A DNA stretch of 60,391 nucleotides, counting the filler, from Sluysia triapertura (Eukaryota), in assembly GCA_046118255.1 (NCBI GenBank). It is 5 parts of 5 records of this genome, joined end to end, with 100 filler letters (N's around TTAATTAATTAA, not from the genome) between each part and the next. Parts side by side here need not be neighbours in the genome. Positions count along the whole stretch, not along the records: positions 11,399 to 25,712 come from JBJNIA010263281.1; 4 more parts are not named here. The stretch is one strand, 5' to 3'. Shown here piece after piece: positions 1-60,391 of the stretch. How positions within the stretch are numbered: the first letter of the stretch is position 1; the number at the start of each line of letters is the position of its first letter. Made by a program: the position numbers and the translations under genes. The notes under the pieces are model-generated. The model made no database searches and was not told where the DNA came from. It worked only from the letters and a program-made list of their open reading frames with translations.

Positions 1-1653
1 ATTTTCTAGAAAACTTAGTGATACGTCTCCAAGTTTGGTATAAAGCGTATACACTAAGCGAACTGACCCTACAGATAGTTTGTTAGGAATAAGAAAAAAT
101 ACTAACAATATGCAAGGATTATTTACTCTCAGAAGATAGACGCGTAATAATATTCATTCAGCACCAAGCTAAAATTATTATACAACTTCATTTTGCCATA
201 CAAGGAATCAAGGAACCAGTAACAATTATAGATACCTTAAGAAAGGATCCATCAATAATTATTTTAATAATTTCCGCCACAGTATTCATTATTGCATTAT
301 TAATAATTTTACTAATAATTATGATATTCATTACGAATAGATGTAAATATACTAACTCTAATTCCAATGACGATAATAATGATCATTATTCAATTCCAAG
401 AAACAATAGATTATATGCTCCTCCTCGAGGATTGCCACTACCTTCAACACAAATATATGAACATGACACAGATATAAGATTCCCTACAAATTATAGCGGA
501 TTTCAAATGTCATCGGTATTATTATGTATTTGTTTAATATCAACCATAGACTCTTCCAAGACAATAATAGACAAATTAAGTAAGAATATACAATAATATA
601 CAAGTAAATATTCAACCGAAGACTGACGCAGTCATAGCAATAGTTAAACAAAAAGATAAAGAATTAGTTAGCTTATCCATTACTTGTTGTTTCAATAAAT
701 TCTGTACTACTTCTGCGACACCAATTAAAACATCGAAATACTAGGTATTAACATGTGAAGAATTATTTGAATCCCAATTATACCGAGTCAAAATAACAAT
801 GTAATTGATAAATAAAATAATACATACTAAATACTATTGGATTGAAACATTACCTTACGAATTCTATGATAAATTTAGCAAACAATGGTTAAATTGCTCA
901 ATTGATTTAATCAAATTAACAAATCCCTTAGTAAATAATTCAATCATAATATAATATAGAACGGACAAAGAAACTATTACGGTATTAATTCCACCAAAAC
1001 ATACCACTACGTTAAATTATTATCCTGGGTCATTTTCTTCAGTTATGTATGCCTAGATACTTAAAGCTAACGAATCAGTAAAAACGAACGATTGGACATT
1101 CACTAAGCCATATAATTTTATTATACCTATTGTTAAGGAAACTACGGCTAATGAAATTGAAATAGATAAGAATATACTGAGTAAGTCCATAAAATTAAGG
1201 AAACGATAAGTAGGAATATAACTAAAATATTTAATAAAATCAATATAACCGGCTTAATTAATCCTAAAATACTAAAACATAATTATGACATTAAAGAACT
1301 TAAAATCAACACTCATCTTTGCATTATTATATTCATGCTTTATGCTTTGCTTGCAGTCAACCTTCTGACTGAAGCCTCAAAATGTATATATGGATACCTC
1401 GTAGACTGACACATAGAATTAGAGTATAGGATTAAACAGTACATATAAAAAAGTTACGAGTGATCGCGGTCGACGGTTATGTCCTGTCCATCCGGTCACC
1501 TGACTTTATAAATACTGTTTATTACTTTTCGTAGCTTTATAGTGCTGTACATACTTAGGTTTATAATTATATCATTTTTATTAATTAATTAATTAGCTTA
1601 CTAATTTTAAAATATTATTACTATATTATATTTTATTTTTCCTTTTTTAGAAT

Positions 1654-2112
1654 ATGAATTTTCACCTCTGCACAATATGTCAACATTCAATCCACAAACA
1701 TTACATAAATACACATCCGTGTTCACATAAATTTCACTTTAAGTGTATTATCACTCTCTTTCATCATACTACCACAGACTTTATGAACTGCCCAATGTGT
1801 AGAACACCTGTAGAAGAAGTTTACACTTATTATAGAGGAAAATTTCAATTTTCCTACATTTTAGAGAAAATACCTCATTATTTGCACGATCAGCATATTC
1901 AGGTACATGAGGTTATTATACATAGACCAATTCAAGATAAGAAAAATAACGGACATTTAATAGCAATACCTTCTCCAAATTATCCTTCTGGTTTAACCAA
2001 ATCCCAGAAGCATAATCGACTTCGTAGACAGATACGTCGTCTGTATAAAAAGGCAGGTTTGTATGGAAAAAATAAAGTAATAAACCCATTCTTAAAAAAG
2101 AAAAACAATTAA
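1654..2112 (+). CDS. RING-H2 finger protein with basic C-terminus (putative E3 ligase)
   Basis: C-x2-C-x13-C-x-H-x2-H-x2-C-x14-C-x2-C (CTIC...CSHKFHFKC...CPMC). TATAAATA at 1507. Pyrimidine tract plus AG ends at 1650, just before the ATG. Confidence 0.7.
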   Translation: MNFHLCTICQHSIHKHYINTHPCSHKFHFKCIITLFHHTTTDFMNCPMCRTPVEEVYTYYRGKFQFSYILEKIPHYLHDQHIQVHEVIIHRPIQDKKNNGHLIAIPSPNYPSGLTKSQKHNRLRRQIRRLYKKAGLYGKNKVINPFLKKKNN

Positions 2113-3437
2113 GTCATTTTTATTACTTTTCATTTTCTTAAAATATATAGGCAAATTAAATAAATCAAAAAATATAAAAAACACTAAAAACTAACGATAA
2201 AATCTAACACTTTTAATCTTTATATGCTTTTAATGCCTTTACTTTTATTCAGTATGAACAAGACAAACACACAAGCACGTATCATAAATAACATAACACC
2301 ATTCTATAATGGAATTGACCGATTTTGTGGCAATAACGAAACACCCTGCCATTTTCGGGTCTCAAATATCACGCTGTAGTGGTCAGCATCTGTAACCTCA
2401 ATTTAAAACTCATAACCACAAATTCTCACTTCATTAAAATACCATTTTCTCAATAGTCATACCTCTATTTTACAACTACATTATCATAAATACCACAAAA
2501 CAACATTCCACAATCATAATACCTCACTAGCTCATATTCACCAACAAATTAATCTATACCTCAACCATCTCCAACTTAATAAACTTCAACATCCAGTGAA
2601 AACAATCCACAACATTTACCCACTAAATACTTCATCAAACAAGTCACAATCACAACATAAACTTCACAAATCACAAACATAATAACATCTAAACAACGCT
2701 AACAACTACTTCAGAAACATAGACCATTTACACTTAAATCTTTAATCAATCACATCAACTTAAACTCATTTTATATATACATGTACATCAAAAACAAATA
2801 TTCTTAACATTACAAATTTGTTCTGCAATCATCATTTAAAATAAAAATAACTCCAACCTTTTCAACAAACATTTCAAACTTAAATCAAATGTATAAATCT
2901 TGTTTCAATTTATAAAGCTTCAATAAGTTATAATAAGTTATAATAATTTATGCCAACACTTTTCATTTTGATTACAACTTCAATCATCACAAGTTTCAAA
3001 ACAAATTTCAAATAACTTTAAAGATTTTATTATTTCACTGTGAAGCAACAACTACAATTGATACATTGCATATATCTTATTGTCGTTGCTCCTTCACAAT
3101 ACATTGGTTTCTTTTTATTTTATGTCATTTCAATATGTCAGAAATTAAGATAAAGACAAAGAAAGATCTTGTATTTCAAAGTTTTAAAAGATTTAAAGAT
3201 TTTATGCGAATTTTGTTTGAGTAATAATAATAATAGTAATAATAATAATAGTGTTGTTTTTATTGTTATTATTGTTATTACTAACATTGTACTAATAAAT
3301 AATTAACAAACTATTTTGTCAAAACAGTCACCACCGTCATCGGTATTAATTCTAGTCATCAAAAATGTCAGTAAAACGACATCATAGATGACGGTAGTTA
3401 GGACATCAATAATCATGAAAATTAATTTTACTGCCAA

Positions 3438-3588
3438 CCAATCAGAGTGCAAATGGTCTTAAATATTTTAAAGCACTCTGATTGATTCAACTCACATGCA
3501 TGTAATCTAGCAGATGAACTAATTTTAACTCCCAATCAGAGCACAGCTAACTAGATCACAATATACAAAATATCAACGCTCTGATTGG
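3438..3588. promoter_or_regulatory. Cluster of four CCAATCAGAG (CCAAT-box) motifs in alternating orientation
   Basis: Copies at 3438(+), 3476(-, one mismatch), 3532(+) and 3579(-), about 190 nt upstream of the 3781 ATG. Confidence 0.45.
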
Positions 3589-3780
3589 GCAAAAAAAAAA
3601 TTTAATTAAAAACCTAAAAATAGAAAATAATAAGCAATACTCACAATTTTTTACCAACTGGGAGCAAACAATTATTGAAAAGTTAAAAAAATAGCTATCA
3701 CGTAAAAATTTGGAAAATTTTAATGCAAAGGTGATCATCAAATAATTTTTTAGCAAACAAGTAAAATATGATTCTATATT

Positions 3781-4944
3781 ATGAAATCAAATCCACAAAA
3801 AGTTATTAATTATACGATCAGTCAACGGAATTTTAGTTTTAAAAGATGCCTACTTATTGTTCAACAAATATTAGAAACATATTATGTGGATAATTTAGCA
3901 GAACTCCCCTCTCAAGTATACATTGTTGATATTCACAAAGATTTAACATTATTTAATCATGAAACTAAACATTTGTGTAAATTCGTAATTCGTATTACAA
4001 ATGATAATCAAGCCACTATACGTTACTATCATTTAATCAAGGACATTTATTTTTATGTTAACTACTATGACATTTTCAATCAAGCCTATCAGGATCCAGA
4101 ATATATATCTTCAATGAATAAATTATTTTGTCAAAATAACGTATTCAATTATTTCAGAAATGTTAACAATTCTGATAAATTAGAAGGAAGTTTTATACAT
4201 GAACAGAACCTGAAATCTCATATTCTATCCACAATTTACTTAGTTATAATACTCATTGTGTCGACACAACATGAACAAAACTTAATTGATCATCCATCTT
4301 ATCAAGAAATCTTTGTTATGATGAAGGAAGGTATTAAGAAGAAGTTAATTCTATTAGCAAAGACAAATCCAAGTAAAGTCTATGAAACAGATGTATATGA
4401 AATATATTATGTATGCGAATCGTCAGCCTTAACGACTAAACATTATTCCTCCATTACTTTTAATCCCAAGATAAATGGCAGTTTAGACCTACTATTCGAT
4501 AATTCATATATTGGTAGTGAAAAAGATGTATACAAATTTATATTAGACAAATTAGATTTCGTGTATTTCGTGGTAGGAAATTATAAAGAAGTCAAGGTTA
4601 ATATCGATCAACCCGAGTGGTACTTATATGAAAGTAAATGTTTAAATTTTTATTTACATTCATCTTATCTCATTATTAATTATAAATTTATCTATTTATA
4701 TAGTTTTATTTTCATTAAGTTAGATGTAGTTCCGGACCTTATGAAGCGTCGGCCAAGCAAATCAATTAGTAGTCACAAAATTCATAAATCAAAAGTGTAT
4801 TTAAATATAGTTAATCATTTTTGTTATTTTGCATTTCGAATTTTTATTGATACTAATATTAGAACAGAATTTAATATAAATCATATCGAAACTTACTGCC
4901 TAAAATATAATGTTGTAATTTTTGAAATATTAGATTACATGTAA
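3781..4944 (+). CDS. Intronless 387-aa orphan ORF, no recognised domain
   Basis: Longest stop-free ATG ORF in a very AT-rich window; unlikely by chance. Confidence 0.55.
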   Translation: MKSNPQKVINYTISQRNFSFKRCLLIVQQILETYYVDNLAELPSQVYIVDIHKDLTLFNHETKHLCKFVIRITNDNQATIRYYHLIKDIYFYVNYYDIFNQAYQDPEYISSMNKLFCQNNVFNYFRNVNNSDKLEGSFIHEQNLKSHILSTIYLVIILIVSTQHEQNLIDHPSYQEIFVMMKEGIKKKLILLAKTNPSKVYETDVYEIYYVCESSALTTKHYSSITFNPKINGSLDLLFDNSYIGSEKDVYKFILDKLDFVYFVVGNYKEVKVNIDQPEWYLYESKCLNFYLHSSYLIINYKFIYLYSFIFIKLDVVPDLMKRRPSKSISSHKIHKSKVYLNIVNHFCYFAFRIFIDTNIRTEFNINHIETYCLKYNVVIFEILDYM

Positions 4945-5475
4945 GATAAAAAAGAGAACATATTTCTTAAATTAACATACGATCAATGTTATTTTATATT
5001 ATTCCTTTTGATACCTTCATCGCTATTACATATAGGTCACGCAAACTTACACTCTTGCTGGATACTTTCGAAATCTAACGGTTCATCACCTTATTTCTAT
5101 TCTAATATTTGCGATGTAGAACAAAAGATTTTATTACTCATAAGCTTCTTCAATACCTTGAATAAAACTCGTCATCCACCAACATGTAGTCGATATTTTT
5201 GTTTAAAAGTATCTATTAGAGTATTACGTATTAACTTAATGCTAAAAAAATCAATCACAGGGAACATCACAACTCCTAAAACTAGATCAATTTCATGCAA
5301 GCCACCATTTTGTAAGCTTTAGAATTTCCAGTAGAATTTGTTAAAATCCTAATTAGAACACCTTCGTCCAGATTTAAGTCGTATCTATTAGGAGAACTAA
5401 CCTCCAGAATTATTTTGTAAACTTTCAGAGATAAAACACTTGCAAACATTAAACGTAATATATTAGATACTAAAA

Positions 5476-5500
5476 TGGTGTCAGGAGTGGGATTTGAATC
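5476..5500 (-). other. tRNA-Leu 3'-end sequence including CCA (LTR primer-binding site, or tRNA fragment in an LTR)
   Basis: TGGTGTCAGGAGTGGGATTTGAATC is the near-exact reverse complement of the eukaryotic tRNA-Leu end GGTTCGAATCCCACTCCTGACACCA. Confidence 0.65.
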
Positions 5501-5897
5501 AACAGTAAATTCATCATTTAGATTTATAAGTTCTTTTAAGTTTTTTTGGAAAACTTATGGTTAGCTATTGACAGGCCTACTGGACACATTAAGTCACGGA
5601 TCGTAACCAAACCCATTAATTAATTTATTTTACTGGATCACAGATAAAATACGCAGCATTTGTCTCAAAATATTACTTTATTAATCACTATGTTTATGCT
5701 TGATTTAGAACTGATTGTTCTCAAGTTTAATTAATATTTTAAATCTATAGGAACACTTTGCCACATTTCAGCATAAGACATGGTTCGTAGACCAACCCTT
5801 TAAGTTAAAACTATTGTGATAATAGCAATTTTAGCTTAAAGATATTTAAGTTTCTAAATTCACTGTGGATTTTCTTTAACATAAATAATTGTTTATC

Positions 5898-5898
<1 letters not shown>

Positions 5899-5957
<59 letters not shown>
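5899..5957. repeat. (AAT)n microsatellite; others at about 11399-11469 and 24804-24869
   Basis: Perfect trinucleotide run. Confidence 0.95.
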
Positions 5958-5958
<1 letters not shown>

Positions 5959-8900
5959 TTTAAGTTTTCACTTCAGGTTTAATTATAATTTTAATAAAGC
6001 TTCATTATACTTGTTACACTATGATTTCAGTAAACTTTAAATTCAGGACAAAGTAAATAATTAATATATATTTTCTGTTATTTAATTTCAATGTTTCAAT
6101 AAATTAATTCGTTAGGATTTTGTTAATTCAGATTTTACAAAATCTTTTGACACTTAAAATTTTTGCTGCTAATATTAATTAATGCATTTTCATTTCCATT
6201 GCACAATGAGCTGGTTTTAAGGGTGCAATGTGTATATTTATAAAATGTGCAAAGTGAATTGTACTGTGCTTTATGTTTGATAAAGTGATGCATATTTATT
6301 TATGGGTTTATATCTGAGTGGCAAGTTTGGTGAGGTTTTAAGCTAGGAAATTCATGATGTATGGGTTGGTCTACTATAGATATCCTTAAGATTGCTCTTA
6401 CCAACGGATTTTCTCCTATTATTTATATATTTTATTTCTTATTTTCTCATTCTCTTTAACTTAATTGTAAATTTGTCGACAAAGTTTTTCAAAAGGGGAA
6501 GTAATGTTGCGTTAATTATAATAATAAAAATAATAATAGTTTTTAAATAAATATTACTTATAAAAATGAGTAACTAAAAAAATTAACTAATTTTAATAGT
6601 GTGCGTAATTGTGGTTGGTTGAATATTACAATTGATAAACATAATTGTACTCTGACAATTCAATTGTACTACAATTCTTCAAGTGACATTTTAGAAAAGA
6701 TAATATAAAGCAATTAATAAGTTTTAAACTTTTTAAGGTTGTTTTACTCGTCAGAGTAAAATAATAAAGTAGACTTAAAATCTTTTTCGAATTTGTTACC
6801 CGACATAATGAGGGAAAATTTTATATTGCAAAAGTGTAGAAAAATTTTTATATTTAATTGTAAAAAAATTATTAAATTATCATTAGTTAAAAAATTCTTA
6901 TTTTGATTAAAATTAAAATTATTAGTATTATAAATTAAATAATAACTCAAAAGAAATTTCTCGAAAGAAATTTGTTTATTTAAATTAAATTATAAAAGAT
7001 GTCTTTATGTGTATATAAAGACGTACACAAATAAAGAAGTCGCCATTATTAAAAATAAAACAATTAATCATACAAAGAAAGCTGAACAAAATTCGACATT
7101 TTGGTATTGCAAGAATTTATTATACAAAAATCATCATTGGTATTAACCGGTTCGTCACCATCAAATTCATTTAGTTTTCCAAGTTATTGTGTAAATCCCG
7201 CACATTCGATTAGAGGGATAGCACTTTCCAAGCAGCAGCAGCTCGAACAATCAATTCAAACAGAAACAATATTTCTGGAGGCCAATTAACAATATTATTG
7301 ATTAATTCCTAAGTTTGTTTCACATAGTTTGTAAACTCACATTGAGTTAAAATCTGCACGTAAACTATTAATTTTCACGGTTGGTCATTAAGGCCAATCA
7401 CAAAATCAAGTTAAAATATAAAATCTCACATCTTTAGTTGGCCCTTAAGATCAATTACAAAATCTTTATTATAGGGTAGAGTCTCTCGGCTAGACCCTTA
7501 TTATAGTTTAATTATTATTGTTATTATAAACTTATCATTTATAAAATTTTTGTGTTAAATATATTTTTTGTCGAAAATAAGAACCAAAAAGATTTGAAGA
7601 TATAAGAAACGACGCGTTTTTATACAAATATTATTCACTTGATTTTTATATTAATTCAGATATTCTATAAACCAGCGTTGGTCTTGATTATTTTTAAAGC
7701 TATTTAGCGTTAGTTGACATAAACGACGATTTCGACCATTATTGTTTAAGTATTTAAGACAGAGTATTTTTTGTACAATTAATCTTAGTAATTGTTTTCA
7801 CGTAATTTTTACAGATACACCATTAGTAAGTCGCATACTGTAAACGGACTCAGAATAATTATTTATTTTGCTGTAAGTTAGGTTTTTATATTAAGAAAAA
7901 AACACCAGCAATATTTTAAAATCAAGTTTTGTTTAATTAAATACCTAAGAGCTTTAATTCTTTATAACTTGAATTTTACTGTTTTTACGTTTTCGATATA
8001 ATATTGAACAAACCTATACGAAATATATTTAAATTGTTGTTGTTGCGAATTAATTACGAGTTAATTAAAATACCTAAGAGATTGAATTAAGAATATCAGC
8101 CTTTTATTATGTGGAAAAAAGACCCTTTATTAAGGTAGATAGAGTACAATCTAAAAATTTAATTAGCGCATTCATTTACCGAGTTAGTTCGAAAGGTTAA
8201 GGAGTTAAAAGTCAAATTTTAACACCAGAAATTATCACTTTTAGTTACAGACAAGCTTACTGTAGTCGAACCCTGCTAAAATTTATTATTATTGATAAGA
8301 AAAATCAGCAAAATACATTTGGTTCTTCAGGACACAACGTTCATAATTATAAATTCTAATAACTAGGAAAAATAATCTTAATCAAATAAATATTAAATAT
8401 GAATTTTGTAAGAATATTGACGATGACAATCCCAATGAGCAAATAATAAACATTATTACGATAAAATTAATGTCCACAAAAACAACTAATATTGATAAAT
8501 ATTATATTTCTGTTTTCTTTAATATTTTAGATTTTCTTATGCATTCTAGAAATTAGAATTTTTCCGAGTATCTTGAATTACCTGCAATAAACTTAGCTAA
8601 CTTTTAATCATTTTAAAAAATTGAGAACATTGTTAATGATCTCGATTTAATGGAAGACATTCGCGAATTTCATTCAAGGATTGTTCAGCATCAGAGTGTA
8701 ATTTTATTCAAATTGAAAATATGTACACACATATATACACACGCGTATAAAGATATACGTAGATGCAGAAGTAAAAACCTGAAACACAATTATTTCAACG
8801 AAAGGTATGTTGTTTATTGATTTAATGTTTTGTGTTATATTACGCTGAAGTTTATTTAAGACTTCATTTATGCTAATTTTTGTTCTCGATTGTGTTAACG

Positions 8901-9859
8901 ACTAGAGTGTTTCAATTTGGAGTTTACGAGCGTTATTCAACGTTAATATTAAGTATAATTATTTTAGAATTATTGTCCCTACACAAATAATAATAGTGAA
9001 TATTAGTATAAAATGTAGCTATAAACGATTGTGGAATTCTAATTCTCTCGAGGGCTTCCATGCTTATTAAAATTGATGGATTCTACGACCGATATATAAC
9101 GAATTAATAATAATTATTTAGGACGTAACGACCATACGTCATAAAAAACACAAAGACAGAGATAGGACAGTTTCACAACATCACTAGTTCCATATCACAA
9201 ACGATTTCTACCCTGATAGTACAGAACAAATCATCAACATTTCGGGCGATACTATAAATAATTTAATTTATTTAATATCTAATACGTTTTTTTCTTGCTC
9301 AATGAGAAACCTAAAACTGCCTGAGTGTACATAAAATTATACATATTTCTATTTATGGGTCTTACTAGTTTAGTCAAGTTCTCTTCAAGGTTATCAGTGT
9401 CTGATTAAGTAATAGAAATTTTGAGGTGCCACAACAATAATAAAAAAACTTATAGCATTACATTTATATAAAGAATTTAAGTGCCGCTTTAAGGGACCAT
9501 AATATTATTATTAATTTAAACAGAATAACAAATAATGTACTATGAAAGATTATACTACGAAAAGAATTTTTCCTTCGAACCATTACTTTTAGTGGTGAAC
9601 AGTAAATTGATTAAGTGTTATATTTGTAAGAGACAGGCTTTGTTGGACTTATACCATCAATCATTTTTATTTAATTTTAAATAACCTTATCCTAGTGATA
9701 AAATCATCATAAATAATAAAAGTACTCGCAAAATGAAATAATTTGTTTAAAACGATCAAATAGATCAATAAACATTGAACGATGTGTTATTAAAAGTTTC
9801 GGTAATTTCAAAAATTGGAAATTGAATGAGTTTGCGTTAATTTTTAAAAATTAACTAAC

Positions 9860-10713
9860 ACATTTTGAATTGGAAAGTCACAGAAAAGTTCCTTCACTTT
9901 ACCAACTGGCACCACACTTTGTCCATCCGGTTTATACAAACCAGCGGCTATTTTGGCTATTGTTTTACTACTTCCAACTCCAGCGCTGCAGCTGTAGCCT
10001 AATTCCTCTCGTATTGAATTTCGCATTTTTTGAACTAACCATGATGCTACTCCAAGTCGTAAATCATCTCCACATTCTTCATCATATTTCCATTGTTTAA
10101 TCCAATTTTCAAATGATTCACTACCTATCACATGAATATTATTAAACAAATAAATGTGATCCCAAAATTCTTTCATGTCATCTGATTGTGAACCATTCAT
10201 TAATAATTTGTCAACTTCATCTAAAAACAACTAATTAAGAATAAACTCGATTGAACCTGATAAATCAATATAAGCTTCATCAATACTGGCTCTTTCTATT
10301 AATTTAGCATGATTTGATAAACATTTTATCACACTAGCACCAGCACTTCGATATCTTAATTTATCAATGTTAGGCAACTAATAATACTTCGTTAAATCAG
10401 CTTTTTCATTTGCCGTAGGTACAGAAAATAATGTAATGTCATTACATTTTGATTTTGCTTCATCACCACGCATTCCTCGCCTTACACCACATGATCTAGC
10501 TTCATAACTAACTGCAATAATGCTAATTCAATTATTTAAATTTAAAACATTAAAAATATTTTATAAATTTACTTACCTACCACCTCGCCAACTGTTGTAT
10601 TGCACAACTGCACATGGTTTTCCTCTTAACTCCTGCTTATGTGCTAATTCTACTTGAACGTAAAAGCAATCCATATCAACCAAAGCAATTAATGGGCAAT
10701 TGCTATTTCTCAT
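9860..10713 (-). CDS. POLH: DNA polymerase eta (Y family), first four coding exons: 10713-10577, 10522-10388, 10354-10257, 10220-9860
   Basis: Spliced translation gives ALVDMDCFYVQVE, CAVVQYNSWRGGSIIAVSYEAR, KADLTKYR, IERASIDEAYIDL and CSAGVGSSKTIAKIAAGLYKP. GT-AG introns of 54, 33 and 36 nt keep frame. Donor GTTAGT at 9859 follows FPIQNV. Confidence 0.95.
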
Positions 10714-11298
10714 AATGAAAATTAACAATAAAATTTCGAATACATAAAATGTAATATTCAAGAACTTATAAAATGAAATGGATAGCTAAAATCGTAATAT
10801 ATAAACAATTTTATAAGTCCTTGTTAAATTGCTAAAACATCTATAGTTTTCAATATTATTTCGTTTTTATTTTAAACAAAATTGAAGTAGTATCAATATT
10901 TAATTTTTCATTATTCTTTTTCCAACAATAAACTAAAAATTATGTGAATGAAACATAGTAAACATTATTTGATCAGTTAGCATTAGATTTAAAGCTTAAT
11001 TCATACTTATTAGAAAAAAATTTAGTGGAAGATTATGAAATATTTAAGAAAAAGCCAAAGTTCTTTCTGTATCAGAAATATTATGGAGAATGATTACCTT
11101 TGTAGTGGCCAACCCCATAAGTTAAGATTTAAAACAACTTCATTAAAATAAATTTTATCACAACCATACTCTGTAACTATAATCACCACACAATTCACCT
11201 CATAAAACAACAATACACAAGCATAACACTTTTCCAACTTACATTCACCAACGAAACAATCTATATCTCAAACATTCACAACTCAATAAACCACTACA

Positions 11299-11398
11299 NN
11301 NNNNNNNNNNNNNNNNNNNNNNNNNNNNNNNNNNNNNNNNNNTTAATTAATTAANNNNNNNNNNNNNNNNNNNNNNNNNNNNNNNNNNNNNNNNNNNN
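11299..11398. other. Assembly gap with TTAATTAATTAA linker (also about 25713-25812, 36724-36823, 49223-49322)
   Basis: Identical six-frame-stop linker centred in 100-nt N blocks. Confidence 0.95.
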
Positions 11399-11471
<73 letters not shown>

Positions 11472-13402
11472 AACGCACAAACAATAATTATTATCAATAC
11501 AGCTAAAGAGATTAACGTTACAAGAGCAATGCACAAAATATATGTTGTATCCATGGGTATATAGATATCACTTAATAATTATAAAATAAACAAACATAAA
11601 TGTTCTATTTAAAATAGTAAGTAAATAGTACTATAGAATAAAATCTACTGTCTTTAGCACATTTCAAATGTGTGAGACATTTTTTCACAGAACTCCTTTC
11701 AAAGAAAATTTGATGAAAAAATGAATTGGATACTCAATTACTTAAATTATCAAATATTTAAATCATCATTTAAAAGCCAAAAATATTTCGATATAAATCT
11801 ATCAATGAAATTATTCAAATTTACAAACTATCTCAAATTATTTGATACGCTTATTTTTTCATTATTTTGTTCCATATATTTCTGAATGCTTTTTTGTTGA
11901 ATTAAATTTAATAATGCACTTTAAATATACATTATTTAGGTTAGATTTATGTAAAACTAATTATGCACTTGTAGTGTCTGCATATCCGGTAGCTCGAAAG
12001 TTGTGGTTGCAAACTATAAAATGTTAATGTCGAGGATTTTACAAAATTTATTAGTTTAATTGCCTGGAAGAATTTTATTTCAATTTTTTACGTTATAAAC
12101 ATTTATTAATTTGTGGTCTAACTTAAAAATTACTTTAAAAACGTTTACTTTAAGGCCTTTAACTATGACGAATAAAATTAACTTGAACAGGGAAATTAAA
12201 TTTAAAACGAATTTTATAAATAAGGCACATAAATACCTTTGCACATAGTAGATGAATAAATAGATATGTTAGTGAAATGTCTATTCCAAATAATTGGGCA
12301 TCTTTTACATGCAAAGCAGTAATGATCTTCCATATTAAATTATTAATTGCATTGGTTGGAATAAAAACCTTTAGGAAATGTTAATATATTTATAAATCAT
12401 ATTGTTTAATGTATCAAATCATAGCATAACAGTTGGTTGAGTATGAGATAATTGTTGTATCTAAAAAATTCGCTTGAATCAAGATCTCTAATTAGTATTT
12501 ATCTACAACACTAAAACTTTTTGTAGTCTGATAAAAATGTTTTGTTGATTTCAATATTAACAACGAAAAAAGATCCAGTTGACGCATTAAATTTACATTT
12601 CAAACTAGCTTGTCTTGATGCCCGTGATAAATTGTCGAATCAGCATATTCAATATAAGTACTTGTTTATTAAGTACGAGTTTGTCTGCGTTAGTATTACA
12701 AATAATAACTATCAATGTTATATAAATTATCATAATTAATTGCACAAATGATCAACTACATAAATATTGATCTCTTTAAATTCAAGATGTTCTTACGAAA
12801 AAATTGGTGAAACTAAACTCTCACAATTTTGTATTTCTAATAAATTTTCGTCTTAGATATATAACTAAAAGTGTATATTAAACATCGTTTGGTGTGTTCA
12901 CTTTTCGATTTAATCATAAATCAGTGCTAATTGATCAATAATAACTGCAATAATTTTAAGAGCTTCAAATAAATTTCGCAATTCGCGTTTACAAAAATGA
13001 TACGACTAAATCTAGTAAAGTTTGTATATATATAAACAGAATTTGACTACTACTAATCGTTTATTTTGATCAATATCGATATGTTCTGTAATTGAAATGT
13101 AGCTATCTCTAATTGAGATAATCTATCTTGCTTATTTTTCGCTAAATCTGATTTTATGTAACTTTAAATGTTAGAATTATTTTTANNNNNNNNNNNNNNN
13201 NNNNNNNNNNNNNNNNNNNNNNNNNNNNNNNNNNNNNNNNNNNNNNNNNNNNNNNNNNNNNNNNNNNNNNNNNNNNNNNNNNNNNNNNNNNNNNNNNNNN
13301 NNNNNNNNNNNNNNNNNNNNNNNNNNNNNNNNNNNNNNNNAATTTAATAATTGTTTGAATATTATGCAAGTCGAACAATTTTAATCTATATAGTTATTAA
13401 AA

Positions 13403-13642
13403 TATGCAATTAACAAAGACGTTACTGCCGAAAAGTTAGACATAATTTTGAAATCTGCAAAAATAGATTTTCTTTTCGTATCTTTACTTACAATGTATGC
13501 CAGATTATTAGAAGAGAATTTTAAACCGATATTAGTGAACGTTACGGTTGTTTCCGCTCTAGTTCCGGCAACAGTAGCAGTTGAAAGTGTATCTGTTGCA
13601 GTAAGCGCACCTACAGTTCAAGAAGAAAAGCCTTTGGAAAAG
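13403..13642 (+). pseudogene. RPLP1: 60S acidic ribosomal protein P1 fragment
   Basis: VTAEKLDIILKSAKID...MYARLLE..ILVNV followed by an Ala/Val/Pro-rich hinge and EEK. N-terminus has stops; the C-terminal DDDMGFGLFD motif is absent. Confidence 0.7.
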
Positions 13643-13685
13643 ATCTTTAACGAGATTATGTTGCAAAACAAAAGTAAATTTAAAT

Positions 13686-13827
13686 TTAAACGAAATTAAG
13701 ATCAAACTAGATCATGATATCAAAAGTATGATGATAAGCGCAGAAGCACCGATATTGCTTGCAAAAATGCCCGAGTCATTTATGAGAGAAACATCACTAT
13801 GTACGTCGAGTCATACAGAACGTGATG
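13686..13827 (+). pseudogene. NFYC: NF-YC histone-fold fragment
   Basis: IKIKLDHDIKSMMISAEAPILLAKMPESFMRETSLCTSSHTE resembles NF-YC [24 protein letters not shown]...FITELTLRAWIHTE. Confidence 0.8.
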
Positions 13828-13876
13828 GTAAGGCAATTATGTCTCATTTAATTTTATCAATTTAGGTGTTAGTTTT

Positions 13877-14959
13877 ATGTCAAAAAGCATGTCGAAGTCA
13901 GAAGTTGATAATGGTCAAACGTTGATATCTTTAAGCGATCCAAGAAGATTTGAACACCAAGCCACAGTGCGAGAAGACGTCTTAACCAAAACTGTACAGT
14001 ATTTTGCTATTACTCGTTTTTTTATTACTATTTTTTACGTCAAAAAACATTTTAAATTTATTATGTTAATGTCGGAAAGAGTTGTAAGTGCCAAAATTAA
14101 AGCAATATGTTATGCAAGATTATGTAGTTATCCGAGTTTATGTGAATCTTTCGATGTAGACCAAGATGTTCATGAACTATTAATCGATAAACATAAGTAT
14201 CACGATAATTATATACATAAAATAGTTGTAATTGATATTTTATCAAAACGTTATTTTAAAAAAGGTCATAGCTTACCTATATTAAATGATTTTCAAACTG
14301 TTTCTAAAGATGTCAATAAAGTCATAAAATATGATAGTGTAAACGTAAAGGCATTTTTTACCTTTAAAGAATGCATTAAAGGTTTTGAGTTAGATTTTAA
14401 AAATGCAACTCTATTTTGTAATTGTGCTATACCTTATATTAAATTAAATGATTTTCAAATTGATTTTAAAGAGTGTAATAAAGTTATAGAACGTGATAGT
14501 ATAGACGTTAAGGCATTTTTTAGACGAGCTCTATGTAAGGAAGTCCTTTCAATGCTTGATAGAGCTATTGATGATTTCAAAATTGTATTGATACTAGAAC
14601 CCGAATATAAAACTGCGAGGTTGATCCTTGATGAACTAAGTCTGCGAGGTGTCGTTGATTCGGTGTTCTATGATAATACGTTAGACTATTCACTTTTATT
14701 ATTCATCTTTGACTATTTCAAATTTGTTCATTTTTCTGAATTAATAACAATTAAAAAATTATTAATGAACCCCTTGGTACATGATGTTGTATTTTTAACT
14801 TTTTGCATTCATGTTAGATTTTTGATTCAATATATCAATTTTAGTTATTATTCAAAATTCATTTTGTTGAGCAACTATAATTTTAACAAATATATTTTTT
14901 TAAAAGACCTTAAGTCTTATTTTTCATTAATCTCCGCCACAGCCCGGCCATTACAGTAA
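13877..14959 (+). CDS. 360-aa chimeric ORF containing co-chaperone-type TPR repeats (RPAP3/SPAG1/TOMM34-like)
   Basis: NATLFCNCAIPYIKLNDF...ECNKVIERDSIDVKAFFRRALCKEVL...AIDDFKIVLILEPEYK. One TPR segment is internally duplicated. Confidence 0.6.
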   Translation: MSKSMSKSEVDNGQTLISLSDPRRFEHQATVREDVLTKTVQYFAITRFFITIFYVKKHFKFIMLMSERVVSAKIKAICYARLCSYPSLCESFDVDQDVHELLIDKHKYHDNYIHKIVVIDILSKRYFKKGHSLPILNDFQTVSKDVNKVIKYDSVNVKAFFTFKECIKGFELDFKNATLFCNCAIPYIKLNDFQIDFKECNKVIERDSIDVKAFFRRALCKEVLSMLDRAIDDFKIVLILEPEYKTARLILDELSLRGVVDSVFYDNTLDYSLLLFIFDYFKFVHFSELITIKKLLMNPLVHDVVFLTFCIHVRFLIQYINFSYYSKFILLSNYNFNKYIFLKDLKSYFSLISATARPLQ

Positions 14960-17148
14960 TAGTATCGCGCATCTATTCGTAATGATGACATTTATGATGT
15001 TTGATTAAAAAATTTTAATTCTAGTTTAACTTTACTTTATCAAAGACTTTGTTTTAATCAAGAAACTTATTTTTAAAGTAATTCTTAAGAAACGTTTCCT
15101 GCTATTTAAGAAATTATCGCAAAATAATAAAAAAGTACAAAAATTAGTAAAAATATAAAGTTTTATTTTTACGAGGACATTGTAAACAGAAAGAAATTGA
15201 CAGTTGTGTTTCTACCCCATTCAAACTGTGCCAGGAAGCATAGAAAATCAGAATTATATTCATAATTTAATTTAATACCATTGTGGGAACAAATTTATAC
15301 TTTGATCTAACCGAAAAGTGCACATGAGCGAATACACACACAAACATATATACATTTTATGTATTAAATAAGATCATTTTGAAAAAAAACTGAAAAACTG
15401 ACCCAATACCAAGATCAAACGAAAACACCGCCATGACAAATCATATTATTATACGCATTATGTATATTGTAATAAAATTTGAGGCGTACTGAAACTTTAT
15501 TATCAAAATTTATAATTAAAATTGTGAGAATATTTCAAGTAGAATAAAGTATGATTTTAACATGAGTCCACCAACGTACTAGGTTTACCAGTTATGGCTA
15601 GCCGTTGGATATGTAGATCAACGATTTTTAAGTGAAGGTTAGAAAAACTGTCTAAAGTATGCGTGGTTCTGCTCTTCTTAACTTAACAATTATTGATTTT
15701 CGATTTTAGTAAGTTCTGGAGATATATAAGTTATCTTTAGTTTTCTAAATGATTAAAGCAATTATTTAACTGTAGAAATAAATAATTTATGAAGCATTTT
15801 ACGAAGATCCTATGAAAAGAATCTATGAAAATGATTTTACGGAATTAGACTTAAATTCTAATCGTTGAAATCGTTACTCTTCTGAAGATTTTATAATTAA
15901 AGCTATGAAATTTAACAATGACAAATAATTACTTGAAAAATTTATGAAGCAATAGGTAAATGAAGTTACAATTAAGAATATAATAAAATAAATAATTAAT
16001 GTACGAGGAATTAATTTAATTCCTGAATCAACAATATTTTAGTAAAGATTTTGCATAAGATCTATTATAAAATCTTTTTGAAAAGTAATTACAAAATAAG
16101 TTTAAGTATATTTTACGTGGATATGTCATACATCTGTGACGTATTATTTTGATTAAATCAGAATTTGTCAAATAGGATCCAGCAGATTAAATATCGCTCC
16201 GTAAAAAACTTTTGTTTTCTCAAGATTATGTTAAAGTCGCGCTTGTACCAATAACAATACTAAACTATTTGACAAATTCTGCGACTATTTATAGTCGTCT
16301 TAGCTGGCCTTGGCCATATTAAAACAAATTATTTTAATTAAAATTAAAAGAAATTATTTCATTAAAATTAAATTTAAATTTATTTATATTTAATTAGAAA
16401 TTTAGAAATCCAAATTTATATTTAATAATGTAAAAGTTTCTTACGTTAAAATTAATTTTTTTAATCCAAATAAATGAATAAAATTAGTTCTTCAAATTCA
16501 AATAAATAAAATAACACTGAATTATTACAAATGAATAAAATTATCAATAAAATCAATAGTAATCACATATAATTGAAGTCTGATATAAAGATAAAAGTCA
16601 TTGAACATTGATTTACAATAAAAGATTAAAATCGTAATTATAAAGTTGTAATCATTAATTCACAAAATAATAATAATTAATTGAAGTTTGCTATTGATTG
16701 TTTTGGAAAATAAAATAGTGGATGTCAGTAATTTGTTTTGTTAATGCCACCTCAATCATTTGTTGTAAGTACAGTGGTAATCATTGTATTTCATCAATAG
16801 TCATTCGACTCATTTATCTAATGAATTACCTACTAATTTGCTCATTGTCAATTTCACGTTTTACTTCGCGTATCGTTAAAAATTTCTACAATAAAATTAC
16901 ATTGCAATGTCAATGACTTAGAGTTGGCTCTCAAATTTATAATCCTGATCAGTTTTGCAGTACTATCGACAAATGGGTGATTTGAAGCAGATAATAACTT
17001 TGATTTAACTGTTAGCTTCATATTTTATTTTTCAATTATAGTTTCGTACTGTTTCACTCCTTTTATCAAGAATACGAACGACATAATCGAATGTAAACTT
17101 AATTATGTCGTTTTATTATGCACGCTATTATACATTTTATTACACATA

Positions 17149-17336
17149 CATGTAATTGGTGGTACACGTAATAGTAGCTATGATGATTCAAAAAATGCTT
17201 ACATAAATGGTTGTCATGATCACATAAATTATCGTTTTGAAGAAGTAAAAGCACTAGTTAAAGGTAGTTTTAGTCAAGTTGTAATGCCTTATGATCACAA
17301 ATGTAATTCTTACGTTGCTTTAAATTGATACGTAAT
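17149..17336 (+). pseudogene. DYRK2/3-class kinase fragment (DH box to subdomain II)
   Basis: GGTRNSSYDDSKNAYINGCHDHINYRFEEVKALVKGSFSQVVMPYDHKCNSYVAL, then a frameshift into LIRN. Glycine loop is degenerate. Confidence 0.85.
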
Positions 17337-18281
17337 TATGTCGTTTTATTATTATTTGTTTTATTGTACATGCTATCGAAAACGATTAATGTTTCAATTT
17401 ATGATTACAAATTTTTACCATTCTTTCAAGTAAACTTTCTCTTCCTTTGTATCACAAGACTTAGTTTTAATTTACTAAGAAGTATTTTTCTCATGTCATA
17501 CAGATTCATATTATTCGCTGCACGTTTATAATGGCTAGAGACGTTTTTATCCGATAAACTAAAAATAGAATATCATTGTTTTACAAATCGCAGTGTACCG
17601 ATAACGTTGCTTGTTTTTATAGAAATTATAAAATATTATAAATAATTATATTATATTTCAAAATCATTCTTCTAAAGATGGTGACGTTATTAAAGCATGG
17701 AAAAATGTAGAATTTACTTTTTCATTGAATTATATACTTGCTCGGTCAATGACCATACATGAGTGAATATTTCCCGGCAGCTATGATTGGAATACACTTA
17801 TTAATTATATTAAACATTTAATAACATTAATCATTATTATTATTTATATTTTTCCAATTGTTATGTTGAAAAATAAATTCAACCTTTGTTATTTTTTAAA
17901 TTTGTGATTTACAAAAGGCTTTAAACCTAATTTATTAATTGTTTTAAAGTTCAATTTAAATTGTTTTTTGTTAAGTAGATTTTTTAACTTTTTTAATAAA
18001 AATTTAAAAACAAAGTTTAATATTTCGAATAATTGCTATAAAAGAAAAGAAATAAACAAAAATAATTAGAAATTTCTAATATTAAAAGATAAAAAGCCTT
18101 TCCCACTTTAATCTTGCATGGAAAAACTGGAACGAGAAGGAAAACTTGATTCACTTTCTAAAACGACGCTTGGATTGACTGGAAACTCTGAATTTTAAAT
18201 ATTGCCGAACAAAGCAATTGACAAGATGGCTACTACGCGTAAAAATGAATCGTGAATTTACTAATGATTTCTTTATGATTA

Positions 18282-18439
18282 TGTTGGGGTAAATAGGCCT
18301 AAAGTGCCATGATGGTAATATTGACTATACTAAACTAAAATTGTTAGACAAGGCTGATAGCTCAGTAGTAGAGCATCGAACTGCATAACGAGAAGTTCCG
18401 GGTTCGATCCCCGATCAGTCCATTTTACGAAATCTAACA
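18282..18439 (+). mobile_element. 158-bp solo-LTR-like element with embedded tRNA-derived unit (18351-18422), copy 1
   Basis: TGTTGG...CTAACA ends, 4-bp TSD ATTA/ATTA, A box TAGCTCAGTAGT and B box GGTTCGATCC. Confidence 0.85.
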
Positions 18440-18499
18440 ATTAGATGTAGGTATTCATACAAATCCACAGCCAATCATAGGCGAGTAGAAATCTATAAT

Positions 18500-18524
18500 G
18501 TTCTAGAATATTCTAGAAACTTCT
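18500..18524. promoter_or_regulatory. Five-unit heat shock element, with a CCAAT box at 18471
   Basis: gTTCtaGAAtaTTCtaGAAacTTCt, five perfectly alternating nGAAn units. Confidence 0.6.
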
Positions 18525-19259
18525 TTTCTTTTTTTAGTAAGCACTTTTCGTTTTTAGAAAATAAGATATCTTTTGTGGAAAATAAATATTTTTAAAGTGA
18601 TTTTAAAGACAAATAAATAATTTTAGAGCTTTTTATATGATTTTAAAGAGTTGTGATGACAACTTAACAGATTGATTGAGTGTATTATATTACTTAGAGT
18701 GAATATTATATTAAATTTGGATTTGGTATTAATTAAATGGGAAAATAATTTTTTAGATTTTGACTTATAAGATACGGAACTTAAGTTATTTGCACAGGGT
18801 TATATTTTACGTATTCAAAGTCGATTTTAATGGTGACATAATCAGAAAAGTGTTATGATCTGCTATCACTTAATATGACTACCAATCATACTTATATAGT
18901 TTACACAAGAATGTGACATTATATTTTATGTCATAATAAAATCCTGCAATCACAATTGCTTTTGATAATTTAAAAGTTCGCCTGTGATCCAAGTGTTACA
19001 ATTAAGGATTCATCCACGGGATTTAAATGTTAAATAATCAAGAGAGGTCGAATAATTAAATGCAGCAGTATTTTAACTTCATAAATACTGTGTAGTTCTT
19101 GGAGTCAAGTAAAATGAAGCACTCAAATGCAATAATCTTACAAACTTTCAAATATTATGTAGTTTTCCATGCGAATTTTGGCTGAGTTTTTGTTAACTCT
19201 TTAGGATTATTTTTTAGCTTCAGCTAGTTTAATTTAAAATAACGTATTTAAGACCTTTT

Positions 19260-19441
19260 TGTTAGACTTTAATAAATGGACTGATGTTAGGCTCAATAAA
19301 CTCGGGCCTTCTAATCTCACAGCTGTGCAGTTCGATGTTCTGGCCAATAAGCTATCGGTCCTGTCTAACATTTTTATTTTATTTTAGTCAATAATACTAT
19401 CACTATTCTAAGTGGCACTTTTTGAGGTCTATACCTCAACA
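19260..19441 (-). mobile_element. tRNA-carrying solo-LTR-like element, diverged copy 3
   Basis: Colinear with copies 1 and 2, both TG/CA ends present, TTTT/TTTT flanks (low-complexity TSD). Confidence 0.75.
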
Positions 19442-21559
19442 TTTTTATTTTATCATCGTATTTAAACCTATGTGAAAAGATTTTAAAAGTTGACTTATTT
19501 TGCAAGTTTAAAGCTGCATAATTTTGAATATATTTTGAATCCTATTGAAAAGAATTTCACTAATATTTCTAAAGTTAATAGAATTCAATCTTTTTTCGGA
19601 GGGGGAGTAATCAAACTTTTAATTTTGCTTCCATTCAAATGTGTATTGTGGCGAACCCAAGATCAAATTACAATAACAATGACAAACAAACACCAACACA
19701 AATTAACACATCTTACATAAACAAGTTATTAAATAAACTACAACATACTAAACCACTATAAAATACATATAAAACACAAGCACAGTTGTAATAATATCAT
19801 ATTTTGTTAAATCTTACCTGTTATTACTATTATTATTTTTATATTGTTAATGAGCATTGTTATTGGTATTGGCATTGTTGTTTATGCTGGTGTTTATAGT
19901 GTGATGACGTAATGATTGATGACATATTAATATTATTATTGACGTTTTAATATTATTATTGATTATTGATGATTTATTATTAGTAACAACTGTTGTGTAC
20001 ATTATTATTGTTTTATTTATTGATTTTAATAATACTATTTATATTTTTAACATAATTATAACAATTGATTTACATTTGGAATATAATATTATTTTTGATT
20101 TTCGGAAAATAAACTAGCGTAAGTGTTTATTAATTTATAAAATAAATAGTTTTTATATCATGTTTTAAACTATTTCGTTTTTTTTAAATTAAGTAGTTTT
20201 TTATATATGTCGTTTTGTTTTAAATTAATTCGGTCAAAGACATTACAAAAATACACAAATGCATATGAAAAAAATTTACAGCTCACACAAAAAAATTTAA
20301 AACTACAATAGAGTTTCGTTGGTCAAGGACACATATTGTCAAATCTAAGGAAAACGTCTCCTCACTTGATTTTTTAAACTACAATAGAGTTTCACTGTAC
20401 AATTTCAAGAAACACTTCTTCTCACTTGACAAAGAACACCCAATTGATCAAAAACTTTTGTTTAATTTAAAATACACTTAAAATAAAATTATTTTTCACT
20501 TAGTTAAATTGAATTTAAAATTAATCCACTAAATTCTATTTAAGCGGCAAAATAGTTATTGATATTATATACGTGTACAGTCATTCGTTCTATAATTTGT
20601 CTTATGTAATTTTGAATACTGTCTGATAATATACTTTAAGATTTTACTTTTCTTTGTAGAGATAAAATAATTGTTTTTCTGCTATAGCATAAAAAGGCTA
20701 TAAAATTGAGTAATTTCGTTGTACATAAATATTGCATGACATATTTTAAAAACTTCATATACTACTACGTAACTTTTTTCATCAGAATTAATTAATGATT
20801 GGTGTCAATCGCAGTCACTATCAACTTATGCTGCTTTGTACATAAAAGACAAGTTGTGCAGTTCAAAGACGGTCATTTAGTGTAAGTGATAAAATTTACT
20901 CAACTTCTTTTATATTTTGGGTTTCACGTTTTATGTTATACATTTAATATAAGATTTCCGTTTTATTATGTTTATTTAGTTAAATCAGTTTCAATTCAAT
21001 TTTTGACATTTTACTGTTTACACGGTTTGAAGGGCTTTAATGTCTTTAAAACTTTAATTAACTTTATGTAAAAATTAAAACCAAAGTTTAAACGATTTAA
21101 AAATTAAACGATTTAAACTTTCTAAAGTTAATAAATTATGAAACAAAACAGGCTTAATGCCTTTAAAAATTTTAAAACATATAAACAACAAAATTTGAAA
21201 ACTTTTTATTAAAGAGCAATATAAGAATTAAAAACATAAAATAACATAAATCATTGTTTTTATGAATAAAGAAAATAGACTATCCGGTAGCATTTCCATT
21301 GATAAACGTTTTTGATCATTTTGTTTTGTAATTAAGTTTAATAACATAGTTGAATTTATCATTGAAACAAATTATTTAGTTAATTTTGTCTAACTTAGAA
21401 ATATTGATGTTTTCGGCTATAGTTAATAATTAGTATTTTTTTTTATTTTATTTATTTTATTACTCTTGCAATTACAGGTTAGAAGATACAGTGACTTATT
21501 ATAACGAAATCAATGTAATCATCTGAGCTCTGGTTTTTTGCAATATAATTAAAATCTGG

Positions 21560-22230
21560 AAATAAATCCCATATGCATTTTGCAAACTAACATCAGCTTC
21601 AGATTGTCGATTTATTTCATATTGCACAGATCTTTCTGCTTGATAAGTGACATCTAAATCACGATTCTGATCGCCGAATTGCTGTACAATTTGTGAATAT
21701 TGTTTTTCCAATTCCATCGACAACTTAATTTCTGCATAAGTTTCATTAATATTATTGATGACAACAAAAGTTACAATGACAGCGGTGGATTCGGAATAGT
21801 TTTCATATTTCTGAATCCTCGAATTTTAAATATGGAAACACTATACCAGAGGAGTTTCCAATACAAGCCAATAATTGAGTTACATAAGTAGTTGTTTCAA
21901 AGCTATATTCATCATAAAATAATGTAAAGGTGATTCGATAAAGCAATTATTATTATCTGGAGCGAGAGGTTTGAAATAATAATCTTTAAAATAATAATCT
22001 TATCGAAATAATCTTTATTCTGACGTGTTGTACTTTCCAGTGCACTCCACAACAACACTGGATCCGTTATTATTTGTGCTGGCATCTTCCCACAGCTTAA
22101 CAAACCAGCTACTGGAATTGGAGTAGTTATGCATAATACTACATTTTTAGCCACAAGTTTGTCTCATTTATAAAAACATATAATTATTATTGATTCTACT
22201 TAAGCTCCGATACGATTGTAAAGGCAGATG
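21560..22230 (-). pseudogene. NPC1: Niemann-Pick C1 fragment (middle luminal domain to start of sterol-sensing domain)
   Basis: ITDPVLLWSALESTTRQNKDYFD, FKPLAPDNNNCFIESPLHYF, CIGNSSGIVFP, STAVIVTFVV, VTYQAERSVQYEINRQSEADV, interrupted by stops, frameshifts and deletions. Confidence 0.85.
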
Positions 22231-23348
22231 GAAATTCTAGCCGTTTTAATCAATAGTATTGGGACTGGTGAAAGATAAGGGTAGATATGTAGGTTCAAGA
22301 CTCAGGATGACAGAATAAGGTGAACATTATGATGAATTATAATAATAAGATAAGCACATGAAATACTTGAATCATGATAAAACTATGAGAAAAACGAATA
22401 AGTAACCTTTTACAGGGTTTTTATTTGTTAAAATACTAAAGTACATATGTTAATTAACTTAATTAAAATTTATCTAATTTGGTAACTCAATAAAAATGTT
22501 TGTCCATGATATAATGATATTTAATTTAGTGCATAATGTTGAGTTTTATTATTGGTTTTAATGATGAAGTATTGCGAAGCACGTCAACATAAATAATGTA
22601 AATTTTAGTTATTTTAATTAGTTTTTGTAATTTGTAATTAAAGTTGAATATGTTCCGATGTTTAAATATTGATAAAGTAAATATCAAATTGATGCTTATA
22701 AAGATACTAATTCATGTTATTAAAATTGACATGCGACGTACAGTTGACGCACAACGTATTAATGCATAATACTCCTATGAGAAATAGATTTATTATTTCA
22801 TAAATTTTATTTTAAAATTTAATAGCAATGTAACGATGAATTTAACTTGTGATTAGGTGATATGAAGAAGATAAGGGGATTGTTGACCACAAATCCTATT
22901 ATCTTTAGATAATTAAAATTAGATTGAATTTCAGTATAGAAGGAAATTGCTGTCAAATTTTCAATCAGTAAAATTAGTCCGGTTAATACCGCCTAAAAAA
23001 GAACAGACAGCTTTAATTTCCGTCTTGTTCAATTCCTAATTTTAATTTCCTACAGAATCCAGGCCCTCTCGCTGCGCAGTTAGATGAATGGAAAACTTTT
23101 ATTTTACAACAAATACAAGTCTGTACATTAATAGGATATATAATCAAATAATATGGTATAATAGATATTAACATAGGAATCACACTAAGTTAATGTAACA
23201 AAGCTGGTAATGATAAGCTTGTCCATTTAAGAAATAGTTGTTCGTGCTGCTGATGATGAGGAAAATGTTAATGTTGAAGTTTAGAGCCACAAGCATACCA
23301 CTGATAAGTCAGAAACATACTATAAACATATATTGAAATGAGAGAAAG

Positions 23349-23505
23349 TGTTAGACTTCGTAAAATGGACTGACCGGGGATCGAACCCGGGACCATCGTC
23401 CGCGCAGTCGATGCTCTACCACTGAGCTATCAGCCCCGTCTAACAATTTCATTTTTATTAAATTCAATTTTACCAAATGGCACTTTTGGGCCTTTTACCC
23501 CAACA
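23349..23505 (-). mobile_element. 157-bp solo-LTR-like element with embedded tRNA-Ala-like unit (23436-23366), copy 2 (best preserved)
   Basis: TG...CA ends, 4-bp TSD AAAG/AAAG, paired acceptor, D and T stems, intact A and B boxes. Confidence 0.88.
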
Positions 23506-23574
23506 AAAGTATGATATTAAATCACAGATATACAATTAAGTGGGTGAAATAAAGAAACGAGAAATAAAGAACCT

Positions 23575-23661
23575 ATTGAGCTATCAGCCCTAACAATTTT
23601 GTTTTAGTATAGTCAATTACAGTATCATTACTCTATGCCACTGTAGGCTTGTATCCCAACA
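23575..23661 (-). mobile_element. Partial (5' half) copy of the tRNA-carrying LTR-like family
   Basis: TGAGCTATCAGCCC-TAACAATTT...TAGTCAAT...TGCCACT...AGGC...CCCAACA matches copies 1 and 2. Confidence 0.75.
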
Positions 23662-24803
23662 TAAAGATGAACTTTTTACCGTTGTGTCATCTTTGATCAT
23701 AAGTGGATATTTATCTGAGTTTATAATTTCATTATAATAATTTCATTATAATTAGAATTTTTTAGATGAATTAAAGTTTTTTGAAAAACTTAATTAGACA
23801 CTAATTAAACTTATTATTATTAGCTTATATAGTTACAGGAACGCACTCTTTACGACACATGTTTACTGTAACCGAAAAAAATTTTTTTGCTTAGGTTGTA
23901 TTAGAAAAATAAATAGCACTACAGCAAGTGTTGCGATGTGTGTACGCTTAATATAAGTATGGCCAAATGTTTTGGAATTTTATATAAACATTATAACCTT
24001 TATTCATTGCTTATATATCCAACTATACTGTTAAATTTTACTTTATTAAAATATAAATTTCATTTTGTATATTTAATCGACTAAAGAGGATTGTGAGGTA
24101 AAGTTTTAAGAAATAAAGTTCTAAGTGAATCAGAAAAATGAAGTCAGAGGTTTTAAATCATAAGATTTTCCATCTTAAACTCAACTTCTTAGATACAATT
24201 CATTTTAATAAGATACTCAACGTAATTAAATAAATTAGATTAAATATAGATAAATTAGGACTACCAAGTTTAATAATTTTGATCGGATTTTATTAATAGA
24301 TTAATATTCATAGAAATCTGAAATAGAAGAGGCCACAAAAAGAGTAAAGACTAATTTAATTTTATACTAATTTAATTTTACAATTGCAAACCTAACAAAA
24401 TAATTTGAAAAATTCTAAAAACTATTGAGCCTATAGATTTTAAATTTAAAAAATTACGCAATATAAAACCAATTGCGATGCAACCAAAATTATAATATCC
24501 CAAAAACAGTTTGAGTTCCACATAATTTAACATATTTACAATCAAGACTAAATATTGAATCTTTTCGGACCAAAATGGATATTACATTTAATAACTGTTG
24601 CAAAAAGCAGTGGCATATTGTAGTTAACTAGCTGAATTAATTTTTCAGTAGCTTTTAAAGTTAGAGATTTTGTTTTTGTTAAAAAATAACCTCATAAAAT
24701 GTATTTTGTAATATTGAAACGAAACAAATTATAAAAGAACATGATATAAAATTATATTGAAGCTCTAATAAAGTCTCCATTTCAAACGGAAATTAAAAAT
24801 ACA

Positions 24804-24871
<68 letters not shown>

Positions 24872-24876
24872 TCGAA

Positions 24877-25712
24877 TTATTTACAATATCTTGATTTAAG
24901 AAGATATTTAATATCATCCAATGTCAGTCCAGTTAAATTAGGCCTATAATCATCAAATATATCACTACTAATTTCGTCGATTACTTTATTCAAATTAGAC
25001 TTAATTTCATTTATATCTAAAGACATTTCTGTGGCCAATTTTCCGTCCAAAAAAAAATTCTGTTCTTCTTCAGGTTTAGACGATAGCCATTTTCTTAAGG
25101 ATTCGTCAGTGCAATAGTTCAAATTAACACAATTGTTTAATATTCGTAAAATTATTCCATATTTTTTAATAAATTCCATCGAAAAAGTGCGGCTAGTAAT
25201 TGGAGATAATAAAGACTGAAATGAAAGGTTAGAATTAGATAAACATAATAAGTAGAACGTAGCTAACATATTATCATGTTGTCTAGTAAATGAAATAGAA
25301 TGAATCAATATTCGACAGTAAACTGCGATTTTCTTACTCATTTTGATTTCTTCTAAAACACAATTTAAATACGTCCATTTAATATCTTCAAGTTGAAAAT
25401 TTAAGCAATTCAACTGATTAAAAATTTCACTGACGATTTTAAAAGACAATATGGCAATCAGAGGCCAAGTTATTTGTAAATCTGGTATTAAATTTTGCAA
25501 AATACGTTGAAAATATAGTTTAGCGTCTTCCAATGTTTGTGCACATATGGTTTCATGGATTTTTATTTGTCTTTCTTCAGCATTACATTCAGCAATAGAT
25601 TTGATTTGTTGATCAATTTCTTCTGACGTTAATTTGGAAATCTTAGGCAATTCTTTCACTGAATCATCTTTCACAATGAGATTTATTTTCAATTTGGATG
25701 AATTATTTGAAT
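24877..25712 (-). CDS. Orphan ORF or terminal exon of at least 271 aa, 5' end runs toward an assembly gap
   Basis: Long stop-free frame with protein-like composition; no domain recognised. Confidence 0.55.
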
Positions 25713-28139
25713 NNNNNNNNNNNNNNNNNNNNNNNNNNNNNNNNNNNNNNNNNNNNTTAATTAATTAANNNNNNNNNNNNNNNNNNNNNNNNNNNNNNNN
25801 NNNNNNNNNNNNAACAATATTTATAATGTTTAATCCATCTCTTGTATCAGTTTTTCCCTCATTTTATGATTTTATATATTTTCATTCATCTCCAAGTCCT
25901 CAGTTGGGCAATCCCAACAAGTACATAAATAGTTGATATTTTGTAATTAATTAAATTGATACTTATTTAAATTAATTAATAATTTGAAAGACGCAACAGT
26001 ATTTGTATGGAGAATTATAAAGATTGTTCATTTTTTTGGTCACATGTTTTAAAAAGATAGATAAATGTGTTAAGAAGATAGACAAATATGTTTATTGTCG
26101 TTCAACAATTTACTTAGATTAAAATTACATTTTTTAAAGCTTAAAATTATTTATGTTTTGGTATTTTTTTGTTAAAATAATGAAAAATGTTTAAAAAATT
26201 TAAAAATTTTAAAAGTTAAGTTATTACCAAATTAGATAAAGTTACCGTATCGAATGAAGTTTAAATTTTTTTGTAAAGAAACATAATCGGTGTACAAAAG
26301 TAAAATTAAAGTTCATGCAAATGAAAGAACAAATGGATCATACAAAATCCAAAGTTGATCATAGAAATTATGCTATTATTCAAGAGCAAGAACTAAAAGA
26401 TGAAATTTTAAATGAAATGAATGCCATAAATAAGCGTAAAGATGAATTGGAGGCTCTAATTGATAAATGTAGTGTAAAATTGAATTAGCCGAGGCTACTA
26501 GAAAAACTAATATCAGCGATAGAATACTGCAATATGTGCAATTCTATAAAATTCCACCACAGAGTAAATATAAAGTAGAATTAGGAGATTTTGTAGACGC
26601 TGATTTAATATCAGAATCGAATCTATACCACGCAATAACTATTTAGATAAATTCTAAAATTCAAAATCGATCAGCTATTTGTTGCGAGAGTGCCTGGAAC
26701 CAATATCGTTACTATAATGTTTTTAAATGGCACGAGCTGAGACTGTACGAACTTTCGTTTATGTATCAGCGTTTATGTATCAACAATATCATGATTGTTG
26801 ATTTAGAAATTATAGGTTATACTTTTTTAATTTTTTTGTTTTCTCACTCCAGAAATTTGAATTTCGGTTTTGTTTATAGATGTACATAACCTAAAACATT
26901 TACGTGTTAAAGACACTTTATATTAAGTTTTATTTTAAATTTAACTTAAAATCTTGTCTAGATTTTATGATTCAAATAATGTGAAAAGCCTTAAGCCGAC
27001 TTTTACTGTTTGGAATAATAAACAGTATTTTGAATAATAAAAAGGACCTTAAGTCTATGTTTAATAGATTCATTTTTTATAATATAATTTTAAAAGTTAG
27101 AACGGGCCTTAAGCCCAAGTTTCGTAATTTTACTTATAACAATGTTGCTTTTAAAGATAATGCGATTTTATATTTCAAACGCCCAAATTTAACTCGGCGA
27201 TTACAGTACCAAAGGTTTCAAAGGGCACCTTTTAACATTTTTGGGGGGATTTATATGATATTTTAATTTATTAATAATCTAAAAGTTAATATTATATTGA
27301 TTATTAATAAAGAGAAAATTGTGACAAATGTTAAATTCAATTATTTGAGAAAAATTATTTTAAAGAGTTTTTGGTCCATTTGTTTAACAATCAAGAAGTA
27401 AAAGTAAAATCTAGAACATTTATTTAATATTATATAAAATGATTTAATAAAATGGTTTATTATAATGTTAATTTTGTTGAGCATTAATTGCAGACTCTTC
27501 TTTGAATGTGCCATGGTGCCATATGTTAAACAGATTTCTTTAATTAAAGTCACAATGGTCTGACAAAGTTTTTAAAATGTAAAAATTTACTTTAATACAC
27601 GAATAGTCGTCTTTAATGTAGTCACTAATTGCAGTAGTAGCCATTTGTATAGGTAAATTATGATACTGTTCGATTTTTTCATAAACGGGTTGTTGTTTTA
27701 AATCGTGAATCCGTGTGCAAATGTTGACCATACTTAACACATTGACCAGGTTCTGATGTTTCATAAAGGCATATGCCGGTTTTGTAATGGAGGAGATGAT
27801 AAGGTCGTTCCGTGTCTACTACATTTTGATGGGTATATAGGCATTGAACTCCATTTGGATAGGTTTCTGTCATTTCATCATATAAATTACAATAAATATC
27901 AGGGTTGTAATTGAAATTACCATCAGATTTTCGCGTTTATGCACGATAACATTGATTCAGGAAAAGCCAATTGTGACTGACATTTATCGTCGAGAAATAA
28001 CGAGCATTGTTTCGTTCGATACTCTTTCAAATAATATATAAGTGTTTACTACTATCTTGATGTATAACATTAAAACTTGCAGTAATGAATTTCGGTAAAA
28101 AAAAAATTAGAATATTCTTCGACAGAATTAACGGAATAG

Positions 28140-29519
28140 ACAGACATTAACAATATCAATATCTAGAAAATTAATAGAAAGTTAATTATGTTATTTAAAA
28201 ATTTTTGGTCAACGTAACAAAGAATGATTACGACTACAATAAAATTCTTTGGTAATAATAACTTTAAAGAAAAAAGTAAAAGTAATTTATAGAGACAAAT
28301 GCTTAATATTTTGATAGAATAAATTGCGTAGGGGATTTCTATTCAATTCACCTTAAAAATAACTGAAAATCAAATATGATTTAAATATAATCCTCAACAA
28401 AAATTACTTAAACTGTTTCTCAATTAATTACCTTATAAATAACTAAAAATTAAATATAGTCTTAACAAAAATTGCGTAGGGAGTCTATTTTCAATCCACC
28501 TTAAAAATTGCTTAAAAATTAACTAAAAATGACAATATTAAAATTATTCAAATTGAAATAAAATTAAATACTTATATTATTTTAATAAAATAATAAATAA
28601 ATAAAAATTAAAAACTTTACCCTAAGCATGGATTGGCATATCTATCATCATCATTGTCATTGTTGTTATTTTGTTATTGTGTGTTAAAAATTTAGAAATC
28701 TTTATTTTATACTCTCTCATCATCCAATCAATTAACAATCTCACAACTAAACATTCTCTCACAAAAAAATCATCCAAACCTCTTTGAGAATCAAACCGAC
28801 AATAACAACTTTGACAATTACATGGAACGGTCTGTGAAACATCATTAGGTACGAAACATAGAAATCTGTTTTATTATCAGCCATCATTTCCTTTTACTCT
28901 ACTCAATCTATTTTTACTTAAATTACTTCTCTCATTAAAATAACACAGGTCTTTGGAATAAAATATGTCTTTGGAACCTTAGGATATTCTTTAACTGTTA
29001 AGATTATTATAGATGTTTTTACTTTCATTATTCTTATTTCAACAATGTTTATAATGTTCAATCCATCACTTGTATCAGCTTTTCCCTCATTTTATGATTT
29101 TATATATTTTCATTCATCTCCAGATTCACAGTTGAGCAATCTAGTTAATATCTAGTTAATTTCTAGTTAATTTTTAGCTGTCGCTAAAATAATTTTGTAA
29201 GAAACTCCTTACGTAAATTTTGTTAATTTTCAGCGATTTTAAGGTAATTTTGTAAGAAACAGTTTACGTAAATTTTGTAAAAGTTTATATTTGATTTTCA
29301 GCCTTTCTTAAAGTTGTTTTGCGACAAATGCCCTACGTATTTTATTCTATCAAAATATTAAATATTTCTTCTTTATGTATTACTGTTAATTTTCAAAAAA
29401 GGATATTGTTACAAAAGAATTTTATTGTCATCGTGATTACTCTTGATTACGTTGACCAAAAATATTTAAGTAACATAATTACTATTAATTTTCTTAATAT
29501 TGATATTGTTAGTGTCTGT
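28140..29519. mobile_element. About 1.4-kb non-autonomous element with about 390-bp imperfect inverted arms (Foldback/MULE-like)
   Basis: 28140-28530 is the diverged reverse complement of 29140-29519 (ACAGACA.TAACAATATCAATAT, TTTTTGGTCAACGTAA, TTAATATTTTGATAGAATAAA). Arms contain internal subrepeats. Confidence 0.75.
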
Positions 29520-31712
29520 TAAGTCACTCCTGGTTCTTTATCTTAATTAGATTGTAGTGTCTTTAATATTATTATAAACACTATTATTATTTTTGTCATT
29601 TTAGTTTTTTTAGTATTATTTAGTGAAAATTCATATTAATAATAATAAATTATATTTTGAATTTTGTTTAATAGTACATTATTGTCTTAGTTTTGATTTG
29701 ATTTTTAATAACTTAATTTTTGGATAATAGTTATTAATATTAAGTCAGAAGATTACTGCAAAATTATACTTGATATACTGACTACTTAAACTAATAAGAT
29801 AATTTTAAGCTAATCAAGTTAATATTGAGTTATAATAACTAATAAAATTCAAAGGCGCAACATTATTATTATCACATTATTTTTTATATTATATTATTAT
29901 CTCGTTATTATTATAATTATTGTTATCTAATCTCTATTATGATGTGATAATAATCATGGTCATATCAAGAAACAAGAATAATTATTAATTACTTTCAAAT
30001 GAATAAAAAATATCTACTAGTGGAAAACCGTTTAAAATCCTTCAAATTCATGAATAATTGTCATAGGAAAATGTTTTTAATTTGAAACGTAAATTACGAA
30101 TTTGATTGTGTATAGTTTCATGCTGGCAAGTTACAGTAATCAGCATCACTGATAAACCTGATTATTATCCCGCCTTATACATCGAATTAATTACGCTGTT
30201 GTCGTCAGTGTTTTGTTTGTCAATTAGGCCTATGATGGATAATTGAAAATTTTTTATACAATCAATAAAAGTAATTACAGAGTGAGTTCATCACCTAAGA
30301 TCCTAGGATTATGAGTTACAGCTAGTCCAAAGGATTTTTTAAAAGGATACAAACTGTAGATCTAATGGAGGTCAAAGTAATTATTTTGTCAATTAACAAG
30401 GATTGTTCTTATTTGAAATAATTTTAGTTCAGTTAATAACTCTTTAATTATCGGTCCACCTTTAGGAGAGATTAACGAAATTTTAAATCCTATTATGTGT
30501 TTTATTTATTTTCGAGAAATTAAATGAAGGTTCTATTCAAGTGGAACCTATAACAAAGATTGATTTTAGAAATTTAACAATGATAATAATGATTTTAAAA
30601 GAAATTAAGACAATATCGTGTTTTCTCATGTGGAAGCACGTACAAAGTTAGAGTAAATATGATTTTCAAATAATTTAAATTAATTAATGTTCGTATATTT
30701 TTTCGTAAATGCTGCTGATTTCTTCACCTTACAAATTACATCTTTACATGCACCTCATCTTTCAACAACCTGGACACTTTCTTCTCTGCATTTGTATTCT
30801 TATTTTACTAAAATCACATTTTTTTCAATTTTACGGTATTTCCGCTTAATTCACCCACGTTTTCCGCCTATTTTCATTTTTAACGTACTTCTACTAATTG
30901 AATTTTTAGAGGTATTTCTTTCCCGATTTCAGAATATTTTAAACTTTTTTTTGGAACTTATTTGATTTTACAAAATTTTATTTCAAATAAAATGTATTTT
31001 GAATCCTTTTAATTTATCACATCTATAAGTGACAAATTATATTGAAATGTTGAACATAACTAGATTCCAATATACAATACACAAAATACGAGAACGAAGC
31101 AAAAATAAAATATGGCTTCTTCATTTACCTTTCCGCTTACCAATGAATCCCAATGTAAATTTCATTAGATATTTTCTAGTAATACGCTACATAAACATTG
31201 TTTGATTTTATAGAATAGGCCATTTTGTTTATTTACACTGTTAGTTTAAATTTTTTTCCAAAAATTTTTAAATATTTTATGTATATTTTAAATGCATACA
31301 TATATTTTTGATTGACTGAAAGCTAAATTTACGTAATAAAGTAAAAAAGAGCTATAAACATTTATGCCTTTGTAAATTTAATAAATAAGCTTAAGAAATA
31401 CCATATGAAATAATCCATTAATTATTTTTATTTAAATCTGCATAATAAAGCAAAATTTATTTAAAATACAATAGACATTATAATAGTACATTTACTTTAA
31501 AATGCAATAATTTACATAAAAATCAGGATACAAAGTTTAAATATAAACCCCAAAAATCAAAACAAAATTTTCACCTGTTATTATAAAAAGCTTCTAAATA
31601 TGATAATTGACACTTCTACAATTTAAATCAAGCGATGGAAATATGATGTATAGCATATGTTAATAAGTTTGAAATAAAATAAATACACTTCGATACGCAA
31701 ACTTAGAAATAT

Positions 31713-32164
31713 TTATTCCTTATCAGCTGGTTTATTTGTAACAGAATCTTCGCAATTTCCTTTATTTGAGTCATTATTATCTGGCTTAATTATTGTTTCA
31801 CTTTCGACCTTATTTTCATTGGAATTACGATCAACAGTACTATCTGTCTCTGAAGTGTTATCATTAGAAGTTATGTTATCTTGACCTTCAGATGTATTGT
31901 CAATTTTATTTTCAGCTTCACAATTATCAGATACATTAACTCTAGATAAATCAGTGTTGCCGTGAGATTTTTGTTCTTCGACTGTTAATGACTCTTCTGG
32001 TTCTTGACTTGTATCATGAAATTCATCTTCTTGTTGAATATCTTCTATACTTTCTTCTTGTTCCAGATTAATATTTTCTGATTCATTGATATTTTCATGG
32101 TCTCCTTCACTTGTTACATTAATTTCCGAAGATTTTGATTCTTGGTCTTCTGCTTTATTCATGT
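31713..32164 (-). CDS. Probable terminal exon encoding an acidic low-complexity (E/D/N/S) region
   Basis: 149-codon open frame preceded by an ATTTAG acceptor at 32165; upstream exons not identified. Confidence 0.5.
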
Positions 32165-35100
32165 CTAAATTAAAATTATTTATGTATTTTTTTAAAATAA
32201 ATGAATGTTTTAATGTTTGTTATAAATATGAATGACCATTTGTAAAAACTAATTATGACTTAAATATTAGAATAAGTTGTGCAATTCATAAATATTTTGA
32301 TGAGATATTTATTAATGTTTCTATTAAGAATAAGTTATGATTTTATGTTAAACTTAATAAAAATATATGCGATACTCATATAACGATAAATTCATTTTAT
32401 TTTATGCTTCATATGCACAAAAAGTGACTTAACATAACCAAAATGTTAAATATACTCATGTACTGTATTATGCCTTTTTAAGCAAATAAAAATTTTTGGA
32501 AATGCTCATCATCAAACAATTCATTTTGTTAGAAGCATTATTTTTATCCCGATTATAAAAAGGTTAATTCTCCCCCAAGCTAAAAATATCGATAAATTTC
32601 GCGTGTCATTGATTTTCTATATATTTTCTGAAATATCCTTAAAATGCCAATGTTATTTGAGAAGTATAACATCAATAATTTATTCCTGAAAACTTAGATT
32701 TTGTAACTAACGAAAAAACTCTGAATAAAGTCCAAACAGCGAAATGTATTTGAAGAAAATAATGAAAATAAGAGTTATTATATTTCAAGTGTAATTAAAG
32801 ATGAGGAACTAAATTCATAAATATAAAGAAATGATTCTAAAATATATAAGATGTGGTTTTAGAAATTGGTGATTTTTGATAATCAAAATACGGAAATGAT
32901 TCTTGTAGGTTCATTAACGTAGATTAGATTCTTAATTCACCAGATGTTTACAGACATGGATTATCTCAATAAAACATATCTTCATTTGATTCTTCGAATT
33001 GTCCAGCTATCGATGCTAGAGCATAGCTCCAGGTTGTAGAAATTCTTGAAAATCAAAATTTGGCAACGATTTTTTAAAATCCCAAAGAGTAACCTAGTCG
33101 TGATAAAAAATAAAATTTGTAGAAAGTAAACAATAAACAATATTTAAGAACTTCACAATAAATATTTAGTGTTCTTCGATGAAACAGTTAAACCAACAAA
33201 TTATACATTATTTTAATGAAAGGAAAAACGTGTTTAATAAACTCTACATAATTTAATAACATAATTGTTCCTTATAAAATTTTAAAACAAAAACATTGAT
33301 TGAACGTCTTGGATATCGGAATATCAATAATTTATTAATGCAGCATTAAATAAGCATTAATAAGAATTAATAATAATTGAATGATTATTAATTTCCAAAA
33401 TATAGTAACTGATAACCCATTAAAAAAATATCAATTTTCATCCTGAAGCTTTTCATTCTTGTACTACCTACGTATTTCGAAATGAAGATTAAAAAATGAA
33501 GAAAATTACACTCGAAATTATGCAGTGACATCAAGATTAAATCAGAAAGTATTAAGTAACGGATGACTAATACATTCGAAAATATATAACAAAATGGAAA
33601 AATATCAAAATAGAAAAATGACTTCTATCATGAATATCAGATAGTTTCAGTTGAATTTTAAAGTACTCCTAAATAAACGTCAAAATTAATACATGAAATT
33701 AAGTCAAAATGAGAAACTAATTATTTTAGATATATAATTATTCTTTTATTTTAATGTATTTCACCTAGATTATTTTATTACCTCTTATGCAAAGCAAAAG
33801 ATTCTATTGTAATAAAACAATTTTAAAATGCACATTTTAGAATTTTAAAATCTTACATTTTCATAAATGGTAATTGTAAATGCGTGTTTATATATTCAAC
33901 AATTATAAATAATTGTAAAATTCCATAAAAGTACTATCTACTATTACAAAATTAAAACGGATATAAATTTACTACAAATATCAATTGCCAGAACTACAAT
34001 ATAGAGTATAAATGATTATTATCCGGAGAATATTGGTAATACGTTTATATTTGGAATACATCTATAAATAGAATAAGATAAAAGGAGTGTATTTTATGAC
34101 AAAGTAAAATTGGGTAAATGGAAATAAAATTTTGACTATAGTATGGTGTCCATGAAAAAACTATATAAGGAAGCGTTTTTTCCATTATAGATATGCAAAG
34201 AAACGAGAATGTAAACTTCAACTTTCTAAAAAAATATCTAATTCATTTGTTATTTGACGTTATTTGATTTTATCAATAATTTATTATACGATTTGATCTG
34301 GACGTATTATTGAAAAGAATTTAAATTTGGTAATTGTTGATCATCTGAATTAAACTGCTTTGCTTCAACGTAAGTACAAAATCCTAAAATTAAGTTAAAT
34401 CTAATTAAATCAAACTTTTGTAAATTACGTAAAAGAATTAAATTTAATTAAAATTTTGGAAAGAATTATATGTTTAAAAATTCTTCATTGAAACGCCTGG
34501 GGCGCCAAATTTTGAGGGGCACCGATATAAAAATAAAATATTTTTTACATTCATTATTTTGTTAGATTTTATAAATTAAAATCGATCATTTTTCATGAGA
34601 CATGGAGTTTTTAGCGAGCAATACATTTTTTAATAAAAGTCACAATAATAATTGTAATATTATTCATATGAAAACTATTTGAAGTCAGAATTCATAATAG
34701 CTCAAAAAAGATTAACAGACAAAAACAAAAATGTACTTATAAAAATAATGAAATTTAAGAATTTTTCTGGATTTTATCACGCAACATTGATGCAGAAAAA
34801 TGATTTTATCTCTAAAAAGTTTGTTTTTATTTATTTTGAAAAGATAATCTGTAAACAGTATACGTATTATAACAATATACTCAAAAAAAGACGAGATCAA
34901 AATTATAAATTACAAATATCAACAACATTATGAATAGTCAAAGTGATACTGGCGACTGTCTTAAGCCTTAATGGTTAAACAATTTTGTCTTTCTGTAAAC
35001 TTTTCATTAATACTTGCCGTGCTTTAAAGTAAAATATAAAAAATGTTTTGTACGGATTCGTTGTGGAATTGATTAATTTATATTATTTTTACGTTATAAA

Positions 35101-35198
35101 ACTTTCTGTAAGTAGGAATCTACGTAATAAATAATATAAATTAATAATTATATTTAAAGTAAGAAATCATAAGAAATCAGACTAAGAGGGCTATTATA

Positions 35199-36050
35199 AT
35201 GCCTCCAAAAAAATATCAGGGTATGAAAATCGTAAAAGAAAACAAGAGTCAAAAAATCAACAAAAATTACGGGGTTCTTGAAACCAGAAGAAACCCAAAC
35301 CCAATTAACTTAAAACAATTTTTAATTACAAGTGAGTCTGGATTCCGTCAAGACTTCTGCGTCTAGTTTCGAAGAAATATCCTCAAATCTAAACAATCAA
35401 CAACCGAAAACATATCTGGAACTGAAAATCGTTAACGAACAAATTTTAACGAAAATTTTAAATATAATGATCCGGGTATTTGGCCACTTGTACTAAATTC
35501 TACATATAGAGATCATATCCTTGCATTGGATATTTCGATGACAAAGAAATTGATTCTAATTTCACGTATCCACGAGATTCGGATAATCGTAATTTTAATA
35601 AAAGAATGTATTACGTTTTTTACGTTCATGGTTATCTTATTCAAGAAGTAAAAATAAGGTATTCTGTATTTGTAAATTATTTTTACACAGATAAAGTTAA
35701 GTCGGCTTTAGCAACATGTCATTTTAACTGGAAACATTTAAGTAGCACGAAAATTCTACTGAGCATTTAAGTAATTTTATTAAATGGTTTGAAGCACGGA
35801 AAAGATTTAGAATTTATAAAGTAATTGATAAAAATATTCAGTCAGCTATTGCTAAAGAATGGGAACACCGGAACAATGTATTAGAAAGACTAAAGAATAT
35901 TGTATTATATTTAGCAGAACACAATTTGGCTTTTCGTGGTTCAAGCGAACAATTTTTCACTAAAAATAATGGAAATTTCTTGGGGTTTGTTGAACTTGTT
36001 AGTAAATATGACGTTACTTTGCATGAACACGTTTGTCGAATGTCAAATAA
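35199..36050 (+). mobile_element. hAT transposase remnant (ZMYM1-like / DUF4371 clade)
   Basis: MPPKKISGYENRKRK, DPGIWP, EHRNNVLERLKNIVLYLAEHNLAFRGSSEQFFTKNNGNFLGFVELVSKYDVTLHEH, with frameshifts. A GC-rich possible subterminal sequence lies at 34494-34524. Confidence 0.9.
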
Positions 36051-36054
36051 AACA

Positions 36055-36720
36055 TCAAATACTTATAGCAGTATGAAGCGTAGTGGGTAACTTTAAACTC
36101 TTTACAAAATCTAATAATTTTCTCTCTTCCGAAATCCCTAAATCTTTTACATCTTTATATTTTTTTGTCTTTTGAAAATGATATTTTAACAAACTCGTTA
36201 TGAATTTTAAGTTTTTTATGATTTTATGCCTTTTGTCTTTTAAAATTTTATAAACTCTTAAATTTAAACAATGATTCAATTGAACTATTAACAAAAAGGG
36301 CTTAATGCCCGAATTAACTAATAACAAAAATATTAAGAACAAATATTTACGAACGCGATGTATTAATTTACATATAACAAATAATAACATGAATAAATTG
36401 ATACATAAATAGACAAATATTTTATCAAACACGATAAGATCATCTTGTCGAACTCCGGACAAATCATTGTGAGAATTTATTGCATTACTTATGTAGTCTG
36501 TGTCGACGTTTTCAATATCTAAAATCAATTCAAAATAATTACTCTCTTTTTCTTTCAACAACACAATAAGTGTTACATTATCGTTGTCTAAATTCAAGTT
36601 AGATAAATTTTCAATGAAATGTCCGGCTTTCGGTTTTTTCTTATCAAAAATAAAACAATGTAAGCTATCAGTTAATTTATATATATTATCGTCATCACGT
36701 AATGAATTTAAAAAATAAAA
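36055..36720 (-). CDS. Possible coding region of unknown function next to a gap
   Basis: Open frame of at least 180 codons; the hydrophobic middle part may be an intron read in frame. Confidence 0.3.
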   Translation of the reverse strand, partial: FYFLNSLRDDDNIYKLTDSLHCFIFDKKKPKAGHFIENLSNLNLDNDNVTLIVLLKEKESNYFELILDIENVDTDYISNAINSHNDLSGVRQDDLIVFDKIFVYLCINLFMLLFVICKLIHRVRKYLFLIFLLLVNSGIKPFLLIVQLNHCLNLRVYKILKDKRHKIIKNLKFITSLLKYHFQKTKKYKDVKDLGISEERKLLDFVKSLKLPTTLHTAISI

Positions 36721-39386
36721 TGANNNNNNNNNNNNNNNNNNNNNNNNNNNNNNNNNNNNNNNNNNNNTTAATTAATTAANNNNNNNNNNNNNNNNNNNNN
36801 NNNNNNNNNNNNNNNNNNNNNNNATAATTTAATCGTTATAATTTCAATTAACAGTTGAATAATATTGAGATATAAACCAATCATTATTTATAGTTTGAAT
36901 AAATTTTTCATTATATACAGTGTTAATTATAATCATATACTATAGTGTTAATAATAATTACACATACATTCAGATATATCATGATAATTTCTACCAATAC
37001 ACTAATGTATATTTTGCGACAATAATAATAATATAATAATAATGATGTCTTTTACCATTCAAATATTAAAATTCAATATTAAAAATTAATATTAAAATAC
37101 TGATAAAAAATTAATATGTTAATATTAAAATATTACGTCAATATTAATATTAAAATATTATGGTAACAATAATTATTTTTAATATATCATTCACTTTACA
37201 AAATATTATTGATTTTTTATTAATATACATATTAATTACACATAATTTGAATATAAATTAAATATAAGCTGTTCTAATATAATGTAATTTTCTATTTCAG
37301 AAATGTTATGGTGAATGATTTATTTTAATAAGTTTGAGTACTTGTTTTATGCGGTTTCTGTTTCAGGAGTATTTTAAACGATTCTGAGTAATATAATGAG
37401 TGTTATCAATGAAAATGTCAGGAATTAGAATAATATGCCTTTTGGAAACGAATATTAAACAATAAAATAGTACTAAATTATAAAATTTGTAATAAATTTA
37501 AATTAATTTAGAAATAAATTGAAAAAATTAACATACAAGAAACTTGTTGGAAATTATTGAAAAATAAAGAATAACGACTATTATTTTAAAAAGTAAATTT
37601 GAGATTTGTTATGGCGTGGCAAAATATACTATTTCAAATAAATCAAGTAATTTTAAAGGTGTATTATTATTAATATTTAGGGCGTGCAATAAAATATCAT
37701 TATTATATTTTGAAATAATCGGGTGACACATAAAAAACACGTAAAAGAATAATCAATAAAGCAATTGGAACACAACACAAAACTCTCAACGTGGGAACAT
37801 TTTTAGATTGGAATTTGAAAATAATTTAGCTCGATAATTAGATTGTGTTATATTTGGGGAATACATTGCTATACTCAACTGCAGAGGATTTGAAGATCCC
37901 GATTAGAATTAATTATTGTTCATTCATTTTTGTTCAAATAATTCGTAAGTTGATATCCATTTAATATAAAGGTTTCGTGAATTTTGTCGGTTGTTGATAC
38001 AAAAGTTTTGAAAATTAATATTGGTTGTATTCGAAAGTGGTGGATTTCGAAATTTTAAAATTTGGATGAGGGGATATAAATTAATTTTGTTTAAAATGGA
38101 TGGCAGAAACGTGAAGGTTTTATAGGAAAATGATTCTAGTTGGTTGGTAGTTTTTCGGTAAAAGATGAAAAGTAATAAGGAAAAGATTTGCTGTTGGTTA
38201 ATGATATAGAATGTATTTTTGACATTATATGAACCAATTCAGTAAGATAATTATAATGATAATTGAAATGCTTTCTTGATATTATAAAAGGATATTTTAA
38301 AATTATCTTTATCTTAAATCGCGTTCTTTGTTAAACAGTAAACAAAATTCACTATTATTTTTAAAATTAAATATGTAAAATTAAACTACATATTTTGGTC
38401 TTAAAGACAAGACAAATATAATTATATTCATCATACTAAAATAAAATTCATATAATTTATTGTGTACATAATTATGATTCAAAAAAGAAAATATATAAAA
38501 AATATCAACTAATTTTGTAGGAGACAAAACATATAATGTTTACATTATGATAAAAATTGCCACTAACATTTAGAAAATTATCTATAACAGGTGAGCTCAC
38601 GCACGAGAGTTTATTCGAAATGACCAAATTGTACTTGTAGAAAGTTACGTGAAATTTGTGATTAAATTTTCTCAAATTACATGTAGACAAAATTAAAAAT
38701 AGAAAATTCAAACCAATGATAAAAAATATTTTGTTGAACTAAAAATTGACTCAAAATTGAAACATATTTTAAGATTATAATTCGTCTTCGATACTCCATC
38801 TCCATCGTGACCTTCTAAAATCGCCAAGCAAAAAAAGGAGTAAACGTTTCGTTCTTTAGCTTATTTAAATTCAAAAATATATTTGGGTAACTTAAAAACA
38901 TTTACTTTATTAGGACTAAGAAATTTTTCTGTAATGCTATGAAATTCAAGGATTAAATTGAATCGCAATTTATTAACAGAATCATGATCCTCTTTATTTA
39001 CTTCAACATAATTATAGCATGATCTATAATCAGTATAATGAATGTTTATAGAACCTATAACAGGTATTTCAAATTGTGACATTTTGTCAGAATTAGGCCA
39101 TCTTGAGACTAACTAGCAGTTACTGATTAAATTAACACTTAAATCGCATAAATGAAATGCTACGCGACCATCGCTAAAACGCCGAGTTTGCATTAATGCA
39201 ATCTGTAACATGTTTATTAACAACGCATCTATATTGATGGTTGAAACGATACTGATATACCCATTTTCTTATGCACACTCAGTTTCTTTGTGTACATTTA
39301 TGTATGAATTTACATACAAGATATTTTTCCGCTGAATAAATTTTTCCAAATTATTTTAAATAATAGTTATAAAATATTTAAAAAGA

Positions 39387-39606
39387 ATGTCGATGTGCCT
39401 CGATGAATAAATTTATGCTGTTTGTTTATCTTTAATGAAGAACAAAGTGATTTAGAAAATTCTGAAGACGAAAATTTTAGTGACATTTCCGAAGATAGTG
39501 ATGATTCTGAAATTATACCCGTCACAAAAAAACAAAATTAATCAACCTCTCGATACATCTACTGACTTGGAATCGGACGTAAATGATGTTGAAAACGATT
39601 GGACTT
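39387..39606 (+). mobile_element. Acidic N-terminal remnant resembling piggyBac transposase
   Basis: SDLENSEDENFSDISEDSDDSEIIPVTKK...DVENDWT pattern, broken by frameshifts. Confidence 0.4.
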
Positions 39607-41044
39607 TAATTTTAAATTATAAAAATTAATTAAAATAACTAATTTTTACGTTAAATACGTTGACGTGTTTCACGATACTTTATTATTAAAAACACTATCA
39701 AAACTCAATATTATACACTAAATCCAATATCATTTTATAATGAGCAACATTTTAATTGAGTTATGAAACTAAACAAATTATAATTAAATTAATTAAATGT
39801 ACTTTAATATTTTAACAGATAAAATATTTTATTTTATTTCTCATTATTTTATCTTGATTTAAATATTTTATATGCTTATCCTACTATTACAGTTAATCAT
39901 AATACCTTATCTTAGTTCTTTAATAACGTTCACCTTATTATGTTATCCTAAGTTTTGACCCTTATATCAACCCTTATTCTTCATTAATCCCAACAGTACT
40001 TTGGAACAGTGTAAGCGTTAAAAATGAGTGATGAATGTGCACTGGTGTTTTGAAAGAAAGTCATGTTTGGTTGTTATGATTTAATGATAAACGATCGTGC
40101 ATTTGGGTTACTTGAAAATGTTTGCTAAGTAATCTCGAAAGTAATTGTGATTGAATTGTTAAGTATGAAGAATAAAATGTTTTGAATGATTTTTTACTGT
40201 AATTTAATGGTTTGGAATGTAATTGTGATTTGAATGTTATGAGGTGTCGAATAGATATTTTTGATGAATCGCTTAATGTAAATTGATGGTATTCGATATT
40301 ATTTTGAAAGCTTATGTTGTTTTAATATGTTTGGAATAGAATTTTTGTGAAATTTATTAAGATTAGTGGGTTGGCCACCACGGCGGAAATTAATGTCGAA
40401 ATTTAATCAGTAAAATTCGTCGGCTTGTCACAGACTAAAAAGAATGGACAGTTTTAATTTCCTATTTTCAATTTCCCAAATGATCGTAAGCAGTCATATT
40501 TTTGCAGAAAAACAGAAACAAAATAAAACAAGAATAGAGAAAGACAGTAACGAAATTGAAAATTTTTTTAGCTTTAGGAACGTACCTTAAAATCCTCTGT
40601 GGAAAACGGTGAAATTGAGGCTTATTTTTTAGCAACCAACTAAAATAAACACTTAAGGGGATATAAGAAAAAGAGTTAATAACTTGTTTTTATTCATTAT
40701 ATTTTTGTTAATACGGGCATCAACATTTATTTCATTTGAGTTGTTATTCAAGAATTAATATTATTTGTGCATTATAAAAGAATTTTCACTGCATAACTGT
40801 TTATTTCTAAAGAATATATTGAGATTCCAAATTTGTTTAATTATTGGGTTATAGTTTGATAATTTAAAATGAAAATATCAAAGACACAATAAGTATAAAT
40901 CATAATGATTAAATTTAAACTATCTCAGAACTTATTATCACCTGATGAATACAATCACGTTGCTTCAGTTACATTTTCTGAATATTCAAAGCTTTCCATT
41001 AATTCACATTTTTCTTGGTCTAAAAACCCTTTCCGGGAGTATAT

Positions 41045-41565
41045 CTGTTGACCAATTTAGGCTTGTTTTAAAGATTTTGCATAATTTCGTCCACTTGGTT
41101 GCAGTATATTTCTGCTGTGATCGGCAAGCCAGGTTTCATGAAATCATATTGAATCACAACTGTTGTGGTAATTAATCGTTGCCGCAACTGTGCTGAACGT
41201 ATTCGATTGTCATATTTGATTCGTTTCTCATCACAAGTGACAATTCGATTCAAAAATGGATCAGATTTGTGACTAGAAAGCAAAATCAAGCAAGCCCAAC
41301 TGATTTGAGCTAAATTAGTTAATATTGTTTGATTATTGAAGTTAATATTGAAGTTAACAACAAACTTCAACGATAATTCATAGATGGGTAAGACTCAACT
41401 ATGACCTTTGATTCTTGGCGACTGAGACTCATATGCGATCAAAGTTACGAAATTTGGTGAACCAGTTAGAGCCAAATCCACTATCAATGTTTCGTGCAGC
41501 CTATGATGTCATAGTTCCACGAAGAAACCTTACTTCATAATAGTGTAAATTTTCGACCGCTCCAT
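41045..41565 (-). mobile_element. mariner transposase remnant
   Basis: N-terminal HTH remnants (AARNI..GFG, WFTKFR), PFLNRIVTCDEK.IKYDN, and FMKPGLPITAEIYCNQVDEI. Confidence 0.9.
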
Positions 41566-43435
41566 TTTTAACAAAATTAAATTTAAAAAGTTTTTAATAT
41601 TTTTTAGAGCTTGCAATTTCTTTAAGCAGGCAAGATATGTAACTTTACGACATAAAAACAGAACGGTAAAATATTAAGCCAATGTCAAATAATAAATTGT
41701 TAAATTTGGCAATATTGTTAATTTAAAATCATAAATTTTGGAAAATATCCTACAATTCTAATTGATTTTGAATGGTTAATAGTTTCAGTTGCATATCAAA
41801 CGCAATTTTGAATTTATTATCACAAATTATAATTATGACTTTATCAATTATTTACTAAGAACCTAGACAAAGGCCATTTTTTAATTATTCAAAAAAATAT
41901 TAAGTTTTTGAAAAAATCGTTTTTTATGTCCCTACTTAATTAGGGGAAAATTATGCATTAAAATCCATATTAATCAAATTAATTTTAACATCTTATTATC
42001 TGTTTTTATGCTTTTTAGATACTGAGTGTGTTATATTTTAACTTGTTAGATTAAAAAAAAGAGATTTATGATTTTATGTCTTAGATAATGACTTCTACTT
42101 TTACTTGTAGATGTTAAGATTATAACTTGAGTTTAAGATGATTATTCTAGCACTGATAATATCTGGAGGTTACTGTTCACTTGTCTCTGATGTGAGAGAT
42201 GGAAGTGCTATTTTGTCGATAAGAGCAAATTCACGTTTTCCCTTCTTACTTAATTAAAACGAACTAAAGTGGTTAAAATTTATTAATAAAGTATGAATGC
42301 AACTTTAATGATACGATATATAAAATTCGTATAAAATAAACGTAGCACAGTTAAAAACGACTATGATCTTTCTTTAAGCATTTAAAAATGTCCTAACAAA
42401 TTTATTTTAAAAGATTTTCTTTATATTTCTTGAATGTTATTTTGATAAAAAAATAAAATTTGAAACAAAATAGTTCATATGTAATAATAATCAATAATTA
42501 GTTACTTTAACTTTGTTAACTAAAGTATCACGGATCGAATTAGTACTCTTTGTAACTCTGAATACTTTAAATGGATTTGCGCAATTTAATTTCCCAAATC
42601 GATGAAGTTTTCACCAAATAGAATTTTCAACAATCTGAATAGCAGATCAAATACCTTGAAGTGGATACTGGATACCTTAAATCAAATACTAATTTTTCAC
42701 CAATTCTTAGTGTTTGCCTATTTATATCCAGTTTTCATGTTATAATTTTTTTCTATTACGTAAAATTATTTTATAATGTATGGTAAAATTACTTATTTGT
42801 TATTATTCCATTTTAACCATTGTTCATACTTAATTTTATTATTCAGTTTTAATTCATTGTATTATTTTATTCTTTTATTTTATTGTTATTTCAATTGTAA
42901 TAAGTTTTTTTCCATTGTCTTTTAATCTATCATAATAGTTTATTCATTTCGTACATATTATTATTTAATACTTTTTGTTTTAAATGAATCATTAATAATT
43001 TAATTTTATTGACAATATTAATCTATTATAATAGTTTATTCATTTCGCACATGTTATTATTTAATACCTTTTGTTTTTTAAGTGATTCATTAAAATAATT
43101 TAATTTTATTAACATTAAAATAATTTAAATTTTATTGATACAGTATATTTATTTTATTGTGATACGGTAATTAATAAAAGATTGTAAAAAGATATTTATT
43201 CTTTCCTAGTTGTAAATTAAAAATTATTTCATGTGTTAACTGTTCAATACGCAACACTAATTTATGGCAATTCACTTTTTATGCAATGAAATGTATATTA
43301 CACATCTTTCACATTGGAATAAAAAATTTTAGGATATTTAAGATTTGATAAAAAATCAACATGACACATAGTAATTAATGATTGATTTAATTTAGTAAAC
43401 AATGTATTTGATGTTTATTAGTCATTATATTTTAA

Positions 43436-43721
43436 CCCCTTAACGCGCAAGCCCGAGTGTCACTCGGGCACATGTTACTGGCAAAATTTTTATATTTCTT
43501 AATTTAATGACGAATATGTCTAGGTTATTGCTCACTCGGGATGAGGCTTGAGACGATAAGGACTCATTTGACCTTGAACTTGCTGTATATTGTCGCATCA
43601 CATATTTATAATAGACATTTTTAAATTTTTATTACTAATTTTATATTTTTTTATTCTATGTGAAATAAAAAAAACGATTATTTATAACCTTTTTCTTTAA
43701 TAAAAAACGCGCGTTAAGGGG
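43436..43721. mobile_element. 286-bp piggyBac MITE
   Basis: TTAA TSD on both sides, perfect 13-bp TIR CCCCTTAACGCGC, subterminal palindrome GCCCGAGTG-T-CACTCGGGC. Confidence 0.92.
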
Positions 43722-46700
43722 TTAATTTGTTTTGTAATTAACTCATATAAATAGTTATGAGTTTTATAAAAATATTTTTAATGGATTTTATCGTCACTAT
43801 GTTAAAAGTGTGGAAAACTTATATACAAAAACTAACGACAGTAATTTGATTGAATAAAGCGCTTTTTACGATTGTTGTGATAATCAATATTCAAGGACCA
43901 GATAAAGACGAAATTAGTGTTCGTGAAAAAATAACGCTTGGATCTAATTCTTATATAGAGTACTTTGAATCTAAATAGCTAATCTATTTTTAAATTTAAT
44001 TATTTTCAGTTATTTAAATTCTTAGTCATATTTCAATAATTATTCGTGACAATAACAATAAAATATTACATATTAAGCATTTACAATATCAATTGGCAAA
44101 GAATGTCGCGAATAATTTACGTCGTCCTTGTTATTAACACATTGAATGCCATGCTAATTTACATGGCTTCACTGGTGACCCCACGGCATTCAACGTGTTA
44201 AACAAAGAAATATAAGATCGAAATTTTCTAGTAATCCAAATGTGTTCTTTAGAAATCTCACTTACAAAATAATCTGTTTATGGTTCGCTTACAGTGGACG
44301 CTTTATGCTCCACACACATTTCTAGGATTTTCTTAAGCGAAGTTAAAGAGATATCTGAGAGTATTATTTTGTATATCTTAATCTCTCATCAAACTTACAT
44401 GATCAATAATCAGTTCTTTTCTAATGTCAATTTTCCTGTGTTCTTTTTTAATTAATAATTCCTCCTTTTCGTGTGAAATAAAGTTTATTAATAAAAACGA
44501 TGATTGTCTTTATTTAAGACTTAAAAAACTTGAAAATATATACAAAATTTGCGAATTCTAATAGCTCCAAATAATTTAACAACAAAATTATAATACAAAT
44601 ATATCAAAATTAAACTATTAATATCTCTCTAAATATTCGAAAATAATAGTATTTTAGATTTTAATACTAGCCTTCAATTAGTGCAAATGATTTCGAATTT
44701 CGAGTGATATTTTAATTTTTAATCTCTACCATATATTTCTATTTAGGAACACGAGTTCAATCTTGAAATATCCTCGATACTAGTAGTTTTTCAATATCAA
44801 TTTATAAGTTATAATCATTGATTAACTTGCTCCAATTCTGATTGGTTTCCCCCATTTGAGATCATACGTCATAATGGATAAGTTTAATTTGCGAGTTATA
44901 TAACAATTTCTCTAGTCTACATTTTATTGGCACTTCATACAGATAAATAGAGATCTTATTGTAAGTTAAATTTCGACGTAATTTAATAATAATAATAATA
45001 ATAATCATCATCATCATTTTATAATCTGTGGAAGTTTCACGTCCATCCAAAATCATAGTGTCTGTTTGTGCTTTATCTCAAAATTTAATACCATATGTTA
45101 TGTATGATTCTGTGCATGCCTAAAGTTTTTCTATAATTTATATTTCTCTTGGTCTTTGAGCCTTTTCTGACTACATACCCGTCCGACAGAATATGTACCG
45201 TTTTTTGTGTATATATATATATATATATATACTTTTCTACTCGATTTTTGACATTTATCAATATAATTTTTTATAAATTCTTAATCCAATACTTAAGATA
45301 ATTAATATTAAGATAAATCAATAATGTTTATTTAAAGAGTTTATCCAAATTCTTTTTGTTACTTTTGTTACAAAAAGGTGCATTTCATCATTTTCATCAA
45401 TAACTTCTCATAAATCAATATTCTAAATATTTTTCATGATTTCAGAAACTAAGAGGTTACGTATTATGCAAGACCAAATTAATAAGTTGTTGGTACCATC
45501 TGCCTTCGAATAAGTTAGGTTTTGTGATTCATCTATTTGGTGTCAGCAAAGGTTCGGTAGTATTTCCAAATAACTCGCCATTTTGTGCTTTTTTAAATTC
45601 TCGATAGGACAATTGATTTGCGTAGAGTTAGGTTTATACTTTTTAAATGTATTGGTTCATCTATGAGTCATTTATTGCTTGAGTAATGCTCATCTGTTTC
45701 TTGCAATGATAATAATAAGGTTATACTTTATATCTTTTTATTGAAGAGTCATTCTTTCTGTTTGTTAGGTGGATGAGTGGGGTTATGAAGAAGAAAGACC
45801 ACGCACACACAATTTATTTATTTTTCCATTAGTAGACATTTGCAACTGTTGCAAGTGTGGGACTATTAATAAGAAGAAGAAGATTTACTGTAACAAAATG
45901 TTTATGCAATGTGTGTGAGTCCACTTACGATATTATTTGTACTTTAATTTTTTAAAAAATCTTTTAATATTGTTTATCTTTTCACATAATAAAGCCAAAA
46001 CTAATAATAAAATAAATATAAATATTATGCAAAATATTTACAATTATCATGTACAGAATCGCCAAATAATATCCGTTAAGCTTTCAGATTTTCGAATAGA
46101 AATTAAATTTAAAATTTATTCATCTTCCATGCCTTCATAATAATCGTTTTGATTAAGAATAGAATCATTATTTATTTGTATTCCAGCTTTGAATTGGACC
46201 ACGCATCACGGAATTGTTAAATAGTGATTGGTTTCACAAAGTAGGATAAACTACAAATATTTGTATCGATGTAATAATCTGATTGATTGGTGCATGATGT
46301 TGTTTAAATAGTATAAGCAAAACTTAATAAATACCATATTAAAATGATAACCATTCAAATTTATTCAAGAATTATTTTTCGATTGAAATATAGCAACATT
46401 TTCCTGTAATATTCGCCGCATTAATTCAGTCTCAATTTTTACAAACTGAAAATACGTTCGAAAATAGATTTAAATTTCCTCATATTCTGTCGATCACGAA
46501 TTCTTGTATTATCTGTTATGGAAATTGGAGAGGAAATAATAACTTTCCGATTATAAAGGACCTCAATTTCACCATGACATATTTTACTTTCAAACAGCAA
46601 CAATCAAAACTACTTAAATTAAAAATAACATCTTTCAACAACTACAACGACAATAATACTCATACTTACATTTTACTTTGTTACACACACAAACGAATTT

Positions 46701-48956
46701 ATTGCTATCAATTAATAATAATAATGATAATGATAATATCTCAATTATCGTCTTGTCGCCATTGTTATTTACTTGTCTTTGTTTGGTTATTGTAGTCGTT
46801 ATGATAAATGTGAACGGTTTGTTACTGTTATCGTGGAAAATATTCTGAAAGATTCGAAAGTGTCAATAAATGGCAGAGAAAGTCTTTAACCATCTGAAAT
46901 GAATACAAAGAGTGTCAATAATCAAACGATATTTCAATGACACTAAAATTTCGTCGGCTAAGAAACCCGGAAAGTTCGTCGATACTTTTTGTATTCAATA
47001 AGTCTTTCTTTGTTTCTTGTATTTCGTACAATTCAAGAATCGATTCTGCATTTTTTATTATTTCCAAGTTATATTCAAAACTTACTAAATCATGTGAAAT
47101 TTAAAAAATAAATAATTAAAATGATTAACTCATCAATAAAAATTGATTTATTAATACCATATATTAGTGGTAATAAGTAAATGAAAAGGCAATGAAATAT
47201 ATTCAATTTATAAATCTTATTTTCACTGAGAAGTTACAGTGACGATGAAATTCCTTCATGATAGCATTGCTGAAAACTTAATTTTATACAATGATGATTA
47301 CGAAAAGACAATTATTTTATCTATTTGTGACATGTAAGGTAAGTAATGAAATAAAAAAAGATTATCGTACATGGTGGTGTAACAAAGGAGCTAATTCATG
47401 AAAATAATTATTTAATACTTCGTATAAATCAAGTGAAATTATCAAACAAATCATTTGTTCAAGATGACGCCGAATATTTAAAGAGATCTTTTGAAAATAA
47501 ATAAACCTTGTTATTGTTATTGCTACTGTTACTGTTTCGCCAGGCCTTAAGCCGGCAGAAATAAATGAATTATAATGAAATTAAATCGGAATTTTTCATG
47601 AAAAATTTCATTGTAACAGAATCGAATTTGTCAATTTTAATTTCAAATGTTTTGGAGTATCCAATAATAATATCTAACAGAAGACCATTCTTGTTCTGAA
47701 ATATTTACACACCCAAGGTGATACTCAATTTTCATCTCCTAGTCGGTAACTCGTCAATCACTTCCGCATTTTATAGGCCTTTTTGATTGTTAATACTTAT
47801 TAAATTTTGAGACTACCATTGATTCAGAAAAGTTTATAGTGTGTCAAAATTGAATCGGACTTGTTGAAGTAGTGATTCTATTCGAGTTCCTGAATATTCG
47901 ACATTTTGTCTTGCCTTTACACTAAATTTAAAATATAAATAAAAGGAAAATCTGCAAATTCAATATATAAATAATTAATAATCGAAATGATTGCAATAAT
48001 TGTGTAATAGATCGGAAAAGATTGTGTACAACAATTTTATTTTGTATTTAATCATTGTAATATTGTAATGTTTAGAATTATTTCTATTTATAATTTTTAA
48101 AATAAAATTCAAATTATTAAAGTCTAATTATGTCGAATTCGATATTCTAATACATGAATAGATGGCCATTGTAGTGAACACCAGATAATCTCATCACAAT
48201 CACAAATCAACCTTTCTTACATAAACAAATTACTCAATACATACAAAACATAAACACAGTCGTAATAATTTGTAATTATAATAATAACTATTATCGTTGC
48301 TACAATGTTTGGTTTGTTCTTTTTCTTGTATCTATCTTTATCTTTATGCATATAATTTTTATTGTTCCTTACATTTAATAACAGTTATTATTTTTTGTAC
48401 TTCCACTTTTACATGTTTCATTATATTGTTCAAAATTGTTTAAGATAAATCATTCATTATAATATTTCTGAAATAGAAATAATACTAATAATTTTAATCA
48501 CAATAATAATTAATTAATATATCGATCGATTTATAAATGTTGTTTGTTCATTTCCGAATTTTGACAATATTATTCACCTATTTATATTACAACACAATGT
48601 TTTTCTTACATTTTATTGGTGCTTATTATTGCATGTATCTTCTATAATATGATTATTTAAAAAAATTGATCAAAATGTCAATAATTGCATGTATCTTGAT
48701 CTTAATAGTGAATAATAATTTAATTTTTACGATTACTTATCTTCATATTGATTTTTAAATTTTGCCTAGTCACATTACTCAATTGTTTTTCTTTTAACTT
48801 ATTAGCGATTTCTATTAAATGGAGATGTATCAATTAGAATATTAAAAATCAAATACATAAAATATTTTGAAATTCTTGGCGTGCTTTTTCGCTGTATTAC
48901 ATTGGATATAAATTTTTTACGGCTATCAATTTTTATTCATATGTGCAATAAAAGTA

Positions 48957-49222
48957 CATTGGTGGCCAAATTATTAGACTAAAGACCAATTTTGTGAAAA
49001 AATTCAACATTTTTCAAAGATACTATGAAACTATGCATCAAAAGTGTATAAAAACATTGTCACGGAAGATGTAAAATGTTGGAAAATAACTACATCATCC
49101 AAAAAATCCGGGTGAAAATAAAATAATAGATAAAAATACTGAGATCCAAAACATATAGAAACTTTATTCATGTAGAATGTGATAACACAATTTACTACAA
49201 ATCAAATATGTACAAACTGTTG
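48957..49222 (+). mobile_element. Possible Tc1-like left end running into a gap
   Basis: TA followed by CATTGGTGGCCAAATTATT, resembling Tc1 TIRs. Confidence 0.4.
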
Positions 49223-50105
49223 NNNNNNNNNNNNNNNNNNNNNNNNNNNNNNNNNNNNNNNNNNNNTTAATTAATTAANNNNNNNNNNNNNNNNNNNNNN
49301 NNNNNNNNNNNNNNNNNNNNNNCATATTTCTTGAAAGCAATAGAATATTTTTTGACTCAATAATAATATATAACGCATTTATTAAATTTGCTTTAAATTT
49401 TATCCAACAAGTATCAAGGAGCTCATTAGTAACACATAATTATTTTCATCATTTTTGATACTTTTTTTATACCTTTATAACTTTGATCTGATAAAAATAA
49501 CGAATTTTCTGACTCAGTAGCAACGTATGTAGTAAATAGAAGCGATGATAATTTAATTCTTTCTCGATCACAATGGTTTTATAACTACGAAAAAATTTAT
49601 CATACAGTAATAAATTGACAAAAAGTTCTTTAGCATTTCTAAATGTTTCTGGCTTATTTTTTCATCCATACAAGCTGGCACATGAATTTCTAGAAATTTA
49701 CGACAAATTGTTAATAAGCGATCAATTTTACGCAAAATTTTGGCCGAACTCGCCAGAAGCATCAGAATAATTTAATAAAATGATCATAAACTTTATAATA
49801 CAACGAAAAGGTTATTTTCAATATCGCTCTTAGTATCACTTTTCAACACCAAATTAATGTAGGGTATTAAACAATTGTGTTCATTCTTATCACTGTTTCG
49901 GCATTTGTTTGTCGTAGTTTATCACGAAAAATAAGTGGAACTTTGTAATTTTGAAATGTATAATATTGATAGTAAACGATCAATTTTTTATTGAACTTGT
50001 TTATCTGTTAATTTTCCTCGTTTTGGTTTAGTTGAGCAATGTTTAGTAAAATTTTTTACGTTTTGAATGACGTATTTCGTTAAACGGTCAAACATTCGAA
50101 ACAGA

Positions 50106-50106
<1 letters not shown>

Positions 50107-50144
<38 letters not shown>
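50107..50144. repeat. (TA)n microsatellite; another at about 45210-45231
   Basis: Perfect dinucleotide run. Confidence 0.95.
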
Positions 50145-50150
<6 letters not shown>

Positions 50151-52487
50151 TCTTGTCGTAAGTTAAAAGAAAAAAATATGATAAGAATTGAGAATGTTTT
50201 AAAGAAATTTCATTGTTGTTTTGAGGTTTTTATGTTGGTGTACCTAGATCTTTATGCGATTGCGTGTTTGTTTAATTTTTTTAACTTTATGTTCTTAAAG
50301 TTTGATTTTACATTCTCTTATAGAATCTCATTTTAAAATGATTATTTATTTAATTTCAATTTAAAACTGGTTACTATTTGTTATTATATTTTGAGTTTAT
50401 AATAGTTCTATTAAATCTTATGATCTTAATGATAATGATTTTAATTTTATTTTAAGAAATAAATTTAAATCAAGTGGATTTTGGATTTTAAAATTTTTAA
50501 GGATTAAAAATTTCAGAGATAAATTTAAAAGTTTGAAAAATAAGTCAATATTATGTTACATAAAAAACTAATGTTATTCATTAATATTATTTTCTGTCAA
50601 TTGTTTTTTAGAATAACCAGTAAATGGATAGCACTAGACACAGAAATTAAACATCTTAAATTGTTAATTCAATATCTCAATGCTTGCAACAATTTGAAGA
50701 GGAAAACCAATTTGTGTCTCAAATACCCACGAAGACTTTTTGTAAGCGGCAGAAATTAATTAACGGATATTTATCGGAAGATAATTAATACTTAAGCAAT
50801 CAATTTGATTGAATTTCCTTCGAAAAAGTTTTCTTAAGCTTATTGTTTAAACGAATTCATAAAATCATATTAAAATTCTAATGCACTTTAATCTAGTTTA
50901 AGCTAGATACAAAATCTTTTAGAAAATAAAAAACATTAAGCAATAGGACTTGGTCTTATTGTTAGACATTCTATATAAATTATAATCACTGATTAGCTAT
51001 TGTATTGAATATTGAATATTTTTATTGATTTTCGGATTTATTGTCAGTATTTTTTAATTATTAGTGATTTGATTAACACAATTTGTAACTTTGTCAATAA
51101 TATAAATTCACTATGTTAAGACATCTTAATTTTTTGATTTTGTATATTTTAATTAGTGAATTTTTAATGTTTATTTGTTTGATTTATTAAAATCATTATT
51201 TTTATTATAAAATAAAATTATATTTTAGAATGAAAAGAACTAATTAAAGTAAATAATTCTAAAATTTAAATAAATAATTTAATTAAAATAAGTAATTTCG
51301 AAATAACTAATTTATAATTTAAGTTTTAAATTTTATTTTTGTTTTCTAATTTTTGTTTAATCTAATCAACATCAAAGCAAGATGGCAACTTTAAATTTTA
51401 TATAAATAGGGATAAATTTACATAGAAAAAATTATTTATTCCATGCGCAATTAATTTATTTGTCTTAAATTCATAACCTTATAGTAAGATTAAAGGTTTA
51501 ATATCCACTTAAATTTATTTTATTTTGTCTAGACCGTGAAAGGCTAGATCAATCTTTATTAAACACGCAAATAATACCGAGGGACTAGTATCCGTTGAAT
51601 AATTAAATTACGGCTAAAAAAGTTATATTTTAAATAAACGTATTCTATATTAGATTTATTCTTATTTTTACCGGAATAAACTAAACCGTATCAGACTAGT
51701 TAAAACTTAATACACTAGATCGTAATACGACTAGTTTAACCTATATTAAAATATTTTGATTCATAATAGAAGTAAGCGATATAGTCGACTAATTCACATT
51801 TGCCGACACTGAAGAAATCCGTACTGTTTTTGTAACTTGCTTTAAAATCCTAATAACACGTCTTCCACGCTGATGTAAACCGTGTGTATTAGGTGGACTT
51901 GACCTTCAGCTTATTTTTGTAAGTATGAGTTTTTAATTTAAAATAAAACACTTGCAAGTGTTGACTTCATTATGAGAGACGTAAATTAATTGATACATAA
52001 ATATATAAACTAAGATTTACGATTTAAATAATTATAATTAACAGTAAAGTCAAAATCAATTAGAAAAAGAAAAGGCAGAAAAAACCAACAAACCTTGAAT
52101 AGACAAAAAAAATTCAAAACCCATTAATGTTCAAACCAGAAAATAACTTGTTTAAACTTATTACGTAAAGTGATAATCTCTACAATACAAAAACCGATTT
52201 TATCACTTAATTTCTGATCAGTTATTAAAAAGGGAAAGTCTGTTTAAACTGATTTAAGACCCTCATTTACGAATTCATAAATTTTATAAATACGTTTCTC
52301 CATTGAGAATAAATCGTACATTATAGACGAACCCTTCAAACTAATTTTGCAAACTTACTAAAGTATATAAGAGCATAAAATATGTTTAAAAATTTTTAAT
52401 TTAAAAATATTTACAAACATTTTAATAAAAATAAATCATGAAATTTTTGTAAATTTTTAGCTTTAATCGAAAAATTAAAAAACAAAC

Positions 52488-53997
52488 TTTTTAAATTTTC
52501 ATACAACTCACGCATATTTCCACTACTGAGTAGTTTTAACATTGGTTTCAAATCTTCCGTTAAATGACTGAAATGAGAATAGTTTCCTATTAAATTTAAT
52601 ATTATGAAATTACAATTTAATATGTTTACTTATTGAATAAATATACAAATCCTATATGCGTACTGGTGGAGAAATTGATTATAAAATAAGTAATTTAATC
52701 AAATAATTTCCCATTTTAAAATAATAGTGAAATTATGGGATAAACAAAGTAATTTAACGTCATTGACACAAAATAACTAATTATTGTTCATATTCTTACA
52801 CATTAACATTTTTCCATCTTCTTTTTTCGGTCTTCTTTCGACAAACAATTATTAGTATAAGCAAAATATTTTAATGTCTTAAATTTATAAAATTAAAACT
52901 TACAAAGAATTATAATTCCACGAAGAATGTTCTTCGATATTTGGACATAATTGGTACAATTTATTTCTTTTAAAATCTCTTTTTGATGAGTCATTTTTAT
53001 TATCACAATTAACACCATTTTTGTCCAACTTTATTGCTGATTTTATTAATATCGGATTCGGAATAGGACCTGATTTTTGCTGATATAATTGACAAACTTT
53101 TTTAAACATTTGACGTTGAAAATAATTGAAATCACGGTCAGGTTTTTGTTGTATACGAGCTAAAGCATGAGGAATCAAATTATGTTCGCGAAAAGTATGT
53201 TTTATACGAGTTCTTTTTAACAAACGATGAGTGTAGATATCAACCAAAGCCGTTTGAAGATGGTTATAAAGAGAGTTTAAATTTTCGATACCAAGTTGTT
53301 CTAATATTAAACCACGAGGCTTAACAGAACTTATCTAAATCAAATAAATTGTGTATACATAACTTACGATATGTTCAGCTTTGTCATCAAATTCAATTAC
53401 AAATTCATTACGAATTGAATTAAAACCAAGAGTTTTTTCTTCATCGGGTTTAATTAGAACTGGTTGATAGTACGTATATAAATTTGAATCTTTCGAACCG
53501 TCTGTATGATCATAAATTGTTTTTTTATAGGACATGTTATTAAAATTTCGTTTTAATAAAGACGATAAATCACTATTCAAATGAAATTCTAAAAAATGTT
53601 GTCGGCATTCTTCAGGTGATCGATTAGATGGCATTAAACTTGCTATATCAACCCAGTTACCAGTTTTATATTGATCAAGGCCATTTAAAAAAGCATATTC
53701 TTCCATCAATGACCATTTTGAATTCTTTTTCAATTCTTCATCTTCAAAATTGTCCTAAATTTCAATTAAATTTCGTTTTTACATTAAGTGATTTACTAAA
53801 ACATAATACGGGTGTGATTTTAAGTGTTTCCCTTCTTGAATACCATATGAAAAACACTAAAAATTTAAAATTACAATAAAAATTACAACAAATTAAACTT
53901 CAACGCATATATTAATATCACATTTTGAACATTTTATATAATGACGTTTTAATCGATGAATACAAAATGAACACTCTTTTAGTTTTAAACGACCCAT
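52488..53997 (-). CDS. TADA2B: Transcriptional adaptor ADA2 (2B-like); exons 53997-53899, 53856-53797, 53754-53368, 53334-52904, about 52567-52488; 3' end unresolved
   Basis: ZZ finger (ECSFC...KCSKC..NICVECFSYG...H...H), SANT domain (WSLMEE...GNWVDIA...RSPEECRQHF) and ADA box (RNEFVIEFDDKAE...VDIY). Frame-preserving introns of 42, 42 and 33 nt. Confidence 0.9.
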
Positions 53998-54478
53998 TTG
54001 AATTGAATATTATACTTCAATTATGTTATCTATACAAAATATAAAATAAATTTAAAATAACATATCGATATTTTGTTTAACCGTAAAATAAAATAAATAT
54101 CTTTTGTCAGAAATTTGATAAAAAATATTGCAAACACATTGAATTCAAATGATAACCGACAAATTAAATGGTGTCTTATTTTATTCAAACACTAATAAAC
54201 AATTTCATAGTTAAATTTTTGTCACATAATATATTATATCAAATGTATAATTTTTAATAAAGAATGTCTATTTGTAATATGTTAAACATTATCAAAACTT
54301 TAGTATCGATAATTTGCTATACATTTTATTTTAATATTAATAAATTTATATTGGACAACACTTTGAATAATAACTTATGTAGAGCATAATATTTCATTAT
54401 TAATTTTTAATATTTAATCTATTTTATATTTACTTATTATAAGTTGATATTTTATTTTTATTATTTAATAATTGTAAA

Positions 54479-57400
54479 ATGGATTGTGAGTTAAAAACTC
54501 GATTCAGAAAAGCACTTTCACATTTGCAAGTAAATATATATGAAACGGATATTAATAAAATTATTTTGAGAATAATAAATGACCTCGATATTGGACCAAT
54601 TGTTATTGATGTTTTAATTGAATATTTAACATTATCTTCTCAGGTCTGGATATTAATTTGTGTTTACATGTTTTTTAGATTAATTTACCAAATGAAATTA
54701 AAAATGAACTTTTGTGTAAAGATACTAAAATTTCTTACAATATAATTCATTTTCTTTATGAATTATACATTTTAAATAATGGAATATATGGAAATGTTAA
54801 TGAGCCTGATTTTATAGCTATTATCGTTAGATTAACAGAAGAAATTATTCAACAATTGAATTTTAAACAAACGCATCAACCATGTTTATATGACTATAAT
54901 CAATTTTTGTTAAAAATATTAGAAAATGACTTGCAATTATTTTACAAAACTAATTTTTATCAAGTAGATTATTTTTGGTTTAACATTTATTTAGTGCATT
55001 TATAAGTATTTGAAATTATTTACCCTAATAGATGATTATTCTATAATTCATTTATATAATTTACAATCTTATATTAAATTAATAAAAATTTTTACACCGA
55101 TTTTACGTTTAAAGTATTCAAGTGATTATTTGTTAATTTTGAAAAATTTATTACAACGACAAAACGATTTTGGTTTGTCAATGTTTAATTATTTATGTCA
55201 AAAAATGGTATCAGTTGAACAAAACGATGATATAAGAATTGAAAAATGTGTTTTGAGAAAATTGATCATGGTAATTTTAGATGGAATATCGTACTTAATT
55301 GAAATAGGTTAGTTTTTTGATGTTATTTTAGAATAATTTAACTTTTAACTTATGTAAGTGGTAACTGATTTGTAAATAGGTAGTCTAATGTTTTTTTTCA
55401 TTTGAGTCATTTTAATTCAATATTTGGCATCCAAATTAACTTTCGCTTGCTTTTTAAGCTTAGATTCGTATATCTTAAAATACATTTTTGTAGTCCAATT
55501 TTTGGCTTATTGGTGGGTTAATAATATTTATATCTCGCATGTTTGTATCCACGCTCGCAGTTTGATTGATACTTTTGGTAGTCGTTGGATAGTCCGACGG
55601 AGAGGACTCGAGTGGCGCCCAAGATCCCCGACCTTAGTCCGCCTGACTTCTTCCTTTGAGGAGTTATAAAGAAAGCTGTGTACTGTATTAAACCACGTTC
55701 ATTGGAAGAATTAAGGCCTTTCATTTAATTACTGCGGAGCTTTGCCTTCATCGATGGAAGTGTATCACAGTAAATGGTGGGGACAATTTGAGTATTTGTA
55801 AATAAAAGTATCTCTTTTATCCATTACGCATAAATAAATAAACTGAACAGATACTTAAGCCAACATTTTTAGTATTGCTCCCTAACTTCTGTATATGATA
55901 TTACAATATTCAAAGGATGTGCCTTTCATTTAATGCAATAAAATGTATTGAAGGAAAGAAACATTTTATTAAATTGTAAGAGGTCAAATGAGACATGAAT
56001 AAAACATAAAGTTCTTCTGAAATTAGTACCGTTAATAAAATAATTTTAATATTCAAAATATGGTAAAGAAAATTGAATATTGTATGCCTTGGTCAAAATT
56101 ACCTAGACAATCTTGTAAGTTTTAATATTACTCTGATTAGAATAATAACACTTTTATTAAATATGTTTATGAGCTCTCTGTTTGATAAATATTTTCAAAC
56201 TTGAAACGTTTTGTAGTAACATTGTTGCACATTATGTTCTATTTTTATGAATTGAATTTAAGGGAAAAATGAAATAAAAAGTTTGAAACTTTAAATAAAT
56301 TCATTGAAGTTATTTTGCTTCCTAACATAATTAATGTTTAAATTGATGTTTTAGTTGGTGTAACTTTGATGTTTTATATGTGCCTTTCCTCAAATGTAGG
56401 CCTACCTAAAAAACACAAAAAAGTGAAATTTTGGAAAATTCGAGTTAAATAAAACATGAGGAAACATATAACAATGTATTTTATTATTGTTATTTTTTTT
56501 GCTTGGTTCTGATACGAGTGTCAAGTTTAGAACAATTTGCTGTTTGACTTCTGTTTCGATGATAAATCATTTCTTTTTAGAAATTTCAAAATCCAACTTT
56601 TGCTACTATTTGTAATTCCAAAGCTTTCGCTTATAAATTGATCTTACTTCACGAACCCATGCATTTCTTCCAATTCACAGATTTGTGCTCTTCTACACTT
56701 CCGATTTTTTTTTGTTGTTGATTTACTACTGGTGTTTAAAAGCATATTTTTATTGTTTCTCCATTCACGAATCATTTTATGATCGACATTCACTTTCCGA
56801 GCCATTTCCGTTGTTTTCTGTTAATTTTTGAAGAATTTCACGTTTTTCTTTTATACTACAACTTCGTCTCTTCATTATGGATCTAAAAATTTGTTGTATT
56901 TGTTGAAAATAAAATATTTTAAACAAAATATTTATTTAATAACTATTTTGTAATTATTCCATGCGATATGCATATAATATCAAATTGGTTTTTACAAAAT
57001 TTATAACAAAATATAAATAAATCATCCTATAATTTATTATTTTTTCAAAACACAGAAACGTTCTCGAATATAAGTCCATTAATTAATTTCACCACAAGTC
57101 TTAATTTCGAGTAGGCTTATATTGGCGGAAATGCGATAAATGTTAATAAAATCATTGATATGTTTCAAAAATCTATCAGATAATGACTAATCACTCTAAG
57201 ATTATAGATCATCTAAAAAGAAAACAATTCTGTTTCAAAATAGATATTGTACATTATATAAATTTATATTAACGCATTCTGAGCGGGCGATTTTGGACAT
57301 TTGCGCAAAAAATAAATCTTTCTGTTTATAATTATAATTAGATTTTTTCAAATGGATCCCGCAACCAACCACTTATTCGTAAAATTCGAGTTTTGTCGGC

Positions 57401-58141
57401 TCCTGTCCACTAGTGATACTATGTGCAGAACGTGTTAACTCGTTTCCCGCAAAGAATGTGTTAATTGATCGTTTAATCCTGTGGTCGAGGAACAGGGGGG
57501 ACACATATGACATTTTTGGGAAGAATGACAAAATTACAAAAATTATATTGGGTTAGTGGAGGTAAAAGTTCCCCAATCGATCATGGTGATTATAAATTTT
57601 AAATTCTATACTTTATAATGAAATTAACGATTTTAATATCAAATTCGATGTTATATTACAATTTATATTATATTATTAAATTTTTCTAGATAAATCAGTA
57701 GACGAATATGTACATACTTTGAATGCTGGTGTTTCTATTCGTGGTTGTCATGAAAACATGGAAATCTATTGGCTGAATTTGTTTTTTGATGACGATTATA
57801 AATTAATTAAATTATTTATTACAATTGATTCTATATCAAGCGAAATTTTGAATTTAAAAGTATTATTAAAACAATGGTTACATCGGATTGGATATGATGT
57901 GGATCTAGTTTGTGATTTGTTGTTAAAACATGAACGATTTCTTAGTGTTTGGAATAGATTATTTGAAGATTATATCGAAGATGAAGAAGATGCCATGAAA
58001 GTATTCGTTTATAACTTTGGGTGTAAGAAGTCATTTTGGGAACAACTAGACAGTAATATTTATGATAACGATGAAGCAGAAGAATTGAAAAAATTGAAGA
58101 AAATATGGACTGTTTTTATGTCAAATAATTCTCAAGTTTAA
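54479..58141 (+). CDS. Four-exon gene, probable Lines (LINS1) homologue; exons 54479-54643, 54679-54963, 55007-55307, 57690-58141
   Basis: Introns of 35, 43 and 2382 nt are all GT-AG and phase-compatible. WLNLFFDDDYKLI and IGYDVDLVCDLLL resemble Lines C-terminal motifs (LFIEQDDDML, IGFDSTVLLDFLIS). Confidence 0.65.
55560..55894 (+). mobile_element. Tc1/maT-type transposase C-terminal remnant inside an intron
   Basis: FGSRWI.RRG.EW.PRSP, frameshift, DLSPPDFFL*GVIKKAVY..KPRSLEELR; ends in CTGTA/TA. Confidence 0.88.
56535..57138 (-). mobile_element. pogo/Tigger-like remnant (Brinker-type and CENP-B HTH) with degenerate TIR, intronic
   Basis: MKRRSCSIKEK...ARKVNVDHKMIREWR and SKSWILKFLKRNDLS. 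TIR-like CGCATTTCCGCCAATATAAGCC near 57138. Confidence 0.75.
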
Positions 58142-58913
58142 TGAAAAATGATTTTTCTTTTTGTGATTTATTGACTTCATCGAATTACGCATGAACCAAT
58201 GAAATTCTACACATTAAAAATATCTTGTCCACGTGATTTCACAATGTAATAACCTTAGACAATGATGTTACGTATGTTTTTGGTAACGAATATAACTTTA
58301 GAATTGTCTATAACTACCTTAGTCTACAATTGACTTCAATTACAATACTTTATGTTAGATGTATGCGATTTTGACTAATTAGATTTTATACGTTTATTTA
58401 TGCTGTGATTTTTTCTTATAACAAAATGAATCATATGTGACTTAAAACGTGTGGTAGGCGTGACTGTAACTAATATAGACAAGAGACTATAAATCCTAAA
58501 TCCTTAGCTCGAATATCTTGAATCTTATAACTTCTGATGCGAAATATTTTGTTTATTTTTTATACAGAGGGTCTAAAATAATGTCGATAGTTCAGTTGAA
58601 TGACAAATACTTACGTAAACTTATGCTTCATAGAATTCTCAATTGTTTCAAAATTATTCACACACAAAATTTAATTAATAACAATCAAACAAGGACGAAT
58701 AATTCAAAACAAATAAATCTAAAAAAAGAGTGATTGAAGAGTTTAGATAAAAGATAACTAGTTGATTGTTAAAGGTTTTGTCTTTAATGTTAATTGATTT
58801 TATTGTCAGGTTGCTACCACTTAAATTAATTATGTAACCTTCTGTAATAATAATTAAAACAAAATAATAAATTATTTTCAATTATGGTGTAACACTAATT
58901 AACAAGAACGTAT

Positions 58914-58964
58914 TGATAGACTTCATAAAATGGACTGACCAGCAATCGAGTCCGGGCCTTCTCG
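58914..58964 (-). mobile_element. Partial (3' end) copy of the tRNA-carrying LTR-like family
   Basis: TGATAGACTTCATAAAATGGACTGACC...ATCGA..CCGGG matches the start of copy 2. Confidence 0.75.
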
Positions 58965-60185
58965 ATTTTTAAAATAAAATAAAACTGTGTTTCATAATTA
59001 TATTCTTTTGTTAATGCATTCACTGAAGAAATTACTTTAGGTGATGTTGGAAAATATTTTACTAAAATGTTGAGTATTAGGAAACAAAAACCGAATTATT
59101 GTGATAATTATTATAATTCCTTCTAGAATACTTTGGCATTCCAAAGATCTATGAACGATCGTATGAAATTTTAAGATAAACTAATAAACCTTCAAAGCAT
59201 TGTGATACTGTTGAATATGTGAACTTTGAGATAATCTGAGATTTTATGAACCTTTAAGTATTCTTGAAACCTTGAGAGGTATTTGGGATCTTCGATTATT
59301 TAAAATCTTTAAAATATTTGAGAAGTAAAATCATTGTTAAAAATAATAATATGAGAGGTGAGAGTGAAAACATCCTGAGCCTCCTGAATGTCTTATTAAT
59401 TACTAAATAACTTTAGAACCTCAATAAAACCTTTAAACATAAAATACGATTAAGTCTAAAAATATATTAATTAACTAAAATCTTAAATGACTTAATTAAG
59501 AAAGTACGTTTTTCTGAATAACTTTTGATCCTAGCAATATAGAAAAAATTAAAAAAAATCCAAATAACTTTTATAAAGATTCCTAGGGTTGGCGGAATAT
59601 TACAAAAAATTTACTGAAAATTTTGCAAAAATTGTAGCATGTCGATAAAAAAAACGGATTCAAACTGTTTGGCGAGAGAAATAAGAAGAAGCATTCGATA
59701 TTCTTAAACAAATATTAATATCTTGTCGTATCTTAAGATTTACAGATACGAATTTACCGTTTATTATTATAATAGATGCTACTTGTTATCCGATAGAAGC
59801 CGCATTAGAACAAAAAGAGAAGGACGACGCAACAGAACCGTTGGTGAATGGTTTCGCGGTCAAACAATTCCATCATTATATTTGGTAATGGAAAATATAT
59901 CTATTAATAGATTAACGTCCACATAAAGACACATCAAATCGATTAATCAAATGATGTTGAAATAAAATATAGACATAAAACGACAAATGCAAATGATAAT
60001 TTTTATCCAGACTAGACGAAAGACAGGTATTTTTAGAAATTTTTTTAATCAATTCTTAGCGTAAACATATTAGTAATGGAACAATAGAAATATTAAAAAA
60101 TTAAGATAAAGAAGAAATATGAATTATTTAAAAATGATAATAAGCGGTAAAATACTAATAATATTTCCAGATGTTTTTAATAATA

Positions 60186-60391
60186 CCGTATTTTTCGACC
60201 TATAAGGCGCACCCCTTCAAAAATCACTTTTTCTCTGCAAAATCTACGTATAAGGCGCAACCCAACTAACAATAAAATTAGAACTTCTCAATTTTCATTT
60301 ATTAAAGTTGTTGCGATATAGTTGTTCTTACTCTGACTGATAAATTTCGTCTTTTCATGAACCTAAAACACCAGGAAGGATCTCCACTAAA
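60186..60391 (+). mobile_element. Left end of a Tc2/pogo-family DNA transposon
   Basis: TA followed by CCGTATTTTTCGACCTATAAGGCGCAC, with TATAAGGCGCA repeated at 60249. Confidence 0.75.

Follow-up and report, generated by a model that had tools for sequence, protein, structure and literature searches.

A tRNA-bearing repeat of Sluysia triapertura as the probable LTR of a miniature, Helenus-type retrotransposon

A stretch of 60,391 nucleotides, filler included, from the genome of Sluysia triapertura (the window) carries several copies of a 157-bp repeat with a tRNA-like core, and the question that they raise is by which route such a sequence has been multiplied. Having weighed a tRNA-derived SINE, a DNA transposon and a derivative of an autonomous Gypsy element, we conclude that the repeats are very probably the LTRs of a TRIM of the Helenus type ('TRIMp3'), which is an LTR retrotransposon that codes for no protein and measures about 407 bp.

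Repeat copies, target sites and the tRNA-like unit

Between positions 18282 and 23661, the window contains three full copies of the repeat, one cut-off copy and one short fragment. The full copies, all of them recognised in an earlier note on this DNA, end in TGTTGG...CTAACA, and each is flanked by its own exact 4-bp target-site duplication (TSD). Copy 1 (18282-18439, plus strand; TSD ATTA at 18278-18281 and 18440-18443) belongs to an older subfamily and has 83% identity to copy 3. Copy 2 (19260-19441, minus strand; plus-strand TSD TTTT at 19256-19259 and 19442-19445) is the most diverged copy in the window, small insertions having brought it to 182 bp. Copy 3 (23349-23505, minus strand; plus-strand TSD AAAG at 23345-23348 and 23506-23509) is a member of a young subfamily, with 96-98% identity to at least 39 other genomic copies. 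The cut-off copy (23575-23661, minus strand), already listed as partial, is truncated on its 3' side, spanning LTR positions 1 to about 87 and breaking off within the D-arm of the tRNA-like unit. A last match, previously offered with a 'perhaps' at 23056-23086, is real but short: it lies at 23055-23095 (minus strand), corresponds to the tRNA-like part of another subfamily, from the anticodon arm to the T arm, is identical to the 5' LTR of locus L038 at 34 of 41 positions, and has a local score of 47, whereas 500 shuffles never exceeded 34. For two ORFs of the window, Pfam gave no useful match.

The LTR consists of about 68 bp, the tRNA-like unit, a TTTT run and 13 bp leading to the ..GTCTAACA end, and there is neither an A-tail nor a simple-repeat tail, in agreement with the earlier description of a unit some 70 nt inside a tailless repeat. 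In copy 1 the unit (18351-18422, plus strand) scores 36.7 bits against the Rfam tRNA model, has both A and B boxes and is directly followed by TTTT at 18424-18427. That of copy 3 (23366-23436, minus strand) scores 53.7 bits and is reported by ARAGORN as tRNA-???; it folds into a cloverleaf with an oversized anticodon loop (abnormal according to ARAGORN) and is unusable as a tRNA. The Rfam scan returned tRNA matches only, with none to 5S rRNA. A cluster of true tRNA genes was also considered as a reading and rejected. The A and B boxes are conserved in the tRNA-like units of the LTRs: across 31 diverged copies, conservation was 0.95 in the A-box/D-arm and 0.92 in the B-box/T-arm, compared with 0.83 in the U3 body and 0.80 in the anticodon arm, the best-conserved parts of the LTR being the A box, the B box, the TTTT and the termini, and the least conserved the anticodon arm.

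Genome-wide, exact 4-bp TSDs flank 19 of the 35 full-length solo copies with readable flanks and are missing in the remaining 16, while TSDs of 5 or 6 bp were found in none of the 35 and shifted-flank controls gave a 4-bp TSD in 0-1 of 35; the 4-bp TSD is thus far above chance. This tabulation of TSD lengths, suggested by the earlier note, agrees with the 4-bp TSD that it had described. In addition, a paralogous pair comprises an empty site (L069) and a filled one (L071), in which TTAT is doubled around TGTTGG..CTAACA.

A tRNA-derived SINE moved by a LINE would likewise have A and B boxes in a tRNA-like head and occur in high number (exact 21-mers from the LTR's 3' end number 4937 in the assembly), and SINE2 elements indeed share the tRNA-like Pol III head, the high copy number and the absence of function as a tRNA. 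However, SINEs start at the tRNA head and have a LINE-derived or A-rich tail and TSDs of variable length, whereas all full copies here have about 68 nt upstream of the tRNA-like unit, a leader that would therefore not be carried by a single-unit Pol III transcript. Both ends are sharp, no tail follows, the TSD is fixed at 4 bp, there is no 5'-truncation series (the only truncated copy of the window lost its 3' side) and a two-LTR form exists; no LINE with a common 3' end and no variable-length TSDs were seen. Mobilisation as a SINE, which the earlier note had already dismissed, is in our judgement extremely improbable.

The assembly breaks at this element. Because of these breaks, each window copy may be either a genuine solo LTR or a two-LTR element that has been collapsed; copy 1 stands as a solo LTR in the assembly, and the 'solo' status of young copies may be an assembly artefact.

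Two-LTR elements and the tRNA-Trp primer

The two-LTR form with a primer-binding site (PBS) as well as a polypurine tract (PPT), for which the earlier note had proposed a search, occurs in many copies. LTR-internal-LTR composites were recovered at L039, L040, L056, L033, L060, L086, L038 and L014, with the order LTR, TT, PBS for tRNA-Trp, short internal region, PPT (..GGGTGAGATA) and LTR; the LTR measures 157 bp, the internal region 93-95 bp and the whole element about 407 bp. A conserved ..GAATTGGGTGAGATA adjoins the TGTTGG of the 3' LTR in the composites and is, as judged from its sequence, the putative PPT. Their outer ends are flanked by 4-bp TSDs (ATAT in L040, ATAA in L056, TACA in L033, TAAA in L060 and ATTT(T) in L039). 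A first look across the genome gave at least 1303 candidates for the 95-bp internal region, and at the 30 loci that were read this region borders an LTR match on almost every side reached by the contig. Subfamily variants are common to both LTRs of one element, and the identity of intra-element LTR pairs is 88-94% in six of eight (range 80-94%), against a between-element mean of 86%. The two-LTR form thus supports the core of the earlier proposal, a miniature non-autonomous LTR retroelement that resembles Cassandra and has a Pol III-type tRNA module.

After the TT spacer, the PBS (TGGTGAGCCC..) is complementary to tRNA-Trp at its 3' end, CCA included. A genuine tRNA-Trp(CCA) gene was found at L080:1450-1522 by a looser T-arm pattern search of the genome; the acceptor-stem patterns GAGCCCA/TGGGCTCA and GGTGAGC/GCTCACC matched no tRNA. 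Complementarity to the mature tRNA-Trp 3' end extends over 10 nt in the common copies, over exactly 18 nt in six copies and over 39 nt in L076, where the match takes in the CCA, a post-transcriptional addition, and stops just short of the nucleotide 3' of the anticodon. This 39-nt complement can be aligned with the first 34 nt of the common internal region, and the first third of the internal region is a decayed complement of tRNA-Trp. We propose that the internal region goes back to a read-through copy of the tRNA-Trp primer, 39 nt long.

The 10-, 18- and 39-nt matches are footprints of tRNA-primed reverse transcription, and they exclude a DNA MITE as well as a LINE-driven SINE. A Ginger-like or other cut-and-paste MITE with TGT..ACA ends, a 4-bp TSD and a tRNA gene acquired by chance could account for the short imperfect inverted repeat TGTTGG / CTAACA, for the length of the TSD and for TGTTAGAC at LTR positions 61-68, which repeats the 3' end GTCTAACA perfectly in inverted orientation. 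Ginger elements, whose transposase is related to integrase, and their MITEs do share the TGT..ACA termini and the 4-bp TSD, but Ginger has neither an LTR-PBS-PPT organisation nor a tRNA-primer footprint. The units here are direct repeats around an internal region with PBS and PPT, the PBS complement includes the non-templated CCA, its stops after 18 nt in six copies and after 39 nt in one are explained only by tRNA-primed reverse transcription, and short TG..CA inverted ends are usual for LTRs. Given direct LTRs, a PBS with CCA and a PPT, the MITE explanation is effectively refuted, and we assign it next to no probability.

As a separate observation, the GAGCCCA/TGGGCTCA pattern matched a pogo-like transposase gene that has 12 nt in common with the PBS region, a likeness most simply due to chance.

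Affinity with Helenus

Helenus, or TRIMp3, is a class of tRNA-bearing TRIMs that was described in 2024, with reported hosts in six animal phyla, in fungi and in one plant; its animal families have 4-bp TSDs, and their PBS regions recur in Gypsy elements (Kojima 2024, Biology 13:119, PMC10886601). The S. triapertura family likewise has a tRNA-derived A/B-box unit in each LTR, a PBS and a PPT, no coding capacity and, like the animal families, a 4-bp TSD. Its dimensions (157 + ~94 + 157 bp) fall within the published animal range, Helenus-4_MiYe measuring 157/94/408, and the primers that animal families are reported to use include tRNA-Trp (PMC10886601). The name Ajax, which the earlier note gave to a tRNA-bearing group of annelids and cnidarians, was mistaken: that group is Helenus, whereas Ajax has a 5S rRNA and has been recorded in two nemerteans (PMC10886601). 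Ajax and Cassandra do resemble the present family in design, being miniature LTR retrotransposons with a module for Pol III promotion within the LTR, but in both of them the module is 5S rRNA instead of tRNA; because of this module, and of a TSD of 5 bp instead of 4 bp, the Ajax label is wrong for this element.

The accompanying supposition that the class was known and the family new has held up, the class being Helenus and five diagnostic strings of the family being absent from the Kojima 2024 consensus file, where strings split by a line break could escape the search. Judged by this string search, the family is not among the published Helenus families. It differs from them in an internal region partly derived from the primer tRNA, in one copy recombined with Gypsy pol, and in a host that groups with Platyhelminthes, which is not one of the six animal phyla reported. 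In a tree of one gene the host falls with the flatworms and appears to be one of them, which, if true, would extend the known range of Helenus by a phylum. Two homologue searches pointed to an animal and brought up no proteins of its own species, a protein-cluster search with mtHSP70 gave bacterial DnaK-like clusters only, and a search for contigs encoding one ORF of the window gave no record. That we are dealing with the first Platyhelminthes family of Helenus, with unusually direct fossils of its own replication, is a tentative suggestion in which we place well under even confidence.

Pol III signature and a candidate Gypsy helper

On the sense strand of 63 LTR bodies TTTT occurs three times versus 297 times for AAAA, a depletion that represents a few master sequences and not 63 independent tests, the copies being related by descent; the TTTT directly after the tRNA-like unit is kept in 63 of 63 LTRs. 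Within 32 internal regions TTTT is found 0 times, the background being 24 per kb. Depletion of TTTT together with its retention after the unit fits Pol III transcription, without proving it, and we propose that Pol III terminators may have been purged from the whole transcribed path. The use of Pol III, its start site and the read-through of the first TTTT are inferred from genomic sequence.

In the proposed cycle, Pol III would initiate on the 5' LTR at its tRNA-like unit, which would act as R, and some transcripts would pass the first TTTT and continue through U5, PBS, internal region, PPT and U3. As all of these are without TTTT, the read-through RNA would stop at the TTTT of the 3' LTR. 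This RNA could then be packaged in trans by a Ty3/Gypsy element, reverse transcribed from the tRNA-Trp primer and inserted as DNA by the Gypsy integrase, and LTR-LTR recombination would subsequently turn most copies into solo LTRs.

A possible source of these proteins is suggested by L090, in which the LTR and a 17-nt PBS are joined to a degenerate Ty3/Gypsy pol with RVT_1, RT_RNaseH_2 and Integrase_H2C2. Such a direct joining to Gypsy RT-RH-IN could also mean that the LTR with its tRNA-like unit is that of an autonomous Ty3/Gypsy element, the form of about 407 bp being its deletion derivative, and this LTR does precede all nine genomic sites with a 16-nt tRNA-Trp PBS. In L090, however, the junction lies within RT, where other copies of this Gypsy family have further normal RT coding sequence upstream, and the junction with Gypsy pol occurs at only one of those nine sites in the assembly. 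Moreover, an ordinary copy of the family (L098) is gag-like in the 3.85 kb upstream of RT, with a gag zinc knuckle and no Helenus LTR or PBS in that interval, and an element of at least 5 kb, rich in T runs, is beyond what a Pol III unit could transcribe. We therefore consider descent from an autonomous Gypsy element very unlikely and retain the non-coding, Helenus-type TRIM.

At five loci the LTR and 16-18 nt of PBS are followed by sequence unlike the common internal region, one of the five partners being Ty3/Gypsy RT, and the LTR plus 16-18 nt of PBS equals the extent of plus-strand strong-stop DNA. The L090-type family is thereby pointed to as a candidate, though unproven, helper, on the evidence of one chimeric copy. 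A Gypsy-type integrase, which the earlier note regarded as established, fits the 4-bp TSD and the single LTR-PBS-Gypsy pol chimera, but can be inferred and not taken as settled. Should the LTR-PBS junctions stem from aberrant strand transfer within one shared particle, then no helper of an animal Helenus would have been identified by sequence before the L090-type Gypsy.

To our knowledge, the transcription of Helenus and its helpers have never been tested. The present family is abundant (about 5,000 exact 21-mers of the LTR end in the assembly, with young copies 96-98% identical) and offers handles for experiments, namely a defined primer tRNA, a terminator-free path that predicts one Pol III transcript and a candidate Gypsy helper. 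By their thousands, such tRNA-like units also swell the number of tRNA genes predicted in this genome and fragment its short-read assemblies.

Copies of the LTR in the window and in the genome

The part of the window between positions 11399 and 25712 (the piece; GC about 25%) contains a repeat of about 157 bp in three full copies, at 18282-18439 on the plus strand (copy 1) and at 19260-19441 (copy 2) and 23349-23505 (copy 3) on the minus strand, besides a 3'-truncated copy at 23575-23661 (minus strand), in agreement with an earlier note made from the sequence alone. In every case the full copies start with TGTTG(G/A)GG and end with (G/A)TCTAACA, and a different 4-bp direct repeat borders each one (ATTA for copy 1 and, on the plus strand, TTTT for copy 2 and AAAG for copy 3), the same separate target-site duplications (TSDs) that the note had proposed. 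A fragment near 23056-23086, listed there as doubtful, proved to be real, with 34 of 41 positions matching the tRNA-like part of another subfamily and a score of 47 versus at most 34 in 500 shuffles.

The core of the LTR is tRNA-like (Rfam tRNA, 53.7 and 36.7 bits), and ARAGORN folds it into a cloverleaf with a four-base 'anticodon', therefore it cannot function as a tRNA. This unit begins about 69 nt into the LTR, close to the 70 nt of the earlier estimate, and is directly followed by TTTT and then by 13 nt to the LTR end. Just 5' of the unit, at LTR positions 61-68, the sequence TGTTAGAC repeats the LTR 3' end GTCTAACA (150-157) perfectly in inverted orientation, as exemplified on the minus strand at window positions 23438-23445 and 23349-23356. 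The pair is found in old subfamilies too, and may have been left by an ancestral LTR that was shorter, or by the insertion event through which the tRNA module arrived.

The genome assembly (619 Mb in 263,945 contigs) yielded at least 1614 first-look candidates for the young copy 3, the best 40 of which are full-length with 96-100% identity. Flanks could be read for 35 full-length solo copies; an exact 4-bp TSD borders 19 of these, compared with 0-1 of 35 in shifted-flank controls, and none has a TSD of 5 or 6 bp; the TSD sequences are AT-rich and varied. The LTR boundaries are set to the single base by two paralogous copies of a pogo/Tigger-like DDE transposase gene (motif ..CGLTSYLQTGDIG..) that differ by an LTR insertion, one empty (locus L069, about 1000-440, minus strand; ..ACGTTATTATAAAGG..) and the other filled (locus L071, 1270-1832; ..ACGTTATTAT[TGTTGGGG...GTCTAACA]TTATAAAGG..). 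This gene has 12 nt (GAGCCCACATAT) in common with the primer-binding site (PBS) region of the element, most simply by chance.

Two-LTR elements and comparison with known families

A two-LTR form with a PBS and a polypurine tract, which the earlier note had set as a test of its reading, was found among the first loci fetched: in L014 two LTRs enclose 95 bp of internal sequence. At least 1303 first-look candidates for this internal sequence occur in the genome, and in 30 fetched loci it lies next to an LTR match on nearly every side covered by the contig. Complete composites carry 4-bp TSDs at their outer ends (L040, ATAT; L056, ATAA; L033, TACA; L060, TAAA; L039, ATTT(T)), and two further ones lack them. 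Both LTRs of an element share subfamily-specific variants, and their identity is 88-94% in six of eight pairs (range 80-94%) versus a mean of 86% between elements, as expected if one template gave both LTRs. The internal region begins with TT-TGGTGAGCCC and ends with ..GAATTGGGTGAGATA, adjoining TGTTGG, and by sequence and canonical position TGGTGAGCCC is the PBS and GAATTGGGTGAGATA the polypurine tract.

By definition, Helenus elements are TRIMs whose LTR contains a tRNA-derived sequence and which have a PBS and a polypurine tract (Kojima 2024, PMC10886601); their TSDs are of 4 bp in animal families and of 5 bp in fungal and plant families, and the animal families have been linked to Gypsy elements (PMC10886601). 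The window family shows every structural feature of this class, with dimensions within the published animal range. The earlier interpretation was essentially correct, given the two-LTR form with PBS, polypurine tract and 4-bp TSDs. The tRNA-bearing group from annelids and cnidarians that it called 'Ajax' corresponds to Helenus; Ajax comprises TRIMs that carry a 5S rRNA promoter and come from two nemerteans (PMC10886601). Five diagnostic strings of the window family are absent from the consensus file of that study (PMC10886601), and our literature search found no report of Helenus from flatworms. The family is a new and abundant one of this recently described class, and its host phylum is probably also new for Helenus.

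Primer tRNA, proposed transcription and a candidate helper

The family carries informative fossils of its replication. A genuine tRNA-Trp(CCA) gene was located by a T-arm-anchored pattern search at locus L080 (1450-1522), and the complement of the mature tRNA 3' end, with CCA added, reads TGGTGAGCCCGACGTGATTCGAAC... In common copies the PBS matches this complement over 10 nt; in six others (L081, L085, L086, L087, L089 and L091) the match is exactly 18 nt long, and in L076 it reaches 39 nt. Retroviruses and LTR elements classically copy 18 nt of the tRNA primer before the modified A58 halts the enzyme, and the 39-nt copy extends as far as the nucleotide 3' of the anticodon, a commonly modified position, without including it. 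The tRNA gene does not encode the CCA present in this complement, which was therefore copied from the mature tRNA. At L076 (contig C178197, about 1662-1440, minus strand) a 5' LTR that is old and diverged precedes TT and the perfect 39-nt complement, which spans the tRNA from the second base 3' of the anticodon through the CCA; some 40 nt and a polypurine tract come next, and the 3' LTR is absent. This locus looks like an ancestor-like state of the internal region. The 39-nt complement aligns with the initial 34 nt of the common internal region, differing by two substitutions and short gaps (29 matches), indicating that about one third of the internal region is a decayed primer copy. All nine genomic sites of a 16-nt tRNA-Trp PBS lie directly 3' of the Helenus-type LTR. 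The family is an LTR element; a cut-and-paste MITE is excluded, since the PBS footprints (CCA, stops at 18 and 39 nt, primer-derived internal region) require reverse transcription.

Its transcription by Pol III is a model inferred from sequence patterns. The TTTT directly 3' of the tRNA-like unit is kept in 63 of 63 full-length LTRs, whose bodies hold three sense-strand TTTT versus 297 AAAA, and 32 internal regions hold none, though T is the commonest base there and the local background is 24 per kb; given the shared ancestry of the copies, these counts represent a few master sequences and not dozens of independent tests. In 31 diverged LTRs the most conserved parts are the A-box/D-arm, the B-box/T-arm, the 3' acceptor strand, the TTTT and both termini, the last favored by the requirement for full-length BLAST hits, and the least conserved are the anticodon arm and the upstream body. 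In the proposed unit, which these patterns fit, R would be the tRNA-like sequence, with the 68 nt before it as U3 and the final 13 nt as U5; the productive RNA would read through the TTTT of the 5' LTR, and the next terminator would be that of the 3' LTR.

A candidate helper was encountered at L090 (contig C158735, 5554-3292, minus strand), where an LTR with 17 nt of the tRNA-Trp PBS is fused frame-less to a degenerate pol with RVT_1, RT_RNaseH_2 and Integrase_H2C2 domains, an architecture of Ty3/Gypsy. An aspartic-protease ORF lies 3' of the integrase (2683-3285), an odd position. This pol family has 2536 first-look candidates in the genome, at 76-89% identity, and in six other copies the reverse transcriptase coding sequence extends upstream of the junction point, so that L090 is a deletion or recombinant and not the normal form. 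Over 3.85 kb upstream of the reverse transcriptase, one ordinary copy contains a gag zinc knuckle, and neither a Helenus LTR nor a PBS. The L090-type Gypsy family is thus a candidate, not a demonstrated, helper, with which the 4-bp TSD and the published link between animal Helenus and Gypsy agree.

At L090 and four further junction loci (L081, L082, L089 and L091) the match of the LTR-PBS unit to the tRNA ends after 16-18 nt, resuming in L091 for six more bases after a 1-nt gap, and the sequence beyond diverges from the common internal region. The unit in L081 is joined to an abundant repeat, about 880 bp long, which also lies near LTRs in about 12 other loci. As a hypothesis only, the five loci could represent aberrant transfers of plus-strand strong-stop DNA.

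Host, assembly and other features of the piece

The cytosolic and mitochondrial HSP70 genes of the assembly are those of an animal, and their contigs belong to the same genome as the window, given their AT-rich flanks and fragments of the window LTR. In a quick maximum-likelihood tree of one gene, the mitochondrial HSP70, the query lies inside a flatworm clade (SH-aLRT 99), sister to Dugesia and one further sequence (SH-aLRT 97), and judging from these sequences the host is likely a flatworm, probably free-living. The assembly also holds four separate near-full COX1 genes with TGA as Trp (L061-L064; contigs C219470, C200653, C192378 and C243991), three on contigs of 46-47% GC and one on a contig of 23%, suggesting that mitochondrial DNA from a second organism, or else nuclear copies, entered the assembly.

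The LTR is a major cause of fragmentation of this assembly: many LTR ends and LTR-PBS junctions are located no more than about 100 nt from where a contig begins or ends, and a large share of LTR copies are 50-80 nt from a contig end. Exact 21-mers occur 4937 times for the LTR 3' end, 211 times for the LTR-PBS junction and 342 times for the internal region, suggesting a predominance of solo LTRs, which published families show as well. Two-LTR copies in the assembly are the older ones, with diverged LTRs; the assembler may have collapsed or broken young elements whose two LTRs are identical, and the solo status of the window copies is therefore not certain.

Elsewhere in the piece, a 360-aa ORF at 13877-14959 (plus strand), with no convincing Pfam match, contains an 83-bp direct repeat at 14278-14522 (spacing 162 bp, 82% identity), and long (TAA)n microsatellites occupy both ends of the piece (11399-11470 and 24803-24870).

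What the first reader, a model, noticed from the sequence alone, without database searches (positions are those of the whole stretch)
23349..23445. Embedded tRNA keeps alanine identity and a terminator but has a broken anticodon arm, inside its own inverted repeat
Seen (copy 2, minus strand): acceptor GGGCTGA/TCAGTCC-A with a G3:U70 pair and A73, D stem GCTC/GAGC, T stem CCGGG/CCCGG with a TTCGATC loop, then TTTT. The anticodon region is a 3-4 bp stem with a 10-nt loop that differs among copies. The unit is bracketed by a perfect TGTTAGAC...GTCTAACA repeat whose right half is the element end. G3:U70 is the alanyl-tRNA synthetase determinant and T4 terminates Pol III (established). Inference: each insertion could make an aminoacylatable, non-decoding tRNA mimic, and the inner TG...CA cassette may have been a mobile unit itself.
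Basis: partly seen in the sequence, partly recalled or inferred. Interest (0 to 1): 0.7.

Follow-up and report, generated by a model that had tools for sequence, protein, structure and literature searches.

The report
tRNA-bearing solo LTR of miniature retrotransposon
The "embedded tRNA" is real, but it is the built-in tRNA-like module of a 157-bp long terminal repeat from a very abundant miniature LTR retrotransposon, a kind described in 2024 as Helenus/TRIMp3, so it is a new family of a known kind and not a new kind of tRNA mimic.

Summary
Window 23366-23436 (-) is a tRNA-like sequence (Rfam tRNA, 53.7 bits) with G3:U70, A73, intact D and T arms, a non-canonical anticodon arm and a TTTT directly after it. 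It is bracketed by a perfect TGTTAGAC/GTCTAACA inverted repeat at 23349-23445.

It is not a free-standing cassette. It is the 3' two-thirds of a 157-bp unit (23349-23505, -) with TG...CA ends and a 4-bp target duplication. Elsewhere in the genome the same unit occurs as direct pairs around a constant 93-nt internal part. That part starts TT+TGGTGAGCCCAC (PBS-like) and ends GGGTGAGATA (PPT-like). The whole is a 407-bp TRIM, and the window holds two solo LTRs plus two degraded LTR copies.

This matches Helenus/TRIMp3 (Kojima 2024): tRNA-like LTRs, and 4-bp duplications in animals. The published consensus file lacks this family's motifs.

Copies decay neutrally: there are no compensatory changes, and stems decay about as fast as flanks. 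The anticodon region is the most variable part. No stand-alone inner cassette was found (0 against 2,557 canonical junctions). No RNA data exist, so Pol III transcription and any charging remain inference.

Verdict: new member of a known kind, of modest interest.

The parts
23349..23505 (-). Solo LTR, copy 2 (157 nt), of the young subfamily. Ends are TGTTGGGG...GTCTAACA.
   Evidence: Whole-LTR copies 97-99% identical exist elsewhere.
23345..23348 (.). Target-site duplication AAAG (+ strand), 3' side of copy 2.
   Evidence: The same four bases recur at 23506-23509.
23506..23509 (.). Target-site duplication AAAG (+ strand), 5' side of copy 2.
23366..23436 (-). tRNA-like module with G3:U70, A73, intact acceptor, D and T arms and a non-canonical anticodon arm. 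Proposed to be the R region and Pol III promoter of the LTR.
   Evidence: Rfam tRNA 53.7 bits. ARAGORN tRNA-???. Fold.
23419..23429 (-). Box A (TAGCTCAGTGG).
   Evidence: Read from the sequence. Invariant in 15 of 15 sampled copies.
23377..23387 (-). Box B (GGTTCGATCCC).
   Evidence: Read from the sequence. Nearly invariant.
23362..23365 (-). T4 run directly after A73, a candidate Pol III terminator.
   Evidence: Kept in 26 of 28 copies.
23349..23356 (-). LTR 3' terminus GTCTAACA (outer arm of the 8-bp inverted repeat), the expected integrase end.
23438..23445 (-). Inner TGTTAGAC, 2 nt upstream of the tRNA-like 5' end (inner arm of the inverted repeat).
   Evidence: Conserved in the family to the same degree as its neighbours.
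23446..23505 (-). Left, U3-like part of the LTR, with an A/T-rich stretch just upstream of the tRNA-like module.
18282..18439 (+). Solo LTR, copy 1 (158 nt, older subfamily), with TSD ATTA at 18278-18281 and 18440-18443. Its tRNA-like part is 18351-18422.
19260..19397 (-). Old, degraded LTR copy, about 72% identical to the consensus.
23577..23661 (-). 3'-truncated LTR of an older subfamily: the left part plus the first ~19 nt of the tRNA-like module.

Best explanation
The feature is the tRNA-like module of a solo long terminal repeat. The LTR belongs to a very abundant, non-coding, 407-bp LTR retrotransposon in miniature (TRIM), built as LTR (157 bp), 93-nt internal part, LTR.

Each LTR has three parts:
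- a ~60-nt left part;
- TGTTAGAC and a 1-2-nt spacer, then a 71-72-nt tRNA-derived sequence with perfect A and B boxes;
- TTTT, then a 13-nt tail ending GTCTAACA.

Shown here:
- TG...CA ends and 4-bp target duplications;
- full-length copies with a PBS-like TGG motif 2 nt after the 5' LTR and a purine-rich tract before the 3' LTR;
- thousands of copies, some 97-99% identical to copy 2;
- neutral decay of individual copies.

Inferred, from the published account of Cassandra and the proposal for Helenus/TRIMp3:
- The tRNA-like module serves the element as an internal RNA polymerase III promoter and, together with the T run, defines the repeated R region of the genomic RNA.
- Some polymerases must read through the weak T4 run of the 5' LTR and stop in the 3' LTR.
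- The RNA is then reverse-transcribed and integrated in trans by a Gypsy-type element, which gives the 4-bp duplication.
- LTR-LTR recombination leaves solo LTRs such as the two in this window.

A solo LTR keeps a complete Pol III unit. It may therefore emit a ~75-nt tRNA-like RNA as a by-product. Nothing indicates that such an RNA is selected for.
For: - Sharp unit boundaries. Perfect 4-bp TSDs in 16 of 32 copies, where chance gives about 1%, and in 4 of 8 copies of an unbiased sample.
- Full-length copies exist. L096 has TSD TTAT on both sides, and L156, L092, L091, L093-L098 and L028 share the structure. All have a 93-nt internal part of constant length starting TTTGGTGAGCCCAC and ending GGGTGAGATA.
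- The internal part is itself highly repeated, with at least 1,077 first-look candidates. Contigs of run X1 gave 13,370 laid pieces across LTR and internal part.
- tRNA family matches score 29.7-53.7 bits in 15 places among 20 sampled loci.
- There are 52,007 first-look tRNA candidates in the genome and 2,557 exact junction words.
- Kojima 2024 (PMC10886601) defines Helenus as TRIMs with tRNA-like LTRs, with 4-bp TSDs in animals and sizes such as 157/94/408.
- Box A and box B are invariant or nearly so.
- There are no T4+ runs between the two terminators of a full element, against four A4+ runs.
Against: - No RNA data. No RNA run holds the sequence, so Pol III transcription, read-through of the T4 and the R boundaries are all inferred.
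- The absence of T runs is not significant on its own (P about 0.3-0.4 in shuffles).
- No tRNA of this assembly ending ...GTGGGCTCA was found to match the PBS-like motif.
- No autonomous partner was identified.
- In the assembly the young subfamily is seen only as solo LTRs. I attribute this to short-read assembly breaking at the repeat, but that is an argument, not a measurement.
Confidence: 0.85

Rival explanations
1. Each insertion is a working gene for an aminoacylatable, non-decoding tRNA-Ala mimic, transcribed by Pol III, processed, CCA-tailed and charged by AlaRS through G3:U70. This product would matter to the cell or to the element.
For: - A and B boxes are complete, and T4 follows A73 directly.
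- G1-C72, G2-C71, G3:U70 and A73 are present. G3:U70 is kept in 26 of 28 and in 14 of 15 copies.
- The acceptor and T arms, which are the parts RNase P, RNase Z, the CCA enzyme and AlaRS mainly read (established knowledge), are intact.
- The predicted fold keeps the acceptor and T arm.
Against: - G3:U70 is no better kept than any other position.
- Stems decay like flanks. Private changes are 1.8% against 3.1% (p=0.06) in one set and 2.9% against 2.1% (p=0.19) in the other. Among changed stem pairs, 25 are broken, 8 are one-sided and 0 are compensatory. The covariation score equals that of shuffles.
- The isotype of origin is ambiguous, since tRNA-Cys fits as well.
- Kojima 2024 judges Helenus tRNA-like parts unlikely to be functional tRNAs.
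- No RNA evidence exists.
Confidence: 0.08
2. The inner TGTTAGAC...GTCTAACA cassette (97 bp) was once the whole LTR, or a mobile unit of its own. The present LTR would have gained its ~60-nt left part later, for example by a shift of the plus-strand priming site.
For: - LTR ends are normally short inverted repeats. The inner site is a perfect 8-bp mirror of the 3' end, while the real 5' end shares only TGTT.G with it.
- The stretch just upstream of the inner site is A-rich.
Against: - A search for the cassette start preceded by non-canonical bases gave 0 hits, against 2,557 canonical junctions. Given about 24% detection, that puts stand-alone cassettes below roughly 0.5%.
- None of the LTR copies or fragments aligned (107 hits in 88 loci) starts at the inner site.
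- The oldest subfamily seen already has the left part.
Confidence: 0.12
3. The unit is a DNA transposon derivative, a MITE of a Ginger1-like, integrase-type family. TGTNR ends and 4-bp TSDs would fit, and it would have captured a tRNA pseudogene.
For: - The ends TGTTG and TGTTA fit TGTNR, and TSDs are 4 bp, as described for Ginger1 (Bao et al. 2010, PMC2836005, found).
- Most assembled copies are single units.
Against: - Direct pairs of the unit flank a constant 93-nt part with PBS-like and PPT-like ends and an outer TSD.
- There are no long terminal inverted repeats.
- Integrase-type ends and 4-bp TSDs are equally the hallmark of Gypsy-mobilised LTR elements.
Confidence: 0.03
4. The unit is an ordinary tRNA-derived SINE mobilised by a LINE.
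For: It has a tRNA-like sequence with Pol III boxes and a high copy number.
Against: - The tRNA-like part lies at the 3' side of the unit, behind 68 nt that a Pol III start at the tRNA could not include.
- The ends are exact TG...CA, with no A-rich or microsatellite tail.
- The TSD is fixed at 4 bp.
- The element has LTR-PBS-PPT architecture.
Confidence: 0.02

Closest known systems
Helenus / TRIMp3 (Kojima 2024, Biology 13:119, PMC10886601)
   Same: - Non-coding TRIM whose LTRs contain a tRNA-derived sequence with conserved box A and box B.
- 4-bp TSDs, as in animal Helenus.
- Size in the published range: 157/93/407 here, against for example 157/94/408 and 130/93/353.
- Many solo LTRs.
- A tRNA-like part that a tRNA finder cannot assign cleanly.
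   Different: - None of this family's diagnostic motifs occurs in the published consensus file, so it is a separate family.
- Copy number looks higher than the largest published family (5,575 LTRs): 2,557 exact junction words and about 52,000 rough tRNA-like candidates here.
- A T4 run sits directly after the tRNA-like part.
- A perfect 8-bp inverted repeat brackets the module.
- No tRNA matching the PBS was found.
- The host organism could not be named.
Cassandra (Kalendar et al. 2008; described in PMC10886601 and PMC7215508)
   Same: A TRIM whose LTRs carry a Pol III gene-derived module, with both promoter and terminator conserved. Transcription is said to start in the 5' LTR module and end in the 3' LTR module.
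   Different: The module is 5S rRNA-derived, not tRNA-derived. Cassandra occurs in plants, and its Pol III transcripts have been shown experimentally. Here nothing is known about RNA.
tRNA-derived SINEs (SINE2)
   Same: A tRNA-derived Pol III promoter module reused by a non-autonomous retroelement, producing large numbers of tRNA pseudogene calls in genome annotation.
   Different: SINEs carry the tRNA head at the 5' end and a LINE-related or A-rich tail, with variable TSDs. They use target-primed reverse transcription, not LTR-PBS-PPT replication with integrase.
Ginger1 DNA transposons (Bao, Kapitonov, Jurka 2010, PMC2836005)
   Same: TGTNR termini and 4-bp TSDs made by a Gypsy-like integrase.
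   Different: Ginger elements have terminal inverted repeats and move as DNA. This element has direct terminal repeats with PBS-like and PPT-like junctions.

Membership tests
TRIM (terminal-repeat retrotransposon in miniature) | Two direct terminal repeats around a short non-coding internal part, under 1 kb in all | tested here: met
   L096, L156, L092 and others have LTR of ~157 bp, a 93-nt internal part and a second LTR, 407 bp in all. The internal part is 93 nt in 8 of 8 copies.
TRIM (terminal-repeat retrotransposon in miniature) | LTR ends TG...CA and a short target duplication of fixed length | tested here: met
   Ends are TGTTGG...TCTAACA. Perfect 4-bp TSDs in 16 of 32 copies and in 4 of 8 of an unbiased sample. 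The full element L096 has TTAT on both sides.
TRIM (terminal-repeat retrotransposon in miniature) | Primer-binding site next to the 5' LTR, complementary to a tRNA | tested here: inconclusive
   A conserved TGGTGAGCCCAC starts 2 nt after the LTR. A pattern search for a tRNA ending ...GTGGGCTCA found no exact match, and one-mismatch hits were near control level. None of the 20 fetched tRNAs fits.
TRIM (terminal-repeat retrotransposon in miniature) | Polypurine tract directly before the 3' LTR | tested here: met
   GGGTGAGATA (8 of 10 purines) abuts the 3' LTR. It is exact in 5 of 8 copies and differs by one or two bases in the other 3. The evidence is sequence-level only.
Helenus / TRIMp3 | tRNA-derived sequence inside the LTR with conserved box A (TRGCY..YGG) and box B (GGTTC) | tested here: met
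   Rfam tRNA scores up to 53.7 bits. TAGCTCAGTGG and GGTTCGATCCC are invariant or nearly so.
Helenus / TRIMp3 | Transcription of the element from the LTR's Pol III promoter | not testable with these tools
   No RNA run holds the sequence. This is also not yet shown experimentally for published Helenus.
Helenus / TRIMp3 | Sequence kinship to a published Helenus family (not a defining feature; it decides 'known family' against 'new family') | tested here: not met
   Six diagnostic motifs were searched in the paper's consensus FASTA. There were no hits apart from one unrelated 8-mer.
Functional tRNA-Ala gene | 5-bp anticodon stem, 7-nt loop and an Ala anticodon | tested here: not met
   ARAGORN gives tRNA-???. 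The region is 21-29 nt long and differs in sequence and length between subfamilies.
Functional tRNA-Ala gene | G3:U70 with A73 | tested here: met
   Present in copy 2, and G3:U70 in 26 of 28 and 14 of 15 copies. It is no better conserved than other positions.
Functional tRNA-Ala gene | Purifying selection on pairing: compensatory changes, or stems decaying more slowly than flanks | tested here: not met
   No compensatory changes were seen. Among changed stem pairs, 25 are broken and 8 are one-sided. Shuffles reach the observed score.
tRNA-derived SINE | tRNA head at the 5' end, a LINE-type or A-rich 3' tail and variable TSDs | tested here: not met
   The tRNA-like part lies 68 nt inside the unit. 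The 3' end is an exact CA and the TSD is a fixed 4 bp.
MITE of Ginger1 type | Terminal inverted repeats of tens of bp, with TGTNR ends and 4-bp TSD | tested here: not met
   The ends and TSD fit, but the two ends share only TGTT.G. The unit also occurs as direct repeats around a PBS/PPT-bearing core.

The most novel reading that the evidence does not exclude
The tRNA-like module could be more than a borrowed promoter. As the whole R region, closed by the 8-bp leader/trailer stem in read-through RNA, it would act as a structured strand-transfer element. Terminated transcripts from the thousands of assembled LTR copies (at least 2,557 exact junction words; tens of thousands only by the rough first-look count) would be processed into a stable, CCA-ended, G3:U70-bearing RNA that AlaRS can charge. 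That would be a retroelement-made pool of non-decoding Ala-tRNA mimics with consequences for the host.
Probability: 0.08. Interest if true: 0.6.

Novelty: new member of a known kind. Interest (0 to 1): 0.3.

Why it matters
The practical point is annotation. This one family yields thousands of sequences that pass the Rfam tRNA threshold, possibly tens of thousands. Those sequences would inflate tRNA gene counts and tRNA-Ala or undetermined pseudogene calls, and the repeat breaks short-read assemblies.

The biological points are these:
- It adds a very high-copy, recently active family to the small set of LTR retroelements that appear to run on a Pol III promoter (Cassandra, Helenus, Ajax).
- It has an unusually complete module: a full cloverleaf apart from the anticodon arm, its own T-run terminator and a bracketing inverted repeat.
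- That makes it a convenient case for testing how a Pol III terminator inside both LTRs is bypassed once and used once, and whether solo LTRs emit tRNA-like RNAs.

Tried and rejected
1. One 4.9-kb element with inverted terminal repeats (DIRS-like) spanning copy 1 to copy 2. There are no ORFs of 90 aa or more between them and each copy has its own TSD, so these are two separate insertions.
2. MITE or Ginger-type DNA transposon. This was my first reading, from the TGTNR ends and 4-bp TSD. I dropped it once LTR-internal-LTR copies were found.
3. Classical SINE. The architecture rejects it.
4. Stand-alone inner cassettes. None were found.
5. Avoidance of T runs on the sense strand as proof of Pol III read-through. 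The direction is right (0 T4+ against 4 A4+), but it is not significant.
6. Primer tRNA for the PBS. Not found.
7. Derivation from tRNA-Ala. The tRNA-Ala genes found by pattern lie on GC-rich contigs that look foreign to this AT-rich genome. An AT-rich-flanked tRNA-Cys matches the 5' two-thirds equally well, so the origin is left open.
8. Cross-species conservation. Runs labelled as other organisms hold the element, but at roughly 100- to 5,000-fold lower depth depending on the run and with the same consensus. Index hopping cannot be separated from true relatives.
9. Naming the organism.
   - The protein atlas search was uninformative.
   - There are several different COX1 genes.
   - The search of earlier findings was not open.
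Later sequences came through the fetch from genomes.

Full report
**What is in the window.**
The piece (11399-25712) is AT-rich, about 25% G+C.
- At 23366-23436 on the minus strand lies a 71-nt sequence that Rfam's tRNA model scores at 53.7 bits over its full length. ARAGORN reports it as a tRNA of undetermined type with an abnormal anticodon loop.
  - an acceptor stem GGGCTGA/TCAGTCC with G3:T70 and A73;
  - the D stem GCTC/GAGC and a T stem CCGGG/CCCGG around TTCGATC;
  - TTTT directly after A73;
  - a perfect TGTTAGAC...GTCTAACA inverted repeat whose limits are exactly 23349 and 23445.
- A second, more decayed copy lies at 18351-18422 on the plus strand (36.7 bits).

**The repeat unit.**
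A search of the window's own genome (619 Mb, 263,945 contigs) with copy 1 and its flanks gave thousands of first-look candidates.
- Aligning 32 copies with their flanks shows a unit of about 157 bp with sharp ends, TGTTGGGG at the 5' end and GTCTAACA at the 3' end.
- The tRNA-like part occupies the 3' two-thirds. About 60 nt of other conserved sequence lie before the inner TGTTAGAC.
- Sixteen of 32 copies have a perfect 4-bp target duplication and six more match at 3 of 4 bases. Chance would give about 1%.
- In the window the units are:
  - 18282-18439 (+), with TSD ATTA;
  - 23349-23505 (-), with TSD AAAG on the plus strand;
  - an old degraded copy at 19260-19397 (-);
  - a 3'-truncated copy at 23577-23661 (-).
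- The 4.9 kb between copies 1 and 2 has no long ORF and each copy has its own duplication. They are independent insertions, not the ends of one element.

**What the unit is.**
TG...CA ends with a 4-bp duplication point to an integrase. I first considered a Ginger-like MITE.
- An all-against-all comparison of flanks then showed that three copies share the sequence immediately downstream of their 3' end. In one locus that sequence runs into a second unit in the same orientation.
- Searching with that 93-nt stretch showed it is itself highly repeated. There were at least 1,077 first-look candidates, with full-length matches at 90-94% identity.
- Eight fetched places all show the same architecture: LTR, then TT, then TGGTGAGCCCAC..., 93 nt in all, ending in GGGTGAGATA, then a second LTR. 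The internal part is 93 nt in all eight.
- L096 is a complete 407-bp element with the duplication TTAT on both sides. L156, from an independent sample, is another complete element.
- This is the structure of a terminal-repeat retrotransposon in miniature (TRIM). The window's copies are solo LTRs.

**Literature.**
A full-text search found Kojima 2024 (PMC10886601). [quoted passage not shown] - It groups Helenus with Cassandra (5S rRNA in the LTR) and Ajax as TRIMp3.
- Its table of families includes sizes almost identical to this one, such as 157/94/408.
- None of six diagnostic motifs of the present family occurs in the paper's consensus file, so this is a further family and not a published one.

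**Abundance and age.**
- A 27-nt word across the left-part/cassette junction occurs exactly 2,557 times.
- The tRNA model has about 52,000 rough first-look candidates in the genome.
- In contigs of the public run that best holds the sequence, 13,370 pieces lie on one full element, and both LTR and internal part are very deep.
- Copy 2 belongs to a young subfamily with whole-LTR copies 97-99% identical to it.
- In a sample of 20 junction hits taken in contig order, two loci contain the internal part and the rest are solo or cut by a contig end. Fifteen tRNA-model matches of 29.7-53.5 bits were found in those 20 loci.
- Very many contigs end inside this repeat. Young full-length copies with two identical LTRs are therefore probably lost or broken in this assembly, and the solo-to-full ratio cannot be measured from it.

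1. Selection on the tRNA shape.
   - In 28 copies retrieved without regional bias, private non-CpG changes are 1.8% in stems and 3.1% in the left part (p=0.06). In the young set they are 2.9% against 2.1% (p=0.19).
   - Of the changed stem pairs, 25 are broken, 8 are kept by a one-sided change and none is compensatory.
   - On 15 copies the pair-counting tool finds 91% of cells paired, no change on both sides, and shuffles that reach the observed values.
   - G3:U70 is kept in 26 of 28 and 14 of 15 copies, no better than other positions.
2. The anticodon arm.
   - It is the most variable stretch, partly through CpG decay.
   - It differs between subfamilies in sequence and length: CGAGA, CTAGA and ACGAT versions, and a 7-nt insertion in an older subfamily.
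   - No decoding-type arm is maintained.
3. Alanine identity.
   - Pattern searches found tRNA-Ala genes, but on short contigs with about 45% G+C flanks that look foreign to this genome.
   - Among tRNAs with AT-rich flanks, a tRNA-Cys matches the first two-thirds of the module as well as any tRNA-Ala. The T arm resembles a tRNA-Ala-TGC type.
   - The isotype of origin is open, and G3:U70 could be one transition away from G3:C70.
4. The inner cassette as a mobile unit.
   - No copy or fragment among those aligned (107 hits in 88 loci) begins at the inner TGTTAGAC.
   - A genome-wide pattern requiring non-canonical bases before the cassette found nothing, against 2,557 canonical junctions.
5. 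RNA. No RNA run holds the sequence, so expression, CCA addition and charging could not be examined.

**How it most likely works.**
- Shown: the architecture, the ends, the duplications, the copy number, the recent activity and the neutral decay.
- Inferred from the Cassandra precedent and Kojima's proposal:
  - The A and B boxes drive Pol III from a start just upstream of the tRNA-like 5' end.
  - The left part then acts as U3, the tRNA-like part with its T run as R, and the 13-nt tail as U5.
  - Polymerases that read through the weak T4 run of the 5' LTR and stop at the T4 run of the 3' LTR yield an RNA of about 325 nt with R at both ends.
  - That RNA is primed at the TGG motif, copied, and integrated by a Gypsy-type integrase supplied in trans, giving 4-bp duplications.
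- Consistent with this, a full element has no T4+ run between the two terminators but four A4+ runs. This is not significant alone.
- The 8-bp inverted repeat has two non-exclusive readings. It may be a vestige of an older, shorter LTR whose ends were TGTTAGAC...GTCTAACA. Alternatively it may be a leader/trailer stem that closes the tRNA-like R region in read-through RNA, since the predicted fold pairs it. Neither reading is tested.

**Caveats.**
- The assembly is mixed.
  - It contains bacterial-type tRNAs with encoded CCA and at least four different COX1 genes.
  - It also contains GC-rich contigs with vertebrate-type tRNA genes.
  - I cannot say whether those GC-rich contigs are human-like. 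I stopped working on them once I noticed this, and searched for no more of them.
- Runs labelled as other organisms hold the element at far lower depth, roughly 100- to 5,000-fold depending on the run, with the same consensus. That could be kinship or cross-contamination between libraries.

**Verdict.**
The thing itself is the tRNA-like LTR of a Helenus-type TRIM. It is a new and very abundant family of a kind described in 2024, not a new class of tRNA mimic.

Noticed in passing
G000 contigs C190656, C43764, C261684 and others (loci L099-L112, L121, L123, L124): Short contigs with about 45% G+C flanks carry vertebrate-type tRNA-Ala, Lys, Phe and Thr genes, some in clusters, unlike the ~25% G+C of the window's genome. 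This is probably foreign DNA in the assembly, possibly vertebrate. I did not pursue them further.
   Followed up: no
G000 (loci L117, L118; COX1 hits): The assembly holds tRNAs with genomically encoded CCA (bacterial type) and at least four different full-length COX1 genes with TGA read as Trp. It therefore mixes several organisms.
   Followed up: partly
L127-L132, L136 (G000 C131737, C259702, C234, C192765, C40602, C1425, C29988): These are rare TRIM copies (10 genome hits of CCATTTGGTGAGCCCAC). Their 5' LTR lacks the 17 nt holding the T4 run and the tail, through a deletion between two CATTT words, while the 3' LTR is intact. This fits a slip during plus-strand strong-stop synthesis or later replication slippage. 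These 5' LTRs have no T4 terminator.
   Followed up: partly
L131, L135, L136; window 23577-23661: An older subfamily has a longer left part (TGTTGGGATACAGGCC...) and a 7-nt insertion (TTGTGAA) in the anticodon region of the tRNA-like module.
   Followed up: partly
Many G000 contigs: Contigs very often end inside this repeat, especially at the junction between the left part and the tRNA-like part. The family is a major cause of fragmentation in this assembly.
   Followed up: partly
L062 (G000:C200776): One LTR copy has about 690 bp of unrelated sequence replacing tRNA-like positions ~10-37, either a nested insertion with deletion or a chimeric contig.
   Followed up: no
window 11399-11470 and 24803-24870: Long (TAA)n microsatellites lie at both ends of the piece.
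   Followed up: no
window 13877-14959 (+): A 360-aa ORF with a weak TPR match (Pfam E 0.008, below the cut-off) contains an 83-nt direct repeat at 14278-14360 and 14440-14522. Whether it is a real gene is unknown.
   Followed up: partly
runs X2-X4 laid on L096: Sequencing runs labelled as other organisms hold the TRIM, including a 221-nt contig spanning LTR start, internal part and tRNA-like part. Depth is roughly 100- to 5,000-fold lower, depending on the run, and the consensus is the same. It is either relatives with few copies or cross-library carry-over.
   Followed up: partly
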